Part shown: piece after piece, positions 1 through 64,000 of the stretch | Numbering within the stretch: the first letter of the stretch is position 1 | How the letters are laid out: each line of letters begins with the position of its first letter | Origin: Planctomycetota bacterium | Lineage (GTDB): Bacteria; Planctomycetota; UBA1135; UBA2386 | Length of the DNA stretch: 64,000 bases | Assembly (NCBI GenBank): GCA_965223545.1 | Contig: OZ245006.1 | Location: 7,232,001-7,296,000 of the forward strand | Direction of reading: 5' to 3' | Translations under genes and position numbers: made by a program | The notes under the pieces: model-generated | What the model was told of the DNA's origin: nothing | Database searches by the model: none | The model's input: the letters and a program-made list of their open reading frames with translations, nothing else

Positions 1-150
1 CGGCTGGCTCTGTTCAGCATGCACTCGCTGAGCGAAGTGGACATGGAGCGCGACCCGGCGGAGCTCGACGACTTCGACGCCGAGCTGGCGCTGATGCGGA
101 TCCACATCATGGCCTACCTGCAGGAGCTTCTCCTGGACGTCGGCGTGTGA
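1..150 (+). CDS. 3' end of a gene truncated by the window edge, product unknown
   Basis: Frame +1 is open from base 1 (RLALFSMHSLSEVDMERDPAELDDFDAELALMRIHIMAYLQELLLDVGV) to TGA at 148-150, with typical high-GC3 codons; convergent with the next gene. Confidence 0.7.
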   Translation, partial: RLALFSMHSLSEVDMERDPAELDDFDAELALMRIHIMAYLQELLLDVGV

Positions 151-163
151 CCGCGGGGGCGGG

Positions 164-2755
164 TCAGCGAATCCAGAAGCCGTGCCGGACCTCGTCGTCC
201 CCGCGGCGCACGCGCAGCAAGTACTGACCGGGGTCGAGGCGCGCGGTGCGCCGGTTGGAGCGTGGCCAGCGCTCTTGGTGCAGGCCGGCGGAGCCGGCGC
301 CCTCGCGCTCGTAGATCACTTCGCCGTCCGCGTCGAGCACCGCGAGCTGCACCGCGTCGCCGTCGCTGCCGAGCCAGTAGTGGAACACTGCCCCGGCTGA
401 CGGTTCTTCGGCGCGCCAGGTGCGGGCGCCGGTGTAGCCGCGGCTGAACTCGTGGCCGAGTCGGACGCCGGGGCGCGGCTCGAACACGTGCAGGCCGGCG
501 GTCGCCGCCCTGCCGAACTCGGCGAGCGGCGTGATGTCGCAGATGTAGAAGCCGCGGCCGTGCGTGGCGGCGATGGCGTCCTCCTCGCGCGGGTGTACGA
601 CCAAGTCGTGCACCGGTGCCGGCGGCATGCCCGCACCGAGTGGCAGCCAGTGACGGCCGCCGTCGAGTGAGACGTGCACGCCGGCCTCGTGGCCGACCAG
701 CAGACAGTCGGGGTTGCGCGGATGTTCGCGGATCACGTTGATGCAGGCCGGCGGCAGGTCGTTGTGTATCGGCCGGAAGCTCTCGCCACCGTCCGTCGTC
801 AGGTACAAGAACGGAGCGCGCAAATCCTCGCGGTAGCCGGTGAACGCGACGTACGCGACGTCCTCGTCGGCGTGCGATGGCTCGATTCGGCTCACCCAGA
901 GCGGCATCGGCATTCCTTCGAACCGCTCGGTGAGGTCTACCCAGCGCCGGCCGCCGGTGCGGCTGACCCAGACCTTGCCATCGTCGGTGCCGGCCCACAG
1001 CAGTCCCGGCCGCAGCGTGGACTCGGCCAGCGTCGTGATCGTGCAGTGGGGCACGTTGCCGGCGATCCGCGCCGCATCGCCCGTGCTCAGATCGGGGCTG
1101 ATCGTCTGCCAGTCGTCGCCGCGGTTGCGCGAACGGTGCACGAATTGCGAGCCGACGTAGACCGTCTCGGTGTTGTGGGGCGAAATGACGATCGGCGTCA
1201 TCCAGTTGAAGCGCAGCGTCGCCTGACCGCGCTCGGCGCGGGGCTTGATGCTTCGGCGCTCACCGGTGCGCAGGTTCTGGCGCGACATGCCACCGAACTG
1301 GCTCTCGGAGTAGACCACGTCGGGTTCGCGGGGGTCGATGACGGCGTAGAAGCCGTCGCCGCCGCCGACGCGGACGGCGGCGTCGGGGCCGATCGGCCGG
1401 GTCGTGGTCGAGCGACTGGGGACCGACCAGGTGCCGTTGTCCTGCAGGCCGCCATAGACGCGGTACGGCGTGCGCAGATCGACGCCGACCGCATAGAACT
1501 GACCGATGGGCAGGTGGTTGAACGTGTCCCAGTGAGCGCCGCTGTCCCAGGTCTCGGCCAGCCCGCCATCGTTGCCGAGCAGCGCGTGGTTGGGGTGCTG
1601 CGGATCGATCCACAGCGCGTGGTGATCGACGTGCAGGCCGCGGCCGAAGTCGGTGCTCCAGGTCTTGCCGCCGTCGGTGGTCTTGTGCACCGGCACCGAC
1701 AGCACGTACACCGTGTCGGCATCGGTGGGGTCGACCACGATCTGGCCGTAGTAGTAGCCGGGAGTGCCGCCGACCGGGCGCTCGTTGACCTTGGTCCAGT
1801 TGTCCCCCCCGTCATCGCTGCGATAGACCTCGCCCGTGCCGGAGTCCGGATCGCGTCGACTGGCCCGGCGGCCGCGGCCGCTGCGCGCGGCAAGCATGGC
1901 GGCCGGGTCGGCGTTCTCGACCACGGCGTAGACGATGTCCGGGTCGCCGGCGAACAGCGCCAGGCCGATGCGGCCGAGGGCACCCTCGGGCAGCCCGCCC
2001 TCGAGGCGGGTCCAGGAGTCGCCGCCATCGGTCGACTTGTGGATCGCGCTGCCGGGGCCGGCCGGGTCGAAGTGGTGTGCGCGGCGCCGGCGCTCGTAGG
2101 TGGCGGCGTAGACGGTGTCGGGGTCGTGGGGATCGATGACCACGTCGACGCAGCCGACGGATGGGCCGGGTTGCAGCACTGCCTGCCAGTGCGCGCCGCC
2201 GTCGGTGCTGCGGTACAGTCCGCGCTGCTCGCTGTCGGTGTAGAGCGCACCCAGGGTGGCGACGTAGACGACCTCGGGGTTGGTCGGGTGTACCGCAATC
2301 CGACCGATGTGCTCGCTGTGGCGCAGGCCGCAGTGGGTCCAGCTCTCGCCGCCGTCGATCGAACGGTAGACGCCGTCGCCCCAGTACGAGCTGCGCTGAT
2401 TGTTGGCCTCGCCGGTGCCGACCCACACCGTGCGCGGCGCGGAGGGCGCCAGCGTCACGGCGCCGATCGAAAACTGGCCGGTGTCGTCGAACACCGGCCG
2501 AAAGGTCGTGCCGGCGTTGTCGGTCTTCCACAGGCCGCCGCTGCCGGTCGCCACGTACCACGTCGCCGGCGCGGTGGGGTCGACGTCGATGTCGACGATG
2601 CGGCCGCCGAAGTTGACCGGCCCGATCGAGCGCCAGCGCAGGCCTTGCAGCGCGTCGCCGTCCAACGCGGGCTGCGCCGTCGCCGGGGAGATGGCCGTCA
2701 GCGAGGCCAGCCCAGCGAGGGCCAGCGCGGGGAGAGCGTGGGCGGTGGGGGTCAT
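164..2755 (-). CDS. Secreted VPS10/sortilin-like (BNR/Asp-box) beta-propeller glycosyl hydrolase-like protein, 863 aa
   Basis: Repeated S/T-x-D-G-G-x-x-W Asp boxes, WRSIGP..GGRI start motif and YGGLQDNGTW motif. Start MTPTAHAL at ATG 2755 overlaps the upstream stop (ATGA); signal peptide ...PATA-QP. The ORF-track extension to 4252 is a shadow frame. Confidence 0.85.
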   Translation of the reverse strand: MTPTAHALPALALAGLASLTAISPATAQPALDGDALQGLRWRSIGPVNFGGRIVDIDVDPTAPATWYVATGSGGLWKTDNAGTTFRPVFDDTGQFSIGAVTLAPSAPRTVWVGTGEANNQRSSYWGDGVYRSIDGGESWTHCGLRHSEHIGRIAVHPTNPEVVYVATLGALYTDSEQRGLYRSTDGGAHWQAVLQPGPSVGCVDVVIDPHDPDTVYAATYERRRRAHHFDPAGPGSAIHKSTDGGDSWTRLEGGLPEGALGRIGLALFAGDPDIVYAVVENADPAAMLAARSGRGRRASRRDPDSGTGEVYRSDDGGDNWTKVNERPVGGTPGYYYGQIVVDPTDADTVYVLSVPVHKTTDGGKTWSTDFGRGLHVDHHALWIDPQHPNHALLGNDGGLAETWDSGAHWDTFNHLPIGQFYAVGVDLRTPYRVYGGLQDNGTWSVPSRSTTTRPIGPDAAVRVGGGDGFYAVIDPREPDVVYSESQFGGMSRQNLRTGERRSIKPRAERGQATLRFNWMTPIVISPHNTETVYVGSQFVHRSRNRGDDWQTISPDLSTGDAARIAGNVPHCTITTLAESTLRPGLLWAGTDDGKVWVSRTGGRRWVDLTERFEGMPMPLWVSRIEPSHADEDVAYVAFTGYREDLRAPFLYLTTDGGESFRPIHNDLPPACINVIREHPRNPDCLLVGHEAGVHVSLDGGRHWLPLGAGMPPAPVHDLVVHPREEDAIAATHGRGFYICDITPLAEFGRAATAGLHVFEPRPGVRLGHEFSRGYTGARTWRAEEPSAGAVFHYWLGSDGDAVQLAVLDADGEVIYEREGAGSAGLHQERWPRSNRRTARLDPGQYLLRVRRGDDEVRHGFWIR

Positions 2756-5745
2756 CGCGGGGTCTCCGCGCGCTCGGCGTCGAGGGAGGTGGTCGGATCG
2801 GGGAGTAGCACGATGGCGCGCCGCTGCTCGAAGTCGTCGAGGCGGAGCACTGCGGTGTAGCTGCCGGGGGTTGCCGGCGCAGGCCGTGGACCGGGGGAGC
2901 GGCCGCGCCGGCGGCCGCCGCTGCGGCCGCTCGGATCCCATTGCAGGCGTTGTAGGCCGGCGCTGGCCGCGCCCTCGAGGCGGGCCAGCGATTGTCCCTC
3001 GATGTCGAGGATCTCCACCGTCGGCGCCGCGCTCGGGGTCGCGCGTAGCCAGAGGTAGATCGTGGCGCCCGCTGGCGGGTTGGAGGCACGCCAATCGCGG
3101 TTGCCGGTTAAGCTGCGGCTGCGCGTGCGCCACAGGATCGCCGGCGCCGGCGTCAACAGGTGGATATCCTCGGCCGCGACCTCGGCGTCGAGCTGGCGCA
3201 GGGGCGCGATGTCGACCACCCAGAGGCCGCGGCCGTGCGTGGCGGCCACCAGGTCGGCGTCGCGGTCTTGGATGGCGAGGTCGCGCACGGCGACGGTCGG
3301 CAGCTTGGAGCCCAGCGGCAACCACGCCGCGCCGCGGTCGAGCGACACCCAGCAACCGAACTCGGTGCCCAAGAACAGCAGATCCTCGCGGGTCGGATCC
3401 TCGACCAGGATGTGGCAGGGGGCGTCGGGCAGTGTGTCGGCCAACGATTGCCAAGTGGCGCCGCGATCCCCGCTGACGTAGACGTGGCTCGAGAAGTCGT
3501 CCGAGCGGTGGCCGTCGAGGGTGACGTAGACCCGGTCGGCGTCGTGTGCCGAGGCGGTGATCGAGCTGACGTAGCGCGGTCCGCCGGCGTGGGGCAGGCG
3601 CGCGTGCAGCTCCTCCCACTGGCGGCCGTCGTCGACGCTGCGCCAGAGGGCGCCATCGTCGGTGCCGACGAACAGGACACCGGCCTCGACCGGCGATTCC
3701 GCCATCGCGGTGGCGGTGCCGCGTGCCGACAGGCCGAGTGGGTCGGAGGTCAGCTGCCGACTGGCGCCGCCGCGGTCGACCGAGCGGTGGGCGTGGGCGC
3801 CGGCGAAGTAGAGCACGCGCGAGTTGTGCGGCGAGAGGAAGAACGGGGTGTCCCAGTTGAATGCGCCGGCACCCCGCGGCCGATCGACGCGCGTCGATCG
3901 ACCCGTGCGCAGATCGACCCGGCCGATGTTCCCGTTCTGGCTGGTGGCGTACACGGTGTCCGGATCGAGCGGGTCGGCGTGGGCGCGAAACCCGTCGCCG
4001 GAGTAGATCTTGAACCAGTCCGCGGCCGTGATGCCCTCGCGGAACGAGGTGCGCGAGGGGCCGCCCCAGGTGCCGTTGTCCTGCAGGCCGCCGAACACGC
4101 GGTAGGGCACGCTCTGGTCGACGCCGGCGTGGTAGAACTGGCCGATCGGCAGGTTGTCGACGATCTCCCAGGTCCGGCCACCGTCGCGGGTCTCGTTGAG
4201 ACCGCCGTCGCAGGCGGCCAACAAGTGGCCGGAGCTCGTCGGGTCGATCCACACGTCGTGGAAGTCGACGTGGATGCCCCGGTTGATCGGCTGGAAGTCG
4301 CTGCCGCCGTCGTGGCTGCCGTACAGCTGGACGCCGACCGAGTAGAGCCGCTGGTCGTCGCGCGGGTCGACGCGGATCACGCTGTAGTAGAACGGGCGCT
4401 CGGTGAGACTGTTGAGCCGCCGCCAGGTCTGGCCGCGGTCGTCGGAGCGGAACACTCCGCCGGTCTCGAAGCCGCGCTCGCCCTGGCTGTCCTGCACGTT
4501 CGCGTTCTGGCCGCCCAGCCGGCCGGCGTTCGGCCCGCCCGGTGCGGTGCTCGGTGGGCCGCGACGTCGCAGGCCCGGTCGCTCGCCGTAGGTCAGCTCG
4601 ACCTCGAGCTGTTGCTCGCCGCGGCGCACCACCAGGGTCGCGCGGTCGCCGGCGGTCGAGGCGCCAAACTGCTCGGCCGCGTCCTCCCAGCTGCCGATCT
4701 CGTCGTCGCCGATGCGAACGATGACGTCGCCGGAGGCGAGGCCGGCCTGCGCCGCCGGGCCGCCCTTGGTGACCAGGTCGAGCCGCGCTCCCGGTGCACC
4801 ATCGCCGCCGAGTACCCCGACGTAGCCACGGTCGGCGTCGGCGTCCTCCTCGTCGGGTGGCGAGCGCCGCTCACCGTCGGCCCAGCCGCTGCGCTCGGTC
4901 TCGATGATGGCGAACACGGTCGCCGGGTTCGCGGCGTAGAGGTCGATGCCGGCGCGCCCCCAGCGACAGGTCGGCAGACCGTCGCTGAGTCGCTGCCAGT
5001 GGTCGCCGCCGTCGTCGCTGCGCCACAGGCCGGAGCCGTCGCCGAATCGTTGCGCGGGGTCGTTGCTGTCGAACTCGTCGCGCCAGCGCTCATAGGAGAC
5101 GGCGTAGACGACGCGCGGGTTCTGCGGGTCGATCCGCACGTCGATGCAGCCGGTGCGGTCGTCGATGGCCAGTACGTGCTCCCACGTGTCGCCGCCGTCG
5201 CGGGTGCGAAACAGACCCCGCTCGGGGTTGCGCCCCCAGAGCCGGCCGAGCGCGGCGACGAACACCACGTCGGCGTCGGTCGGGTGGATCGCGATGTGGC
5301 CGATCTGGAAGCTGGCGGCGAGGCCCATGTGCCGGAAGGTGTCGCCGCCGTCGGTCGACTTGTAGACCCCGTCGCCCCATTGCACCGAGTTGCGCGCGTT
5401 CTCCTCACCGGTGCCGACCCAGACGACGTCGGGATCGGACGGAGCGATCGCGACATCGCCGATCGACGCTGTCGGATAGTGGTCGAACACCGGCGTCCAC
5501 GTCGTGCCCGCGTTGGTGGTGCGCCACAGCCCGCCACCACCGGTGGCGACGAACCACACCCACGGCGTTTGCGGCACCACTTCGACGTTGGTGATGCGTC
5601 CGCCCATGTTGGTCGGACCGAGGTTGCGCCACTCCAGAGCGCTGAGCTGGTCGGCGGCGATGCCGAGCGATGGCGCGGGTGCGGCGTCCTGCTGAGCGAG
5701 AGCTGGGCAGCAGCAGACGAGGGCGGCGAGGGCGGTCTGGCGCAT
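2752..5745 (-). CDS. Secreted VPS10/BNR-repeat glycosyl hydrolase-like protein with an inserted PDZ domain
   Basis: Paralog of the downstream gene (WRNLGP..GGRI, GGLQDNGTW, Asp boxes). Internal segment GYVGV...VTKGGPAAQAGLASGDVIVRIG...LVVRRGEQQLEVELT is PDZ-like. Signal peptide ...CPALA-QQ; GAGG upstream of the start. Confidence 0.85.
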   Translation of the reverse strand: MRQTALAALVCCCPALAQQDAAPAPSLGIAADQLSALEWRNLGPTNMGGRITNVEVVPQTPWVWFVATGGGGLWRTTNAGTTWTPVFDHYPTASIGDVAIAPSDPDVVWVGTGEENARNSVQWGDGVYKSTDGGDTFRHMGLAASFQIGHIAIHPTDADVVFVAALGRLWGRNPERGLFRTRDGGDTWEHVLAIDDRTGCIDVRIDPQNPRVVYAVSYERWRDEFDSNDPAQRFGDGSGLWRSDDGGDHWQRLSDGLPTCRWGRAGIDLYAANPATVFAIIETERSGWADGERRSPPDEEDADADRGYVGVLGGDGAPGARLDLVTKGGPAAQAGLASGDVIVRIGDDEIGSWEDAAEQFGASTAGDRATLVVRRGEQQLEVELTYGERPGLRRRGPPSTAPGGPNAGRLGGQNANVQDSQGERGFETGGVFRSDDRGQTWRRLNSLTERPFYYSVIRVDPRDDQRLYSVGVQLYGSHDGGSDFQPINRGIHVDFHDVWIDPTSSGHLLAACDGGLNETRDGGRTWEIVDNLPIGQFYHAGVDQSVPYRVFGGLQDNGTWGGPSRTSFREGITAADWFKIYSGDGFRAHADPLDPDTVYATSQNGNIGRVDLRTGRSTRVDRPRGAGAFNWDTPFFLSPHNSRVLYFAGAHAHRSVDRGGASRQLTSDPLGLSARGTATAMAESPVEAGVLFVGTDDGALWRSVDDGRQWEELHARLPHAGGPRYVSSITASAHDADRVYVTLDGHRSDDFSSHVYVSGDRGATWQSLADTLPDAPCHILVEDPTREDLLFLGTEFGCWVSLDRGAAWLPLGSKLPTVAVRDLAIQDRDADLVAATHGRGLWVVDIAPLRQLDAEVAAEDIHLLTPAPAILWRTRSRSLTGNRDWRASNPPAGATIYLWLRATPSAAPTVEILDIEGQSLARLEGAASAGLQRLQWDPSGRSGGRRRGRSPGPRPAPATPGSYTAVLRLDDFEQRRAIVLLPDPTTSLDAERAETPR

Positions 5746-5854
5746 CAATGGAGCCTCGTGCGTCCGGGGGGCGCGGCAGAATACGCTGCCCGCCGCTCCG
5801 GCGGTTGTGTCGATTTCGTCGAACCGCGCGGGTCAGGTCGGCCGCGGCCCCGGG

Positions 5855-6418
5855 TCACCCATCGCACCGCGGGTTGGCGGGCATCTCGGGCTCGAGGTCG
5901 ACACCGAGCGCGTCCGCCACCCGGTTGATGTAGTTGAAGTAGCTCGCCACCTGCACGGTGGCGTGGATCTCCCGGTCGCTCGCGCCGTGTCCGCGCAGGC
6001 GATCGATATCTGCGCGCCGGCACGCGCTGGGGTGCAGGGTCAACTTCTCGGCATACGCGAGCAGCGCCGACTGCGCGGCGGTCAGCGCCAAAGTGGGGTC
6101 GTCGGCCAGCAGCGCGTCGCGCAGCGCGGGGGGGGCCTCGGCACGGAGGTCCGCTCGGTGCGCGTGCGTTCAGTAGTGACAGTGGTTGAGGCGCGAGACC
6201 CGCACCGCGATCAGCTCGCGGAACCAGCGCGGCAGCGGCGCATCGGGCGCGGTCGTGGTCGCCGCGTACAGCTGCAGCGAAGCGTTGAGGGTGGCGGCGT
6301 CCAGCGACTGCAGCCTGACGATGCCGAACACGCGACCGGCGCGGCGCACTGCGGCGTCGAAGATGCGCCGCAGCCGGCCGTCGGCGGCGTCGTCGGCGCT
6401 GGTTTCGATCCAGGCCAT
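5855..6418 (-). CDS. AhpD/CMD-like peroxidase-related selenoprotein (UGA at 6170-6172 read as Sec), 187 aa
   Basis: MAWIETS...RELIAVRVSRLNHCHY-UGA-THAHRADL continues in frame into ALLAYAEKLT...VASYFNYINRVADALG. UGA sits at the second Cys of the CxxCxxxH motif and a hairpin follows. Confidence 0.85.
6119..6163 (-). promoter_or_regulatory. Putative bacterial SECIS element
   Basis: mRNA 3' of UGA: GCGCA..GCGG-A-CCUC[CGUGCC]GAGG..CCGC..UGCGC. The apical loop starts 25 nt after UGA and has G at its second position. Confidence 0.6.
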
Positions 6419-6452
6419 GGCGCTGCCAGCGGAGCGCGTGTGGCGGATCGCG

Positions 6453-7241
6453 TCAAGGCGCGGCGTCGCGGTGCCGGCGGCTGCGCAAGAGGACGAACAT
6501 GCGCTCGTCGCCGGCGTCGCTGGCCGGGTCCGAGCGGTCGACATCGCCGCGGTGCAGCCGGGAGAGGACGTCCCAGCCGGTGCGTTCGAGCAGGCGCAGC
6601 AGCCCTTCGGGCGTGAACACCCAGAAGTTGGACGCGTCCGCGTTGCACTCCGCCGCGTCGACGAGATAGGCGAGCGGCCACGGCGCCAGCGGGGTCTCGC
6701 GGTCGGGCGCGCGGCGCGCGACGCGCGTGCTGAGGAAGCAGTACTCGGTCTGGGTCGCCAGGGTCTCGAGCACGCCGAACGGGTTCTTGAGGTGGTAGAG
6801 GATGCCGAGCAGGAAGACGAGGCCGTAGTCACTGCGCGGCAGGCGCAGGGCGCGGTCGAGATCGACGTCGTGCACCTCCACCGCACCGCCGAGGTCGGCC
6901 GCCAGCCGGTGTGCTCCCGCGAGCTGGTTGAAGTTGCTCTCGCCGTGGTCGATGACGTCGCACGCCACGCCGAGCGAGGCCAGCAGAAACGACAGGTCGC
7001 CGTCGGCGGCGCCGACGTCGGCGACTCTCCGTCCGCCGATGAGCGCCGCGAGATCGCGCTGGTCGCCGGCGAGCATCGCGTCCAGGTGCCAGAGGTTGGC
7101 GAGGATGTCGTACGGGTACCAAAAGCCTTCCCCGGCCTCGAGTTGTTGTTTTCGGTGTAGCAAATCTTGGCCGAACGCGCGGGCCACCGGCAGCAAGGCG
7201 CGTATGTCGGTGAGCGGGGAAGAACCGGGGTCGGCGGCCAT
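6453..7241 (-). CDS. Class I SAM-dependent methyltransferase (CmoB/DUF1698-like)
   Basis: Motif I VADVGAADG and YGLVFLLGILYHLKNP; start MAADPG at ATG 7241. Confidence 0.8.
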   Translation of the reverse strand: MAADPGSSPLTDIRALLPVARAFGQDLLHRKQQLEAGEGFWYPYDILANLWHLDAMLAGDQRDLAALIGGRRVADVGAADGDLSFLLASLGVACDVIDHGESNFNQLAGAHRLAADLGGAVEVHDVDLDRALRLPRSDYGLVFLLGILYHLKNPFGVLETLATQTEYCFLSTRVARRAPDRETPLAPWPLAYLVDAAECNADASNFWVFTPEGLLRLLERTGWDVLSRLHRGDVDRSDPASDAGDERMFVLLRSRRHRDAAP

Positions 7242-7364
7242 CGGCGGCGCAGATCTTGCGCCAACCACGGCGGCACGGCAACCGCGACTCGCCGCGCCGC
7301 GGCGCAGCGAAAATGATACGCTGCATGCCTTCTCCCCGCGTTCGGGTTGAACGGAGACCTGCTC

Positions 7365-10300
7365 ATGCACCCAAGCCCCCTCTCGTCCGCAACTCTCTTC
7401 GTGTCCGCGCTTGCGCTGGGGCCGTTGGCGGCGCAGTCGCCGGTGCCGCAGCTGACCCTGGACATCAACCAGCGGACGGTCGGCAGCCCACCGAGCTCGA
7501 GTCCGACGGGCTTCGTGCAGATGGGGGCGTTCGTCTACTTCGCCGCGCGCGCCGACAAGGTCGGCAGCGAGCTGTTCCGCACCATCGGGGTGCCGAACAC
7601 GACCACCCTGGTCGCCGACATCGAGCCTGGTACCGGCAACTCGTCGCCCGGCAATCTGCAGGTGCTCCCCGGCGCGCGCTTGGTCTTCGCGGCCTTCCGC
7701 GCCGATATCGGGCGCGAGCTCTGGGTGTCGGATGGCACCGCGGCGAACACGCAGCCGATCGACATTCGCACCGGCACCGGTAGCTCCAATCCGAGTTGGT
7801 TGGCCGTCTCCGGCGTCAACGTGTTCTTTACCGCCGACGACGGTTCCGGCGTCGGCACCGAGCTGTGGATCAGCAACGGCAGTGCGGCCGGCACCCGGCT
7901 GGTTGCCGATATCCGCCCCGGCTCGAGCTCCGCTTCGATCACGCAGATCACGCCGTTCAAGAACGGCGTCCTGTTCTCCGCGACCGACGGCACCACTGGC
8001 ATCGAGCTGTGGTGGTCGGACGGCACCGCGGCGGGCACCACGATGGTGCTCGACATCAACAACGGCGCGGGTTCGGGGTCGCCGGTGCTCGGGCCGGTGC
8101 TCGGCACGGATCTGATTTTTGCCGCGACCGACGGTGTGATCGGCCAGGAGCTGTGGAAGAGCGACGGCACCAGCGCGGGCACGGGACTCGTGCGGGACAT
8201 CAACCCTGGATCGGGAACCTCGACCCCGACGTTCGGAATCGTCTGGAACAACGAGGTGTACTTCTCCGCGGACGACGGAACCAACGGCCGCGAGCCCTGG
8301 AAGACCGACGGCACACAGGCCGGCACCGCGATGATCCGCGACATCGCCGCGACGGCGTCCAGCTCCAATCCGGTCTTCGGCGCAGTCGCGAACAGCACCT
8401 CCGGCAGTCGTGTCTTGTTCAGTGCCACCGATGGCCTCGCCGGCGTGGAGCTGTGGGGGACCGACGGCACCTTGTTCGGCACGACGCTGGTGCAGGACAT
8501 CAACCCGGGGATCGCATCGTCGACTCCGAGCGGGTTCGTCACCGTCGGCTCCAAGGTGGCGTTCATCGCCAACGACGGCACCGTGGGGGCGGAGCTCTGG
8601 CAGAGCGACGGGACGGCTGCCGGCACCGCGTTGGTGTCCGACATTCGTTCCGGCGTGAGTTCGTCGGGTATGCGGGAGTTGACCCCGCACGCTGGACTGG
8701 TCGTGTTCCAGGCCAACGATGGCTTGACCGGCGCCGAGCTCTGGGGTTCGACGCTGAATCCGTCGGGCACGCAGCTGGCGGCCGACCTGCTGACCGGCAC
8801 CACGCAGAACTCGAGTCCCGCGGGCGTCGACTTGTTCGGCCGCACCGTCTTCGCCGCCGATGATGGAGTTCAAGGACGCGAGCTGTGGATCTCCGACGGC
8901 AGCGCCGCCGGTACCCAGCTGATCTCCGACTTGCGCGCAGGAGCGTCGAGCTCCAGTCCAACCGACCTGGTGCGCATGGGGCGGCACGTGTACTTCTCCG
9001 CGGATGTAACGGCGTCCGGTCGGGAGCTGTGGCGCACCGACGGCACCGCGGCGGGAACGTCCTTGGTCGCCGACATCGTGCCGGGCACCGGCTCGTCGGC
9101 GCCGGCCGAGCTCACCGTGTGGGGCGACCTGCTCTACTTCCGGGCCTACACGATCGCCACCGGTACCGAGCTGTGGCAATCGGACGGGACCGCGGCCGGG
9201 ACCGTCCTGGTCAAGGATATCGAGCCGGGTCCGGGCAGCGGTGATCCGCTGAACCTCACCCTCCACGCAGGGGCGCTGTACTTCTCGGCAGTCGACTACA
9301 ACGGCGACGAGCTCTGGATTTCCGACGGCACCGCGGCGGGGACGAAGCTGTTGGCGGATGTTTCGGTTGGCGCGTGGAGCTCGTCCCCCGCCGACCTCGT
9401 CTCGTTCGCGGGCGCGCTCCACTTCACCGCCTCCGATCGGGTGAATGGGCGGGAGCTGTGGCGCTCGGATGGGACCACGGCGGGCACCGTTCTGCTGAGC
9501 GACATCCAGAGCGGACTCGGCAGCAGCAACCCGGGCGCGCTCACCGTTGCCGGCTCGCAGCTCTTCTTCACCGCGAACGATGGCAGCAGGGGTACCGAGC
9601 TCTGGGTGACCAACGGTAGCGGCGCCGGCACGCGCTTGGTCGCCGACCTCGAAGCGGGCGCCAGCGGCTCCTCGCCGACAAACCTGACGGTGTTCGGCGC
9701 TTCCGTGCTGCTCTCGGCACGCACCTCGACCACCGGTACCGAGCTGTGGGTGTCGGATGGAACGGCGGCGGGCACGCGCGTGATCGACGTCGAGCCGGGC
9801 AGTGGCTCGTCGTCACCGAGCCCCGCGTTCGCGACGGGCAGCCGGTTCGCCTATTTCGGCGCGACCACCAGCGGCGAAGGGCAAGAGCTGTGGGTCACCG
9901 ACGGTACGCAAGCCGGGACGCGGCAGGTCGACTCGCTCGCCAGCGGCACCGCGTCGGCGACACCCGGCGACTACTTGCTCGGCGGCGGCTTGCTCTGGTT
10001 CGCCGCCTATGGCGATGGCGTGGGCCGCGAGCTGTGGACGCTCGACGTCGGCGCGAACGTGCAACAAGTCGGGCAGGGCTGCGGCCAGCGCGGTGGCGTT
10101 TTGAGCGCCACCGATCCGGTGCTCGGCCAGCTGATGCAGGTCCGCGGCCGCGACGCGCTGCCGGGAACCACGGGCTTCGTCCTGCTCAGTGGGCCGTTGC
10201 CGGCGATTCCACTGGGCAGCGGCTGCTTCTTCTACCTGCTGCCGCAGGGGTTCGCGAATCTGGGAGCGGTACCGATCACCAGCGGGAGTTGGGCGGTGCC

Positions 10301-10427
10301 GGTGCCGATTCCCAACCTGGCCATCCTCAACGGGTTGACCGTGGCGTTCCAAACGGTGATCGGGCCGACCACGGCGCCGCGCGGGTTCGATCTGAGCAGC
10401 GCCGTGTTCGCGACTCTCGGGCGTTGA
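7365..10427 (+). CDS. Secreted ELWxxDGT-repeat protein with a C-terminal Cys-containing domain
   Basis: About 18 copies of E(L/P)WxxDGT...DI.PG..SS.P; signal peptide ...PLAA-QS; GGAGA RBS before ATG 7365. Confidence 0.9.
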   Translation: MHPSPLSSATLFVSALALGPLAAQSPVPQLTLDINQRTVGSPPSSSPTGFVQMGAFVYFAARADKVGSELFRTIGVPNTTTLVADIEPGTGNSSPGNLQVLPGARLVFAAFRADIGRELWVSDGTAANTQPIDIRTGTGSSNPSWLAVSGVNVFFTADDGSGVGTELWISNGSAAGTRLVADIRPGSSSASITQITPFKNGVLFSATDGTTGIELWWSDGTAAGTTMVLDINNGAGSGSPVLGPVLGTDLIFAATDGVIGQELWKSDGTSAGTGLVRDINPGSGTSTPTFGIVWNNEVYFSADDGTNGREPWKTDGTQAGTAMIRDIAATASSSNPVFGAVANSTSGSRVLFSATDGLAGVELWGTDGTLFGTTLVQDINPGIASSTPSGFVTVGSKVAFIANDGTVGAELWQSDGTAAGTALVSDIRSGVSSSGMRELTPHAGLVVFQANDGLTGAELWGSTLNPSGTQLAADLLTGTTQNSSPAGVDLFGRTVFAADDGVQGRELWISDGSAAGTQLISDLRAGASSSSPTDLVRMGRHVYFSADVTASGRELWRTDGTAAGTSLVADIVPGTGSSAPAELTVWGDLLYFRAYTIATGTELWQSDGTAAGTVLVKDIEPGPGSGDPLNLTLHAGALYFSAVDYNGDELWISDGTAAGTKLLADVSVGAWSSSPADLVSFAGALHFTASDRVNGRELWRSDGTTAGTVLLSDIQSGLGSSNPGALTVAGSQLFFTANDGSRGTELWVTNGSGAGTRLVADLEAGASGSSPTNLTVFGASVLLSARTSTTGTELWVSDGTAAGTRVIDVEPGSGSSSPSPAFATGSRFAYFGATTSGEGQELWVTDGTQAGTRQVDSLASGTASATPGDYLLGGGLLWFAAYGDGVGRELWTLDVGANVQQVGQGCGQRGGVLSATDPVLGQLMQVRGRDALPGTTGFVLLSGPLPAIPLGSGCFFYLLPQGFANLGAVPITSGSWAVPVPIPNLAILNGLTVAFQTVIGPTTAPRGFDLSSAVFATLGR

Positions 10428-10460
10428 GTACCCGCAGGGTTGCCGCGTAGTGCGTGTTCG

Positions 10461-11285
10461 TCACTCTCGGCTTCTGAGACGGCTTCGCGCCGTCGCCGAC
10501 AGATCACCGAGGGAGGCTGCCGCGAGCGCTTGCAGCAACCGGCGGTTGTGCTGCGGCGCGGTGTGCCCCGCGGCGAGCACGTGGATGCGGCCGAGCAGCT
10601 TGGTGGCGTTCACCGCCCGCAGGGCGGGCACCGCCGACAATCCCAAAGCGACGAGATCGTCGTCACCCTTGCGTGTGCCGCGGCGGGCCAGGGCTGTCGC
10701 CACGTCGGCCGCCTGGCGTGCTCCGACCGCCGGCGACCAGTGCAGCATCCGGCGCAGCCATTCCTCGGGCGGCGTCGGCGTGCGCGGACCGGTGCCGAGC
10801 TCGATGCCGAGAGGTACGAACAGGCGGCTCTGGCGCTTTCCCGCTGTGTCGCTCGAGCGCGGGGCGCGCTCGAGCTCGAGAAATGTACCGTCGTCGCTGA
10901 CGCCACGGACCTGACAGGTCTCACCGGCGGGGGTCGGCACCGTGGCGAGCGTGGCGCCGTCGCGGGCGAGCAGGGTGAAGCCCGGTAGCATCGAGCGAAG
11001 CACGAAGCCGTTGCCCGTGGGGGAGATCCACATCCGCATGTGGAAGTGATCGCGCGTAGCGAAGCTGCGCTCGAACTTGCCGCGCTCGAGCCAACCTTCG
11101 GTGCCGCGCTCGAGGAAGCGAAATGAGAAGTGGTAGGGGCCGTGGTGGCGCTTCCCCGTGCCGGGGACAGAGCGGGCCTCGACGGAATAGCGACCGTCGG
11201 CGCTGGTCTCCGTGACGTGCTGCGCGCCCAGACAACACTGCGCGTGCAGCGCGCCGCCAGCCCCGGCGGCGAGCACCGCGATCAG
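10461..11285 (-). CDS. Hypothetical secreted protein (start uncertain, possibly CTG overlapping the yidD stop)
   Basis: Coding-like frame LIAVLAAGAGGALHA-QCCLG...; CTG at 11285-11283 overlaps the yidD TGA; alternative GTG at 11276. Confidence 0.55.
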   Translation of the reverse strand: MIAVLAAGAGGALHAQCCLGAQHVTETSADGRYSVEARSVPGTGKRHHGPYHFSFRFLERGTEGWLERGKFERSFATRDHFHMRMWISPTGNGFVLRSMLPGFTLLARDGATLATVPTPAGETCQVRGVSDDGTFLELERAPRSSDTAGKRQSRLFVPLGIELGTGPRTPTPPEEWLRRMLHWSPAVGARQAADVATALARRGTRKGDDDLVALGLSAVPALRAVNATKLLGRIHVLAAGHTAPQHNRRLLQALAAASLGDLSATARSRLRSRE

Positions 11286-11578
11286 TGCTCTCGAGGCTCG
11301 CAGTGCGCGCCGTGCCCTCGGCGTGGCGGCACCGGATCGTAGCCCGAGGTGGCGAATGGCTGGCAACGCAGGATGCGCCACAGCGCCAGGCCGGTCCCGC
11401 GCAGCGGACCGTGCACGCGGAGCGCGCGCAGCGCGTACTCCGAGCAGGTTGGCCGAAAGCGGCACGTCGGTGGCTTCCACGGTGAGATCAGCGCGCGGTA
11501 GAGCATGATCGGCAGTGCCAGGATCGTCGTGCCGGCGCGCGACAGCAGAGCGAGTGCGCGCTGGATCGCGGTGTTCAC
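11282..11578 (-). CDS. yidD: Membrane protein insertion efficiency factor YidD
   Basis: YRALISP...CRFRPTCSEY...G...RILRCQPF..GYDPVP signature; directly downstream of rnpA. Confidence 0.92.
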   Translation of the reverse strand: MNTAIQRALALLSRAGTTILALPIMLYRALISPWKPPTCRFRPTCSEYALRALRVHGPLRGTGLALWRILRCQPFATSGYDPVPPRRGHGAHCEPREH

Positions 11579-11973
11579 GATTGCCCCCGGCGGCCGCGGC
11601 GGCGGCGTGGGCGCTGGCTCTTGGCGTGCAGGGCGCGCACCGCGGCGGCGAGCTCGTGGCGGACTTCGGCGAGGACATAGCGCGGTTTGGCCTGTGGGAT
11701 GAGGATCAGATCGAAGTTGCCCACCAACGACGGCCGCTCGAGCCGAAACGCTTCCCGAAAGATGCGTTTGATCTTGTTGCGGCGGACGGCGGGTCCGTGC
11801 GCCTTCGACACCGACAGCCCCAGACGGCAGCCCGCTTGGCGCCGTCGCGCGCCGACGACGATGAGGTTGTCGCCGCGCCGGCGGTCGCCGCGCCGGTAGA
11901 CGTGGCGAAACTCCCGCTGCGTGCGCAGCCGCGCGGCGCGCGGCAGGCCGAAGCGCGCCGGCGCTCGGCTCAC
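11575..11973 (-). CDS. rnpA: Ribonuclease P protein component
   Basis: RLRTQREFRHVY...RLGLSVSKAHGPAVRRNKIKRIFREAFR (RNR motif). GTG start overlaps the upstream TGA. Confidence 0.93.
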   Translation of the reverse strand: MSRAPARFGLPRAARLRTQREFRHVYRRGDRRRGDNLIVVGARRRQAGCRLGLSVSKAHGPAVRRNKIKRIFREAFRLERPSLVGNFDLILIPQAKPRYVLAEVRHELAAAVRALHAKSQRPRRRRGRRGQS

Positions 11974-12968
11974 CCGCCGCCGCCGGGTGTGGTCGACGCG
12001 CCGTGCTCGCGCAAGATGCGGAGCGCCTCGCGCGCCTGGGGGCTGTCGAGGGGCACCTTGGGCAAGAAGTGCTGCAGATCGCGGACCGCCTCGTCGGTGC
12101 GGCCGAGCTCCAGCAGGCTGCGGGCGCGGTTGTAGTACTCGTGGGTCAGGCCGGGCACCCGACCCAGCGCTTCGTCGAGCTGGGCGACGACCAGCTCGTG
12201 GTGATCGCGCTTGAAGTGCAGGTTGGCGAGGTAGGCGCGGACCCGCACCTCGTCGTCGATCAACGCCTGCAGTTCGCGGCGCTTCTCGCGCTCGAACTCC
12301 ACCTCCATCGTGTCGTGGATCTGGCGTTGCACGGCGGTCTGCTCCTGACGCGCGCGGGCCAAGAACGCGTGGCCGTGCTCGACCGCCTTGTTGTAGTCGT
12401 CGCGCCACCACTCGATCTGCATCAGGCCGAAGTGGGCGCGCCGCACTTGGTCGCCGAGCTCGACGAGGCGCTCGAGCTGCCCCTCGGCCAGGGCGAAGTG
12501 CTGCAGCGCCGTGGCCCGCAGGGTCGCCGCGCGGTTGATGCGCTCGGCGTGGCGTGCGGATTCGGCGGCCATCCGCTCGGCCTCGGCGCGCAGGTCCTGG
12601 GACTCGGTCAGAGCGCGCAGCCCGGCGACGGTGTGCGCCTCGGCGTAGCCCAGCCGCGCGTAGGCGGCGTGGTCGGCATCGGCGCGCAGCCCGGCGATCT
12701 CGTCGAACGCCTGCACGGCGCGGTCGAGCATGACCGCGTCGTCGCGGCCGGCGCGCAGCCAGCACCACGCCTGGATCGCGCGCAGGTTGTAGTCGTCGGG
12801 ATCGATCTCCAAGCCGCGCCGCGCCTGGTCGAGGGCCTGGTCGAAGTTGCCCCAGTCCCAATACAGCTTGGCGTTGCTCTGATAGCGCGTCAGCGCGGTG
12901 CGGTCCTCCTCGGACATGCCGAAGATCCCGCACGCGGCCAGCAGCAGAAGGGGAGTCAGTCGCAGCAT
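11970..12968 (-). CDS. TPR-repeat lipoprotein
   Basis: Lipobox LLAAC at the N-terminus; helical TPR-like repeats (YYNRARSLLELGRTDEAVRDL). Confidence 0.75.
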   Translation of the reverse strand: MLRLTPLLLLAACGIFGMSEEDRTALTRYQSNAKLYWDWGNFDQALDQARRGLEIDPDDYNLRAIQAWCWLRAGRDDAVMLDRAVQAFDEIAGLRADADHAAYARLGYAEAHTVAGLRALTESQDLRAEAERMAAESARHAERINRAATLRATALQHFALAEGQLERLVELGDQVRRAHFGLMQIEWWRDDYNKAVEHGHAFLARARQEQTAVQRQIHDTMEVEFEREKRRELQALIDDEVRVRAYLANLHFKRDHHELVVAQLDEALGRVPGLTHEYYNRARSLLELGRTDEAVRDLQHFLPKVPLDSPQAREALRILREHGASTTPGGGG

Positions 12969-13108
12969 CGGTCGATTGCGCCGATTCCCTTTTCAGAGCG
13001 GCGCCGTGGCAGGAGGACGGGGGCCGACGGGGGCTTCGTCGGTCCACAGTGGTGGGCCCGCGCCGGTTCTCGCTGCCCGAGGCGGGCTTGTCAAGGGTGC
13101 CGGCCGGT

Positions 13109-15142
13109 CTACGGATCGGCCGGGTCGACCGCCTCGGCCGACCGGCGGTGCTCCTCGGCCTCCCGGTCGCGCCCGACCTCGCTGAGCAGGGCCGCCACGC
13201 GGAGGTGGATCGCGGCGCAGTCCCGCCGCAGCTGCGCTTGGCTGGGATCGCGGTCGAGCAGCTCGTGTAGGGTCGCCAGCGCGCCCGCCATCAGCTCGTG
13301 GCCCCGCTCGACCTCACCCTCGGCAACGGCGAGGTCGCCGGCCAGCTCGGTGATCAGCGCGTGATCGCGCGCCCATTCGCCGTTCGAGGGATCGATGCGC
13401 ACCAGCCGGTCGGCGACCTCGCGGGCGCTGTGCACGGCGCGCGCCGCGTCGCCGATGCGGCCGGCGGTGTGCAGGATCACGCCCAAGCGTTCGTGGCACA
13501 AGCAGAGCTCGTGCTGCCACTCGGCGTTGTCGCTGTCGCGGTCGGCGAGCTCCTGTGCCAGGGCGACGGCTTCGCGCAGCGACTGCTCGGCGGCCTCGAG
13601 CTGGCCGAGCTCGGTTTGCGCGTGGCCGACGTCGCGCAGGGCGGCGGCCAAGTCGCGCCGCAGTGCCGGGCTCTCGCCGCCGAAGTGCAGCAGGCGCCGG
13701 CTGATCGAGAGCACCGACTGGTAATGCTCCAGCGCCTCGGCGTGCCGCCCCTCCGCCTGCCGTGCGTGGCCGAGCCGCGCGTGGCTGGTGGCGATGTCGT
13801 GGTCCCACTCGGCGTCGGTGGGGTAGCGGGCCGCCTGGTCTTCGGCCAGCGCCAAGGCCTGCTCGTGGTGGCGCGCCGCCTCCGCCTCGCGCCCCTGCTG
13901 GGTCAGAACGTCGCCGAGCCGGGTGTGGCTGGCGACCAGCTCGCGCTGCCACCGCGGATCGTCGGGGGCGCGCGACGCGGCGCGCTCGGCGACCGCGAAG
14001 GCTTGCTCGAACTCGGCCAGTGCACCGGCCAACATCCCCTGGCGCGACAGCACGTCGCCGACGTTCTGCCGTGAGATCACCAGATCTTGTTGGAACGCGG
14101 GGTCGTTGGGCTCGAGCTGCAGTAGCTCGTCGATCATCGCGGCGGCGGCGCGGTAGTGCTCGAGTGCGGTACCCAGGTCGCCGCGCTCGAGGTGGATCTC
14201 GCCGGCGGCGTCGGTGCACAGCGCCAGCTCGTGCTGCCACAGCACCTCTTCGGGCTCGCGCTCGGCGAGCTCCTGGCGCAGCCGCAGCGCCGTGCTGCCG
14301 TGGTCGTGCGCCTCGTCGACCTGGCCCAGGTCGAGCATCACTTCGGCCATGCGTTGCTCGCTCGCCGCCAGCTCGTCGATGGCCTCCACCGATCGCTCGG
14401 TGGCCTGCACCAGCTGCTCGGCGGCGTCGCGATAGGCGCGGTAGTGCTCGAGCGCGGCGGTCAGCTCGCCGCGGCTCGCCAACAGTCGGCCGGTGTGGTG
14501 GTGGCGCAGTGCCTGGTCGCGGACCAGGGGCAGCGGGCTCTTGTCGCCCGAGTCGCCCGTGTAGCCGTCGGGGATGCTGTCGCCGAGCGCCAGCGCGGCG
14601 CGGTAGTGCATCAGGGCCTGCTCGGTGTAGCCGAGGTGGCTCTGCACGTCGGCGACACGGTCGTGGCACAGCGCGCAGTCGCGCTGGAACTCGACTTCGG
14701 CGGGGTGGCGCTCGGCCAGCAGCGTCGCGCGCTCCAAGGCGGCGCCGTAGTGGATCTCGGCGCGCTCGAAGTCGGCGACCTCGTGGGCGACGTCGCCCAG
14801 TCGTTGCTCGGCGACGACCAGCTCGTGGGTCCACTCTTCGTTGTCGGGTTCCTGGGCGGCGAGCTTCTGCGCGAGGTCGCGCGCCGCGTGGTACTGCTCC
14901 GCCGCTTGGTCGAACTCCATGCGGTCGAACAGACGGTCGCCCAGCTGGCCGCGACAATCGATCAGCTCGGCGGCGGCCTCGGGATCGCGTGGTGCCTTGC
15001 GGTGGCGGGCCTGTGCCCGGGCCAGGCGCTGCCGCAGCGGTTGTTCGGATTCGTTGGCCACCCGCATACCTTGGACCAGCGACTGCGGTTTGGCAATGCG
15101 CGAACCACGCGGCCGCGGGCCGCGTTCAGCCGAGGTCGTCAT
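13109..15142 (-). CDS. Tetratricopeptide-repeat protein (start may be 15067)
   Basis: About 12 repeats of type P.N..WQ.(D/E)L..S..RLGDV....G...AL..Y..A. Confidence 0.8.
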   Translation of the reverse strand: MTTSAERGPRPRGSRIAKPQSLVQGMRVANESEQPLRQRLARAQARHRKAPRDPEAAAELIDCRGQLGDRLFDRMEFDQAAEQYHAARDLAQKLAAQEPDNEEWTHELVVAEQRLGDVAHEVADFERAEIHYGAALERATLLAERHPAEVEFQRDCALCHDRVADVQSHLGYTEQALMHYRAALALGDSIPDGYTGDSGDKSPLPLVRDQALRHHHTGRLLASRGELTAALEHYRAYRDAAEQLVQATERSVEAIDELAASEQRMAEVMLDLGQVDEAHDHGSTALRLRQELAEREPEEVLWQHELALCTDAAGEIHLERGDLGTALEHYRAAAAMIDELLQLEPNDPAFQQDLVISRQNVGDVLSRQGMLAGALAEFEQAFAVAERAASRAPDDPRWQRELVASHTRLGDVLTQQGREAEAARHHEQALALAEDQAARYPTDAEWDHDIATSHARLGHARQAEGRHAEALEHYQSVLSISRRLLHFGGESPALRRDLAAALRDVGHAQTELGQLEAAEQSLREAVALAQELADRDSDNAEWQHELCLCHERLGVILHTAGRIGDAARAVHSAREVADRLVRIDPSNGEWARDHALITELAGDLAVAEGEVERGHELMAGALATLHELLDRDPSQAQLRRDCAAIHLRVAALLSEVGRDREAEEHRRSAEAVDPADP

Positions 15143-16670
15143 CCCGGTTCTGCAGCCGCGCCAGGCGCGCGGCGTCGGCGCGCACGCTGACGGTCTTGGT
15201 GTGGTTGGGGACTACCTGTCCCGGTGGTGCTCCCTTGGGCTTGCGCACGTGCTTGGCCCGCGTGTAGACCACGTCGCAGACCGGAGCGCCGCGCGCCTTG
15301 CTGAAGTGCACCGCCAGGCAGCCGGCGTCGAGCAGGGTCTCGAGGCTGGCGGTCTTGCCGCGGGGCAGGCGCACCACGACGTGGCTGCCGGCGCGGCCGC
15401 CGCCGACGTGCAGCCACAAGTCGTTGCCGCGGGCGATCTGCCGGCACAGGCGGTCGTTGTCGGCGTTGCTCTTGCCGACCAGGATCGGGTAGCCCTCGGC
15501 CGAGCGAAACTCGCGCACCCCGGCCATCGCCGCGGCCCGCTGGCGCGGTCCGCGGCCGCCCGCCGGCCGACTCGTCGGGGCGCTGAGCGCGGCGGGGATC
15601 ACCCCGAGGCGCTGGAGCTCGGCGCGCACCGCGGCGAGGTCGGTTTCGTCGCCGGCCGCCGCCAGGGCCGTGGCCGCGGCGCGCAGCGCGTCGTGCCGGG
15701 CGCGCGCCTGCGCCAGCCGCTGCTCCGCCGTGGTGCGCGCGGCCTCGAGCTTGGCGGCCCGCCGGTAGAGCGCGTTGGCCTGTGCCGGGATCGGCACTCC
15801 GGCGCGCAACGGGATCCGCACCGTGCGGGTCGGCTCGAGTGGGTCCTCGACCTCGAGGACGTCTCGGCCGGCTCGGGCGCCAAAACCGTAGGCCAGCAGC
15901 AGGTCGGCCTGTTGCCGGACCGCGTCGGCCGCCTCGATCTCGGCGAGCTGGCGTTCGAGGCCGGCGCACTGGTGGGCGTTGCGGCGCTCGGCGCGGTCGA
16001 GGGCTCGTTGCAGCTCCAGCCGCTCTCCCTCGCGTTCGGCGTGCTCGTCGTGAACCGTGAACCAGCGGTCGATCGCCGCGTCGAGCGCCTCGCCGTCGGT
16101 GCCGGTGAAGCGAGCTTCCGCGCCCGCCGCCGGCGTCGGGCTCGCCGCCGGCTCCGGCCGCGGCGGTGGCGGGCGGTAGACGACGCCGGGGCGCAGCGTG
16201 CGCTGCGCCGACTGCGGCAGCCTCGAGAGCTCGACGATGCGATCCTCGGCGTCCAGCGTGCACCACAGGCCGCGCGGCCCGAACAGCTCGACGATCAGCG
16301 CACGCGCGCCGTCCTCGTTCGCGAGATCCAGGCGAAGCCAGCGCTCGCCCGCGGGCTGCGTCCACTCCAGCAGCCGGGCGCCGCGCAAGCCGGCGCGCAG
16401 CCGGTCGACGAGTGGGCCCTGGGCGAAAGCCTGCTTGGGGAAACGGCGCCGCGTGGTGCAGATGCGCGCCCGCGCGCCGCCCGGTGCGATGTGCAGCGCG
16501 CGCTTGGCCGCGCCGACCCGGACGAACAGCAGCAGATCGTCCGACTGCGCCAGGCGCGCGCAGTCGACGATCTCGCCGCCGGCCAGCAGGGCGCGCAGCG
16601 CGGCGATCTCGCGCGCCAGCTCGGTGGCGTCGAGGCCGCCGGGGCGCCGCGGGCCACTGCAGTTGGTCAG
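15126..16670 (-). CDS. rqcH: NFACT/Rqc2 (RqcH/FbpA) family ribosome quality-control protein; probable non-canonical CTG start
   Basis: C-terminal NFACT-R motif ILVGKSNADNDRL..DLWLHV..GSHVVV and NFACT-N motif LIVELFG. The frame stays open and coding-like for 94 codons upstream of the TTG at 16388, up to CTG overlapping the ndk stop. Confidence 0.8.
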   Translation of the reverse strand: MTNCSGPRRPGGLDATELAREIAALRALLAGGEIVDCARLAQSDDLLLFVRVGAAKRALHIAPGGARARICTTRRRFPKQAFAQGPLVDRLRAGLRGARLLEWTQPAGERWLRLDLANEDGARALIVELFGPRGLWCTLDAEDRIVELSRLPQSAQRTLRPGVVYRPPPPRPEPAASPTPAAGAEARFTGTDGEALDAAIDRWFTVHDEHAEREGERLELQRALDRAERRNAHQCAGLERQLAEIEAADAVRQQADLLLAYGFGARAGRDVLEVEDPLEPTRTVRIPLRAGVPIPAQANALYRRAAKLEAARTTAEQRLAQARARHDALRAAATALAAAGDETDLAAVRAELQRLGVIPAALSAPTSRPAGGRGPRQRAAAMAGVREFRSAEGYPILVGKSNADNDRLCRQIARGNDLWLHVGGGRAGSHVVVRLPRGKTASLETLLDAGCLAVHFSKARGAPVCDVVYTRAKHVRKPKGAPPGQVVPNHTKTVSVRADAARLARLQNRDDDLG

Positions 16671-17128
16671 AGCTCCTCGTCGGCGTCGTAGATCCAGGCG
16701 AAGCCGTCGTGGTCGTAGTCGACGCAGCCCTCGGGGAAGAACAGGCCGAGCTCCTTCTCGGCTGCCTCGGGGCTGTCCGAGCCGTGCACGAGGTTGTAGG
16801 AGCGGCTGACGCCGTAGTCCCCGCGGATGGTGCCGGGAGCGGCGTCGGCACCGAAGGTGGCGCCCATCATCGTGCGGCAGACGCCGATCGCGCCGTTGCC
16901 CTCGATCGCCAAGGCGACGATCGGCGACTTGGTCATGAACTTCACCAGGCCTTCGTAGAACGGCTTGCCCTGGTGGGCGGCGTAATGCTTGGCGGCGAGC
17001 TCGGCGGTCATCCGCATCAGCTTCATTCCGACAATCTTCAGTCCCTTGGCCTCGAAGCGCCCCAGAATGTCGCCGATCAGACCGCGCTGCACGGCGTCGG
17101 GCTTGAGCAGAATCAAAGTACGTTCCAT
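16667..17128 (-). CDS. ndk: Nucleoside diphosphate kinase
   Basis: MERTLILLKPDAVQRGLIG...PGTIRGDY...NLVHGSDS. Confidence 0.97.
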   Translation of the reverse strand: MERTLILLKPDAVQRGLIGDILGRFEAKGLKIVGMKLMRMTAELAAKHYAAHQGKPFYEGLVKFMTKSPIVALAIEGNGAIGVCRTMMGATFGADAAPGTIRGDYGVSRSYNLVHGSDSPEAAEKELGLFFPEGCVDYDHDGFAWIYDADEEL

Positions 17129-17141
17129 GCCGGGGATCTAA

Positions 17142-19643
17142 TCACGGCGGCCCGTCGGGCGCCATCGGCGAGCTGGCGCCGGTGCCGGAAGCCGGAGCCG
17201 GCGCCGCCGCCGCCGTGAGCACTCGGTTGGCGCGCTCGTGCCACTTCGCCGGGCCGTCGGCGCCGAGCAGGAGCTGGCCACGTTGCAGCCAGGCACGGGC
17301 GTCGTCCGCCCCGGCGTGCCAGAGAGCCAGGCCGTAGAGAATGCGGTAGATGCCGCGGCCGGGATCGCCGGCCGGAAACAGCTGATCGGCGGCGCGGGCG
17401 CCGGCTTCGGCGAGCTCGGCGGTCTCGGCGTGCTCTCCGCGCAGGTAGAGCGCCTCGGCCAAGGCGTGCTCGGCGATCCGCGTGCGGCGGTGCTCCTCGC
17501 CGTGAATCTGGCGCACGCCCGCCAACGCCCTTCGCAGCATCGGCTCCGCCTCGGCGGGGCGCTGCCGCCGGATGGCAACCATGCCGGCGGAGTGCAGCAG
17601 ATTGAAGACGATGATGTCGTCCGCAGGCAGGGAGCGCTCGGCGCGGGCGAGGGCTTCGTCGAGCAGCGCGGTGGCGGTGTCGAGCGCGCCCGCCGAGCGG
17701 TGGGCCAAGCCGAGGTTGTTGAGCGACACCAGGATGCTGCGGTGGTCCGGCGGCAGCCGCTCGCGCTTGGCGGCGAGCACGCGGGCGAGCAGATCGGTCG
17801 CGCGGTCGTGGTCGCCGGCGCGCTGGTAGGCCAGCGCCAGGTTGTTCATCGCCTTCCAGGTCTGCACGCTGTCCGCGCCGTTCTCGCGCAGCTGTTGCTG
17901 GTAGATGTCGCGGTAGCGCGGCAGGGTCTCGCGCTGCAGACCGAGCCGGTCGAGGACGGTGGCGAGGTTGCTCGACGCGCTCAGCGTGAGCGCGTGATCG
18001 GCCCCCAACGCCGTGGTGCGTGCCGCGACGACATGGCGCAGCAGTTGTTCCGCCTCCGCCAGCCGGTCTTGGCTGCGCAGCGCGACCGCGGCGTTGCACT
18101 CGGCGCTCAGCGTGTCGGCGTGCTCCGCGCCGAGCAGCCGGGCCCGCGCCGCGGCGGTCGGCACCAGCAAGTCGACGGCCTCCGCGCTGCGCCCGGTCTC
18201 GACGCACAGCACTCCCATCGAGTTGGCCGCCTCGAGCGTTTCGAGGTGTTCGGCGCCGAGGACATCGCGGCGCAGCCGCAGAGCGCGGCGCAGGTGTGGA
18301 TCGGCGGCGGCGAACTCGCCGAGCCAGTAGTAGGCGGTGCCGAACGTGTGGCGCAGGGTGGCCTCGACCTCCGCCGGCAGCTGCCGGGTGGCGACGTCGT
18401 CGGCGGCGGCGGCCAACACCTCGCACAGCAGCGTGCGGTCGCGATCGCGGGCGACGTCGGGGTCGACGTGCGAGAACAGCGACTGCAGCAGGCCGGCGAT
18501 CGCTTCGTACTTGCCGAGCTCGGTGTGCGCGCGGCGGGCCTGCGCGGTGGCGTAGACGGCGGCCGCCAGCAGAACCAGCGCGATCGCCGCTGCAGCGGCC
18601 AACGCGGTCCGGTAGCGCCGGCCGAGCTTGCCGAGCCGGTAGGTCCACGACGGCGGGCCGGCCAGGACCGGGTCGCCGGCCAAGTGGAGACGGAGGTCGG
18701 TCGCCAGCATCGCCACCGAGCCGTAGCGCCGCTCGCGGTCCTTCTCCAGGCAGCGCATCGTGATCCAGTCGAGGTCGCCACGCAGCGCTCGAGCCCGGCG
18801 CACGCAACGCGCATCGCCGGTGGCGTGCGCGGAGAGCGCCGTGCTGGGCCGCACGGGATCGTCTTCGCGGATGCGGCGTTGTAGCTCGATCAAGCCGGCG
18901 GTGCCGCCGGTCGGCTCCTCGAACGGACGTTGGCCGCACAACAGCTCGTAGAGCAGCACGCCCAGCGCGTACACGTCGGTGCGCGTGTCGATGTCGAGCT
19001 CGGCGCCGATCTGCTCGGGGCTCATGTAGGCTGGGGTCCCGAGCAGGGCGCCGCACTGCGTGTGCAACGAGCGGTCGTCGAGGCGGGCGTCGATCGCCTT
19101 GGCGATGCCGAAGTCGATGACCTTGACCACCGGCCGCCCGTCGACGTCGGCGACCAGCACGTTGGAGGGCTTGAGGTCGCGGTGGACGACGCCCTTCTGG
19201 TGCGCGTGCTGGACCGCCTGGCACACGTCCAAGAACAGCGCGATGCGCGCGGTGACGTCGGCGCCCGTCGCGTCGGCGTACTCGAGCAGGGTGGCGCCGC
19301 CGATCAGCTCGAGCGCGAACCACGGCCGCCCGTCGTCGGTCGCGCCCGCGTCGAACACCTGGGCGATGTTGGGGTGGTCCATCAGCGCGAGCGCCTGCCG
19401 CTCGGCGTGGAACCGCCGCACCACCTCGGGCCGGCCGAGACCGCGCTTGAGCACCTTGATCGCCACGCGCCGGCGCAGCGGCCGCTCCTGCCGCGCGCGC
19501 CAAACCTCACCGAAGCCGCCCTCGCCGATGCGCTCCTCGAGCCAGAACGGCCCGACCGCGACCCCGGCGCGCAGCGCGTCGATCGGCAGCTCGTCGCCTT
19601 CGGGGCCTCGGAACTCCTGAGTGCTGTCGGTCGCGGGTCGCAT
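17142..19643 (-). CDS. Membrane Ser/Thr protein kinase with C-terminal TPR repeats
   Basis: IGEGGFGEV, VAIK, HRDLKPSN, DFG and GTPAYMSPEQ motifs; TM segment, then kinesin-light-chain-type TPRs (LGAEH..TL). Confidence 0.9.
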   Translation of the reverse strand: MRPATDSTQEFRGPEGDELPIDALRAGVAVGPFWLEERIGEGGFGEVWRARQERPLRRRVAIKVLKRGLGRPEVVRRFHAERQALALMDHPNIAQVFDAGATDDGRPWFALELIGGATLLEYADATGADVTARIALFLDVCQAVQHAHQKGVVHRDLKPSNVLVADVDGRPVVKVIDFGIAKAIDARLDDRSLHTQCGALLGTPAYMSPEQIGAELDIDTRTDVYALGVLLYELLCGQRPFEEPTGGTAGLIELQRRIREDDPVRPSTALSAHATGDARCVRRARALRGDLDWITMRCLEKDRERRYGSVAMLATDLRLHLAGDPVLAGPPSWTYRLGKLGRRYRTALAAAAAIALVLLAAAVYATAQARRAHTELGKYEAIAGLLQSLFSHVDPDVARDRDRTLLCEVLAAAADDVATRQLPAEVEATLRHTFGTAYYWLGEFAAADPHLRRALRLRRDVLGAEHLETLEAANSMGVLCVETGRSAEAVDLLVPTAAARARLLGAEHADTLSAECNAAVALRSQDRLAEAEQLLRHVVAARTTALGADHALTLSASSNLATVLDRLGLQRETLPRYRDIYQQQLRENGADSVQTWKAMNNLALAYQRAGDHDRATDLLARVLAAKRERLPPDHRSILVSLNNLGLAHRSAGALDTATALLDEALARAERSLPADDIIVFNLLHSAGMVAIRRQRPAEAEPMLRRALAGVRQIHGEEHRRTRIAEHALAEALYLRGEHAETAELAEAGARAADQLFPAGDPGRGIYRILYGLALWHAGADDARAWLQRGQLLLGADGPAKWHERANRVLTAAAAPAPASGTGASSPMAPDGPP

Positions 19644-19685
19644 CCGCACCCTCAAGCGCGGACCACCCCCCTCACCGGCCAGAAC

Positions 19686-19717
19686 GTACGGTGTCAGACT
19701 CGATTTTCTCGCTTCGC
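19686..19717 (+). repeat. REP-like 32-bp element, family A, solo copy
   Basis: GTACGGTGTCAGACTCGATTTTCTCGCTTCGC; four related copies at 26.4, 26.8 and 31.1-31.2 kb. Confidence 0.85.
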
Positions 19718-19728
19718 GCGGCCCAGCG

Positions 19729-21147
19729 CTAACGCGCCCGTCGCCGCACCGAGCCCAACACGGCGGCGAATGGCTCGAGCAGCGCCTCGTCGCGCACCTC
19801 GGCGTCGACCAGCACCCACAAGTCGTCATAGAGCAGGGCCGCGCCCCGGTGGCCGCTACCTGCGTCCCCCGCGGCATAGCGCAGGACCGCGGTGGCCTCC
19901 CACGGGTTGGGATCGGGTTTCGGCTGCCATTGTGGCGCGGCGCGGAGCGGCTGGCCGAGCGCGCGCAGTCGCGCGGCGAGCGAGGCCTCGATCGCCGCCC
20001 GCTCTCCGTCGAGCGTCGCGGCGGTGCGGGAGTAGGCGGTGATTCCGATGGTGCCGGTATCGTCGGGGCACACGTAGCTCACGTGGCAAAGGCCGACGTC
20101 GGCGGCGCCGTAGGCGTGGAACTCGGCCGGGCCGCGGCAGTGCAGGCCGTAGCGCTCGTTGTGATAGGCGCCCTGCCCGCGGACCGCGCCGCCACTGTGC
20201 GCCGCGGCGGCGCGCCGGCCGACTTCGTCCGCTGGAATCTCGGGATCGAGCAGCCGGAAGCTGGCCAGCCACAGCTGGATCTCGGTGGCGCGGCGCCGGT
20301 GGGCGTCGGGGTCACCGTCGACCGTCAGTAGGTAGGCGATCTCCGCCGACGGCGCCGCGCGTTTCCCCGCGGGGTGGGTGATGCAGTAGAGCGTGGTGCG
20401 CTGGCTGGTCCGATCCAGCTGGGCGCTGGCGCCGCGCGCGCCGCCGACCGCCGCGAGCGCCGCGGGCAGCGGCCATGGACGCGGGGGTTGCGCCGGCGTC
20501 TCGTCGTGCAAAAGCTGTTGCAAGAGGGACTGCGCGTCGAGGCTGCCGGGGTTGCGGGCGACGGTGATGCTCAGCCGCAGGTCGTCGTCGAGCGGATAGA
20601 AGGACACCATCTCGGTGCAACCGCTGATCGCGCGCGGGCTGGGCACGACCAGCCAGTCCGAAGTCGGTGACCCGATGGTGTAGTTGCAGGCCGGGCAGCG
20701 GAACGCGCCGGTGAAGCCGTTGGTGATGCCGTCGCGCATCGCCGCATCGACGTCGACGTGCAGCAGCGCCAGCGGAGTGCCCGCGTCGGTGCGGAAGGCG
20801 AGATAGCTGTGCTCACAATGGTCGGCGTCGCCGGTGTCGACCACGGTCTCGGCGAGCGCCACCCCGATCCCGCGGCTTTGGCGGAACTCCTGCACGCTCG
20901 ACACCGCGGCCAGCCGCGCGCCCTGCTCGAGGAGGTGGCGCATGCGAGCATCGCGCGAGCCACCGAACCCGGCGCCGCCGCGTTGCGCGAACAGCGCGTC
21001 GTAGGCGTTGGTCGAGCCCTGCGCCACCGCGGTGTCGAGCGCCGACAGCAGCTCGCCAGCGAGCTCGGCGGTCGGCGTTCGCGCCCCACAACCGAGGAGG
21101 GTGAACAGCGCCGCGCCGGCGACGAGCGTCTCGCACCGCCGACTCAC
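19729..21147 (-). CDS. Hypothetical lipoprotein
   Basis: GTG overlaps the upstream stop; lipobox LLGC; contains CPAC. Confidence 0.65.
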   Translation of the reverse strand: MSRRCETLVAGAALFTLLGCGARTPTAELAGELLSALDTAVAQGSTNAYDALFAQRGGAGFGGSRDARMRHLLEQGARLAAVSSVQEFRQSRGIGVALAETVVDTGDADHCEHSYLAFRTDAGTPLALLHVDVDAAMRDGITNGFTGAFRCPACNYTIGSPTSDWLVVPSPRAISGCTEMVSFYPLDDDLRLSITVARNPGSLDAQSLLQQLLHDETPAQPPRPWPLPAALAAVGGARGASAQLDRTSQRTTLYCITHPAGKRAAPSAEIAYLLTVDGDPDAHRRRATEIQLWLASFRLLDPEIPADEVGRRAAAAHSGGAVRGQGAYHNERYGLHCRGPAEFHAYGAADVGLCHVSYVCPDDTGTIGITAYSRTAATLDGERAAIEASLAARLRALGQPLRAAPQWQPKPDPNPWEATAVLRYAAGDAGSGHRGAALLYDDLWVLVDAEVRDEALLEPFAAVLGSVRRRAR

Positions 21148-21719
21148 TGCCGCTCTCCGCGCGTCGCCAGGGCCAGCATTGGATCGGGGGACGGCAGCCG
21201 CAGCTGCGGCCGCAGCCGGGTCATCGCCGTGCCCCATCGGTCCGGCGAGAACGCGCCGGTCGCCTGGACCAGCTCGCCCTGCAGCGCGGGGGTGCGCGGC
21301 GCGCCGCCGGTGGACGCGCTCCACCACCAGCCCAGGCCGACGCAGACCACCGCCGCCGCCGCGGCCGCGGTCCACGAGCGAAGCGCGCGCGCGCGCCGCG
21401 GCGCCGGTGCCGGCGCGATCGCGCGCAGCACGCGTTCGACGAAGTCACCGGTCGGTTCCGGGGCGTGATAGCGGCGCATCAGCCGCTGCCACGACGGCGA
21501 CTGTTCGCGCAGCAGGCGCTGGTAGGTCCGCTCGACGAAGTCGGGCGACACCTCGGGCACCCGGTGGGCCGCGAGCAACTCTTGCAACGCCGCCGGCGTG
21601 CCGGCGCGCTGCGCGTCCACCGCGGCCAGCGTGCGCTCGACGAAGTCGGCGGACACCGGCGGCGCCGGCTGTTGCAGCCACTCCGCCTCGCTGGGGAAGT
21701 CGGGTCGGTCGTGTTCCAT
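21144..21719 (-). CDS. Putative transmembrane anti-sigma factor
   Basis: Directly downstream of an ECF gene; three P.(V/P)S.DFVER repeats and one TM helix. Confidence 0.65.
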   Translation of the reverse strand: MEHDRPDFPSEAEWLQQPAPPVSADFVERTLAAVDAQRAGTPAALQELLAAHRVPEVSPDFVERTYQRLLREQSPSWQRLMRRYHAPEPTGDFVERVLRAIAPAPAPRRARALRSWTAAAAAAVVCVGLGWWWSASTGGAPRTPALQGELVQATGAFSPDRWGTAMTRLRPQLRLPSPDPMLALATRGERQ

Positions 21720-21720
21720 G

Positions 21721-22305
21721 TCAGCTGCCGGTCTGCAGGTAGGGGGCCAGGCGGTCGCGCAGCGCCTCTTTGGCGCGGTGCAGCCGCGACTTGACGGTGC
21801 CCTCCGAGACCCCGGTCACCGAGGCGATCGCCGCGTAGTCGAGGCCCTCGTACTCACGCAGGACGAACGCCATCCGCTGGTCCTCGCCCAGCATCATCAG
21901 CGCCCGCTCGATGTGGCGGCCGAGCTCGCTGTCCTCGACCCGCTTGAGCGGCGCCGCGCTGACTTCGTCGGGCACCTCGCGCGGCGACTGCTCGTCGCCT
22001 TGGGCGCTGAGGGAGGTCGTGCGCAGGCGCCGCTTCTTGAGCACGTCGAAGCAGTGGTTGCGCACGAACGTGTAGACCCAGGTGGTGAACTTGACGCCGC
22101 GCGCCGGTTCGAAGGCGTCGATCGAGCGGAACACCTTCATGAAGATGTCTTGCGCGATGTCCTCGACGTCGGCGCGGAACCGCGAGCCCAAGAACCGGTA
22201 GATGGTCGCCAAGATCGGCCGGTGCAGCTCCTCGATGATCGTGCGGCAGGCGTCCTGGTCGCCCGCTTGGGCGCGGACGACGATGTCGTTGGCGAGCTCG
22301 GTCAA
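21721..22305 (-). CDS. ECF sigma-70 factor (RpoE/SigW-like)
   Basis: DVEDIAQDIF, FTTWVY and EGLDYAAIA...GTVKSRLHRAK motifs. Confidence 0.92.
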   Translation of the reverse strand: MTELANDIVVRAQAGDQDACRTIIEELHRPILATIYRFLGSRFRADVEDIAQDIFMKVFRSIDAFEPARGVKFTTWVYTFVRNHCFDVLKKRRLRTTSLSAQGDEQSPREVPDEVSAAPLKRVEDSELGRHIERALMMLGEDQRMAFVLREYEGLDYAAIASVTGVSEGTVKSRLHRAKEALRDRLAPYLQTGS

Positions 22306-22333
22306 GGGCGGTCTCCGCTCTGATCGTGGCCTG

Positions 22334-22360
22334 ATTCGATTGCGCGGGGCCTGAGGTTCC
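22334..22360 (-). promoter_or_regulatory. Possible autoregulatory ECF promoter
   Basis: GGAACC-N15-TCGAAT upstream of the ECF gene; resembles sigmaE-type promoters but the spacing is slightly short. Confidence 0.3.
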
Positions 22361-22424
22361 GCGATGTTGGATTATGGTACGGGCGGCGCCGGCGCAAGCG
22401 CGGCCCCCCGGTGTCCACCGCCCG

Positions 22425-24970
22425 ATGGCTTCGACCGAATCCCGCCTCCCGCTCCCGGTCTGTGGCACCGCCCGCCAGCAGCTGGTCGCGGTGGCGCTGG
22501 CCGGCCTCTGCGCCGTGCTGTTTCTCGGCGACGCCTTGCTGCCGGGACGCGCCCTGGTGCCCTATCCCCCCGAGGCCAACCAGCCGCTGTTCGCCCAGGC
22601 GCTGGCCGACGGTGCGGATCTGGCCGAGATCCTGCGCGGCAACGCCGCCATGGGCGACAAGTACAACCAGTCCCTCTTCTGGGACTGGCAGATCCAGGCG
22701 GCGCTCGAGGAGGGGCGGCTGCCGCTGTGGACCCGCGCGCTGGGGGGCGGCGTGCCCTACGTGCCGCAGATGGGACTGGCCTATCAGCCGTGGAACCTGT
22801 TGCTGTGGCTCGGGGTTCCGTCGGTCGAGGTCTACGGCTACTGGTACTTGGGGCACCTGCTGCTGATCGGCTGGTTCGCCTACCGCTTTCTGCGCCGGGT
22901 CGGCGCCGGGCATGACGCCGCGCTGCTCGGCGTCGTCTGTGCGACGCTCGGTCTGTGGTCGCAGGCGCGGCTCCACCACAACGTCATCCTCGCCGCCGCG
23001 GTGCCGGCGTTCTGGATGCTGTCGGCCCTGCATGCGCTGTGGCGCGGTGGTGGCGGTGCCCGCGCCGCCGGTGGCCTGGCGCTGGCGACCGGCTGGTCGT
23101 GGCTCGGCGGGATGCCGCAGATCAGTCTGCTGTTGACCTATCTCGCCGCTGGGTGGGCGGCGGCGCTCTGGTGGCGCTCGGCGCCGGGGCAGCGGCTGCG
23201 GCCGGCGCTGTGGACGGCGTTCGCGTTCGGCATCGGCGCCGCCATCGGTGCGCTGCAGATGGGGCCGGTGCTGCTGGCGGCGCGTGACTCGGCGCGGACG
23301 CCGTCCGACGAGGCGCTGCTCGCCAGCGTCGCGTTGCCGTGGTCGCACCTGCTGTCGGCGGTGTGGCCGGATCTGCTTGCCTGGCCGCGCGACCACTTCT
23401 ACGGCGACATCGACACCACGCGGGCGTCGTGGGCGGCGCTCGTCCTGCTCGACATCGACCAGGTGCAGCTCGGCCTCGACAAGTACCCCGAGTCGGCGTT
23501 CGCGGTCGGCACCCTGCCGCTGGCGCTGGCGTGGGTGGGCCTGCGCGGGCGGGTGGGCGCGTTCTTCGGCGTTGTTGCGCTCGGCGCGCTGCTGTTGGTC
23601 ACCGCGACGCCGCCGGTGTTGCAGGTCAGTGGCTGGCTGCCCGGGTTGCGCGTCGGCGATCTGCGCCGGGGTTTGGTGCTGGTGTGGCTCGCGCTCGGCG
23701 TGCTCGGTGCGCTCGGCCTGGACCGGGCGGCCCGCGACGGGCGACCGCGGTTGGCGGTTGCGTGGTGCGCCGGGGTCGCGCTGCTCAGCGCGTATTGGTG
23801 GTGGCGGCACCAGGCGCCCGCGGCGCAGCTGGAGCTCGAGTGGTTGTCGCGGATCGCGGACGCCTGGGGGTTGCCAGCAGAAGAGCGCGACGCCGGCATC
23901 GCGCGGGCGCGGGCCGTGCACTTGGGCGGCGGACAGACGGAGGCCAACCTCGTGCGGCTGCGCGAGACGTTCGGCCGCACGGCGTTGGTCGCCGCTGCCG
24001 GCGCCGGGTTGCTGTGGTGCAGCCGTCGTCGCTGGGCGCGGGGGGCGCTGGTGCTGCTCACTGCGATCGAGCTGGTCGTGGTCGGCCGCGGCCCCGCCGT
24101 GGTCGTCGAGAGCCAGCGCGTCACCACACCGCCGCGCGTGCTGGCACCGGTGCTGGCGGCGACGCGCGCCGCCGAGGGGCCGCGGCCCCGGTTCCAGCGC
24201 CTGCTGCCAGCGGACGCGCCGCGGCCGACCCTGCTCTTGCGGCCGAACCTCGGCGCGTTCTACGGGCTGGAAGACCTGTCGTCGTATCACCCACTGCCGC
24301 CACGCCGGCAGGAGGAGCTGTGCGACGCGATCGCACCAGGCGTGGCAATGGGAGGCGTCGGCGTCGAGGCGTTGCGCGACGCCGGCCGTCTCGAGCACCC
24401 GATGTTCGACGTTCTGGGGTTGCAGTGGGTGTTGAGCGCGGTGCCCGTCGAGTCGCCGGCTTGGCGTGACCGCACTCCGGCGGACGCGGCGGGACCGTTC
24501 CGGTTGTACGAGCGGGCGCGGCCGGCTGCGCCCCGCGCGGTGTTCCTTACTGACGTGGTGATCGAGCCCGATCGCGAGCGGCGGTTGGCGTTGCTGGCGG
24601 ACCCGCGGCGCGACGCGCGGCGCCAGATCGTGCTCGAGGATCCCACCCTGTCGGTGCCGCCGGCGGGGGAGGCTGTGGCCACGGTCGAAGTCGTCGCCCA
24701 CGAAGACGAGCGCGTGCGCATCGACGTGCGCACTGACCGCGCCGGCTACCTGCGCCTGGCCGACCCCTGGGACCCGGGCTGGCGCGCCACGGTGAACGGC
24801 GCCGCGGCGCCGGTGGTGATCGCCGATCACTACCTCCGCGCGGTGTGGCTGCCGGCCGGCGCGCACCGCGTCGAGTTCACCTACGACGGGCCGACCGTGG
24901 TCCTTCCGCGCCGCATCGGCGGTCTCGGCCTGCTGGTCGCGGTCGCGCTGTGGCTCGCGGGCCGCCGGCG

Positions 24971-24980
<10 letters not shown>
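22425..24980 (+). CDS. YfhO-family polytopic membrane protein (GT-C glycosyltransferase-like)
   Basis: G.LPLW....GG.P motif, many TM helices, C-terminal DPGWRATVNG....I.ADHYLRAV.LPAG.HRVEFTY. Confidence 0.85.
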
Positions 24981-26407
<1,427 letters not shown>

Positions 26408-26416
26408 CCCGTGAAC

Positions 26417-26857
26417 AGTACGGTGTCGCACTCGATTTTCTCGCTTCGCACCGATTGCCCTTCCGCTCCGCGCTCAATCCAAGAGGTAGAGCCCCAAGCG
26501 CCACACGTCTGTGCTCAGCAGCGCGACCATCACGACCGCGCTGGCGATCGGCATGAGGGCGGTGGCAACACGTGTCCCGAGCCCGCGGCACGCGAGGACC
26601 GCCAAAGCCCAAGCGCCACCGAGCGCCATGGCGATCGCCGGACACACCCCGCGCGCCCACGACGGCAGCGCGGTTCCGGCCGCCACCGCATCCCCCTGCG
26701 ATGCGATCGACTCGAGGCCGACGTGTGCGTGCTTGACCGTCGCCCCCGCGAGCCACCAGGCCGTCGGCCACCACAGGACGACACCGATGGCGAATGCGAG
26801 GAGTGCGAGGTAGAGGCGTTCGGAGCGAAGCGAGAAAATCGAGTGCGACACCGTACT
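26417..26857. mobile_element. Inverted-repeat-bounded cassette (family A pair with 375-bp interior)
   Basis: Perfect 33-bp inverted repeats at 26417-26449 and 26825-26857 (AGTACGGTGTCGCACTCGATTTTCTCGCTTCGC). Confidence 0.7.
26474..26851 (-). CDS. Small hypothetical membrane protein (about 3 TM) inside the inverted repeats
   Basis: 125-codon hydrophobic ORF; its GTG start and first 9 codons lie within the repeat. Confidence 0.45.
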   Translation of the reverse strand: MSHSIFSLRSERLYLALLAFAIGVVLWWPTAWWLAGATVKHAHVGLESIASQGDAVAAGTALPSWARGVCPAIAMALGGAWALAVLACRGLGTRVATALMPIASAVVMVALLSTDVWRLGLYLLD

Positions 26858-26861
26858 TTCG

Positions 26862-28088
26862 CTAGAGGAGGCGCTCGACGAGGGACTCGAAGCGGGCCTT
26901 GAGGCGGGCGTGCACCGCGCCCGTGGCGGGGCCGGAGAAGCCGGTGTGGACCGCGATCGGGTCGCCGTCGCCGTCGAGGAACACGGTCGTCGGGTAGGCG
27001 CGGACGGCGTCGAGCAGCGGGAATGCCTCGCTGGCGCGGGTCTTGTTCGCCGGCCCGGCGTGCAGGACGACGAACGGCAGGTCGTGGTGGCTCCGGTAGT
27101 CGGCGATGCGGGCCCGCACCGCGGCCGGCTCGTCGTCGTGCTCGAACGCGAGGCCGATCACGCGCACGCCGCGCTCGGCGTAGGTGCGGTGCAGCGCGGC
27201 CATCACCGCGCCGGCGTCGTTGCAGTTGGGACACCACGTGCCGAACAGGTAGAGCACCGTGCCGCGCTCGCCGAGCAGATCGCCGAGCGCCACCTCGCCG
27301 CCGTCGACCGCGGTAAAGCGCAGCTCCTTCGCCGGCACCAGATCGGTGGCGTGGGTGAGCGCGAACGCGTCGGGCAGTGCCGCGTCCGGGTCGCGCTGCG
27401 CGTTCCACTCCTCGTGCCACTGGTCCGACGACCAGAAGTCGCCGGCCAAGCCGCCCTCGCGGTCCAGCTCGGCGTGGAACAAGAACGCGTGCGCGCCGTC
27501 GAAGCACGACAGGCGCAGGCGCGCACCCGACCAGTGTCCCGCCAGGTAGCGGTAGTCGCCGAGCGTGGTCTCGAAGGTGCCGCGCGCGTTGCCGTCGGGG
27601 CCGGCCGCCAGCGTCGCTGCCGCCGGATAGCGGTCCTTGGCGAATTGCACTCGCCACCGGCCGTCGATGCCGGCAGCGTCGGCCGGTGGGCGGGTCGAAT
27701 CCGCGAAGCGCGGCGCGTCGCCGCGGGTCGCGACGAACTCCATGCGGGTTGCCTCACCGGTGCCGCGTCGCTTGTGCCACTCGCCGCGCAGCCCCCCGTC
27801 CTCGCCCCGCTCCGCGGTGATCGTCGAATCGTAGGGCGGAAACCGCAGCCGCACCGTGTCGCCTTGCCACCCGACCTCGATCGCGATGCGTTCTTCGCCG
27901 TTGCGCACCGCGCCCGCGCCCGCCGTCCCCGGGGCGGGAAGCTCGAGCGTGAACGGCAGCGCGCCCCCGGGCGAGCGCAGGACTGCGCGGTAGATCCAGG
28001 GCGCATCGTCGCCGGCGCGCTCGGGTTGCGCGGCGGAGACCGAGCACAGCAGCAGAAGAACGGTGGTGGTCCGTGTTCGCACGGACAA
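26862..28088 (-). CDS. Secreted TlpA/redoxin-family thiol-disulfide oxidoreductase with an N-terminal beta domain
   Basis: FGTWCPNC and AYPTTVFLD motifs; signal peptide ...VSAA-QP. Confidence 0.85.
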   Translation of the reverse strand: MSVRTRTTTVLLLLCSVSAAQPERAGDDAPWIYRAVLRSPGGALPFTLELPAPGTAGAGAVRNGEERIAIEVGWQGDTVRLRFPPYDSTITAERGEDGGLRGEWHKRRGTGEATRMEFVATRGDAPRFADSTRPPADAAGIDGRWRVQFAKDRYPAAATLAAGPDGNARGTFETTLGDYRYLAGHWSGARLRLSCFDGAHAFLFHAELDREGGLAGDFWSSDQWHEEWNAQRDPDAALPDAFALTHATDLVPAKELRFTAVDGGEVALGDLLGERGTVLYLFGTWCPNCNDAGAVMAALHRTYAERGVRVIGLAFEHDDEPAAVRARIADYRSHHDLPFVVLHAGPANKTRASEAFPLLDAVRAYPTTVFLDGDGDPIAVHTGFSGPATGAVHARLKARFESLVERLL

Positions 28089-28273
28089 AGGTTTTAGCGT
28101 CCCCGTCGCCGAGCGTGCGCTCGCATCGGCGTTGCGCTTGCTCTACCATCGCCCGCCGTTGCCGGTGCACCGCACGCACGGTCAGGCGAGTGGTGCCCGG
28201 CGCTCAGACGATCACACCATCCCCGAGACCTCGCCCGCTCGGGGTTCGGTTTCTCCGACCAGGGAGGGAATCC

Positions 28274-28984
28274 ATGGCAAAGAAGGGCAAGGATCTCTTC
28301 GAGCTTCTGCAAGCGCGGGCCAAGGGCGGCCTACCCGCCCCCAAGAAGGCGCCGCCGCCGCAGCTGCCGAGTGTCGTCGAACAGGTCGGTCAACGGCTCA
28401 AGGTCTGGTTCGGCGGTGGTGCCGCCGGAGCTGCCGAGGGCGGCAAGGCGCGGCGCGGGCGCGGCGCCAAGGCGGGCAGCCGGGCTGCCCCGGCCGCCGG
28501 GCTCAGCGGAGTCGGGCTCGCCGGCGTCGTGCTCACCGCCCTGGTGCTCGGCTTCGGCCTCGGCCGCTGGACCGCCGGCACCACGCCGCCGACCGAGGAG
28601 CTGCGCTCCAGCGCTCCGCAGCCCCGGACACCTCAGGGCTTCCCCGAGGCACCCCCCGGCCCCCTGTCGACGGCCGAGGAAACCGCCACCCTCTCGAACT
28701 TCTTCTACCCGGTGCTAGGCTACCGGCAAGCGGAGCAGGCCAGCAAGCTGGTCGGCCACCTCCGCCAGAACGGCTGCCCGACGGCGCGCTACCGCCACGT
28801 GGAGCGCAACGAGGGCAGCTTCTGGCTGGTGTTGGTCTACGTGCAGGCAGAAGACGCGGCGGCGGCCAACGAGGCGGCGCCACACTACCTGGAGCGGCTG
28901 CGCACCGTGCCCGTGCCCGATTTCGAGCCCAAGCTGACGACCGCGATCGAGAACACGACCCTGCGCCAGCTGCGGCAGTCTTGA
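28274..28984 (+). CDS. Hypothetical single-pass membrane protein (C-terminus possibly SPOR-like)
   Basis: GGAGG RBS, ATG 28274, one TM helix, Pro-rich linker. Confidence 0.65.
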   Translation: MAKKGKDLFELLQARAKGGLPAPKKAPPPQLPSVVEQVGQRLKVWFGGGAAGAAEGGKARRGRGAKAGSRAAPAAGLSGVGLAGVVLTALVLGFGLGRWTAGTTPPTEELRSSAPQPRTPQGFPEAPPGPLSTAEETATLSNFFYPVLGYRQAEQASKLVGHLRQNGCPTARYRHVERNEGSFWLVLVYVQAEDAAAANEAAPHYLERLRTVPVPDFEPKLTTAIENTTLRQLRQS

Positions 28985-29005
28985 AGCTTTCTCCTAGAGT
29001 CCGTC

Positions 29006-29239
29006 ATGTCCATCCATCCGAGTTTGAAGATCTCCGGTGCGCTCAGCGGTGAGCGCAACGTCTGGACCCGTGCCGAGCGCATCGCCGCGCTGAAGAAGGT
29101 CGGCAAGTGGAAGGATGGCGACGCGGTCCACGGTCTGCCCAAGGTGCGCACGCGCTTTCGGGTGAAGAGCAAGAAGCAGCTCAAGGCCGAGGCAGCGGCG
29201 CAGGCCGACGACGAAGGCAAAGAGAAGTCGGATAGCTGA
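29006..29239 (+). CDS. PVC-superphylum signature small basic protein (TIGR04137-like)
   Basis: MSIHPSLK...RNVWTRAERIAALK...W..GD..GLPKVR pattern with a Lys-rich tail. Confidence 0.88.
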   Translation: MSIHPSLKISGALSGERNVWTRAERIAALKKVGKWKDGDAVHGLPKVRTRFRVKSKKQLKAEAAAQADDEGKEKSDS

Positions 29240-29253
29240 GCGCGGCGCCGGCG

Positions 29254-30366
29254 ATGCTTGCCCAGCGAGTGCGGCGGATCGAGCCGAGTGGCATCCGCCG
29301 CATCTTCGAGCTCATGGCGACGATGGAGGATCCGATCAATCTCTCCATCGGCCAGGCCGATTACGACCCGCCGGAGGCGTTGGTCGAAGCGGCGTGCCGC
29401 GCCATCCGCAATGGCCACAACCGCTACACGACCACGCAGGGCTTGGCCGGCCTCAACGAGCGGGTGCTCGACATGGTGGCGGCGCGCTACGGCCACCGTC
29501 CGCCGGCGAGTCTGATCACTGCCGGAGTCTCCGGCGGGATCCTGCTGTCGTTTCTCGCCCTGCTCGATCCGGGCGACGAGATCCTGCTGCCGGATCCCAA
29601 CTTCATGATGTACCGGCACCTCGCCGAGCTGTGTGGGGCGACGGTGCGGACGTACAGCCTCTACCCGCGCTTCCATCTGGACCCCGACGAGATCGGCGCG
29701 CTGGTCAACGAGAAGACCAAGGTGGTCTTCATCAACTCGCCCAGCAATCCGACCGGCGGCGTGCTGTCGCGCGCGGAAGTCGAGGCGGTGGCGGCCGCTG
29801 CCGACCGGGTCGGCGCCTACGTGATCTCGGACGAGATCTACGACGGCTTCGTCTACGCCGACGAGTTTGCCTCGCCGGTCGGCCTCAGCGAGCGGGTGAT
29901 CCAGCTGTCCGGATTCAGCAAGACCTACGGCGTGCCCGGCTGGCGGATGGGATACGCCACGGGGCCGGTCGAGGTGCTGGACGCGATCAAGACGCTGCAG
30001 CAGTTCAGCTTCGTGTGCGCGCCGGCGCCGTTCCAGCACGCCATCCTCGAAGCCGCGTTCGACCTGGACATGACGCCCTACCTGGATGCCTACCGGCGCA
30101 AGCGCGACCGCCTGGTCGAGGGCCTGCACCCGGCCTACGACTTGGTGCCGCCGGAGGGCTCGTTCTACGCCTTCCCCTCGCTGCCCGGGGGCGTCGCCGA
30201 GGGGGCGTTCATCGAGGCGGCGCTGGAGAACAAGCTGCTGGTCGTGCCCGGCAGCGCGTTCAGCGCGCGCGATACGCATTTTCGCCTGTCGTTCGCCGCC
30301 AGTGACGCCGACCTCGAGCGCGGCCTCGACGTGCTCGGCCGGTTGGCGACTGCTCTGGCGCAGTGA
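29254..30366 (+). CDS. PLP-dependent aminotransferase class I/II
   Basis: NSPSNPTG, SDEIY and GFSKTYGVPGWRMG motifs. Confidence 0.93.
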   Translation: MLAQRVRRIEPSGIRRIFELMATMEDPINLSIGQADYDPPEALVEAACRAIRNGHNRYTTTQGLAGLNERVLDMVAARYGHRPPASLITAGVSGGILLSFLALLDPGDEILLPDPNFMMYRHLAELCGATVRTYSLYPRFHLDPDEIGALVNEKTKVVFINSPSNPTGGVLSRAEVEAVAAAADRVGAYVISDEIYDGFVYADEFASPVGLSERVIQLSGFSKTYGVPGWRMGYATGPVEVLDAIKTLQQFSFVCAPAPFQHAILEAAFDLDMTPYLDAYRRKRDRLVEGLHPAYDLVPPEGSFYAFPSLPGGVAEGAFIEAALENKLLVVPGSAFSARDTHFRLSFAASDADLERGLDVLGRLATALAQ

Positions 30367-31121
30367 GTGGCGGCGCGCCGGCTGGGCCTGCGGCGCCGCT
30401 GGTCGAGATCTTCGGCTCGATCCAGGGGGAGGGGCGCCACGTCGGCGCCGGCATGGCGTTCGTGCGCGTCGCGCGCTGTCCGGTGCGCTGCACCTATTGC
30501 GACACGCCGCACAGCTACGACGTGGCGGAACACGCCATCGTGCACGGGCGTACCGGTGAAGAACGCGAACCCAACCCGGTGTCGGCGGCGCGCGCGGCAG
30601 CGCTGGTCGAACAGCTCGGCGCGCCGTGGTCGGGCTGCGTCTCGGTCACCGGTGGCGAGCCGCTGCTCTACCCGGAGTTCGTCGCCGCCCTGGCAGCCGC
30701 GGTGGCGCCGGCCACCGTCCACTTGGAGACCGCGGCCCTGCACCCCGACGCGCTGCGCGCCTGCATCGGCGGCCTGCACCACGTCAGTGCCGACTACAAG
30801 CTGCCGGGCACCCTCGAACGCGGCGACTACGCCGCGCGCCACGTCGAGTGCGTGCGGATCGCGGCCGAGTCGGGTTGCGCGGTCGACGTCAAGATGGTGA
30901 TCACCTCCGCGGTGACCGACGCCGCGGTCGACGCCGCGCTCGACCGCCTGTCCCCGTTCCGCAGACAAGTCCTGCTGGTGTTCCAGCCGGTGACCCCGTT
31001 CGGCGCCGAGACCGCCACCGTTCCGACCGCACGCCTGCTCGCCCTGGCCGAGCGCGCTGCCGCGCGAGGGTTGAGCCCCCGCGTCCTGCCCCAGGTCCAC
31101 CGCACCCTTGGCTGCAACTGA
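30363..31121 (+). CDS. queE: 7-carboxy-7-deazaguanine synthase (radical SAM)
   Basis: EIFGSIQGEG, FVR..CPVRCTYCDT, TGGEPLL and PQVH motifs. Confidence 0.88.
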   Translation: MSGGAPAGPAAPLVEIFGSIQGEGRHVGAGMAFVRVARCPVRCTYCDTPHSYDVAEHAIVHGRTGEEREPNPVSAARAAALVEQLGAPWSGCVSVTGGEPLLYPEFVAALAAAVAPATVHLETAALHPDALRACIGGLHHVSADYKLPGTLERGDYAARHVECVRIAAESGCAVDVKMVITSAVTDAAVDAALDRLSPFRRQVLLVFQPVTPFGAETATVPTARLLALAERAAARGLSPRVLPQVHRTLGCN

Positions 31122-31207
31122 ACGTACGGAGTCCGGCTCGATTTTCTCGCTTCGCGCACGGCGCAGCCGTGCGCGAAGCGAGAAAATCGAGCCGGACTCC
31201 GTACGTT
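31121..31207. repeat. Perfect 42-bp hairpin made of two family A elements (REPIN-like doublet)
   Basis: Arms 31121-31162 and 31166-31207 are exact reverse complements around a GCA loop; begins at the queE stop. Confidence 0.95.
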
Positions 31208-31221
31208 TCGCGAGGACGCTC

Positions 31222-32457
31222 TTGGCTCGTCGATCGCCGGTCTTGCTGGTGTTGCTGGTCTCTCTGGTCTCGCTGATCGCGGTGGGGAGTGCGCGGGCGC
31301 AGGGGGAGGTGTCGGTGCCGCCGGTTTCGCTGGCGCCGTTCGGGGCGCTCGACGCGTTGGGCGAGAAGTCGTCCTGTCGGCGTTGTGGGCGCACGGGTCA
31401 CCGCGCCTGCAAGCGCCACGGGCGCGATGGTCTGGCTGTGGAGGCCGCGGTGGTGCACTGCAGCGTTGCCACCGAGTGTCGCGAATGCGCAGGCGCGCTG
31501 GCGCGCGATTGCGCGCACTGCGCGGTTGCCGCGGTCGAGGTCGCCCTCGATGAGCGTCGCCGCGCGCACGCGGACTGGCTCGCCGCGCAGCGCGCGCGTG
31601 TCGATGCGCACCTGGACGGAGACACCGTGTTGCACGCGCAGTCCGCGCACGTCGACCTCGCGTTCGGCATCGGTCCGTTGACCGTGGGCCGCGCCAAGCT
31701 CGACGGGCACCGGCTGATGCACCTCTATCTCGAGCGGTTGGAGGCGCTGCGCAGCGACGTGCTCGAGGTCTTCGGCTTGTCGGACGCCGACTTCTCGACG
31801 CGGCTGACCGTGCTGATGTTTGCCGACCGCGAGCACCACCGGCAGCTCGCACCGCGGGTGGCCGGCGGCGGGGCCGAGGCCGTCGGCATGAAGCAGATGG
31901 GCGTCGAGGCGACCTATTGCATGTGGCACGACCGGCGGCTGATGCCCGGAGACGAGGAGCTGCATCGCACCGTCGTGCACAACGTCGCCCATCTGTTGCT
32001 CGGCAACCAGGCGCCGGCGATGTGGCTCGGCAACCGCGGTCACGGTTGGATCGACGAAGGCGTGGCGCACTGGTTCGAGGACCGGCTCACCGGCAAGTGC
32101 CTCACGTATTGCTACGAGGAGATCGCGTTCGTTCCGGGCCCATTCAAGGGCGGGCGTTGGCGGGTGCCGGTGCGGCAGTTCGTCGAACGCCGGGCGCTGC
32201 GGCCGTTTGCCGTCGTCGTGCGCAAGAACACCGACGAGCTCGACGCGCAGGACCGGGCCCAGGCGTTCGCCTACGTCGACTTCTTGATCGACCACTGCGG
32301 TGGGCGCAGGCTCGCGGCCCTGATCCGGGCGCTCAAGCGCAAGCAGCCGCTGCACGAGGCCTTGGCGGAGACCTGCGGCCTCAAGATGCTACATTTCGAC
32401 GAGATGTTCGCAGAATGGGTACGGGCGCACTATCCGGTGCGGGAGGAGCGGCGGTGA
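31222..32457 (+). CDS. Secreted Cys-rich protein with a peptidase MA-like domain lacking the catalytic Glu
   Basis: GAGGA then TTG 31222; signal peptide ...ARA-QG; CxxC clusters; HNVAH...WIDEGVAHW. Confidence 0.7.
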   Translation: MARRSPVLLVLLVSLVSLIAVGSARAQGEVSVPPVSLAPFGALDALGEKSSCRRCGRTGHRACKRHGRDGLAVEAAVVHCSVATECRECAGALARDCAHCAVAAVEVALDERRRAHADWLAAQRARVDAHLDGDTVLHAQSAHVDLAFGIGPLTVGRAKLDGHRLMHLYLERLEALRSDVLEVFGLSDADFSTRLTVLMFADREHHRQLAPRVAGGGAEAVGMKQMGVEATYCMWHDRRLMPGDEELHRTVVHNVAHLLLGNQAPAMWLGNRGHGWIDEGVAHWFEDRLTGKCLTYCYEEIAFVPGPFKGGRWRVPVRQFVERRALRPFAVVVRKNTDELDAQDRAQAFAYVDFLIDHCGGRRLAALIRALKRKQPLHEALAETCGLKMLHFDEMFAEWVRAHYPVREERR

Positions 32458-33986
32458 GGTGGCAGGGACGCAGTCGAGGGCGCGCGATCGCGGCGCTGGC
32501 ATCGCTCGTGGGACTGGTCGCCGCCGACCTGGCCGCGCAGCCGCAGCGGGACCGCCGCGTGTTCGCGCACGTGATGCAGCTGCGCCACCGCGTCTGGGCC
32601 GAGGCGCGCGGCGCCGATGCCGAGATCCGCGCCGCGGTCGCGCGGCTGCTGGCCGAGGATCGCTCCGGCAACCCGCTGCTGCCACTGCGTCGTGCGCAGG
32701 CATTGCTGCGCGGCGTCGACGCCGACGCGGCGTTTCTGTGGCGTGGTGGCCTGCTGCTGCTGGCGACGCCGGAGGTGCCCGACGCGACTCCCGACGATCC
32801 CGCGGAAGCGATGCCGCACTTTCCCGACGTCCACCTGACGATGCACTTGCCGTTTCCGATTGCCGAGGTCGGCGCCATGCGCTTCGACCTGCGCGTCCTC
32901 GACGCGGAGGGTGAAGAGCGCTGGCGAGGCCAGCTGGCGGCGGATGCGGTCACCGACCTGCGGCAGTTCTCGACGACGACGACGGCGCCGTTGGCGGAGC
33001 TCGAGGACGGCAGCTACCGGGTCGCGGTGGACGCGTTCACTGGCGACGAAGGACCGCGGCCGGGCGATCCGGTGGCGACCGCCGAGTTCCACGTCAAGCG
33101 CGGCTTCCCCGAGGCGGCACTGGCGTTGCAGCGGCGGTTCGAAGCCTTGTCCGTCGACGATCGCAGCGCGCGGTTGCTGCGCGGCGCGCTCGCCGGCCTG
33201 TCGCGGGTCTTCTACGGCGAGCCCGCCGCCGGCCGCAGCCGCCCGCTCGACGAGCTGGCACGCGCCGAGGCGATGCTCGACAACGCCGAACGTGGCCGGC
33301 CGGTTCTCGACGGCCTGCGCGGCTGGGTCACGGTGGCGGTGCGCACGGGCGACGACGAGACCGGTCAACTCGCGCTGCGTTTACCGGCCGACGACACGCC
33401 GCGCCCGCTGGTGTTGTTCGTTCCCGGCACCCCGGCGTGGGACCCGCACTGGCGGCGGCCGACGTCGCCGCGCAGCACTGCGCCACAGTGGTTGGCGGAG
33501 GTGCTCGAAGCGGCCGAGTTCGACGCCGAGGGCGAGTGGCACCTGGCGGTGCTGCAGTCACCGGGCGACTTCGCCAGCGCTCCGGGTGCGATCACCGAGG
33601 CGGTGGCCGAGCTGCGCGCGCTGCTGCCGGTTGCCGGCGGCGTGGTCCTCGCCGGCGAGCGCGACGGGGCGGTGGCGTTGTCCCTGGCGATGACGCGCGC
33701 GCCCGAGCTCGCCCGCGCGGTGGTCCTCGCCGGGGGCGGCGGCCTGCCCGTCGACCTGCCCGAGTCGGTGGCGCGCACGTCCTGGCTGCTGCTCGAGGCG
33801 GTGGGCGAGAGCGGCAACGAGAACCTGCAGCGCGCCGCCAAGTACCTGAGCGACGCCGGCGCTGAAGTGAGGCTGGAGGCGGCCGGTGCACGACCCTGGG
33901 CGTGGCCCCTGGCACACTCGCTGGCCGAGATCGCGGCCTTCACTTCTGCGGCGTTGGCCGCGCCAGCACGATCCACTGGTCGCTGA
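32454..33986 (+). CDS. Secreted protein with a C-terminal alpha/beta-hydrolase-like fold and degenerate nucleophile
   Basis: GTG overlaps the upstream stop; RPLVLFVPG, VVLAGERDGA (where GxSxG is expected) and PELARAVVLAGG. Confidence 0.6.
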   Translation: MRWQGRSRGRAIAALASLVGLVAADLAAQPQRDRRVFAHVMQLRHRVWAEARGADAEIRAAVARLLAEDRSGNPLLPLRRAQALLRGVDADAAFLWRGGLLLLATPEVPDATPDDPAEAMPHFPDVHLTMHLPFPIAEVGAMRFDLRVLDAEGEERWRGQLAADAVTDLRQFSTTTTAPLAELEDGSYRVAVDAFTGDEGPRPGDPVATAEFHVKRGFPEAALALQRRFEALSVDDRSARLLRGALAGLSRVFYGEPAAGRSRPLDELARAEAMLDNAERGRPVLDGLRGWVTVAVRTGDDETGQLALRLPADDTPRPLVLFVPGTPAWDPHWRRPTSPRSTAPQWLAEVLEAAEFDAEGEWHLAVLQSPGDFASAPGAITEAVAELRALLPVAGGVVLAGERDGAVALSLAMTRAPELARAVVLAGGGGLPVDLPESVARTSWLLLEAVGESGNENLQRAAKYLSDAGAEVRLEAAGARPWAWPLAHSLAEIAAFTSAALAAPARSTGR

Positions 33987-34566
33987 CGAAGCGGCACAAC
34001 GGTCGCTCGATGACGGGCGCGAGGCCGGCTGCGGCGAGGTCTCGGTGCAGCTGGCGGCGGGTGATGGCGCAGCGGCCGCTGCGGCGCTTGCCCAGCCGGC
34101 GCGCGGCGAGCCTTCGCCAGTGCTGCAGACTGACGCTGTGGAAGAACGACAGCAGCACCGCGTCGCGCGCCACGCGGCGCAACTCGCACAGCACGGCGAC
34201 GCGCTCCTCTGCCGCCGGCAGGTGGTGCAGCAGGCGCATGCAGAGCGCGCCGGCGAACGCGTCGTCGGCGAACGGCAGCGCCAGGGCCGACGCGCGCGCG
34301 CGGGCCATGCCGTGCTGCGGGCACGCGCGCAGCATGGCCGCATCTCGATCGACCTGGACCACGGGGCCGGGCAGCAGATCGCTCAGTCGGCCGGCGCCGG
34401 ACGGCACATCCAGCCAGGGACCATCCCCGTCCACGGTGCGCAGCAAGGCGCGCAGCGCGGCGGTCTCGCGCCGGTGGGTCGCGGGGCCGGCGCCGACGGT
34501 GAAGCGCCGGTCGCGGTAGCGCTCGGCGTAGCCGGGCTCGCGCAGGTATGGAGTCTCGACCACCAT
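33940..34566 (-). CDS. Class I SAM-dependent methyltransferase
   Basis: WLDVPSGAGRL and LPFADDAF..ALCMRLLHHL..ELRRVAR motifs. Confidence 0.82.
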   Translation of the reverse strand: MVVETPYLREPGYAERYRDRRFTVGAGPATHRRETAALRALLRTVDGDGPWLDVPSGAGRLSDLLPGPVVQVDRDAAMLRACPQHGMARARASALALPFADDAFAGALCMRLLHHLPAAEERVAVLCELRRVARDAVLLSFFHSVSLQHWRRLAARRLGKRRSGRCAITRRQLHRDLAAAGLAPVIERPLCRFVSDQWIVLARPTPQK

Positions 34567-34592
34567 GCCGGAGTGCAACAGCGTAGCCGCTG

Positions 34593-35486
34593 TCAGTCGC
34601 CGCGCGCCGCAGACTCTGTCGATGACCACTCATCGAGCAGCGTCGCCAGCCACGGCCAGACGCCACGGAAGTGCGCGACGTGGTGGGCCGCGTCCTCGCC
34701 GCCGTAACCGCGCACCTCGAGTCCGCCGCGGACCGCGCGGCTGCGGCGCGGCAGGCCGTCGCCGTCCTCGCCGCGCCAGGGCCCGCGTGCCACTCCGGTC
34801 GCCGCGAGAACCGCATCTGCGCAGGCCGTCGTGCTGGCGTAGGTGCGCGGGTCGATCGCGCTGTGGCTGATCCAGAGCCGGCCGGTGCCGGCGGCTGCGC
34901 GCCGGGCATAGGCGCAGAACGGCGCCATCTGTGCCGGGTCGGGATGGCCTTCGACCAACCCTGCGTGCAGACCGTCCGCCAGCAGGATTGCCGCGGGCGG
35001 CGGTGTGCGCGGGTCGCGCAGTACCGCGCGGACGCCGCCATATCCGGCGGAGAACGCGGTCAGAACCACGCGGCGCAGCGGCAGGCGACGGCCGGTGGCG
35101 CGCTGCACTGCGGCGCGGGCCTGTTTGCACAGGGCGGCGAATGCGCCGGGAGTCGCAAACCGGCGCTCGTAGACGCTGGACAGCCCGTCGCGGTGCAACG
35201 CCACCAGCACCGCGTCGTCGCGCTCCATGCCGGTGAACGCCGACGCGGCGCGCGCGCGGTCGCCGTGCAGGTGCACGACGAGCACCGGGTCGCGGTCGGG
35301 ATCGAGCGCGGGGATGGTCAGGGTCGCGTCGTCGGCGAGCACCAGGGCGGTCGGTCGCGTCGCGGCTGGCTCGGCCGCGGGGGAGACCAGCGGTGGGGCA
35401 GAGCACGCGCCGAGCAGAAGCAAGGGCATGGCCCGATGGGGTGGGCGAGTCGCGCTCCGTCTGGGCACGGCGCCAGCATACGTCAA
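34593..35486 (-). CDS. Putative lipoprotein with an alpha/beta-hydrolase-like fold (start uncertain)
   Basis: LLGAC lipobox; VVHLHG, AFSAGYGGV and LADGLH motifs. Confidence 0.6.
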   Translation of the reverse strand: MTYAGAVPRRSATRPPHRAMPLLLLGACSAPPLVSPAAEPAATRPTALVLADDATLTIPALDPDRDPVLVVHLHGDRARAASAFTGMERDDAVLVALHRDGLSSVYERRFATPGAFAALCKQARAAVQRATGRRLPLRRVVLTAFSAGYGGVRAVLRDPRTPPPAAILLADGLHAGLVEGHPDPAQMAPFCAYARRAAAGTGRLWISHSAIDPRTYASTTACADAVLAATGVARGPWRGEDGDGLPRRSRAVRGGLEVRGYGGEDAAHHVAHFRGVWPWLATLLDEWSSTESAARGD

Positions 35487-35554
35487 GCCGCGCGGCCGCG
35501 AGTGCCGAAGAAACCGACGGTCTGCTCCCGTTGCCGAAGTTCAAGGACGTCCGC

Positions 35555-35830
35555 ATGAACCACGATTCCTCCGACACCACCGTCCACGACCGCCGCGATC
35601 AGGCGCGCGCGGTGCATGAAGGCGACGTCGCCGTCGAGTTCGTCCCGCAGACCCTCGTCGGGCCGGGCCAGAACATCTCCGACGAGGGCGTGTTCTTCGT
35701 CGCCGACGGCGCCCTCACCGTGCGCGTCGACGTCGGCGACGGCACCCAGCGCGAGGCCGAGATCGTCCGCGTCCAGTCGATGGGCGAGGGTCGGGTCGGC
35801 GTCGCCGTGCGCTTCCGCGGCGGCAGCTGA
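35555..35830 (+). CDS. Stand-alone PilZ domain protein
   Basis: RRDQAR (RxxxR), NISDEG (D/NxSxxG) and VGVAVRF. Confidence 0.8.
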   Translation: MNHDSSDTTVHDRRDQARAVHEGDVAVEFVPQTLVGPGQNISDEGVFFVADGALTVRVDVGDGTQREAEIVRVQSMGEGRVGVAVRFRGGS

Positions 35831-35868
35831 GGCGCCGCGGCGCGGCGGCGGCTATCATTGCGCCGCCG

Positions 35869-36378
35869 ATGGGTGATCTGCGCGACCAGCTGAAGAAGGC
35901 CAAGCTGCTGTCCAAGAAGGACGCCAAGCGCTTGGCGCACGAAGAGCGCGTGCACCGCAGCCAGGTCGGTCGCGAGGGCCTCGAGCGGGAGCAGGCCGAG
36001 CGCCGCGCCGCGATCGAGCAGCAGCGCAGCGAGCAACGCCAGCACACCGCCGAGGTGCAGGCCGAGCTCGATGCGGCCCGCCGTGCCGCCGCCGAGCGCG
36101 CGGCTTGCGAGGACATCCTGGCCCGCGAGGTGGTACAGCCGCATGCGCGTGGCGGGCGGCGCTGGTACTTCGAAGTCGAGGACGGCAGCTTGCCGTGGCT
36201 CGAGATCGACGAGGCGCTGCACTTCCAGCTGCAATCGGGCCACTACTGGGTGGTGCGCACGGGCGCCCCCGGCAGTCACGTGTACGGCCTGCTCGAGGCC
36301 GAGCAGGCGCGGCGGGTGTTTGCCGCGATCCCCGATGTGGTGGTGTGGGCCCCCGGCGGGGTGCCTCAAGCGGGCTGA
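35869..36378 (+). CDS. DUF2058 (YaiL-like) family protein
   Basis: MGDLRDQLKKAKLLSKK N-terminus, coiled coil, YF...G...QL.SG. Confidence 0.7.
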   Translation: MGDLRDQLKKAKLLSKKDAKRLAHEERVHRSQVGREGLEREQAERRAAIEQQRSEQRQHTAEVQAELDAARRAAAERAACEDILAREVVQPHARGGRRWYFEVEDGSLPWLEIDEALHFQLQSGHYWVVRTGAPGSHVYGLLEAEQARRVFAAIPDVVVWAPGGVPQAG

Positions 36379-36438
36379 CCGGCGCCGGGGAGCGCCGATT
36401 TCTCGACCCGGCCCGGCCCTCGCGGTCACAGTGGTGGT

Positions 36439-36972
36439 GTGAGACCCTCACCGGTCGCCGGTCCCGCGATGCGCCGCCCGCGGGATCCCGATGCCGCGCG
36501 CCGCGCGCTGGATCAGGTTTGGCGCTATCTGCGCGTCCTGGGGGCGGACGCGGACGAGGCCGAGGAGCTGGCGCAGGATGCGTTCGTCGCCCTGCTCCAG
36601 GTCGAACGCGAGCATCCTCGCGAGACCCCGCTGGGATGGCTCCGCGCCACGGCGCGGCGCATGTGGTGGGCGCGCTGCCGCGCTGACGACCGGCGTCGCC
36701 GCGCGCTGCAGATGGTGGGGGATGCCATCGAGACGGCCTGGGCCGAGTACGAGGGCGACGACGATGGCGACGGCTACCGCGACGCGCTCGGTCTGTGTCT
36801 GTCCGCGCTGTCGGCGGACGATCGGGTCGCGATCGAGGCGTGCTACCGCGACGGCCGGCCGCGCGCGGAGGTGGCGGCCGCGCTCGGCCTGGGCCCGGAG
36901 GCGTTGAAGAGCCGGTTGCGGCGCTGCAAGCAGCGGCTGCGGAAGTGCATCGAACGGAGGCTTAGCCGATGA
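36439..36972 (+). CDS. ECF sigma-70 factor
   Basis: EAEELAQDAF, WLR.TAR and EVAAALG..EALKSRLRRCKQRLRKCIE motifs. Confidence 0.88.
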   Translation: MRPSPVAGPAMRRPRDPDAARRALDQVWRYLRVLGADADEAEELAQDAFVALLQVEREHPRETPLGWLRATARRMWWARCRADDRRRRALQMVGDAIETAWAEYEGDDDGDGYRDALGLCLSALSADDRVAIEACYRDGRPRAEVAAALGLGPEALKSRLRRCKQRLRKCIERRLSR

Positions 36973-38624
36973 CCGAGTCGATCGAGAGGGCGCGGGAGGC
37001 CGTGCTCGAGATGGCGCTGGACGAGGCGGTGGGAAACCGGCGGCCGCCGGTCGAGTGGCCCGTGCTGCGGCAACGCGTGCCGCCGCGTGCACTGTCCCGC
37101 CCGCGACCCTGGCTTTGGGCCGCTGCCGTGCTCGTGATCGGCGGCGCCGTGTTGCTGGCCGTGCATGGCTTGACGGGTCCCGGGCCCCGCGAGGCCACCC
37201 TGCCCGCCGAGCGCCGCCCTTTGGATGCGCCGGCATCGCTCGACGAGGTGCGGCAATGGTTGGCGGTCGCGCCGATCGAGGTTGCGACGCTCACGCCGGT
37301 CTCGCTCTACGACGCGGCCGCACAACGCAGCGTGTCGCTGCGTCCGTTGCCGCTCGAGGGGTTGTTCCGCTACGACACGTCGGAGGCTCTCGACGACGAC
37401 CTCCGCCGCCAGCTGCGTGTCGCGCTGCGCGACGCCCGGCAGTCGACCGCCGCGTTCGCGGCGGCTCCCGGTGAGCACGAGCTCGTGCTGCACCTCGGTG
37501 CGGCGCCGGGCGGTGAATCGCGCCGCCTGCTCCTCCGCCTGCGCGGTGGGGCGCGCGAGCCGCACCAAGCAGAGCGCACCCTGCACGCAGCGGTGGTCGG
37601 CAAACGTGCCGACTGGGTCGTGGGGCTGCCGGCACCGCTGCGGCGCGAGCTGCTCTTGGTGTGCGATGCAGTGACGCGCGCGGTGGTGCAGGGGCGGGGG
37701 ATCGTGTTCGGCGGTGACGCCTTGGCGGCCCTGCCGGCGGACACGACCCGGCTCGCGGTCCACCGTGTGCCGGCCAGCGGTGCGTTGCAGCTCGAACGCT
37801 TGAGCGCGCTCACCCACCTCGACCTGCGCGGCAGCCCGGCATTGCACCACGCGACCGCGTTGGGCCGCCTCCGCGCTTGTAAGGACCTGGCTTCGCTGAC
37901 GCTCGATGGGCGCCACCTCGACCAAGCCGCGATCCAGGTGTTGGGTGGCCTGCATCCGCTGCGCGAGCTGTTTCTGATCTCGGTCGAGGACGATCTCGCT
38001 CGGCTGTTGGCCGAGATGAGGATGGCTCCGGCCGACGTGCAGGTCGACGACACGGCGGCTGCGGTGCTGGCGCGGCTGCGCGGCCTGCGCGAGCTGGTCG
38101 TCAGCGGCCCGCGGTTGACCGACGCCGGGCTCGCCCAACTCGCCCGCCTGCGAGAGTTGCGCAGCCTCGCGCTGGTGAACGCCGATGAGGTGCGCGGCAC
38201 CGGCATGCACGCGTTCGCCGGCCACCCGGCGCTGCGGTCGGTGTGGCTCGCCGGCGAGCAGCTCGAGTTGCCCGCGCTCGCGGCGGCGCTCGCGAACACC
38301 GAGGTCGACACGTTGGTCTGCACGCTCGATCCGCGGAGCGATGCAGTGGCGCTTCCCCTGTTGGCGCACTGCCCTGGGTTGAGCGAGCTGACCTTGGACG
38401 CCTGCGGTAGAGAGGCGTCCGCCGCGGAGTGGCGGATGCTGTTCGAGGGACTGCGTGCCTCGAGGGTCGAGAAGCTCGGTTTGCTGCGCGCCGGCGTCAC
38501 CGACCGCGACCTCGACGTGCTCCGGTCGCTGCCCGCGCTCGAGTCCGTCGATCTCGTCGATTGCCCTCGGCTCACAGCTGGGGTGGAGCAGCGGTTGGCG
38601 CCGCTGCGCATCGATCGCTGGTGA
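36969..38624 (+). CDS. Membrane-anchored leucine-rich-repeat protein, putative anti-sigma factor
   Basis: ATGA overlap with the ECF gene, one TM helix, LRRs (LTDAGLAQLARLRELRSLAL). Confidence 0.75.
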   Translation: MTESIERAREAVLEMALDEAVGNRRPPVEWPVLRQRVPPRALSRPRPWLWAAAVLVIGGAVLLAVHGLTGPGPREATLPAERRPLDAPASLDEVRQWLAVAPIEVATLTPVSLYDAAAQRSVSLRPLPLEGLFRYDTSEALDDDLRRQLRVALRDARQSTAAFAAAPGEHELVLHLGAAPGGESRRLLLRLRGGAREPHQAERTLHAAVVGKRADWVVGLPAPLRRELLLVCDAVTRAVVQGRGIVFGGDALAALPADTTRLAVHRVPASGALQLERLSALTHLDLRGSPALHHATALGRLRACKDLASLTLDGRHLDQAAIQVLGGLHPLRELFLISVEDDLARLLAEMRMAPADVQVDDTAAAVLARLRGLRELVVSGPRLTDAGLAQLARLRELRSLALVNADEVRGTGMHAFAGHPALRSVWLAGEQLELPALAAALANTEVDTLVCTLDPRSDAVALPLLAHCPGLSELTLDACGREASAAEWRMLFEGLRASRVEKLGLLRAGVTDRDLDVLRSLPALESVDLVDCPRLTAGVEQRLAPLRIDRW

Positions 38625-38726
38625 GGTTCGCCGCACGCCTCGAGCGTTGCCGTGGGATGAAGTTTGTTGGCCGGTTTCGCAGGCGCCTTGCGCACCCATG
38701 AGCAGAACCGTCTACGGCACGCCATC

Positions 38727-38969
38727 ATGACCGCAGCCCACGAACCCTCGACTCCAGATCGGGTCTACGACGCCGGCGACACCCTCTGTGGCGAGCTCGC
38801 GCTGACGCTGCGCTCCGAGCTGCGGGCGATGGCCCCGGGCGCAGTGCTCGAGGTGATCGCCAGGGATTCCGCTGCTCGACAGGATCTTCCCGCGTGGTGC
38901 GAGATCACGGGCCACACCCTGATGCGCGCGGACCACCCACACTACTGGATTCGGCGCAAAGCCGACTGA
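38727..38969 (+). CDS. TusA/SirA-family sulfur carrier
   Basis: YDAGDTLCGE...GAVLEVIARD....DLPAWC..TGH. Confidence 0.82.
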   Translation: MTAAHEPSTPDRVYDAGDTLCGELALTLRSELRAMAPGAVLEVIARDSAARQDLPAWCEITGHTLMRADHPHYWIRRKAD

Positions 38970-38984
38970 CCCACCCAAAGGCCG

Positions 38985-39344
38985 ATGAGCAAGTTCGTTG
39001 TCTCTCTCTCGCGCGGCAAGGAAGACCCGGACCGGGCCACCGTCGCCTTCACCTTGGCGAACGCCGCTGTCGGCTGCGAACAGGAGACCGTGGTGTTCCT
39101 CAGCAGCGAGGGTGTGCGGCTGGCGATCGAGGGCTACGCCGATGACGTGGCCGAGACCGGCTTCACGCCGCTTGCGGAGCTGATGCGCAAGTTCGTCGAG
39201 GGCGGTGGCCAGCTCTACACGTGCTTGCCGTGCTTCAACAAGCGCGGTCTCGACGAGAACGCCGTCGTGCCGGGCACGGTGATCGTCGGCGGCGCCAAGC
39301 TGGTTGCGTTCATGGCCAGCGGCGCGCCGAGCGTGAGCTACTGA
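38985..39344 (+). CDS. DsrE/DsrF-family protein
   Basis: VFLSSEGV and YTCLPC..RGL motifs. Confidence 0.85.
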   Translation: MSKFVVSLSRGKEDPDRATVAFTLANAAVGCEQETVVFLSSEGVRLAIEGYADDVAETGFTPLAELMRKFVEGGGQLYTCLPCFNKRGLDENAVVPGTVIVGGAKLVAFMASGAPSVSY

Positions 39345-39523
39345 GCGTCCGGGGCCGCAAATCTTCGCGCGGCGACAACCTTTCGGAAGGCTCGATGCCG
39401 CTGGCACTTCGACAACGCAGCTCCCGGAGGCTCGAAGACAACACCGGCGTCTGCGCTCAGCGCGGCCGCCCGGGACCGCTGGAATCGCAGGCTCCGCTAC
39501 TCTCGCGGCGCGCTCGGCCTTTG
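39341..39523 (+). repeat. Family B dispersed repeat copy, interrupted by IS110 (continues at 41462-41473)
   Basis: 39341-39379 matches the reverse complement of 50486-50524 at 36/39; 39455-39523 matches the reverse complement of 55337-55405 at 48/69 without gaps. Confidence 0.7.
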
Positions 39524-39586
39524 ATATCTCCTAAGTCATGTCAAGGGGTTTTCGCTGGGGCTCGACATCGCGTGTGCACGGCTTGT

Positions 39587-41089
39587 TCAGGACTCTTCCA
39601 CAAGACCAGGGAAGTGTTCTTGCATGAGATCACCGATCGGGTGAGGTTGACGTGGGGATTCCACGGCCAGGCCTGTGGCGTCCATTGGGCGGCCACTCAA
39701 GTCCCTCGTCGTCGGAGTCCCCACTCGTCCCTGTCGCCGTTGGTCGCGCTCATGCCGCTGTGGCGCGACGATGCTGCGCGTGAACTTGGCTGCGATGAGC
39801 GCGCGCGCGGCAACCTTCGTGAGCTCGTTGCCGTCGGCGTCTCGCAGGACGTAGCGGACTTGCGTCGACGCCGGCTTGTCATCGGCGCGCTGGCTGTCGC
39901 GACGCTTCAGGAGGGCGTAGACGCGGCGCGCCATCTTGCCAGCCAATGCGATGAGGATGAGGTTGTGGTGATCACCTGCGGCGTAGCGGCGAGCGTAGTA
40001 CGCCGCGAAATCCGGATCCCACTGGCGAGCGACGTCAGCTGCTAGGTAGAGGTACTTCTTGAGTACTCGTTGGCCGGTTTTGGTGATTGGCATCGAGGGG
40101 TCGCTCATGCCCGTCTGCTTCCGGCGTGGACACAGTCCGCAGTAGCTCACGAACTTCTTGCCGTTCGAGAACCGCGCGATGTCGCCTACCAAGGCTTCGA
40201 TGGCCGCAGCGATCGTGGGACCGACGCCGCGCAGTTGCTCGAGTGTTCGGTCAGGATCGACGCCCAGGTAGAGCTTCTTGATCTTTGCGTCGAGCTTGCG
40301 AACGTCCGTGTTCTTGCGCTCGATCTCATCCAGCTCGTACACCACATCCTCTTGGATGGCCTCGTAGTCGAACGGCATCTGCCCCGCAGCTCGCAGCTCA
40401 GCGTAGTACTCGGCGGCCTGTCGGCAGGACTCGAGCACGCGGTCGACCAAGCACGGGTCATGCGTTCCCTTGGATCGCTTCGTCAAGAAGCGCTCCAAGC
40501 GACTCTTCCCAAGGCCGACCGCTTTCACCGGATCGACGTAGCGCCGCAGAAACCCCATCTTAGCGGCACTGAACTTCTCTGCCCCCAAGGCCTTCATGAG
40601 GCTGGGATTCGCCAGTACCAGTATCGCGTGCACACGACGCTTGTGGTCGCTGAGCTCGCGCGCCAACCGCTCACGCCGCTTCACGAGTCGACGGATCGTC
40701 GTCTCGTCGGCAGTTGGAACACGCAGCTGGTGGACGCCCTTTGGATCCATCTGCGGCAGACGCGCAGCGGCCTCGGCGTCTACTACGTCGGTTTTGGTGT
40801 GCTTGCTATAGAACTTCCGCAGGTCGCTCAGCTTCTGTGGTTTGCTCACGTAGATCTGGAACCCTGCGGCGTTCACGTGCGCCGCGATGGGCAGCCACGC
40901 CAACCCCGTTGGTTCCATCACGAAGCTCACCGGACCCTCGGCACCTTCCTGTGCACGGCGCAGCAGAAGGTCAATACCCTCACGGCTGTTCTCGACTGAA
41001 AACGGTCTGCCCCGAGACTTCGCACCATCCAGAACGACGGCTCGGTGCTTGCTCCTCAAGCCGAGATCCAATCCAACGAATCGATTCAT
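39587..41089 (-). CDS. IS110-family DEDD recombinase/transposase, 500 aa
   Basis: VGLDLG, MEPTG and KTDVVDA (DEDD); LRGVGP..A, SYCGLCP..KQTG, ITKTG and IALAGKMAR motifs; GGAGG RBS. Confidence 0.95.
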   Translation of the reverse strand: MNRFVGLDLGLRSKHRAVVLDGAKSRGRPFSVENSREGIDLLLRRAQEGAEGPVSFVMEPTGLAWLPIAAHVNAAGFQIYVSKPQKLSDLRKFYSKHTKTDVVDAEAAARLPQMDPKGVHQLRVPTADETTIRRLVKRRERLARELSDHKRRVHAILVLANPSLMKALGAEKFSAAKMGFLRRYVDPVKAVGLGKSRLERFLTKRSKGTHDPCLVDRVLESCRQAAEYYAELRAAGQMPFDYEAIQEDVVYELDEIERKNTDVRKLDAKIKKLYLGVDPDRTLEQLRGVGPTIAAAIEALVGDIARFSNGKKFVSYCGLCPRRKQTGMSDPSMPITKTGQRVLKKYLYLAADVARQWDPDFAAYYARRYAAGDHHNLILIALAGKMARRVYALLKRRDSQRADDKPASTQVRYVLRDADGNELTKVAARALIAAKFTRSIVAPQRHERDQRRQGRVGTPTTRDLSGRPMDATGLAVESPRQPHPIGDLMQEHFPGLVEES

Positions 41090-41164
41090 GTCCCCTCCAT
41101 GTTCAACGAGTGAGTGTCGACGAGAGGACTCTCCCTACCCGCGCAGTCCGCCTGAGGAGGCGAG

Positions 41165-41430
41165 TCGCCAAAACGGTTCGTGTTTCGGGGCCGTGATTTC
41201 TCACGCCGCCAATCTCCTAAATCGGGTCCCCCACGCGGGAGGAGAGTCGCAGAACCAAATGAGGGGCCGCTCGAAGCGCCACCATTGCGGCAGATCGCGA
41301 AACCTCTCCGTCGCACGCCGGGGGACCCTAAGCTCTCTTGCGGCCGATGACCAGACTCCCGACACGACTCCTGCGGCTGCACCATCGCGCGAGTCTTCCA
41401 CACCGCTACGGCGCGACGGGTGTGGAGAAC
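41165..41430 (-). ncRNA. Putative bridge RNA in the IS110 left non-coding end (limits approximate)
   Basis: Nested stems GGGTCCCC/GGGGACCC and GGAGAG/CTCTCC enclose a loop with guides matching the target. A second loop around a CGTGA-GAAA-TCACG hairpin has guides matching the donor ends. Confidence 0.75.
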
Positions 41431-41471
41431 TCTAGCTTCGCAGATCATGGAACCACACATACCGTTGCGGC

Positions 41472-42959
41472 CTACAGGATCGGCAGCAGCACCGGCGCGG
41501 GGCGGATGTCGCCCTCGTCGTCGGCGGTCGCCGGTGAGGCCGCGTAAGTCGGTCGGTTCTGGTCGTCGACGAGGACGCCGCTGGCGTTGCGATAGCCACG
41601 CCAGGCGAGGTAGCGCGTCTTGGTCACGCCGTTGGCCAAGGCACCGCCGGGCAGCACGATGTCGATGCTGTCGTCGAGGATCGTGTTGGTGCCGTCTTGG
41701 TTGGTGCCGGGGCGCGCCATCAGCTGGACGACACCCATGCCGCCGAAGCCGCCGGTGGGGTTCCGGTCCCACATGGACGCGGAACTCGGTGGGGGGTACT
41801 TGCCGTCGATCGCCAGGCCGGAGAACAAACCCTGCGTGCTGATGCCGCCGTCGGCGGACACCGCGAAGCTGTAGTCGGCCAACGCGTAGGTCTCGCCGTG
41901 GGCGTGCAGGACGATTCGACCCAGCGAGTAGAGCACGACCATTCCACCGGCGCCGCCGCCGCCGCCCGCTCCCTGGTTGTTGCTGCCGGCCTGCTCGCCG
42001 CCGCCGCCGTTGCCGCCGTTGGCGGAGATGATCCCCTGTGGCCCGACCTCGATCTTGCCCGCGGCGAGGATCACCAGCGCGCCGCCGCCGCCACCGCCGC
42101 CGCCGCCCTTGTTGTTGCTGATCCAGTTGCCGATCGGCCCGCAGAACGTGCTGCGGTCGCCGCCGCCACCTCCGCCGGCACCGCCGATCGGAGCGGCCAA
42201 CTCGCCGGGAATCACGCGGCCCTGCGCGACGTCGTAGCCCGTGCCGAAGAAGTTGTTGTCCGGATCGCTGTCGGTGAAGCCGACCGGCCCCGCCGCGCCG
42301 CCGGGCAGAAACCGCTGGCTGCTGCCACTGAAGCCCATGCAGCCGTAGCCCCCCTGGCCGAGCACTTGCACGAACGAGGTGCCGTTGGCCTTGACCGGAT
42401 ACCAGGGGTCGCCCTGCGTGGCGAAGGCGCCGCCACCGCCGCCCGAGCCGCGGCCACAGTCGCTCGTGCACGACAGCCAGCCGCCGGCACCACCGAGGTT
42501 GGCGGCGCTGCCGGGCCCGAAGCCGTACTGCCCCCGCAAGCTGGGGCCAGTCACGCTCGGGCTGCCCAGGCCGCCGTTGCCGCCACCGCAGTTGCCGACT
42601 CCGCCGGCGGTGGGAAAGTTGGCCGACTGCAGCGTGTTGACGCGGTCGCCGTCACTGCCGTCGACGCGCAGGGCGCCGTTGACGACGAAGTCACCGGTGA
42701 CGATCCACACCATCGGCCGGCTGCCGGTGCCGCGCACCGTCGTGCCGGCGGGGATGGTGACGTTGCGGAAGATGAACACGCCTCCGCTGACCCCGCGCGG
42801 CGGCTTGCCCACCGGCTGGATCTGGGTGAAGTCCGTGTCGAGGATGACCTCGGCCGCCGTCGGCATGTAGTCGCACTGCGGTTGGGCGGAAACCGCGGTC
42901 GCCAGGCCGGCCGCGCACAGGGGAGCCGCAGCCAGGCCGCGGAGGAGGGTGGTTTGCAT
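41472..42959 (-). CDS. Secreted glycine-rich hypothetical protein
   Basis: Signal peptide ...AVSA-QP; multiple GGGGG tracts; 495 aa. Confidence 0.75.
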   Translation of the reverse strand: MQTTLLRGLAAAPLCAAGLATAVSAQPQCDYMPTAAEVILDTDFTQIQPVGKPPRGVSGGVFIFRNVTIPAGTTVRGTGSRPMVWIVTGDFVVNGALRVDGSDGDRVNTLQSANFPTAGGVGNCGGGNGGLGSPSVTGPSLRGQYGFGPGSAANLGGAGGWLSCTSDCGRGSGGGGGAFATQGDPWYPVKANGTSFVQVLGQGGYGCMGFSGSSQRFLPGGAAGPVGFTDSDPDNNFFGTGYDVAQGRVIPGELAAPIGGAGGGGGGDRSTFCGPIGNWISNNKGGGGGGGGGALVILAAGKIEVGPQGIISANGGNGGGGEQAGSNNQGAGGGGGAGGMVVLYSLGRIVLHAHGETYALADYSFAVSADGGISTQGLFSGLAIDGKYPPPSSASMWDRNPTGGFGGMGVVQLMARPGTNQDGTNTILDDSIDIVLPGGALANGVTKTRYLAWRGYRNASGVLVDDQNRPTYAASPATADDEGDIRPAPVLLPIL

Positions 42960-43109
42960 CTGTTTCGTCCCGTGGAGACCCGTTTGAAGGGCGCTTCGTT
43001 GCGATGGTTAGTTCCCCCGCGCAGCGCCGTTACGGGATCGGGCGAAGACCGCGCCCGACTTTTTGGCGGCAGCCGGTTCGGTTCGCGCCACGGTGGCGCT
43101 CGGGGAGGC

Positions 43110-44141
43110 ATGCACCGACGCTCCAGGATCGCGATTCTACCGACATCCTTGCTGGCCCTTGTCTGCGGTACTGGCGTCACGGCGGCGCAGAATGCGGTCA
43201 CGACCCTTCCCCACTCGGTCCGCGATGCGGGGGGCGCATCGCTCGAGGTAATGCCTCTGGGGCGGACCAAGTGCTTTCTGCAGACGTGGTACCGGGGCGA
43301 GGGGATGGTGCCGGGTCAGGTCGTGACCAGTATCGGCTGGCGCGCCGAAGTCGGCGTGACCACCGGCAGCGGCACGCTCGCGCTGGAAGTCGTGCTCGAC
43401 AACAACGCGCGTTCGATGGCCGGGTTGTCGTCGACCTTTGCGCAGAATCTGACTGCGCCGACCACCTTCTTCGCCCTGCGCAGCATCAGCTTCCCGCGCT
43501 CGACCGGCAGCCAGTTCAACCAGCCAAGCGTGTGGATCCCCGGCGACGTGCCGTTCGTCTACTCGGGGCCGCATCTGCTGGTGCAGGTCGACAACCGGAC
43601 CAGCGCGAGTCCGGGTGGCTTCAACTATCCCGTCGACGGCATCGACATGCGCAGCTCGACGTTCAAGACGCACTACACCCGGCAGGCGTGCGGGGCGACG
43701 CACCACTCGGTGTACAGCCGCGGGAGGTGGCAGCTGGACATCACCGGTGCGGCGCCAAACACGCCGGCGGCGCTGCTGTTCGGGGTCGACAACCACCGCT
43801 TTGCCGGTGCCGGGTTGCCCTTCGACCTGAGCGGGCTGGGGCTCGCCGGCTGCCGCTTGGAGCTGGCGCCGCTCGTCGTGCTCAACACCGTCGCCGACGC
43901 CAGTGGCAACGTCGCGCTGCGCTTCAACTACGCACACAGCGGCGACAGCCGGATCGTGTTCAGCCAGGGCGTGCACTTCGACGCCGCCAATCCCGGCCGG
44001 CTGGTGACGACGCGGGCCGCGGCCTCGCATTTCGGCCAGACCGGCTACGCCGCGCGCCTGTTCAACCTCAGCGTGTTTGGACCGACCGCGGAGTTCGGCC
44101 CGGACACCACCGACCGCGCCGCCGTGCTTCTGCTGCGCTGA
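43110..44141 (+). CDS. Secreted hypothetical protein with a C-terminal Cys-containing domain
   Basis: GGGGAGG RBS, ATG 43110; signal peptide ...VTAA-QN; ACG...GAAPNTPAALLFG...PFDL..LG..GC.L. Confidence 0.75.
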   Translation: MHRRSRIAILPTSLLALVCGTGVTAAQNAVTTLPHSVRDAGGASLEVMPLGRTKCFLQTWYRGEGMVPGQVVTSIGWRAEVGVTTGSGTLALEVVLDNNARSMAGLSSTFAQNLTAPTTFFALRSISFPRSTGSQFNQPSVWIPGDVPFVYSGPHLLVQVDNRTSASPGGFNYPVDGIDMRSSTFKTHYTRQACGATHHSVYSRGRWQLDITGAAPNTPAALLFGVDNHRFAGAGLPFDLSGLGLAGCRLELAPLVVLNTVADASGNVALRFNYAHSGDSRIVFSQGVHFDAANPGRLVTTRAAASHFGQTGYAARLFNLSVFGPTAEFGPDTTDRAAVLLLR

Positions 44142-44195
44142 TCGGCTCTGCGAGCGCCGGCGGCGCCGCTGCCATCGGCAGTGGTGGGCCGGGCT

Positions 44196-46901
44196 ATGAT
44201 CGGCGCAACGCCGACCGTGCCCCGAAAGCCTCCCGAAGATCATCTGCGCCGGCTCAGCGCGGCGGTCGAAGCCTTCTGGCAACACCGCCGCGCCGGTGCC
44301 GATGACGCAGCGCTCCTGGCGCGGCATCCCGAGCTGCGCGACTTGCTCGAACCGATGCTGCAGGGCGAGGTCGAGGCGGCGCCCGACGGCCCGCCGCCGG
44401 CGGCTCCCGGCGACGGCGGCGGCCTGCCGCGTTCGTTCGGTGACTTCGATCTGCGCCGCGAGCTCGGCCGGGGCGGAATGGGCATCGTCTACGAAGCCGT
44501 CGAGCGGCCGCTGGGGCGCCGCGTCGCGCTCAAGGTGCTGCGCGCCGATTACGGCCAGAGTCCGCGGCAGGTCGAGCGCTTCCGCCGCGAGGCGTCGGCG
44601 GCGGCCCGGCTCAACCACCGCGACATCGCCGCAGTGCACCGCGTCGGCGCGCAGGACGGCGTGCACTTCATCGCCATGCAGCTGGTCGAGGGAGTGCCGT
44701 TGGCGATCGCCCTCGATCGCGTCCGCGCGGCCGTCGGCGAGCAGCCGCCGGGGAGCGAGCAGACGCTCGGCAGTGGGCTTGGCCGCGGCTATCTGCGCGA
44801 GTGCGCCGAGGTGTGTGCGCGGATCGCGGACGCGCTGCAGTACGCCCACGACCACGGCGTGCTGCACCGCGACGTCAAGCCGCACAACGTGCTGCTGTCC
44901 GGCGACGGGCAGGTGACGCTGGTCGACTTCGGCCTGGCCAAGGACCTCGACGCGGACCCGCTGTCGCGCACCGGCGAGCTCGCCGGCACGCCGCAGTACA
45001 TGAGCCCGGAACAGACCGCTCGAGGTGGCGCCGTGGTCGACCACCGGACCGATGTGTATTCGCTGGGCGTGGTCCTCTACGAGCTCATCACCCTGTGCTG
45101 TCCGTTCGACGGCCCGACGACGCATGCGATCCTCGCCGACATCGCGGTGCGCGAACCGCGTCCGTTGCGCAGGCACAACCCCGCCGTGCCGATCGACCTG
45201 GAGACGGTGTGTCGAGTCGCCATGGACAAGGATGCGGCCCGTCGCTACCAGACGGCAGGTGAGCTCGCCGCCGACCTGCGCCGCTTCGCCCGCGGTGAGC
45301 CCGTGGCTGCGCGGGCCCCCGGGGTGGCGACGCGCGCGCTGCGGTGGTCGCGGCGCCACCGCGCCGCCAGCGTGGCCGGCGTGTTGGCGTTCTTGCTGGT
45401 GGTGATCGCGCCCGCGCTGTTCGGTCTGCGCGAATGGCGATCGCGCCGGGCACTGGCGGACGAGCAGGCGCGCACCGCGGCGCAGCGCGATGTCGCACGC
45501 ACAGCTCTGCATCGGGCGCGCGATGCGATCGCCGAGCTGTTCGGCGTGTTCGTCGATGACGACGTAGCGCCGCTGCCGCAGCTCGAGCAGTTGCGGCGCA
45601 CGCTGTTGGAGCGCGCAATCCCGTATGACGAGGCCTTCCTGCAGCTGGCGCCCGACGACCCGTACCTGCGCCGCGGTGCCGCCGAGTCGCACCTGCGGTT
45701 GGGCAACGCACTCGAGCAGCTCGGTCGGTTCGAGCCGGCGGCCGCGCACCTGGATTCGTGCATCGAGCAGGTTGTCGCTCTGCGCGGGGAAAGCGATGGG
45801 CCGCGGCTGCGCCAGCTGCACGCGCGTGCGCTGCGGCTTTCCGCCCGCGTCGCAGCGCGGGTCGGGCCGGTCGACCGCGCCGCCCGCGACCGCGCCGCGG
45901 CGGTCGAGCTGTTGGCGGGCTTGGTCGACGATGCGGATGCAACGGTCGCCGGGCCGGCGGCCATCGCCCTGTCGGCGCTCTTGGTGGAGCGGGCCAGAGA
46001 AGACATGCTGCGGCGCGGCGCGCTGCAGAGTGCCGATGCGGACTTGCAGCGGGCGGCCGCGCTGTGGCCGGCACTACCGCCGGCGGTGCGCGATGCCGCC
46101 GTGCATCGCGCGGCGCGCGGTGAGCTGCACCGCCAGCGAGGGCGGCTCGAGATGATGCGGGGCGATCTGCGCGCCGCCGACGAGTGCTTCTCGCAGGCGG
46201 AAGACCTGGTCGCGGCCGCTTTGGATGACGAGCCGCGCCACGCCGGCCGCCGGCGGCTGGCGGGCGATCTCGGCAACCTGCGCGGCCAGGTGCTCGACCA
46301 GCTCGGCGAGCCGGCTGCGGCCCGCGCGTGCTTTTCCGCCGCCACCGCGGCGTATCGCGACCTGGTGCGTGAGTTTCCGGACACCATGGCGTTCCGCCAT
46401 CAGCTCGGGCTGCTGCTGCACAGCAGCGGGATGTTCTGTGCGCGCCAGCAGGAGTGGCCCGTGGCCGAGCGGCACTTGGTCGAAGCACTGGCGGTGGTGG
46501 AGGAGCTCGTCGCGCGAGCGCCGCGAGCGCTCGCTGGTCAGAGTCTGCTCAGCGGCGTGCTCGACCTGCTGTCGGCGGTGCGCCAAGAGCTGCCCGATCA
46601 CGACCCGCAGCAAGTCGAGGCCGGGTTTCGCCGCGCGTTGGCGGTTCTCGAGCCGTTGCTGGCGGAGCGCCCGCAGCTGGTGCCTTTGCGCGAGAATCTG
46701 GCCAACACACTGTCCAACTTAGGCTGGTTCGCGCTGCGCCGCGGCGATCTCGACGCTGCGCGCGCGCATCTCGACCGGGCCGTCGAGGCGATCGCCACGG
46801 TGCGCGCGGCGTTGCCAAAGGACGGCCAGGTCGCGGAGGCCGCGGCGCGTATCGACGATCGCCTGGCGGCCCTGGTGCGGGCCGAGCAGGAGGTGCGGTG
46901 A
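44196..46901 (+). CDS. Membrane Ser/Thr protein kinase with a TPR-like C-terminus
   Basis: LGRGGMGIVY, VALK, HRDVKPHN, DFGLAK and GTPQYMSPEQ motifs; TM helix; start uncertain (44181, 44196 or 44217). Confidence 0.9.
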   Translation: MIGATPTVPRKPPEDHLRRLSAAVEAFWQHRRAGADDAALLARHPELRDLLEPMLQGEVEAAPDGPPPAAPGDGGGLPRSFGDFDLRRELGRGGMGIVYEAVERPLGRRVALKVLRADYGQSPRQVERFRREASAAARLNHRDIAAVHRVGAQDGVHFIAMQLVEGVPLAIALDRVRAAVGEQPPGSEQTLGSGLGRGYLRECAEVCARIADALQYAHDHGVLHRDVKPHNVLLSGDGQVTLVDFGLAKDLDADPLSRTGELAGTPQYMSPEQTARGGAVVDHRTDVYSLGVVLYELITLCCPFDGPTTHAILADIAVREPRPLRRHNPAVPIDLETVCRVAMDKDAARRYQTAGELAADLRRFARGEPVAARAPGVATRALRWSRRHRAASVAGVLAFLLVVIAPALFGLREWRSRRALADEQARTAAQRDVARTALHRARDAIAELFGVFVDDDVAPLPQLEQLRRTLLERAIPYDEAFLQLAPDDPYLRRGAAESHLRLGNALEQLGRFEPAAAHLDSCIEQVVALRGESDGPRLRQLHARALRLSARVAARVGPVDRAARDRAAAVELLAGLVDDADATVAGPAAIALSALLVERAREDMLRRGALQSADADLQRAAALWPALPPAVRDAAVHRAARGELHRQRGRLEMMRGDLRAADECFSQAEDLVAAALDDEPRHAGRRRLAGDLGNLRGQVLDQLGEPAAARACFSAATAAYRDLVREFPDTMAFRHQLGLLLHSSGMFCARQQEWPVAERHLVEALAVVEELVARAPRALAGQSLLSGVLDLLSAVRQELPDHDPQQVEAGFRRALAVLEPLLAERPQLVPLRENLANTLSNLGWFALRRGDLDAARAHLDRAVEAIATVRAALPKDGQVAEAAARIDDRLAALVRAEQEVR

Positions 46902-47539
46902 GCACCAGCCGACACGACACGTTGCACCTGCTGCGGCGGTGGCAGAGCGGTGACCAGCGCGCGCTGGATGCGTTGATCACCCGCCACCTGCCGTGGATCG
47001 CGGCGCAGGTCCGGCGGCAGGTCGGTGTCCAGCTGCGTGCCCGCGCCGAGACGCAGGACTTGGTGCACGACGCGGTCATCGAAGTGATGCGCGACGGCCC
47101 GCGCTTCGAAGTCAGCGATGAGCACGCGTTCCGGGGCCTCCTCGCCCGCATCGTCGCCAACACGCTGCGCGACCGCGCGCGCTTCGAGGGGCGGCAGCGC
47201 CGCAGCGCCGGCCGCGAGTGGGGGGGCGTGGCGGACACCGTCCTCAGTCTCGACACGCCCGGCACTGCGGGGCAGCGGCCGAGTCAGGCGGCGGCCCGCG
47301 ACGAAGAGGTTGCTTGGGTTCGCCTTGCCCTGGAGCTGCTGGCGCCGGAGGACCGCGACGTCATTTGGCTGCGCGAGTTCGAGGAGCTCGAGTTCGCCCA
47401 GGTCGGTGCGCGTTTGGGCACCGGCGCCGATGCTGCGCGGATGCGCTTTCACCGCGCTCTGCCCCGGCTCGCCTCACGGGTGGCGCAGCTGCGCAGCGGG
47501 GCGGTGCGGCAGGCGTTGACCGAGGCCGATGGTGGGTGA
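46898..47539 (+). CDS. ECF sigma factor, kinase-associated planctomycete type
   Basis: GTGA overlap with the kinase; LLRRWQSGD, LRARAETQDLVHD and AARMRFHRAL motifs. Confidence 0.88.
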   Translation: MSTSRHDTLHLLRRWQSGDQRALDALITRHLPWIAAQVRRQVGVQLRARAETQDLVHDAVIEVMRDGPRFEVSDEHAFRGLLARIVANTLRDRARFEGRQRRSAGREWGGVADTVLSLDTPGTAGQRPSQAAARDEEVAWVRLALELLAPEDRDVIWLREFEELEFAQVGARLGTGADAARMRFHRALPRLASRVAQLRSGAVRQALTEADGG

Positions 47540-47562
47540 GTGCGGCCGTCGCCGCGTCATGG

Positions 47563-49647
47563 TCAGTCTTCGATGCTCTCTTCGGCGACGCCGGCGGCGG
47601 CCGCGCGCGACAGGCGCAGTCGCCCGCGCGCGTCGAGGCCCAACACCTGCACGACGATCTCGTCCCCTTCGGCCACCGGTGGCTTGCCGGGCCCGGCGGC
47701 TGGGCCGAGCTCCTCACTCGGAATCAGGCCTTCGTTGACCTGGTTGATGCGGGCGAACGCGCCGAAGTCGCGCACGCCGGTGACCACGGCGCGGTAATAG
47801 TGTCGCGCGCGGACCACGCCGGCGGCCTGGTGCACCAGCCGCATGGCCGCGCGCGCGGCCCGGGGGGTGGCGGCGTAGACCCGCACGATCGCGTCGTCGT
47901 CGACCGTGACCCGTGCACCGGTGGATGCCTCGATGGCGCGGATGTTCGCGCCGCGCGGGCCGACGAGGTTGCCGATCGCACTCGGCATGATCGCGGTGCG
48001 TTCGGCGCGCGGCGCGTGCGGGCTCGGCTCGGTGGCGGGCGCATCGATCACGGAACGCATCGCAGCCAAGATGTGGAGGAGCCCGTCGGTGGCCTGTGCC
48101 AGCGCCTCGCCCAACTGCTCGGCGGACAAGCCGCCCACCTTGTTGTCGAGTTGCAGCGCGGTGATGCCGTGCTCGGTGCCGACCACCTTGAAGTCCATGT
48201 CGCCTAGATGGTCCTCGTCGCCGAGGATGTCGGAGAGGACGCGGGTGCGCGTTCCGTCCGTGACCAAGCCCATGGCGATGCCGGCGACCATCGCGCGCAA
48301 CGGCACGCCGGCGTCGAGCATCGCCATGCATCCGCCACAGACGGTCGCCATTGACGACGAGCCGTTGCTCATGCTGATCTCGGACTCGACGCGCACCGTG
48401 TACGGGTAGTCGTCGAACGAGGGCATGACCCGGTGGAGGCCGCGCCGCGCCAGGTGGCCGTGGCCGATCTCGCGGCGGCCCGGGCCACGGAGCGGCCGCA
48501 CCTCGCCGACGCTGTAGGGCGGAAAGCCGTAGTGGAGCAAGAAATGCTCGGTGCTGCTGCCGGCGAGGGACTCGATGCGCTGCGCATCTTCGGCGGTGCC
48601 GAGCGTGCAGCTGCACAGCGCCTGCGTCTCGCCGCGCGTGAAGATCGCCGAGCCGTGCGCGCGCGGCAGCCAACCCGTCTCGCCCCAGATCGGCCGGATG
48701 TCGGCCGGAGCGCGGCCGTCGAGCCGACGGCCCTCGGCGAGAATGGCCTCGCGGACACTTTGGGCTAGCCGGGCATCGAAGGCCGCCGCCAGCGCGCCGC
48801 GCGCCGCCGCATCCGCGGTGTCGAGGAGCGCGGTGCGCGCCGCGGCGATGGCGCTGCGCCGCGCGGTCTTGTCGGTAGTCTGCAGCGCGGCCTGCAGGGC
48901 GGCATCCGTCTCGGCGTCGAGTGTGGGCAGCGTCGGAGCAGGCGGCGGCGGCTGGCGTCGCGCGCCGGCGGAGGTCGCGAGTGCATCGATGGCCTTGCAC
49001 GCCTTGCGCAACCAGCCGGTGGCGGTCTCCAGTGCGGCCAGCGCCTCACCGGCGTCGACTTCGGCGGCCTCGCCTTCGACCATGACCAGCCCGTCGGGGC
49101 CGGCGCTGACCACGAAGTCGAGCGTGGCCTCCGCACGCTGTCGGCTCGAGGCGAACGCGTGCCAACCTCCGCCGCTGCGGACGACACGCAGCCCGGCGGC
49201 GGGCCCAGCGGCCGGCACCGGGCTGAGTCGGATCGCGGCGCCGGCGGCGAGCAGGGCCAAGCTGGTCAGGTCCGACGTCGGCTCGGCGGACATCACCGTG
49301 ACCTGTACCTGGACCTCGTGGTGGTAGCCCTTGGGAAACAGCGAGCGCAGGGTGCGGTCGATCAGCCGCGACGTCAGGACTTCGTGATCGGTGATGCGCC
49401 CCTCGCGGCGTTGGAACGAGCCTGGAATGCGGCCGGCGGCTGCCAGCTTCTCGCGGTACTCGATCTGCAGCGGCAAGAAGTCCACGCCGTCGCGGGCGTT
49501 CTCGGCGGCGACGACCGTGGCGAGGATGACGTTGTCGCCGGCGCGGGCCAGCACCGCGCCGCTGGCGTGGCAGGCGATGCGACCGGTCTCCAGGGTGCAC
49601 TCGGTGCCGGCAATCGTGACGGAGTGTCGGTGGGGCGCGTCGGGCAT
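47563..49647 (-). CDS. pnp: Polyribonucleotide nucleotidyltransferase (PNPase), divergent
   Basis: AGRIPG..RREG, RLIDR, HGSAIFTRGETQ, RREIGHG.LA, SNGSSSMA and EDHLGDMDFKV motifs; KH (GPRG) and S1 domains. Confidence 0.88.
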   Translation of the reverse strand: MPDAPHRHSVTIAGTECTLETGRIACHASGAVLARAGDNVILATVVAAENARDGVDFLPLQIEYREKLAAAGRIPGSFQRREGRITDHEVLTSRLIDRTLRSLFPKGYHHEVQVQVTVMSAEPTSDLTSLALLAAGAAIRLSPVPAAGPAAGLRVVRSGGGWHAFASSRQRAEATLDFVVSAGPDGLVMVEGEAAEVDAGEALAALETATGWLRKACKAIDALATSAGARRQPPPPAPTLPTLDAETDAALQAALQTTDKTARRSAIAAARTALLDTADAAARGALAAAFDARLAQSVREAILAEGRRLDGRAPADIRPIWGETGWLPRAHGSAIFTRGETQALCSCTLGTAEDAQRIESLAGSSTEHFLLHYGFPPYSVGEVRPLRGPGRREIGHGHLARRGLHRVMPSFDDYPYTVRVESEISMSNGSSSMATVCGGCMAMLDAGVPLRAMVAGIAMGLVTDGTRTRVLSDILGDEDHLGDMDFKVVGTEHGITALQLDNKVGGLSAEQLGEALAQATDGLLHILAAMRSVIDAPATEPSPHAPRAERTAIMPSAIGNLVGPRGANIRAIEASTGARVTVDDDAIVRVYAATPRAARAAMRLVHQAAGVVRARHYYRAVVTGVRDFGAFARINQVNEGLIPSEELGPAAGPGKPPVAEGDEIVVQVLGLDARGRLRLSRAAAAGVAEESIED

Positions 49648-49704
49648 CGCGCGACAGCCTACCGCCGACCCCGCGCCGCCTGCTAACCTGCAATCGCCGC
49701 CACG

Positions 49705-50295
49705 ATGCATCACCTGGTGACCGAACGCCTGCACCTGCGGCCGCTTGCCGCCTCCGACCTCGAGTTCTTGGCCGCCATGCACGGCGACCCCGAGGTCGCG
49801 CGCTACATCGGCCCCGGCCGCCCGCGGTCGCGCGCCGAGTCCGCCGAATGGCTCGAGCGCGCCCTGGCGCTGTACGAGACGCAGGGCCTCGGTCACCTCG
49901 CCGTGGTGCGCGCAGCTGATGGCGTCCTGCTGGGTCGCTGCGGATTGCTGCCGTTCGCCGTCGCGCGCGGCGAAGGACCCGTACGCAGGGCCTTCGTCCC
50001 GGGCGAGCCCGTGCCGGCCGGCGTGCGCACCGACACCGAACTCGAGGTCGGCTACACCTTTGCCCGCGCGGCGTGGGGGCAAGGCTACGCCACCGAGGCG
50101 GCGCGCGCGGTACGCGACGACGCGTTCGCGCGTCTCGACGTGTCATCATTGATCTCGGTCATCCATCCGAACAACACCGGATCGCGCCGCGTCGCCGAGC
50201 GCAACGGAATGCGCCAAGACGGCGAGCTCGAGGCATTTGGTTGGCGCTGCCTGCGCTACTCGATCACCAAGGCCTGGTGGGCCCAGGTCACGTAG
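49705..50295 (+). CDS. GNAT family N-acetyltransferase (RimJ/RimL-like)
   Basis: TERLHLRP, EVGY...WGQGYATEA and N..SRRVAERNGM motifs. Confidence 0.9.
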   Translation: MHHLVTERLHLRPLAASDLEFLAAMHGDPEVARYIGPGRPRSRAESAEWLERALALYETQGLGHLAVVRAADGVLLGRCGLLPFAVARGEGPVRRAFVPGEPVPAGVRTDTELEVGYTFARAAWGQGYATEAARAVRDDAFARLDVSSLISVIHPNNTGSRRVAERNGMRQDGELEAFGWRCLRYSITKAWWAQVT

Positions 50296-50449
50296 CAGCT
50301 CCGAAGAGCGCGAGCGATCCCGTCCGCAACCCCGGCCGCTCGGAGACGTCCAACCGCCCCCGCGACCGCCGCCACAGCTTGGTCCGCGTCTCCGTCACCA
50401 TCGGCGTTGGTCCGGCCCTAGGGACGACCTGCCCCCCGCCGATCGCAAG

Positions 50450-50524
50450 TGTCGAAGTCCTGACGACAACCGGCCTTTCGGAAGTGTTGTCGCCGCACGA
50501 AGATTCTCGGCCCCGGACGCTCAG
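50450..50524 (-). repeat. Family B repeat, partial copy starting at the ECF stop codon
   Basis: CTGAGCGTCCGGGGCCG..ATCTTCG.GCGGCGACAAC...ACTTCGACA is shared with 39341-39414; internal hairpin GGCGACAAC/GTTGTCGTC. Confidence 0.75.
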
Positions 50525-51150
50525 GTCTGCAGGCAGGCGGGTGGGCGGCGGAGGCGATCGAAGTGTTGGGCGAGGGCGCCGAACAGGAGTTTGCGGGCGC
50601 GCATCAGGCGAATCGCCACCGTTCCAGTGGGCACGTTGAGGAGGGCGCCGGCCTCGCGATACTGCAGGCCCTGCAGCACGCACAGGCGGAAGACCTGCTG
50701 GTAGCGCTCGGGTAGGGCTCCGACGGCTCGGTCGAAGGCCTCCATCAGCTCGCGCTCTTCGAGCTCGCGCGGGGCCTCTCGGCCGATCGATTGCTCGAAG
50801 GGCGTGCCCTCCTCGTCATCGGTGGCAAAGCTGCTGAAGGGCCGGGGTGCGCGCCGGCGCGAACGCAGCGCGCTCAGCGCCTGGTTGCGCGCGATCTCAC
50901 ACAGCCAGCTGCGGAACTGGTCGCGGGGGACGTAGCGGTCGCAGTGCAGGAACACGCGCTCGAAGGTCTCTTGCGTCACGTCCTGCGCCAGATCGTCATC
51001 TTGGATCAGGGCCGCAATCATCTGCCGCAGTGCGGGCCGGTGCCGGCGCTGCAGCTCGGCCAAGCTGTCCTCGAGGTGGCCCTCCACCAGCCGGGCCATG
51101 AGCTGATCGTCGGACAGGGCGGTGAGATCCAGTGGCGCGCCGGCGGGCAT
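50521..51150 (-). CDS. ECF sigma-70 factor (orphan)
   Basis: SDDQLM, LAQDVTQETF, FRSWL..IARN and GTVAIRLMRAR motifs. Confidence 0.9.
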   Translation of the reverse strand: MPAGAPLDLTALSDDQLMARLVEGHLEDSLAELQRRHRPALRQMIAALIQDDDLAQDVTQETFERVFLHCDRYVPRDQFRSWLCEIARNQALSALRSRRRAPRPFSSFATDDEEGTPFEQSIGREAPRELEERELMEAFDRAVGALPERYQQVFRLCVLQGLQYREAGALLNVPTGTVAIRLMRARKLLFGALAQHFDRLRRPPACLQT

Positions 51151-51320
51151 GCACGGCTGCAGAACAAGCTCCGTACCATCCCTCCAGGAAACTAGAGGGT
51201 TCCGCAAGCTGTTGCATTGACGAGGATTACGATGGTAGGTGAGAACCTGGTGCCGCTTCGCGAGGGCGGCGAGGTGCCCCCTCGGTGCGGCGGGGCATCG
51301 CGGCTCCCCCGGCCGGATCC

Positions 51321-52322
51321 TCAGCAGGGAAACAGCTCGCCGCCGCCTGCGAGGGTCGCGTCGAGCAGGGCGAGGTTGCCAGTGGCGTTGGGGTCCTGGC
51401 CGTGGGCGAGGTAGCCGTACCGCAGCCGGCGCAGCGCGAGGTAGACCAAGCACGAGCGGATGCCCCACTCGGCGCGGATCCGGTCCGAGCCGACGCGCGG
51501 GATCAGGTAGCGGCCGATCAGCGCGGTCTTCCATTCGCTGGCGCGTGGGCTGTGGATCCAGAACCAGGCCAGGTCGTGATCGATGTTGCCGATGCCGACG
51601 CGCTCGAAGTCGAGCAGGTATGGCCGCCCCTCCGCGTCGACGGTGATGTTCTCTTGGCAGAAGTCGCCGTGTACCAACACCGGTTGGCGGTTCTCGGTCC
51701 AGCGCAGGGCTTCCTTGAAGAACTCCTGTACGCGCGACCAGCGCCGCTCACCGATGACGAACAGCACAGGATCGTACATCTGCCGGACCCGGTCCAGGTA
51801 GCTCACCGTGTCCCATCGGTTGAGGGGCAGATTGCGGCGTGCCAGAACCGTGTCGATCGGCACCGCTTGGATGCGCTCGTGCAGCTCGTAGACGTGGCCT
51901 TGTCCCATGATCTCCTCGTCCGGGCCGACCGCTGGATCGATTCGCTGCAACAACAGCCACCGGGGTGGGTCGCCGGTGTCGAGGAGAACCGTGCGCGGCG
52001 CTGGCAACGTGCGGCGCTCGGGGTCGACGCTGTCGAGGAAGCGATAAAAGCCCGCTTCGCGCCGGGCGTAGTCGGCGGGTCGGACACCCGCCGGATAGAG
52101 CTGCTCCTCCGAGGGGGGGTGAAAGTACTTGAGCAGGTAGGGTTCGCCGTTGACCCCCGTGCACGGCAGGAGGGTCGACGAGCGGTGGCCGGACAGTGGT
52201 CGCGGCCGGTACTCTTCGGCCGGGCCGAGGCCGAGTGAGGCGATGACCTCATGCGCGGCGGCGAGGTGCCGGTCAGCGCCGGCGATCTCGGCGGGTGGGG
52301 GCTGGGGGTCGGGCTCGGTCAT
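51321..52322 (-). CDS. Aminoglycoside phosphotransferase/choline kinase-like protein
   Basis: VLVHGDFCQENI (Brenner motif) and LLDFE...HDLA. Confidence 0.8.
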   Translation of the reverse strand: MTEPDPQPPPAEIAGADRHLAAAHEVIASLGLGPAEEYRPRPLSGHRSSTLLPCTGVNGEPYLLKYFHPPSEEQLYPAGVRPADYARREAGFYRFLDSVDPERRTLPAPRTVLLDTGDPPRWLLLQRIDPAVGPDEEIMGQGHVYELHERIQAVPIDTVLARRNLPLNRWDTVSYLDRVRQMYDPVLFVIGERRWSRVQEFFKEALRWTENRQPVLVHGDFCQENITVDAEGRPYLLDFERVGIGNIDHDLAWFWIHSPRASEWKTALIGRYLIPRVGSDRIRAEWGIRSCLVYLALRRLRYGYLAHGQDPNATGNLALLDATLAGGGELFPC

Positions 52323-52505
52323 GCGCAGCCTCCGCTCGTGCGGCCAGCGGTGCACTGTAGCGTCGGTCGGTCAGCGATGCCGCCCGAGTGAAGCGGATTC
52401 TCCGGCGGCACCGCCGGTTGGCGGCCGGCGCACCCCGCTCGCGATGGTCCCGACCGGGTGGCGATCAAGCTGCCGCGGCGCCGTTGTCGAAGAGTCGACC
52501 AGGAC

Positions 52506-53729
52506 ATGTCCAAGCCGGAGCAGCTCGAGAACATCGCCGCTGTCGGAGGGCTGAGGGAGCAGCTCACCGCCTTCGTCGATGCCGTGGTCGCGCACCATGA
52601 GAGTGCCGCCGACGATTTCGAGGATCTGCTCGCCGATGCCCGCCAGCTGCTGCACCAGCAGCTGGCCGACAGCAGTGCCAAGCACGCGACGCGCGCCCTG
52701 CTGGAGAAGCTGCTGACCGAGCACCTGCGCGAGGCGCTGCCGGCCGAGGCCGATCCCGAGGGCCGCGCCGGCGCCGTCGGTGCCAGCCTGGTGGCGGGCT
52801 CCGTGCTCGCCGACTTCGCCACCGCCATCGATCGGGCGATGCTCGAGAGCCGCACGCCGCGCGACTACAGCTTTGCCGGCCGCGCCGACTTCATCAGCCT
52901 CGAGGAAGTGCTGCAGCTGCTTGGCGGCGCCAGCCACCGCGGTTGCTTGGCGCTCGAGAAGTCGGACAACCAGCTCGATGTCTATCTGGACAACAGCAGC
53001 ATCGTCTTCCTCGATCCCCACCGCTTCATCCGCCGGGTCCTGCCGTCGCCGGACCGGATGAGCTACCGCGAGATTCCGTCGGAGGCGTTGGCCAAGGCCG
53101 AAGCGCGGCACGCTGGCGAGGGCCTGCCGATCGTGATGACGCTCGCCGAGGAGGGCGTGTTCCGCGAGCAGGAGCTCGCCAACGTCGCCCGCGCGCTCGG
53201 TCTCGAGGTCCTCTATCAGTTCCTGCGCGATCAAACGGACTGCGCCTACACCTACCGGCGTCTCAACGAGCTGCCGCCGTTCGCGGTTTCGATCGCTTCC
53301 AAGCTACCGGTCACGCCGGTCTTGCTGGAAGGCAACAAGCGCCTCGACGACTGGCGCAGCCTGAGCCGCGTGTTCCCCGACCCCGACGCACCGCTGCGTC
53401 CGGTCGAGAACATGTTCGCCAAGATCTCTTCGCTCGACCTCAGCGTGCTGGAGATCAAGCTGTTGGCGCAGATCAACGACCAGGTGAGTCCCAACAAGTT
53501 GGCGCCGGCGATGGGGCTGCCCCTGCAGGACATCTACCACTACCTGGTGCGCTTCGCCAAAGAGGGCGTGCTGCTGCCCCCGGGCGGCGATGGCATGCTC
53601 GACGAGGTGGCGATCAGCATCGAGGAATCAGTCGAGATCGCGATCCAGGCGCTCGACGCGAACGACGATCACACCGCGGTCTCCAACGCTTTGGACAAGG
53701 TGTTGGGCGACGGGGATGGGTTCTTGTAA
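52506..53729 (+). CDS. DUF4388 domain-containing protein
   Basis: FAG....SLEEVLQLL....RGCL and LLEG.KRLDDW motifs; C-terminal wHTH-like segment. Confidence 0.75.
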   Translation: MSKPEQLENIAAVGGLREQLTAFVDAVVAHHESAADDFEDLLADARQLLHQQLADSSAKHATRALLEKLLTEHLREALPAEADPEGRAGAVGASLVAGSVLADFATAIDRAMLESRTPRDYSFAGRADFISLEEVLQLLGGASHRGCLALEKSDNQLDVYLDNSSIVFLDPHRFIRRVLPSPDRMSYREIPSEALAKAEARHAGEGLPIVMTLAEEGVFREQELANVARALGLEVLYQFLRDQTDCAYTYRRLNELPPFAVSIASKLPVTPVLLEGNKRLDDWRSLSRVFPDPDAPLRPVENMFAKISSLDLSVLEIKLLAQINDQVSPNKLAPAMGLPLQDIYHYLVRFAKEGVLLPPGGDGMLDEVAISIEESVEIAIQALDANDDHTAVSNALDKVLGDGDGFL

Positions 53730-53770
53730 GCGGGCGTGCTGCCTCGAGCTCGCCCCCATGGACGGTGACA

Positions 53771-55129
53771 CTACAGGATTCGCTGTGCGCGCAACCAGTC
53801 GGTGATTGCACGGTAGAAGCCTGGGGCCTTCCTCGGCCAGACCCAGAACCCGGTCGGCCAGCGCCATTCGTTGTTCACCAGTTGGCGTGGCCTCTCGAAG
53901 CCGTGACCCACCCGCGGCAAGACCCGCACCGTAAGCCGCTGGTTGTCGGCCTCGTGTAGATAGCGCTGCAGCAAGGGCACGTTCTTGCGGGGGGGCACGA
54001 GTCCATCCTCCGCGGCGTACAGAGCTAGCACCGGGCACTTCAGTTGCCGAAGCGTGTTCGCTGGCTCGTACTCGTGGCGTCGCCACCAGGCCAGGTCGGA
54101 CTCCGCCGCAGGAATCTCGACGAAGTTGGCCCAGCGCTGCTCGCGGGCGACGGCCGCACGCGGCTGGAACTGAGACCAGGGGGTGTGCCCGTAGGCGACC
54201 TCGAACATCGCGCGCTGAAACGCCTGGGCCGCGGTCACGTCCTCGGCTTCGATGCCGGCGGCGCGCGCCTCTTCGCCGGTCAAGGTCGCGGCGATCGCGT
54301 CCAACTCTTGGTCGGCGACGCCGACTGCCGGCGCGGCGATCAGTACCAGAAATGCCAGCTCTGGTTCCTCGACAGCGACCATCGGACCGACCCACCCGCC
54401 TTGGCTGATGCCGAGAATGCCAACGCGGCGCCGGTCGATGTCCGCTCGGTCGCGCAGCATGGCGACGCCAGCGCGCGCATCCGCGGCCAGGTCGGCGAAC
54501 GTGGACTCGCGGTCGCCGGTCGATTCACCGGTGCCGCGTTTGTCGTAGACCAGAGCCGCCAGGCCACGCGCAGCGAGCGTCTCCCCCCAGCCACGGTAGG
54601 TCCATGCGTTGTCGCCGTCGTGGCGCCCCTTGGGATGCGAGCCGGCGATCACTACGGCTGCCGGGTGTGGCCCGGCGCCGGATGGAAGCACGAGCGTGCC
54701 CGCGATGCGCGCCCCTGGCGAGTCGAACGAGACTTCTTCGTAGCGCCATCGCGGGGGCAGGTCGGTGCGCCCGAGGTGTATGCGAACCGGTGGGCCCCAG
54801 CGTTCGTTGGCCCCGGTGATCTCCTCGACTTGCGCGTGGTAGGTGCAATCGAATCGTCCGTAGAGGAAGCGAAGTGACAACGCAGGTGGTTGCCAAGTCA
54901 GCTCGCGGAGCGGTTCTCGGTGGAGGCCGAGCTCCGGGATGCTGTACCAGCCGGAGGGGTCGGGTGCCGTCGACACGATCTCGACGTCGATCCTCTGGAC
55001 CGAGCCATCGCGCACGACAGCGCCCCGCCAGGTGCCGGTGATTCTGGCGTTTGCATCGGTGGTGGGTTGCGCCGCGCAAACGACGGCCAAGAGCACCGCC
55101 GCGGTCAGACTTGATGGGACGAGTTGCAT
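53771..55129 (-). CDS. Secreted alpha/beta hydrolase (peptidase S9/CocE-like)
   Basis: YDKRGTGES, GISQGG nucleophile, D.LVP and VGH; signal peptide ...VCAA-QP. Confidence 0.88.
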   Translation of the reverse strand: MQLVPSSLTAAVLLAVVCAAQPTTDANARITGTWRGAVVRDGSVQRIDVEIVSTAPDPSGWYSIPELGLHREPLRELTWQPPALSLRFLYGRFDCTYHAQVEEITGANERWGPPVRIHLGRTDLPPRWRYEEVSFDSPGARIAGTLVLPSGAGPHPAAVVIAGSHPKGRHDGDNAWTYRGWGETLAARGLAALVYDKRGTGESTGDRESTFADLAADARAGVAMLRDRADIDRRRVGILGISQGGWVGPMVAVEEPELAFLVLIAAPAVGVADQELDAIAATLTGEEARAAGIEAEDVTAAQAFQRAMFEVAYGHTPWSQFQPRAAVAREQRWANFVEIPAAESDLAWWRRHEYEPANTLRQLKCPVLALYAAEDGLVPPRKNVPLLQRYLHEADNQRLTVRVLPRVGHGFERPRQLVNNEWRWPTGFWVWPRKAPGFYRAITDWLRAQRIL

Positions 55130-55196
55130 CTCCGCAAATGTGGTGTGGGGCGTTCTCGGTGGCTGTCGAATTCTTGCGCGCGTGCTCGAATACTAG

Positions 55197-55527
55197 GAGC
55201 CTGCCGCACGGGAGGACGAACCATGCACGCGTCTTTCGCACGAGCTCGCCCCGCCAAAACCCCAAAGAACCCACCGAGACACCTACGCGTTCGCGGCCCG
55301 GCCAAGCGCGAAGCTCAGCGCGGCCGAGGCCGCAACCAAACTCGGAGCAATCCGCGACCCGAGCGTCGGTCGCGGGTCCCGCGGTCGCCGGCCGCCGCGC
55401 TGAGCCCGGAGGCACTGTCTGTCCGAGCTTCCGGCGCCGCGGCGCCGTTGCCATGGCGGCGGCGTCGCCTCAAAAATGTCATCGGCGCTCACGTACTTGG
55501 TCGGTCCGCCTCCCGCGAGACAGGCTC
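55197..55527. mobile_element. MITE-like non-autonomous element (family B, full copy, 331 bp)
   Basis: TIRs GAGCCTGCCGCACGGGAGG and GAGCCTGTCTCGCGGGAGG (16/19), CTAG on both sides (55193-55196, 55528-55531), inner perfect 12-bp IR at 55313-55324 and 55394-55405. Confidence 0.75.
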
Positions 55528-55531
55528 CTAG

Positions 55532-57520
55532 CCCAACTTCCGCAGCTCGACGATTTTTGAGGCCAATTCGGAGCCTCGGCGCGGCGCCAGCCCGCTATCC
55601 ACCGTCGCGGCGGCGCAGATCGGCCGTGTAGTGCCAACCCGCCCCGTTGATCGGTGTGGCAGGGAGCACGACAACTGTGTGCGAGGCGGCGGACGTGTAC
55701 CTGCGACGCAAGACGGTCAGAAAGAACGGCAAGACCCACGAGTACTGGCTCCTCGTTCGGTCGGTGCGGCACGGTCGTCGAGTGCGGCAGGAGGTGATCG
55801 CGCAGCTGGGCAAACTGGATGCGAAGGGGCGACGCCGGGCTCGTGCGCTGGCAGATCGGATGACCGGTCGCCGAATGCACCCGAGCCTGTTTGAGCCACC
55901 GGTGACAGACGACGACCCGGTCGAGTCGATTCGCTTGAAGGAGGTCAGCCTCGACCGGACACGCCGCTTCGGCGACGTTTTCGTCGGCCTGGCGCTGTGG
56001 CACGCACTGAAGTTCGACGACGCACTCTGGGAGCTCATGCCGCGGGGCCGTGAAGATGTCCCGTGGTCGACGATGGCGGCAGCGATGGTCATCTGTCGGT
56101 TGTGCATGCCCTCCAGCGAGCTGCACCTGGCTGAAGTCCTGTACCGCCAGACCGCGCTTGACGACCTGCTTGGCCTGCCGGAAGGCAAGGTCAACGACGA
56201 CCGGCTCTACCGGGCTCTCGACCAGATCCTGCCGCACAAAGAGGCGCTGGAGCAGCATCTCCGCGCACGGCTCGGCGAGTTGTTCGACGTTCAGTACGAC
56301 TTGCTGCTCTACGACGTGACCTCGACCTACTTCGAAGGCCTCATGCTGGGCAACCCCCAGGCGCAGCGTGGCTACAGCCGAGATCACCGGCCTGACTGCA
56401 AACAGGTTTGCATCGCTCTGGTCGTGACCAGACAGGGAATCCCTCTTGCGCACGAAGTGTTCGACGGCAATCGGACTGACGTCACGACGGTCCGCGAGAT
56501 CGTCGAGACGATGGAGCGGCGATTCGGTGCTGCTGATCGCATCTGGGTCATGGACCGCGGAATGGTGAGCAAGCGCAACCTGAAATGGTTGAAGGAGGGA
56601 AGGCGACGGTACGTCATCGGCGCATCGCGTTCGGACCTGCGCCGCTTCGAACAGGAGATCGTCGACCGTCGAGACTGGCGCAGCATTCGTGAGGATGTCG
56701 AGGTCAAGCTCTGCCCGAGCGAGGACGGGGAGGAGACGTTCATCCTGTGTCGCTCCCAGGCGCGCATCGAGAAGGACGCCGCAATTGTCGCGCGAGCAGC
56801 CGAACGCATTCGCGCGAGGCTTGCGTCGCTCGAACGCCGACTGGCGGCGTCGAAGAAGTCGATCGAACGGGACCGCGTCAATCAACAGATCGGACGCATC
56901 TTGGCCCAGAACTCGCGGGCCTCCACGTGCTTCTCGGTTTCGTTGATCGAAGCCCCGGATCGACCATCGGGGCTTGCCGTGGAGGCTTGTGAGAACACGA
57001 ACTGGGTGGACCAGAGCGCCGGGTGCTACCTGCTCAGGTCCAACGTGACGGGTTGGACAGATGAGGAGCTTTGGCGGACGTACATCCAGCTCACTGATGC
57101 TGAGTCCGCGTTTCGGATCCAGAAGTCCGAGCTGTCGATCCGCCCGGTGTGGCATCAACGCGAGGACCGGGTCAGGGCGCACATCCTCGTCTGCTTCCTC
57201 GCCTACGCCTTGTGGAAAACGCTCGAGCTCTGGCAGGAGAAGGCCGGACTCGGCAACAGCCCGGCCGCCATCCTCGAGGAGCTCCGTCAGGTCCAAAGCG
57301 CAGACGTGCTCCTGCCAACTACTGACGGCCGCGAACTCCGGGTCCGCTGCGTGGTCACCCCCAACGAGGCGCAGGCGCACCTGCTCGACCGGCTCGGCAT
57401 CCAGCTACCCAGGAGGCTATCCGTCCCCGCGCCACTCCGTTCGACCGCGATGTAGTGCCAACCAATCGACGTAAGTCGTTGCTTTTCAACGTGACGACCC
57501 GTCGAACTGCGGAAGTTGGG
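55532..57520 (+). mobile_element. IS1634-family insertion sequence, 1989 bp
   Basis: 21-bp TIR CCCAACTTCCGCAG(C/T)TCGACG (20/21) at 55532-55552 and 57500-57520; CTAG on both sides. Confidence 0.9.
55695..57455 (+). CDS. IS1634-family DDE transposase
   Basis: LYDVTSTYFEG, RGYSRDHRPD, VMDRGM and Y..L..AESAFR..K..L.IRPVWH...RVRAHI.VCFLAY motifs. Confidence 0.93.
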   Translation: MYLRRKTVRKNGKTHEYWLLVRSVRHGRRVRQEVIAQLGKLDAKGRRRARALADRMTGRRMHPSLFEPPVTDDDPVESIRLKEVSLDRTRRFGDVFVGLALWHALKFDDALWELMPRGREDVPWSTMAAAMVICRLCMPSSELHLAEVLYRQTALDDLLGLPEGKVNDDRLYRALDQILPHKEALEQHLRARLGELFDVQYDLLLYDVTSTYFEGLMLGNPQAQRGYSRDHRPDCKQVCIALVVTRQGIPLAHEVFDGNRTDVTTVREIVETMERRFGAADRIWVMDRGMVSKRNLKWLKEGRRRYVIGASRSDLRRFEQEIVDRRDWRSIREDVEVKLCPSEDGEETFILCRSQARIEKDAAIVARAAERIRARLASLERRLAASKKSIERDRVNQQIGRILAQNSRASTCFSVSLIEAPDRPSGLAVEACENTNWVDQSAGCYLLRSNVTGWTDEELWRTYIQLTDAESAFRIQKSELSIRPVWHQREDRVRAHILVCFLAYALWKTLELWQEKAGLGNSPAAILEELRQVQSADVLLPTTDGRELRVRCVVTPNEAQAHLLDRLGIQLPRRLSVPAPLRSTAM

Positions 57521-57526
57521 CTAGCG

Positions 57527-58366
57527 GTGCTTGCCGACCGCGATCGTCCGGGAGATTGCGACCGCTTGCTGCGGACGGCCTTGTGGCAACGCGGTGGAGT
57601 GGAGGTGGTGGGGACTCGCTGGCTGCCCGGCCACCACCCGGCGACGAGCAGTGACGTCACCGGCGCTGCCGTGATCGAGCTGATGTTGTGCGGTGCGTTT
57701 CGCATGCGCTGCAGCCGGGGCGACGCACTCGGCGACACCAACTCCGCGGTCCTGTTCAACGCCGGCGAGGTCTACGAGATCTCGCACCCGGTCGCGCGGC
57801 CCAACCGCGGAGTGTCGATCCGCGTCGACCAAAGGGCTGCAGCGTGGGCGGGTGATGTGGACCATGGCGACTTCGAGGGGCCCGGGGTGCGCTTGTCGGC
57901 GGCTGCCCTGGTCGACGCACATCGTGTGATGGTGCTGCTGGCGCGGACAGACCGCGAACCGATGGAGATCGAGGAAACGATCGCGGCATTGATTGGCCAT
58001 TGTCGCGGGCTCCGCCCCGATGGCGGTCGCTCGACTTCAGCCAACGCGGCGCGGCGAGTCGAACGGGCGCGCGAGGTGCTGAACGCGGCCTTCGCCGATC
58101 GCTTGACCCTGCAAGGTGTCGCGGCGGAGGTAGGGTGCTCGCCGTGGCAGCTGTCGCGCGACTTCACCCGTGTGACAGGCGTGCGTATGCATCGCTACTT
58201 GTGTCGATTGCGCGTGCGGGCCGCCGTCGGCATGTTGCTGCGGCGCCGCGACCTCACCGCGCTTGCGCTGTCTGTGGGTTTCTCCAGCCACAGCCACTTC
58301 ACGGCGGCTTTCCGCCAAGAGTTCGGCGTCCCGCCCAGTGCTGTCCGCGTCGCCCTGATGGCATGA
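57527..58366 (+). CDS. AraC-family transcriptional regulator
   Basis: VAAEVGCSPWQLSRDF..VTG and VGFSSHSHFTAAFRQEFG.PP motifs; probable GTG start 2 bp after the IS-flanking CTAG. Confidence 0.85.
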   Translation: MLADRDRPGDCDRLLRTALWQRGGVEVVGTRWLPGHHPATSSDVTGAAVIELMLCGAFRMRCSRGDALGDTNSAVLFNAGEVYEISHPVARPNRGVSIRVDQRAAAWAGDVDHGDFEGPGVRLSAAALVDAHRVMVLLARTDREPMEIEETIAALIGHCRGLRPDGGRSTSANAARRVERAREVLNAAFADRLTLQGVAAEVGCSPWQLSRDFTRVTGVRMHRYLCRLRVRAAVGMLLRRRDLTALALSVGFSSHSHFTAAFRQEFGVPPSAVRVALMA

Positions 58367-58376
58367 GGCGTCTCAG

Positions 58377-59711
58377 TCATTCATCGTCCGCGCTGGCTGC
58401 CTGCCGCTCGAACGCCGCGATCCACAGCTCGCGCCGCCACGCGGCTTCGGCGCGCCATGCCGTGGGCCGAAAGCCGTGGGCCGCCATCCACGTCCGCAGC
58501 TTGCGCCGCGTCAACGAGTGGCGCGTGCGCTCGGCACCCGCGAATCGATGGCGCAGCCAGCGGCGGATGCCGTGCGCCGATGCCGGGTGGAAGAAGGACA
58601 CCACGACGTAGCGCCGCGCCACCCGGCTCGCCTCGGCGAGGGCCCGCTGCGCCGCCGGTGGCGGCAGGTGGTGCAGGAAGCGAAACAACACCACGCCGTC
58701 GACGGTCCGGTCGGCGAGGGGGAGCTCTTGCGCGTCGCCGAGGGCGACCGGCAGTGCAGGCTGCGCTGCGCGAGCTTCGCGGAGCATCGCGATCGAGCGA
58801 TCCACGCCGTACGGCGTCGCACCCTGCGCGCGCAGCCAGCCGGCCACTCGCCCGGCGCCGCAGGGCGCGTCGAGCACGGTGTCTCCCGTTGCGCCAGGCC
58901 AGACCGCGGCCAAGCGGGCGAGCTCGCGCGCGTGCCGCTTCGGGTTGCGGTGCCGGTAGGCGCGGCTCTTGCCCTGCGCGTCGTAGCGCGAGTGCGTGTC
59001 CCGTCGGCCGCCGCTTTGCGCGAGCAGTTGGCGGCGCACCGATCGGGCCAGCCCCAACGCCCGCAGCAGCCGGACGGCAAAGGCGAGGGCCACGCGGTCG
59101 GGCACCGCGAGGCCGCGGACCGAGGTGCGGAAACGGCGCAGGATCCGGCGCCCGTCGCGCCGGCGCGGCCGCCGCGCGAGGCGGCCGTTGTGCAGGTCGA
59201 TGACGGCCAGCGCGTCGGGTGCCGGGCCGGTGAGGAACACGTGATCGGCCGACATGTCCGGCAGCACGATGCCGGCGGCGGTGATGCGGGTGATCAGCCG
59301 GATCACCGCGCCGCGCACGCAGTCGTCCGCGGGCCGATGCGCGATCCGATCGCGCAGGGTTTCGCCGGGCAGCGCTGCGCACACGTAGTACGACGCCGCA
59401 CCGCGGCGCGCGATCGCGACCGGGCGGGCGGTGGCGACCCCGGCGGCGCGCAGGGCGCGCGCGACGCCGAGCTCGCGCTGCGCATCACTGGCAGCGCGCG
59501 GTCGGGTCACCGCGAACTGAACGCGGTTCTTCAGCTGGGTCTTGGCGAAGCACTTGACGTAGTAGGTCTGTCCGTCGCGTTCGATCCGCAGTACGCGGCG
59601 ATACCGGTTTGCCGGTGCGGCGAGTGCGTGTGGGCCATCGAGGACCGATTCCACCGAGCCGAGCGCGCCGCGCTCGCGCTCGGTCGCTTCGACGAACTGC
59701 CACGCGGTCAC
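58377..59711 (-). CDS. Fusion of a Kdo/WaaP-like lipopolysaccharide kinase domain and a class I SAM methyltransferase
   Basis: N-terminal YYVK, A.RE...L..AGVAT.RPVA, PDMSADHVF and VIDL motifs; C-terminal VLDAPCGAGR and FRFLHHL. Start 59711 or 59765. Confidence 0.75.
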   Translation of the reverse strand: MTAWQFVEATERERGALGSVESVLDGPHALAAPANRYRRVLRIERDGQTYYVKCFAKTQLKNRVQFAVTRPRAASDAQRELGVARALRAAGVATARPVAIARRGAASYYVCAALPGETLRDRIAHRPADDCVRGAVIRLITRITAAGIVLPDMSADHVFLTGPAPDALAVIDLHNGRLARRPRRRDGRRILRRFRTSVRGLAVPDRVALAFAVRLLRALGLARSVRRQLLAQSGGRRDTHSRYDAQGKSRAYRHRNPKRHARELARLAAVWPGATGDTVLDAPCGAGRVAGWLRAQGATPYGVDRSIAMLREARAAQPALPVALGDAQELPLADRTVDGVVLFRFLHHLPPPAAQRALAEASRVARRYVVVSFFHPASAHGIRRWLRHRFAGAERTRHSLTRRKLRTWMAAHGFRPTAWRAEAAWRRELWIAAFERQAASADDE

Positions 59712-59812
59712 GCCGGCAGAGCTTAGGCGGCGTGGCGGCTGCCGGTCCACGGTGCGCTCGCGCACCCCTCGCTATCGAATCCGCTCGGGCGGTCGACGAT
59801 GATCGCGGTCCC

Positions 59813-61066
59813 ATGGCGCGCACCGCAAAGCCGAAGATCACCAAGGAGCTGGTCGAGCAGCTGCCGAAGTCCGACCTGCACGTGCATCTCGACGGCAGCA
59901 TGCGGCTGGAGACGCTGATCGAGCTGGCGAAGGAGCGCCGCGTCAAGCTGCCGAGTGCGACCCCATCCGGCCTGCGTCGTACCGTCTTCAAGCGCGCCTA
60001 CCAGAACCTGCCCGAATACCTCAAGGGTTTCGAGTTCACCGTCGCCTGCCTCCAGGACGCCGAGGCGTTGGAGCGGGCCGCCTACGAGCTGTGCTGGGAC
60101 TGCATCGCCGAGAACGTCTACTACGTCGAGATCCGGTTCGCGCCGCAGCTGCACGTGCGGGGTGCGTTCGATCTGCGCCAGGTGTTGCGCGCGGTCTCGC
60201 GCGGCGCCGATCGCGCGCGCGCCGAGATCAACCGCACTCCCGAGATCCGCTCCGGCGCGCGTCCCGAATTCGCCTGCGGCATCATCGTCTGTGCGATGCG
60301 CTACTTCGAGCCGTTCTTCTCCGAGCACTACGGCAGCTACTTCGACGCGCTGCGCACGGCGCCGCGGGCGACGATCTACGCGCTGGCTTCGATGGAGCTG
60401 GCGCGGGCGACGGTGCAGGCGGCGGAAGAGGACGGGCTGCCGGTGGTCGGGCTCGATCTGGCCGGGCAGGAGCGCGGCTTTCCGGCCAAGGACCACCAGG
60501 CGGCCTATCAGCTGGTGCACGATCACTTTCTCGGCAAGACCGTGCACGCCGGCGAGGACTACGGGCCCGAGTCGATCTTTCAGGCGATCACCGACCTGCA
60601 CGCCGACCGCATCGGGCACGGCACTTGGTTGTTCTCGACGAAGCACATCCAGGACCGTGCGATCCGGGATCGCAAGGCCTACGTCGATGCGCTGGTGCGC
60701 TATGTGGCCGACCGGCGGATCACGCTGGAGGTGTGCTTGACCAGCAACCAGCAGACCATTCCCGAACTGCGCGATCGGCTCGACCGGCACCCGTTCCGCC
60801 ACATGCGGCGTGCGCGCCTGAGTGTGGCGCTGTGTACCGATAACCGCTTGGTTTCACGGACGACCGTAACCAACGAAGTGTGGAAGGCGGTGGAGACCTT
60901 CCGCCTGACCCCCAAGGAGCTGAAGAACGTGCTGATCTACGGCTTCAAGCGGTCTTTTTATCGAGGCACATACCCGGAGAAGCGCCGCTACATCCGGAAC
61001 GTGTTGGATCATCTCGAGGCCACCATGCTGGCGCACGGGTTCGAGGTGCGCGAGGGGCGCGCGTGA
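59813..61066 (+). CDS. add: Adenosine deaminase family protein
   Basis: LPKSDLHVHLDGS, EIRFAP, DLAGQE, TVHAGE, RIGHG, EVCLTSN and CTDN motifs. Confidence 0.88.
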   Translation: MARTAKPKITKELVEQLPKSDLHVHLDGSMRLETLIELAKERRVKLPSATPSGLRRTVFKRAYQNLPEYLKGFEFTVACLQDAEALERAAYELCWDCIAENVYYVEIRFAPQLHVRGAFDLRQVLRAVSRGADRARAEINRTPEIRSGARPEFACGIIVCAMRYFEPFFSEHYGSYFDALRTAPRATIYALASMELARATVQAAEEDGLPVVGLDLAGQERGFPAKDHQAAYQLVHDHFLGKTVHAGEDYGPESIFQAITDLHADRIGHGTWLFSTKHIQDRAIRDRKAYVDALVRYVADRRITLEVCLTSNQQTIPELRDRLDRHPFRHMRRARLSVALCTDNRLVSRTTVTNEVWKAVETFRLTPKELKNVLIYGFKRSFYRGTYPEKRRYIRNVLDHLEATMLAHGFEVREGRA

Positions 61067-61249
61067 TCTCGCGGGCGCGGTGGGCGACGGTGGCATCGCG
61101 CGCTGGGCACCGCCCCGGTTTGCCCGACGACGCTGCCCGATTCTGCTATTCTGGGTAGCGCTGAATGCACGCGCATGGAGGCGCGTGGCCGCCTGCCTGA
61201 ACGGCGGGAAGGACTGTCCCATCGCCGGAGCCCCCCCCGAATTTCACCC

Positions 61250-64000
61250 ATGCGCAAGTCGATCGCCCTGGCCGTTTTTGGTGCCGCATGTACGGCGCCG
61301 CTCGCCGCACAGTTCCCCACCCTGATCAAGGACATCAACGCGACCGTGCGGACTTCGACGGATCCCAGCTCCAACCCGCGCGGCTTCGCGCGGGCGGGCG
61401 GACCGCTGGTGTTCGCGGCGCAGACGTCGAGCGTCGGCGTCGAGCTGTTCTTCACGGCTGGCGCACCCGGCACGACGCTGCTGGTCCGAGACATCTTCCC
61501 CGGTGTGTCGAGCTCCAACCCCCGGCAGATCACGCCCGTCGGCAACCGGGCGTTCTTCATCGCCAACGACGGCGTCGCCGGCGATGAGCTGTGGGTCACC
61601 GACGGCACCGCATCGGGCACGCGGCTGGTCGTCGATCTGGTGCCGGGGCTGCAGAGCTCGGGGCCGGCGGAGCTGACCGAGATGGGCGGAGTGCTCTACT
61701 TCGTCGCGTCGGACGCGCTCAGTGGCCGTGAGCTGTGGCGTTCGGACGGCACCGCCGCGGGCACCGTGCGGGTCGCGGACCTACGGCCGGGCCCGTTGAG
61801 CGCGCTGCCGGCATCGCTCGAGGCGGTCGGCAACCAGCTCTACTTCCGCGCCAACGACGGTGCCACCGGCGCGGAGCTGTGGGTCACGAACGGCACGGCG
61901 GCCAGCACGCGGCTCGTGGCGGACATCGTCGCGGGTGTGCAGGGCTCATCTCCTGCGGGGCTGACCGCTGTCGGCACCGAGGTCTACTTCCGCGCTGATG
62001 ACGGGCAGAACGGCGTCGAGCTTTGGCGCAGCAACGGCACCTCGGCCGGCACCCGGCTCGTGCGCGACGTGATGCCCGGCGCGGGTGGCTCTTCGCCGTC
62101 GTCCTTCACCGAGCAGGGCGGCGTGCTCTACTTCACCGCGAACGACGGCACAAACGGCGCCGAGCTCTGGCGTTCCGACGGCTCGTTCGGCGGTACGTTC
62201 ATGCTGCGCGACATCCGAGTCGGCAGCGGCGGCTCGTCTCCCGGCGAGCTGACGCCCCTGCAGAACTCGGTGTTGTTCTCAGCCGACGACGGCGTGTCGG
62301 GCATCGAGCTCTGGATCACCGACGGCACGCAGAACGGCACCCTGTTGGTGCGCGACATCAACGTCGGCAGCGTGTCGTCCAACCCCGCGGCGCTGTTCGT
62401 GTCGGGTACGACCGCGTACTTCCGGGCCACCGACGGCACCGGCGGGGTCGAGCTCTGGCGGACCAATGGCACCACGGCGAGCACGGCGCAGATGGTCGAC
62501 ATCAATCCGGGCTCCAGCAGTTCGACCCCGGGTGAGTTCACCACTGTGAGCGGTAATCGCTTCGTGTTCTCCGCCAACAATGGTCGGGTCGGCAGCGAGC
62601 TGTGGACCAGCGACGGCACCGTCGCCGGCACCGTACTGCTCGAGAACATCAACCGCGGAGCAGCGCCGACGACCTTGTCGTCGAACGCGGGCGGAATGAT
62701 CGATTTCCTCGGGTTCACCGTGTTCACCGCCAACGACGGGATCGCGGGCGATGAGGTCTGGGTGAGCGATGGCACGGCGGCCGGGACGCGGCTGTTGGCC
62801 GACATCCAGGTCGGCGCGGGTGGTTCGGGGCCGGGTGAGTACACCCTGGTCGGCAACCGCGTCTACTTCGCCGCCGACGACGGCGTCGCCGGCGACGAGC
62901 TTTGGGTGACCGACGGCACCGGCCCTGGCACTCGGCTGGTGGCCGACGTCGCGGTCGGCGCATCGAGTTCGGCGCCGATCGAGTTGGTCGGCATCGAGGA
63001 CCGCCTGTTCTTCAGCGCGGTCGATACGATCAGCGGGCGGGAGCTTTGGGTGTCCGACGGCACGTCCGGCGGCACCACCCTGGTGCGCGACATCAACCCC
63101 GGCATTGCCAGCTCGACTCCGTCGCAGCTCGTCGACGTCAACGGAACGCTCTTGTTCTCGGCGAACAACGGCACCAGCGGCACCGAACTGTGGCGGAGCA
63201 ACGGTTCGCCGGCAGGCACCTTCCTGTTGGCGGACATCGCCGCAGGGGCGTCCAGCTCGAGTCCGCAGAACATGACCGTGGTCGACAACCGCGCGTTCTT
63301 CAGCGCGACCGACGGCAGCGTCGGACGCGAGCTCTACGTCTCCGACGGCACGGTGGCCGGCACGCAGCTGGTGGCCGATATCGTCACCGGCTCGGGCTCC
63401 TCCAACCCCTCGCAGCTGGCGGCCGTCGGCGGATCGCTGTTCTTTGCGGTGGACGATGGCAGCGTCGGCAACGAGCTGTGGATCTCCGATGGCACGGCGT
63501 CGGGCACTTCTTTGGTGCGCGACATCAATCCGGGCCTGGGCTCGTCGTCCAACCCGGCGGAGATCGTCGACAGCTTCGGCATCGCGGTGTTTGCGGCCGA
63601 TGACGGCACCAACGGCCGCGAGCTGTGGGCCAGCGACGGGACCGCTGCCGGCACCTCGATGATCGCCGACATCAACAGCTCGGCGTCCAGCACGAGCTCC
63701 AACCCCAACGCGCTGACCGCGGTCGGCGAGCGCTTCGTCTACTTCTACGCCGATGAGGGCCTCGGCTCCGGCGGCGAGCCGTTCGTCTCGGACGGCACCG
63801 CGTCGGGGACGTTCCAGCTCTCCGATCTGCGGCCGGGCAGCTCGTCGTCGTTCTGCGCCAATGGCACCAGCACGCCGGCCCAACCGACGCACTTCGTGCT
63901 CTCGGGCGGCCAGGTGCAGTTCTTCGCCGACGACGGCACGGTCGGCTGCGAGCCGTGGGTGACCAACACCGGCGCTTCGAGCCAAGCGGTCGGCGACCCG
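61250..64000 (+). CDS. Second secreted ELWxxDGT-repeat protein, truncated by the window end
   Basis: ATG 61250 MRKSIALAVFGAACTAPLAA-QF, then open-frame ELWxxDGT repeats to the window end; absent from the ORF track because it has no stop. Confidence 0.9.
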   Translation, partial: MRKSIALAVFGAACTAPLAAQFPTLIKDINATVRTSTDPSSNPRGFARAGGPLVFAAQTSSVGVELFFTAGAPGTTLLVRDIFPGVSSSNPRQITPVGNRAFFIANDGVAGDELWVTDGTASGTRLVVDLVPGLQSSGPAELTEMGGVLYFVASDALSGRELWRSDGTAAGTVRVADLRPGPLSALPASLEAVGNQLYFRANDGATGAELWVTNGTAASTRLVADIVAGVQGSSPAGLTAVGTEVYFRADDGQNGVELWRSNGTSAGTRLVRDVMPGAGGSSPSSFTEQGGVLYFTANDGTNGAELWRSDGSFGGTFMLRDIRVGSGGSSPGELTPLQNSVLFSADDGVSGIELWITDGTQNGTLLVRDINVGSVSSNPAALFVSGTTAYFRATDGTGGVELWRTNGTTASTAQMVDINPGSSSSTPGEFTTVSGNRFVFSANNGRVGSELWTSDGTVAGTVLLENINRGAAPTTLSSNAGGMIDFLGFTVFTANDGIAGDEVWVSDGTAAGTRLLADIQVGAGGSGPGEYTLVGNRVYFAADDGVAGDELWVTDGTGPGTRLVADVAVGASSSAPIELVGIEDRLFFSAVDTISGRELWVSDGTSGGTTLVRDINPGIASSTPSQLVDVNGTLLFSANNGTSGTELWRSNGSPAGTFLLADIAAGASSSSPQNMTVVDNRAFFSATDGSVGRELYVSDGTVAGTQLVADIVTGSGSSNPSQLAAVGGSLFFAVDDGSVGNELWISDGTASGTSLVRDINPGLGSSSNPAEIVDSFGIAVFAADDGTNGRELWASDGTAAGTSMIADINSSASSTSSNPNALTAVGERFVYFYADEGLGSGGEPFVSDGTASGTFQLSDLRPGSSSSFCANGTSTPAQPTHFVLSGGQVQFFADDGTVGCEPWVTNTGASSQAVGDP

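Follow-up and report, generated by a model that had tools for sequence, protein, structure and literature searches.

A probable bridge-RNA-guided IS110 element in a REP/BIME-like intergenic repeat of a planctomycete, with putative footprints of its loss

The window analysed here is a stretch of 64,000 nucleotides from a Planctomycetota bacterium (assembly GCA_965223545.1, contig OZ245006.1, positions 7,232,001 to 7,296,000), in which a 1940-bp IS110 element lies on the minus strand at 39524..41463, with GGTATG as its left end and GGAGATAT as its right end; the genome carries 11 identical copies of it. The gene for its 500-aa recombinase (39587..41089, minus strand) leaves non-coding ends of 374 nt upstream and 63 nt downstream: a long upstream stretch and a lack of sub-terminal inverted repeats are traits of the IS110 group, and inspection by eye found no inverted repeat at the element ends. 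The left half of the target (GCCGCAAC; 41464..41471, minus strand) immediately follows the upstream gene's stop codon, with no left palindrome arm of the repeat at this site, and the right-hand portion of the repeat unit that the insertion interrupts (CAAA, linker, arm and long linker; 39341..39523, minus strand) ends by overlapping the TGA stop of a dsrE-like gene. Two more copies of the repeat lie on the plus strand, one uninterrupted (55313..55478), whose target GCCGCAACCAAA (55329-55340) is intact and empty, and one partial (50449..50523) that holds the end of the long linker only, without the target. Close to its right end the element has a TTGACA -35 box (39539..39544, minus strand) with a weak -10, presumably part of a circle-junction promoter. 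When four contig sets were mapped on positions 38700-42300 of the window, where depth is not a copy number, contigs of run X6 (from a different study) covered both junctions of the insertion; a skip or circle joint at the element ends appeared in none of the four sets, although contigs cannot show absence.

The recombinase matches PF01548 (E 2e-24) and NF033542 (208.7 bits, cut-off 140), has the DEDD residues of the IS110 group (D8, E59, D101 and D104) and carries a C-terminal Tnp domain with the G--P----S(t)G motif (PF02371, E 4e-21), in which GLCPRRKQT326G aligns with the ESG of IS621. DEDD and Tnp domains are shared with the bridge recombinases of IS621 and ISCro4 (Foldseek E 7e-13), as these are described in the portions consulted of PMC11208160, PMC11208158 and PMC13626964 (PDB 8wt6, 9t56), but identity is only ~21%, Thr replaces S241, and the protein has 500 aa vs ~330, its middle region being longer and its C-terminus extended. 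Among 103 homologues, the residue at the catalytic position is Ser in 53, Thr in 40 and other or unparsed in 10; TG in the Tnp motif being a described variant (PMC11187229), Thr at this position was dropped as a novelty. Close homologues of the transposase were found neither in 40 relatives nor in 400 genomes of the phylum (three candidates scored per genome), and a plasmid search gave only ~30% matches; therefore no second whole genome was at hand for a search for the GGTAT footprints discussed below.

All 11 copies are inserted at the same base, GCCGCAAC|CAAA; their junctions agree while their flanks differ. Ten lie inside a ~200-bp palindromic repeat family and one (C1:5137705) outside the BLAST-defined repeat; at the latter a reading-frame test was uninformative, since the locus looks intergenic. 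The initial annotation, which had proposed that the element sits within a dispersed repeat matched by its guide, was borne out in this respect. Its ungapped alignment of 39455-39523 to the reverse complement of 55337-55405 was reproduced (48/69, a score that none of 300 dinucleotide shuffles reached anywhere in the window; maximum 44, mean 38.8), as was the exact match of 41464-41473 to 55336-55327, and deletion of 39524-41463 leaves a single ungapped alignment (58/79) that is identical over the 14 bases spanning the junction. It was also correct that the 55-kb copy is without GGTAT. However, the five nucleotides ATACC that it took for extra bases outside the element are the first five bases of the element itself, and GGTAT, which it had placed at the centre of the guide-specified site, is the element's left end, fixed there in all 10 of the close homologues inspected, irrespective of target.

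The target core (AC) and the donor core (AT) are unequal, unlike the identical target and donor dinucleotides of IS621, so no duplication is made; absence of target duplication is a described trait of the IS110 family. The left junction keeps AC and the right junction AT in 11/11 copies, which fits a product dictated by the top strand. Position 2 of the target core is C in this element vs an almost invariant T in the IS621 relatives of the published portions consulted. Among homologues, the cores are AC or GC vs AT in L026, L029, L030, L032 and L033, and AT in both target and donor in L028, L031 and L034.

The repeat family comprises 165 loci (34.6 kb, 0.43% of the chromosome) with three linker subtypes and ~200-bp tandem units. 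As in REP/BIME sequences, it is multicopy, its palindromic arms are paired in inverted orientation with linkers, frequently as tandem arrays, and its position is extragenic and adjacent to gene ends: 54 of 99 terminal ends fall on a TGA stop that looks coding, as against 5% of control TGAG sites, or 68 of 99 vs 27% of controls when judged by open-frame length, without a gene caller. A cognate RAYT flanked by the repeat was not found among the 14 Y1_Tnp matches in the genome, the nearest repeat being 521 bp away from one and >4.7 kb from the other 13, and the repeat was not found in 40 relatives bar one 28-bp match. The target adjoins a 12-bp palindromic arm on its inner side (fold z=-2.3). As an empty target, GCCGCAACCAAA occurs 95 times vs 1-3 expected under a Markov model, and every one of the 95 is in a repeat locus, as are 10 of the 11 right junctions. 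Among 148 scored repeat units, 90 of which were empty exact sites, the element was present at 10 exact-match sites and at none of the 56 variant ones (Fisher p=0.014).

The core of a predicted bridge RNA, with target- and donor-binding loops, occupies 41146..41330 (ends approximate) in the 374-nt left end, on the minus strand like all four guides. The left target guide GCCGCAAU (41284..41291) matches GCCGCAAC, its last position as a G-U wobble, and the right target guide UUUGGUU (41253..41259; TTTGGTT as DNA) pairs 7/7 with AACCAAA of the site without GGTAT. Therefore copies without GGTAT are the true targets, not the immune ones that the initial annotation had supposed, and the 55-kb copy counts among the 95 intact, empty targets. 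The left donor guide UUAGGAGAU (41212..41220) is identical to the right end of the element, and the right donor guide ACCGUU (41172..41177), which covaries with the target core across homologues, pairs with AAC-GGT (target core plus left end) after strand exchange. In 10 homologous elements the guides change with the flanking target: the left guide agrees with the flank at 77 of 88 bases (exact, best of two offsets), with none of 200000 permutations as good and 1/5040 when only the seven distinct targets count, and the right guide at 37 of 45 (12/362880 permutations; 1/120 with five distinct targets). RNAalifold leaves both target guides unpaired within one internal loop, so that, as in bridge RNAs, a target-binding loop holds two guides that covary with the target. 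The donor loop does not open as an internal loop in this consensus fold, and in three (L029, L032 and L034) of the nine elements having a right end the left donor guide disagrees with that end at the A/C/G position. Single-sequence folds did not outperform shuffled sequences (z -0.07 and -0.98), and an Rfam search returned a chance match only (E 0.65).

We consider it very likely, from the observed element ends, insertion register, empty sites and guide/target covariation, that this is an IS110-group bridge-RNA element targeting a 12-mer almost confined to a REP/BIME-like intergenic repeat. RNA from the left end would pair with GCCGCAA-C-CAAA, which in this genome is almost confined to the repeat, and the recombinase would join a circular form (...GAGAT-AT|GGTA...) to the target immediately 3' of the two-base core; RNA expression, circle formation and top-strand exchange we infer from work on IS621 and CazIS110. 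Loss by joining at the TAT common to both ends would leave +GGTAT, and this footprint would break the right half of the target, with re-insertion predicted to be resisted.

Exactly +GGTAT is present in two repeat copies (C1:611325 and C1:537464), in each of which the linker carries private variants that recur in empty sister copies, among these sisters the tandem neighbour of C1:611325. Therefore GGTAT is the derived state, and gene conversion from a filled paralogue was rejected as its source since the linkers match the empty sisters and not any filled copy. The two copies are probably footprints of loss via TAT joining, which either microhomology repair by the host or recombinase cleavage at a nearby pseudo-core may have brought about, and GGTAT-bearing copies are predicted to be resistant to insertion. 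Moreover, a second IS110 in the genome has three exact 5-bp footprints (+GTCAG; C1:6469836, C1:7558354 and C1:6715169) plus one variant (C1:2680892); all five footprints of the two elements fall precisely where the two junctions of the respective element overlap by 3 bases, and the variant lies at another, 2-base overlap, with target bases deleted too. G469, a separate fragmented assembly (750 contigs) of another genus, holds two end-remnants of 11 and 14 nt among four right-end matches. A third IS110-family element in the same repeat showed no footprints among 53 empty sites; in viral contigs the footprint pattern had 16 matches, which were taken as chance, since by eye none of them stood in a repeat or IS setting. 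On balance we lean slightly towards a general process, whereby loss may fuse the two ends where 2-3 bases overlap, leave 5-14 bases of the element's end in the target and spoil the guide match, producing a resistant copy. If true, footprints would be a countable fossil record of IS110 loss, one that covers two unrelated elements of this genome and, in another genome, a homologue.

Alternatively, the footprints may be real and made not by host repair but by the recombinase, cutting at a core-like dinucleotide five bases inside one end. What is retained of both elements in this genome is 5 nt long, with the core dinucleotide (AT; AG) at its end, and ISPpu9 end mutants are reported, in the part of that study consulted, to use nearby alternative AG dinucleotides (10.1101/2025.01.17.633520). 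Yet the shifted register fits neither left guide by inspection, the remnants in G469 measure 11 and 14 nt, not 5, and flanks are usually not rejoined upon IS110 excision; we hold this origin possible, if on the doubtful side. It is unlikely that +GGTAT and +GTCAG are assembly or polishing artefacts, with filled and empty alleles merged at the 3-base overlap and targeting unchanged: a consensus graph could indeed fuse paths at such overlaps, where all five footprints lie, but the remnants of other lengths come from the separate assembly of another genus, and the variant at C1:2680892 uses a different overlap and lacks target bases.

As for targeting, the repeat hairpin might be needed for recognition alongside the guide match, as reported for ISPpu10 (10.64898/2026.03.19.712850, consulted in part) and as the place of the target just inside the palindromic arm would allow. 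However, two of the 11 insertions (the window copy and C1:5137705) are without an intact left arm, and since all 95 empty exact 12-mers lie in the repeat anyway, sequence alone explains the pattern; such a need thus seems distinctly improbable. Scarcely credible is the model of the initial annotation, in which GCCGCAAYGGTATCAAA, with TAT as its core, would be the true target and none but the rare repeat copies with GGTAT could be hit: this 17-mer does occur only twice, both times in the repeat, the RNA past the left guide reads GGU and so matches three bases more, and TAT is present in both element ends, but GGTAT stays at the left end of homologues with different targets, the GG after the guide belongs to a conserved inner stem, GGTAT would need to have arisen at 13 sites (three repeat subtypes and one off-repeat site) of which 11 were then filled, while 95 sister sites are without it, and the flanks of the distant homologue L020 join, by eye, into a seemingly intact ABC-ATPase frame with no extra bases.

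Guide-matched targeting of the repeat thus stands beside established cases, since IS110 targeting of REP-type repeats is already known (IS621, ISPpu9/10, ISPa11). In the reports on IS621 and ISCro4, as far as consulted, the bridge RNA lies in the left end, as predicted here, with left and right target guides and a REP-type target, junctions form 3' of a two-base core, and donor-loop pairing with the incoming target core, putative in the present element, favours insertion. ISPpu9, ISPpu10, ISPa11 and ISRm19 are IS110 elements with all copies in REP sequences (PMC1525189, in part) and share the fixed insertion point, the multicopy palindromic intergenic repeat and the use of one repeat by more than one IS family; unlike theirs, the repeat here is a different, lineage-restricted one, and there is no sign of a hairpin need. 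What the present data add to known targeting is the unequal cores, the 11/11 top-strand junction pattern and the putative footprints. The partly consulted models of top-strand copy-out/paste-in for CazIS110-1 (10.1101/2025.10.25.684509) and of half-match excision for IS621 (10.64898/2026.08.31.748434) predict top-strand-dictated junctions and poor flank rejoining, which the 11/11 junctions fit, although these are laboratory results on other elements and their consulted portions contain no end remnants. On double-stranded vs top-strand-led integration, the unequal cores and natural insertions fit the latter, and a clade with mismatched cores is a natural test of top-strand-only integration; further assets of the clade are guides reprogrammed by nature, a core that tolerates C and Thr in the catalytic position.

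Excision is scarless in the consulted descriptions of IS621 and ISCro4, whereas end remnants are present in this genome. For the fate of the donor site, the footprints suggest occasional imprecise loss that ruins the target, bearing on scarless-editing claims and on limits to IS copy number. A literature search on IS110 footprints or scars, thin in its coverage of subscription journals, found none described, and prior reports may exist. The IS-excision enhancer (IEE) causes IS loss at short microhomologies with subtle scars left, in a paper whose consulted portion names IS110 once, only as a circle-forming family (10.1101/2023.06.07.543989). An IEE-like protein as the required cause of the footprints was set aside as unsupported, because G469 has remnants and, in an assembly 90% complete, no AEP-TOTE match. 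This genome encodes, at C1:1806795-1809350, an 851-aa AEP primase plus helicase protein (PF22548, AEP primase-polymerase, E 3e-97; PF04851, DEAD/ResIII helicase, E 1e-23), likened to IEE by domain architecture; AEP-TOTE occurs in 10 of 151 genomes of the order, this one included.

The 1940-bp element (window 39524-41463, minus strand) encodes a 500-aa IS110 recombinase, whose top structural matches are ISCro4 and IS621, and is present as 11 exact copies on the chromosome (C1) of G000, the genome holding the window. In all 11 copies the left junction reads GCCGCAAC followed by GGTATG and the right junction GGAGATAT followed by CAAA, with differing outer flanks; the insert can be slid neither left nor right and thus carries no duplication. 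The repeat homology proposed in the initial annotation held up (48/69 ungapped, versus a maximum of 44 over 300 dinucleotide shuffles with the entire window searched), as did its continuation across the insertion point, the 10-base stretch past the element being identical: once 39524-41463 was removed, a single ungapped alignment (58/79) to the uninterrupted copy at 55313-55478 (+) was obtained. Residues about 400-455 of the recombinase (window 39587-41089, minus strand) form a conserved, confidently modelled C-terminal extension past the Tnp domain that is missing in IS621.

BLAST searches using three types of unit as queries assigned 165 loci to the repeat family, which add up to 34.6 kb or 0.43% of the chromosome. 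Its ~200-bp unit, often in tandem, opens with a palindromic arm, continues with the target and a variable linker, and closes with the inverted arm and a long linker; the family is similar to REP/BIME arrays. Its terminal ends overlap TGA stops of convergent genes (54/99 coding-like vs 5% of controls), no Y1 transposase gene in G000 is flanked by it, and the 40 relatives searched gave no match to it, bar one of 28 bp. The intact empty site GCCGCAACCAAA occurs 95 times in G000, against a Markov expectation of 0.9-2.7, always within the family, where 72 of the 165 loci carry it exactly. Right junctions lie in the family for 10/11 copies, the eleventh (C1:5137705) using an identical 12-mer outside it. 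The observation as a whole is real and well supported, and its headline, IS110 insertion into REP repeats, is already known, insertion at a fixed base of such repeats being long described (PMC1525189). At window 41464-41474 the left repeat arm is missing; the upstream gene retains its stop codon, directly 3' of which the target half starts, and a paralogue terminates at the same place. The linker sub-type CAAA-GG-CCGAG was filled in 3/3 copies and never empty (window 39506-39523; C1:5593693 and 8011739), and G follows CAAA at 4/11 filled vs 4/95 empty sites (post hoc p=0.004).

GGTAT had been assigned to the target, but homologue ends and guide/flank covariation place it in the element. Among 64 metagenome loci, the 11 closest near-full-length ones and the genome locus L017 were examined, and 10 were kept (L026-L034, L036); L025 lacked a left end at the expected distance, and the RNA of L017 did not fit the anchor. 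GGTAT lies 338-378 nt upstream of the gene in 10/10 homologues (in L030 another candidate lies at 405 nt). The predicted left target guide matched the 8 bases preceding GGTAT at 77/88 positions (window's own element counted, best of two offsets; permutation 0/200000, or 1/5040 with 7 distinct targets), and the right guide matched the 5 bases beyond the right end at 37/45 (9 elements having that end; 12/362880, or 1/120 with 5 distinct targets). Both target guides fall in a single internal loop of the consensus fold, and the right donor guide covaries with the core of the target (GU where the core is AC, AU where it is AT), matching the post-exchange pairing described for IS621 (PMC11208158). 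Because of these matches, the fold and the donor-guide covariation, GGTAT belongs to the element; misplaced ends are, according to Siddiquee et al. (PMC11187229), a frequent error in the IS110 family. The claim that core-less copies are immune is thereby reversed, and its defensible version is that among IS-free scored units (n=148: 90 exact, 56 variant, 2 with +GGTAT) variants were spared, all 10 in-repeat insertions occupying exact sites (p=0.014). In other communities, the homologues L030, L032 and L033 have targets nearly identical to that of the window's element (GCCGCAAC before CAAA or CGAA, and GCCGGAAC before CAAA) in flanks unlike the G000 repeat, suggesting a target motif common to unrelated repeat families.

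The element is an IS110-group bridge-RNA element and works like one. Going by what is described for IS621 and CazIS110, it would be copied out as a circle, which the RNA would align with the target, with joining 3' of the core. Its target core (AC) and donor core (AT) are unequal, whereas those of IS621 are identical. If bottom-strand products were equally retained, half of the copies should bear swapped junctions; none of 11 does (0.5^11 if the events were independent and the stagger resembles that of IS621), and five homologues with unequal cores are likewise unswapped. This pattern is consistent with top-strand-led integration, and strand-biased repair would give an identical picture.

The 17-mer initially proposed as target, GGTAT included, occurs twice, at C1:611325 and C1:537464, in repeat units of different subtypes, and these are the sole 1-20 nt inserts found at the target site. 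Each of the two copies has private variants that recur in empty sisters, which makes the 5 bases the derived state; a deletion from the left-end TAT to the right-end TAT of the element would leave exactly these bases. A second IS110 in G000 (23 copies, both junctions intact in 22; another palindromic repeat as target, with 85 empty sites) has three exact footprints, each made up of its final 5 nt, and one variant at a different overlap. In G469, a 750-contig assembly of another genus, an 80%-identical homologue of it targets a related repeat, and its four right-junction matches comprise two true ends and two remnants (11 and 14 nt). A third element in the window element's repeat, with no footprint among 53 empty sites, speaks against footprints, but judging from the sequences above they are quite probably real. 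Joining by host microhomology stands somewhat ahead of recombinase slippage as their origin; G000 has genes for an IEE-architecture protein and two Ku proteins, and AEP-TOTE had no match in G469. No description of IS110 end footprints was found in the literature searched, whose coverage was incomplete.

The second IS110 (e.g. C1:517062-518720) encodes 460 aa, has an AG core and targets GGAGCCAGGCTCC; in some copies the flanks are duplicated over 15-16 bp, and in a tandem arrangement one right end abuts non-target DNA. A third IS110-family element (C1:614549, 5087093 and 6849686, intact; 7064730, broken), IS1111-like by inspection, has a downstream non-coding region and short end inverted repeats. 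It targets the same repeat as the window's element, at TCTTCGAG before CCTCC, with 0 footprints among 53 empty sites, and the two types sit together in one unit at C1:6.85 Mb. The AEP-TOTE primase and helicase gene of IEE architecture (C1:1806795-1809350) adjoins an AbiEii-domain gene, flanked by two IS66 transposases. Twelve near-identical Y1 (HUH) transposase-like genes are dispersed in G000 (e.g. C1:6129822), unlinked to the repeat. The window also holds a DDE_Tnp_1 transposase (55647-57455, +) just 3' of the 55-kb repeat copy, two long genes of 144-bp coding repeats (7347-10427 and about 61500-64000), and a second dispersed palindromic repeat family (19682-19737, 26410-26860 and 31121-31212) with a 42-bp perfect hairpin at 31121-31207.

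Follow-up and report, generated by a model that had tools for sequence, protein, structure and literature searches.

The analysed window, a stretch of 64,000 nucleotides from a Planctomycetota bacterium, contains on its minus strand an insert of 1940 bp (39524..41463), which starts with GGTATGTGTGG... and ends with ...TTAGGAGAT followed by a donor core AT. A recombinase gene of 500 aa (39587..41089, minus strand) lies between a left end of 374 nt and a right end of 63 nt, and these lengths assign the element to the IS110 group rather than to the IS1111 group. The protein matched PF01548 (DEDD_Tnp_IS110; 86.7 bits, cut-off 29), PF02371 (Transposase_20; 75.6 bits, cut-off 21.3) and the NCBIfam model NF033542, 'IS110 family RNA-guided transposase' (208.7 bits, cut-off 140), and a Foldseek search with its AlphaFold model (pLDDT 85.9) retrieved the structures 9t56 and 8wt9 (E ~2e-13, TM 0.72–0.75 over the target). 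The family identity given in the original prediction, which had been made from the letters of this DNA, was thus confirmed by Pfam, NCBIfam and the fold of IS621 and ISCro4; its description as a new programmable recombinase ortholog is fair in the sense of a new member, but under NCBI's own model the protein would already be called an RNA-guided transposase.

The DEDD residues D8, E59, D101 and D104 correspond to D11, E60, D102 and D105 of IS621, and the respective columns in 103 relatives contained D in 94 (9 gaps), E in 90 or D in 7, D in 99, and D in 99 sequences. The codon ACG at 40112..40114 (minus strand) encodes Thr326, which the HMMER alignment (PRRKQTG vs PRRYESG, thus QTG vs ESG) places at the catalytic serine S241 of IS621, an equivalence that assumes a 2-residue offset of the PDB chain. 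This column was occupied by Ser in 58 and by Thr in 45 of the 103 relatives, and by nothing else. Threonine keeps the hydroxyl, and the identity of the genomic copies described below argues for activity, as far as sequence can speak to it. No report of a threonine nucleophile in IS110 or bridge recombinases was found in a literature search that took in a minority of the subscription journals.

Genomic copies and the target site

Comparison of the flanks of genomic copies, proposed along with the original prediction, revealed 11 copies with 100% identity over 1948 nt but moved the left end from 41458 to 41463. The left flanks of all 11 have only GCCGCAAC in common, and the right flanks only CAAA. 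The genome also contains 95 unoccupied GCCGCAAC|CAAA sites (GCCGCAACCAAA), all without GGTAT and all inside a REP-like repeat, and each occupied site equals such a naive unit plus exactly 1940 bp, without any duplication. Occupied flanks are colinear with naive units of several repeat subfamilies (up to 38/40 + 38/40), with GGTAT...GATAT as the added segment. From the naive sites and the exact length of the insert, the left end is GGTAT at 41463, 5 nt outside the earlier placement. Nine of the 11 copies reside in full repeat units, in which a GCGGCC-NNN-GGCCGC hairpin adjoins the target and overlaps the left half-site; the other two are outside full units, have no hairpin, and share with the rest only GCCGCAAC and CAAA(CAC).

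The target is the 12-bp word GCCGCA-AC-CAAA within the REP-like repeat. On the minus strand, its left half GCCGCA (41466..41471) is present in all 11 left flanks, the preceding base being variable, and equals nucleotides 1–6 of the left target guide described below. The target-derived core AC at the left junction (41464..41465) is present in the 95 naive sites, and the right half CAAA (39520..39523) in all 11 right flanks, which diverge beyond it. On the element's side, the right-end terminus TTAGGAGAT (39526..39534), conserved across relatives, forms the left donor half and is followed by the donor-derived core AT at the right junction (39524..39525), as it is after the terminus TTAGG(A/C)GAT of relatives, whereas the first nine nucleotides of the left end, GGTATGTGT (41455..41463), form the right donor half. 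The core is therefore a dinucleotide that differs between the left (AC) and right (AT) junctions, and not the TAT originally proposed. In relatives, (G/T)GTAT directly follows six flank bases and a core in 16 left junctions, 14 of which have the core that is read by their right target guide; in 30 of 46 left junctions it is not at the exact expected offset, reflecting ±1 offsets or miscalled junctions.

A search of a plasmid collection yielded no relative above 31% identity, and among the 20 nearest genomes, which belong to other genera (~70% identity), no usable empty allele of the same locus was present. Joined-end junctions were not found in the assembled contigs of runs X1, X5 and X6. Loose ends in runs X5 and X6 stop at GATC and look like ligation chimeras. 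The polyA RNA run X22 contributed 0 reads and thus has no bearing on expression.

A two-loop RNA in the left end and its guides

A covariance-model match of 169 bits locates the core of a bridge RNA at 41126..41332 (minus strand). A further stem-loop on its 5' side (41391..41434, minus strand; …UCUCCACACC…GGUGUGGAAGA…) forms a hairpin in the minimum-energy fold, and its arms are kept in relatives as CCACAG…CUGUGG. The covariance model detected a structured RNA upstream (5') of the transposase gene in 82 of 92 sources, that is, 91 related loci and the present window; these loci share ancestry, and counts across relatives are accordingly not counts of independent events. In an alignment of 13 sequences, 95.6% of the cells were paired and 17 of 37 pairs were changed on both sides, which none of 500 shuffles reached; in a model-fitted alignment of 71 distinct sequences, the corresponding values were 92.6% and 35 of 37. 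The scaffold common to both loops (GGNGG-stem-loop-stem-G-CCCC), already pointed out in the original prediction, is real and shows compensatory changes in relatives, and its division of labour, with loop 1 reading the target and loop 2 the element's own ends, stands as well. The proposed folding of the end gave a mixed outcome: the minimum-energy fold of the whole 369-nt end alone was uninformative (z = -1.2), but the alignment-based structure is supported by compensatory changes. A middle RNA strand (CCGCGUG, about 41238–41232) is able to pair with either of two partners, closing the target arm or the donor arm. The predicted transcript would begin near 41449 and extend to 41126 or beyond. 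Scanning the region against Rfam 15 with E up to 10 returned two chance matches and no bridge-RNA family.

All strings on which the original prediction was built are present where it had located them on the minus strand: GCCGCAACGG at 41471–41462, TAT at 41461–41459 and then GTGTGG at the left; TTAGGAGA at 39534–39527, TAT at 39526–39524 and then CAAAGG at the right; GCCGCAATGGT at 41291–41281 and TTTGGT at 41259–41254 in loop 1; and TTAGGAGAT at 41220–41212 and ACACG at 41183–41179 in loop 2. The left target guide, GCCGCAAU (41284..41291, minus strand), has the same sense as GCCGCA-AC and would pair with the bottom strand, forming a single U-G pair where the second core base lies. On the top strand, AC-CAAA would be paired throughout by its perfect complement, the right target guide UUUGGU (41254..41259, minus strand), with UUUG covering CAAA. 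The GG that follows the left target guide pairs with the CC of GCCCC and is replaced by A-U in 26 of 68 distinct relatives (G-C in 40); because it belongs to this covarying stem, the guide is 8 nt long, and not 11 nt as first read.

Covariation between guides and targets among homologs, a check suggested with the original prediction, was clear in the target loop. In 20 of 52 distinct loci, the seven variable nucleotides of the left target guide recurred exactly in the flank upstream of the same element, compared with 36 of 2448 pairings (1.5%) for foreign guides; with up to one mismatch, the values were 40 of 52 loci and 20%, respectively. A subgroup, L056–L059, requires a 1-nt offset in this guide. 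For the right target guide, 30 of 37 loci showed 4/4 pairs to the right flank of the same locus, versus 1.5% of 1260 foreign pairings, and the four right-flank bases were identical in 36 of 48 right junctions. The core read by this guide tracks the junction cores AC, AT, AG, GT, CT and CC. Because the flanks of each relative vary in step with the guides of its target loop, the bridge-RNA reading holds; RNA production, circle formation and the chemistry of the reaction are predicted from it.

In the donor loop, the left guide UUAGGAGAU (41212..41220, minus strand) is 9/9 identical to the right-end terminus and stops short of the core, where UG stands opposite AT. The right donor guide ACACGAACCGU (41173..41183, minus strand), which contains the ACACG noted earlier, matches AT-GGTATGTGT with eight Watson-Crick pairs, two G-T pairs and one mismatch. 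In 58 of 61 distinct RNAs, it shares its core-pairing dinucleotide with the right target guide, whereas shuffles averaged 17 and never exceeded 28. Read as its reverse complement, the right donor guide of relatives continues with GGT or TGT, like the left end, and the proximal part of the guide tracks the first three nucleotides of the left end (GGT/TGT) in 12 of 16 cases. Only this element shows the distal pairing (ACAC:GTGT); in L082, an identical guide goes with a different left end. The pairing ACACG:TGTGT of the original prediction is real in this element but shows no covariation in that register: the mean over 33 loci was 2.03/4 for own pairings and 1.83/4 for foreign ones. When RNA columns were compared with left-end positions in an unbiased matrix, for which some junctions were miscalled, no clear diagonal emerged.

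Boundaries, predicted joined ends and probable scars

Taken together, the locus is very probably a 1940-bp IS110-group insertion sequence (41463–39524, minus strand) that moves by bridge-RNA-guided recombination into GCCGCA-AC-CAAA. The 374-nt left end would encode a structured RNA with two internal loops, the first of which would recognize both strands of the target as described above, and the second the joined ends TTAGGAGAT-AT-GGTATGTGT, with UUAGGAGAU matching the right end and ACACGAACCGU pairing, irregularly in the middle, with the core plus nine nucleotides at the start of the left end. The joined ends would read ...GGAGATAT|GGTATGTG..., the left end entering as GGTATG. Joining would set the -35-like hexamer TTGACA of the right end (39539..39544, minus strand) 17 nt from the -10-like hexamer TATGTG at left-end positions 3–8 (41456..41461, minus strand; TATAAT in L052 and TATATT or TATACT in other relatives) and, on the strength of the consensus match, rebuild a candidate promoter for the RNA and for a recombinase with the DEDD residues and Thr326 at the nucleophile position. 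A TTG...-16/17/18-TAT... arrangement across the joined ends was present in 27 of 34 related loci, and a promoter scan of the integrated copy gave 0 sites.

The boundaries of the original prediction, from GTGTGG (41458) to GGAGA (39527) with a TAT core and an 11-nt left guide, would make GCCGCAACGG-TAT-CAAA (GCCGCAACGGTATCAAA) the target and ...GGAGATAT|GTGTGG... the joined ends, and would turn the element-free GGTAT sites into native empty alleles. All four guide matches exist in this register too, the GGU after the guide matches the GGT of the junction, and GCCGCAACGGTAT occurs 13 times, 11 occupied and two empty. The predicted empty site does occur twice unoccupied, but it is not the native allele. 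The 13 GGTAT sites are spread over at least four repeat subfamilies, the other members of which (95 sites) have no GGTAT, so that a repeated independent origin would be needed. In relatives, moreover, each variable guide match is followed by a conserved (G/T)GTAT, the behaviour expected of an element terminus, and the GG of UGGU lies in the stem with compensatory changes. This register would impose a G-T pair on the right target guide, which is a perfect complement of AC-CAAA, and would shorten the -35/-10 spacing to 12 nt; the 17-nt spacing arises only when the left end is at 41463. The predicted circle junction, TTAGGAGA-TAT-GTGTGG, would lose 5 nt that belong to the element. We consider the earlier boundaries very unlikely. 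It is less likely still, to the point of being hardly credible, that the protein alone targets the REP-like repeat, in which case the left end would act only as promoter, leader and site of terminal binding, and the guide matches would be by-products of repeated insertion into one repeat. The hairpin adjoining the target in nine of the 11 copies would fit such recognition, and a preprint, in its accessible part, reports a target stem-loop as an additional determinant for ISPpu10; however, the two copies outside full repeat units share only the target word with the others, relatives with unrelated flanks have matching guides at the same RNA positions, and the conserved flank lengths, 8 and 4, are the guide lengths.

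With the left end at 41463, the two element-free GGTAT sites are best read as scars, produced through recombination at the inner TAT or else through bypass of the inserted strand at TAT microhomology. Every one of the 11 copies has retained the target core at its left junction and the donor core at its right junction, and because the two cores differ, each junction records which strand set the outcome. In the second route, the scars would not be recombinase-made: replication or repair would skip an inserted single strand by template switching from the TAT of GGTAT to that of GATAT, and the scars would be failed insertions rather than excisions. Each scar is a naive site plus 5 nt up to the shared TAT, the 11 copies all show the top-strand outcome, and two preprints, in the parts available, report that IS110 elements form single-strand circles and insert mainly by the top strand. 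Three bases are nevertheless little homology, and the inner site also matches all four guides, which makes an RNA-guided event equally possible; we regard template switching as a serious contender that falls somewhat short of an even chance. A broader reading, which we hold tentatively and would not yet favour, is that a clade of large recombinases uses Thr as readily as Ser and that only the top strand is transferred, given that the target core is invariably retained at the left junction and the donor core at the right; combined with the scars, this would be in-genome evidence for a copy-out/top-strand pathway so far argued from reconstituted IS621 and CazIS110-1.

The element is a well-preserved but otherwise ordinary member of the RNA-guided IS110 insertion sequences, its landing sites are accounted for by the bridge RNA that it carries, and the general picture of IS110 elements is unchanged. 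Bridge recombinases are under development as programmable tools for rearranging DNA, and a distant ortholog whose target, donor and guides are readable from one genome is a ready test candidate, backed by 11 copies, 95 free sites and ~60 distinct related RNAs. Mechanistic value may lie in the Thr that 45 of 103 relatives have at the nucleophile position, in the difference between donor and target cores, and in the middle RNA strand that could close either arm. The case also cautions that boundaries can be misjudged from direct repeats at the ends (TAT in this element) when free target sites are not consulted.

Relation to known IS110 systems

Comparison with IS621 of E. coli, as described in the available parts of two reports (PMC11208160, PMC11208158), revealed the same organization in most respects. 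Both have a DEDD RuvC-like domain and a Tnp domain, and both have a long left end for an RNA with a 5' stem-loop and separate loops for target and donor, in which the 3' side of the guide is complementary to the core and the right half-site. Both have a dinucleotide core and insert into REP-type repeats without duplication, and the -35 in the right end and the -10 in the left end that are joined in the circle of IS621 have putative counterparts here. The irregular right donor guide and a donor loop that is conserved relative to a variable target loop are likewise common to both. The proteins share ~20% identity over the fold; the present one has 500 aa compared with about 326, with ~100 extra helical residues between the domains and a tail of ~100 aa, and has Thr where IS621 has Ser at the aligned nucleophile position. 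According to the same partial sources, the core is CT in IS621, whereas AC and AT here differ from each other; the left donor guide here ends short of the core, and its right counterpart spans 9 + 2 nt; the leader of the RNA measures ~320 nt here and 177 nt in IS621; and the middle strand that can pair with either of two partners distinguishes the present RNA. ISCro4 (PDB 9t56) was the best match both by sequence (E 9.2e-17) and by fold (TM 0.74 over the target), and, from the accessible part of its description, differs from this element in the same points as IS621.

ISPpu9 and ISPpu10, IS110 elements in repeats of Pseudomonas putida, resemble the present element, in the portions of their descriptions at hand, in having many copies in identical repeat units and a GC-rich hairpin 5' of the target, here GCGGCC-NNN-GGCCGC; the likeness is one of description and not of sequence, and two of the 11 copies here have no hairpin. 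The clade may already stand among the predicted bridge RNAs in the supplements of Durrant 2024. Elements of the IS1111 group, the seekRNA elements, share the protein family and an RNA guide with two specificities, but the available text of that paper (PMC11208160) places their RNA in a long right end and gives them long subterminal inverted repeats.

Insertion sites and boundaries of the element

The genome that carries the window (8.1 Mb, two contigs) contained 11 copies of the element with 100% identity across the 1948-nt query. All 11 shared the left flank GCCGCAAC followed by GGTAT, preceded by G in 10 copies and by C in one, with different flanks beyond, and the right flank CAAA, after which the sequences diverged. 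Nine copies lay inside full REP-like palindromic repeat units (…CTCAGCGCGGCCNNG-GCCGCAAC…GGCCGCGCTGAG…), and copy L009 was located outside the repeat; the copy in the window is accompanied by just the right half of a unit and directly follows the TAG stop codon of a glycine-rich ORF of 495 aa (41472–42959, minus strand). The common form of the repeat unit, GGCCGCAAC-CAAAC, carries no GGTAT (BLAST of the unit against the genome; 80 hits span the site), and an exact search revealed 95 GCCGCAACCAAA sites. Occupied sites were colinear with these naive units of various subfamilies, with identities of up to 38/40 and 38/40 on the two sides, and the segment between GCCGCAAC and CAAA at occupied sites was exactly GGTAT…GGAGATAT. 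The 13 GGTAT-bearing sites span at least four repeat subfamilies (right flanks CAAACACGGAGC, CAAACTCGGATGCC, CAAAG[G/A]CCGAGCGC and CAAAGACGGAGTG), and the 5 nt were therefore brought by the element, not by the repeat.

Comparison with the naive sites gave an inserted DNA of 1940 bp (41463–39524, minus strand) without duplication. The original prediction had placed the left end 5 nt too far in, at GTGTGG (41458); these boundaries at first appeared to be proven by GCCGCAACGGTATCAAA, found twice without the element in the same genome, but were contradicted by the naive GCCGCAACCAAA sites.

The REP-like family, seen for example in the left flanks of L001–L011 (the 11 copies), has terminal inverted repeats (CTCAGCGCGGCC / GGCCGCGCTGAG) and a small hairpin, GCGGCC-NNN-GGCCGC, whose 3' arm overlaps the left half-site; about one-tenth of the target sites in the genome were occupied. 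In contigs from other samples (sequencing runs X5 and X6, compared with 39424–41571 of the window), 70–73% of the sampled words of the element were present, and therefore near-identical elements exist elsewhere; the loose ends of these contigs all terminate in GATC and resemble ligation chimeras.

Structure and guides of the predicted bridge RNA

Relatives were collected by one search of genome contigs (11 loci) and one of metagenome contigs (80 loci), and their upstream regions were alignable from GGTAT onward. Compensatory changes among 13 distinct sequences (RNAalifold and our own pair counts) supported four elements, namely the two lower target-arm stems, the target hairpin, the donor hairpin and the 3' hairpin, with 95.6% of cells paired and 17 of 37 pairs altered on both sides, a result matched by none of 500 shuffles. 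With a covariance model built from this alignment (E ≤ 0.01), 82 of 92 sources, the window among them, proved to carry the RNA 5' of the gene and in the coding orientation; 92.6% of cells were paired and 35 of 37 pairs altered on both sides in the 71 distinct matches, an alignment that is fitted to the model and hence biased in its favour. The scaffold GGNGG-stem-loop-stem-G-CCCC is common to both loops; loop 1, predicted to read the target, was hypervariable and loop 2, predicted to read the joined ends, was conserved among relatives, as excerpts of a study on IS621 also describe (Durrant 2024, PMC11208160). The segment CCGCGUG (~41238–41232, minus strand), which forms the 3' side of the lowest stem in the target arm, can pair with either of two segments, also on the minus strand, and the two helices are mutually exclusive. 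Pairing with the upstream partner (~41316–41310) showed compensatory changes, with 3 of 7 pairs altered on both sides in the 13 sequences and 7 of 7 in the larger set. The other partner lies just before the ribosome-binding site (~41146–41140), so that the helix encloses the donor arm; here 4 of 7 pairs were altered on both sides in the 13 sequences, and in the larger set 77.8% of cells were paired versus 63.8% in shuffles and 74 cells were altered on both sides versus 24.9.

With the left end at GGTAT, the target of the window's copy reads GCCGCA-AC-CAAA and the donor that the joined ends would form reads TTAGGAGAT-AT-GGTATGTGT (both minus strand, as are all guides). The left target guide GCCGCAAU (41291–41284) has its U facing the G that the bottom strand carries at the second core base, and the right target guide UUUGGU (41259–41254) is the perfect complement of AC-CAAA; these two guides reach over 8 and 4 bases, the lengths over which the flanks of the 11 copies are conserved. 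The left donor guide UUAGGAGAU (41220–41212) matches at 9/9 positions and leaves the core uncovered. The right donor guide ACACGAACCGU (41183–41173) pairs with AT-GGTATGTGT through eight Watson–Crick pairs and two G-T pairs, with one A-A mismatch, and the right donor guide of IS621 is also irregular according to parts of two reports (PMC11208160, PMC11208158).

The original prediction had correctly identified the RNA, its loops and the positions of three of the four guides, and every string that it quoted is present on the minus strand where it was placed; its 11-nt left guide and TAT core, however, were over-read because the left boundary lay too far in, the core being a dinucleotide, AC in the target and AT in the donor. 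The second G of the 'TGGT' at the end of that left guide pairs with a C of GCCCC, and since this pair switches across sequences (G-C in 40, A-U in 26 and G-U in 2), the base is, as judged from covariation, structure and not guide. The proposed pairing ACACG:TGTGT corresponds to the distal part of the right donor guide, which gained no support from relatives: L082, a related locus, has the same guide and another left end, and in the register of the original prediction right donor guides paired about equally well with their own ends and with foreign ones, on average at 2.03 versus 1.83 of 4 bases (33 loci, 5 of which reached 4/4).

Comparison of guides with flanks in relatives covered, for the left target guide, 52 distinct loci (out of 57 RNAs with sufficient upstream sequence); the seven variable nucleotides before the conserved U matched their own upstream flank exactly in 20 of these and with no more than one mismatch in 40, versus 36 and 501 of 2448 for foreign guides. 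In 37 of 63 distinct loci a right end was identified by its match, with two mismatches at most, to the left donor guide followed by AT, and there the right target guide paired with its own flank at 4/4 bases in 30 loci and at three or more in 35, whereas foreign guides did so in 1.5% and 8.9% of 1260 comparisons. In a second pass over 48 right junctions, the four right-flank bases were exactly complementary to the guide in 36. The core dinucleotides of the right target and right donor guides agreed in 58 of 61 distinct RNAs (shuffles: mean 17, maximum 28 in 2000), the dinucleotides read being AT (22), AC (21), AG (9), CT (6), GT (2) and CC (1), and the core read by the guides equalled that of the right junction exactly in 27 of 48 cases, or 40 of 48 with G-T pairs allowed. 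(G/T)GTAT directly followed six flank and two core bases in 16 of 46 left junctions, the other 30 being offset by one or miscalled; among these 16, the left core was that read by the right target guide in 14, and in 12 the right donor guide was further complementary to the three bases that open the left end. By sequence comparison, these data fit one register: left half-site, core, and a left end starting (G/T)GTAT. A subgroup of relatives (L056–L059, L078, L085 and L086) targets the word GCCGCAAC too, but its guide, ACCGCAAC-U, sits one base out of step with the scaffold and can pair only with an offset or bulge of 1 nt; the right junction of L057 is one T shorter.

Putative promoter halves, TTGACA in the right end (39544–39539) and TATGTG in the left end (41461–41456; both minus strand), would lie 17 nt apart once the ends are joined, versus 12 nt in the register of the original prediction. 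Spacings of 16, 17 and 18 nt between TTG… and TAT… were present in 4, 12 and 11 loci, together 27 of the 34 related loci with both junctions called, and the remaining seven had no usable left-junction call; the junction of locus L052 reads TTGACA-17-TATAAT. A promoter scan detected no such promoter in the integrated copy. IS621 rebuilds a promoter in the same way on joining its ends, as stated in sections of PMC11208160 and PMC11208158.

Probable element-free scars and asymmetry of the core

Two element-free repeat units on contig C1 of the same genome carry GGTAT, a probable 5-nt scar, between GCCGCAAC and CAAA (611325–611341, plus strand; 537448–537464, minus strand); they belong to different subfamilies and therefore represent two separate events. 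Each of the two reads like a naive site to which the element's initial 5 nt have been added, ending at the TAT that occurs in both the left (GGTAT) and the right (GATAT) end of the element. Recombination at the inner AT fits these scars, and matches for all four guides exist there, as the original prediction saw; bypass of an inserted single strand with a template switch at TAT fits them as well. Excision of IS621 is the subject of a 2026 Nature paper, according to its abstract.

All 11 copies carry the target's AC at the left junction (41465–41464) and AT at the right junction (39525–39524), and the reciprocal form was not seen among them; among relatives with AC-reading guides, 12 have AT and 4 have AC at the right junction. 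Were both strands exchanged across a 2-nt stagger, copies with the cores reversed (left AT, right AC) would be expected too. The asymmetry is what transfer of the top strand alone, with its cut 3' of the core, would produce, and we infer such a transfer, although repair bias or selection could lie behind it. Single-strand circles and mainly top-strand insertion have been reported in the abstracts of two preprints (Xie 2026, Sun 2025).

The recombinase and its threonine at the aligned nucleophile position

The recombinase ORF (41089–39587, minus strand; 500 aa) contains PF01548 (1.9e-24) and PF02371 (4e-21), and scored 208.7 bits (cut-off 140) with NCBIfam NF033542, 'IS110 family RNA-guided transposase'. 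HMMER paired its PRRKQTGMS with PRRYESGSS of IS621 (QTG versus ESG), which aligns Thr326 (codon ACG, 40114–40112, minus strand) with S241, the S of ESG being assigned by counting along the 328-residue chain on the assumption of two extra N-terminal residues relative to the native 326. S241 makes the 5'-phosphoserine link in IS621 (parts of PMC11208160 and PMC11208158). In 103 relatives this column held S in 58 and T in 45, alternating along the list, and the next serine, S329, was not kept. No report of a threonine nucleophile in IS110 or bridge recombinases was found in the literature searched. Because 11 identical copies exist, we argue that the Thr form is, by prediction, active. The same genome contains two more groups of IS110-family transposases (loci L023–L041; for example, C1:615167–615385 and 5180809–5181210), with ~34% and ~27% identity in the Tnp domain (4 and 23 hits, respectively), and both have Ser in the aligned column.

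Sequence matches to solved bridge recombinases were ISCro4 (9t56; E 9.2e-17) and IS621 (8wt6; E 2.2e-13), which were also the best folds for the AlphaFold model (pLDDT 85.9; E ~2e-13, TM 0.72–0.75 over the target), followed by TIGR-TasR and Nop5 proteins. The bridge-RNA IS110 finding is real, and the element belongs to an already well-described family; the NCBI protein model even now names such proteins RNA-guided. Compared with IS621, the recombinase here has ~100 additional helical residues between the domains (~164–261) and a C-terminal tail of ~100 residues (397–500).
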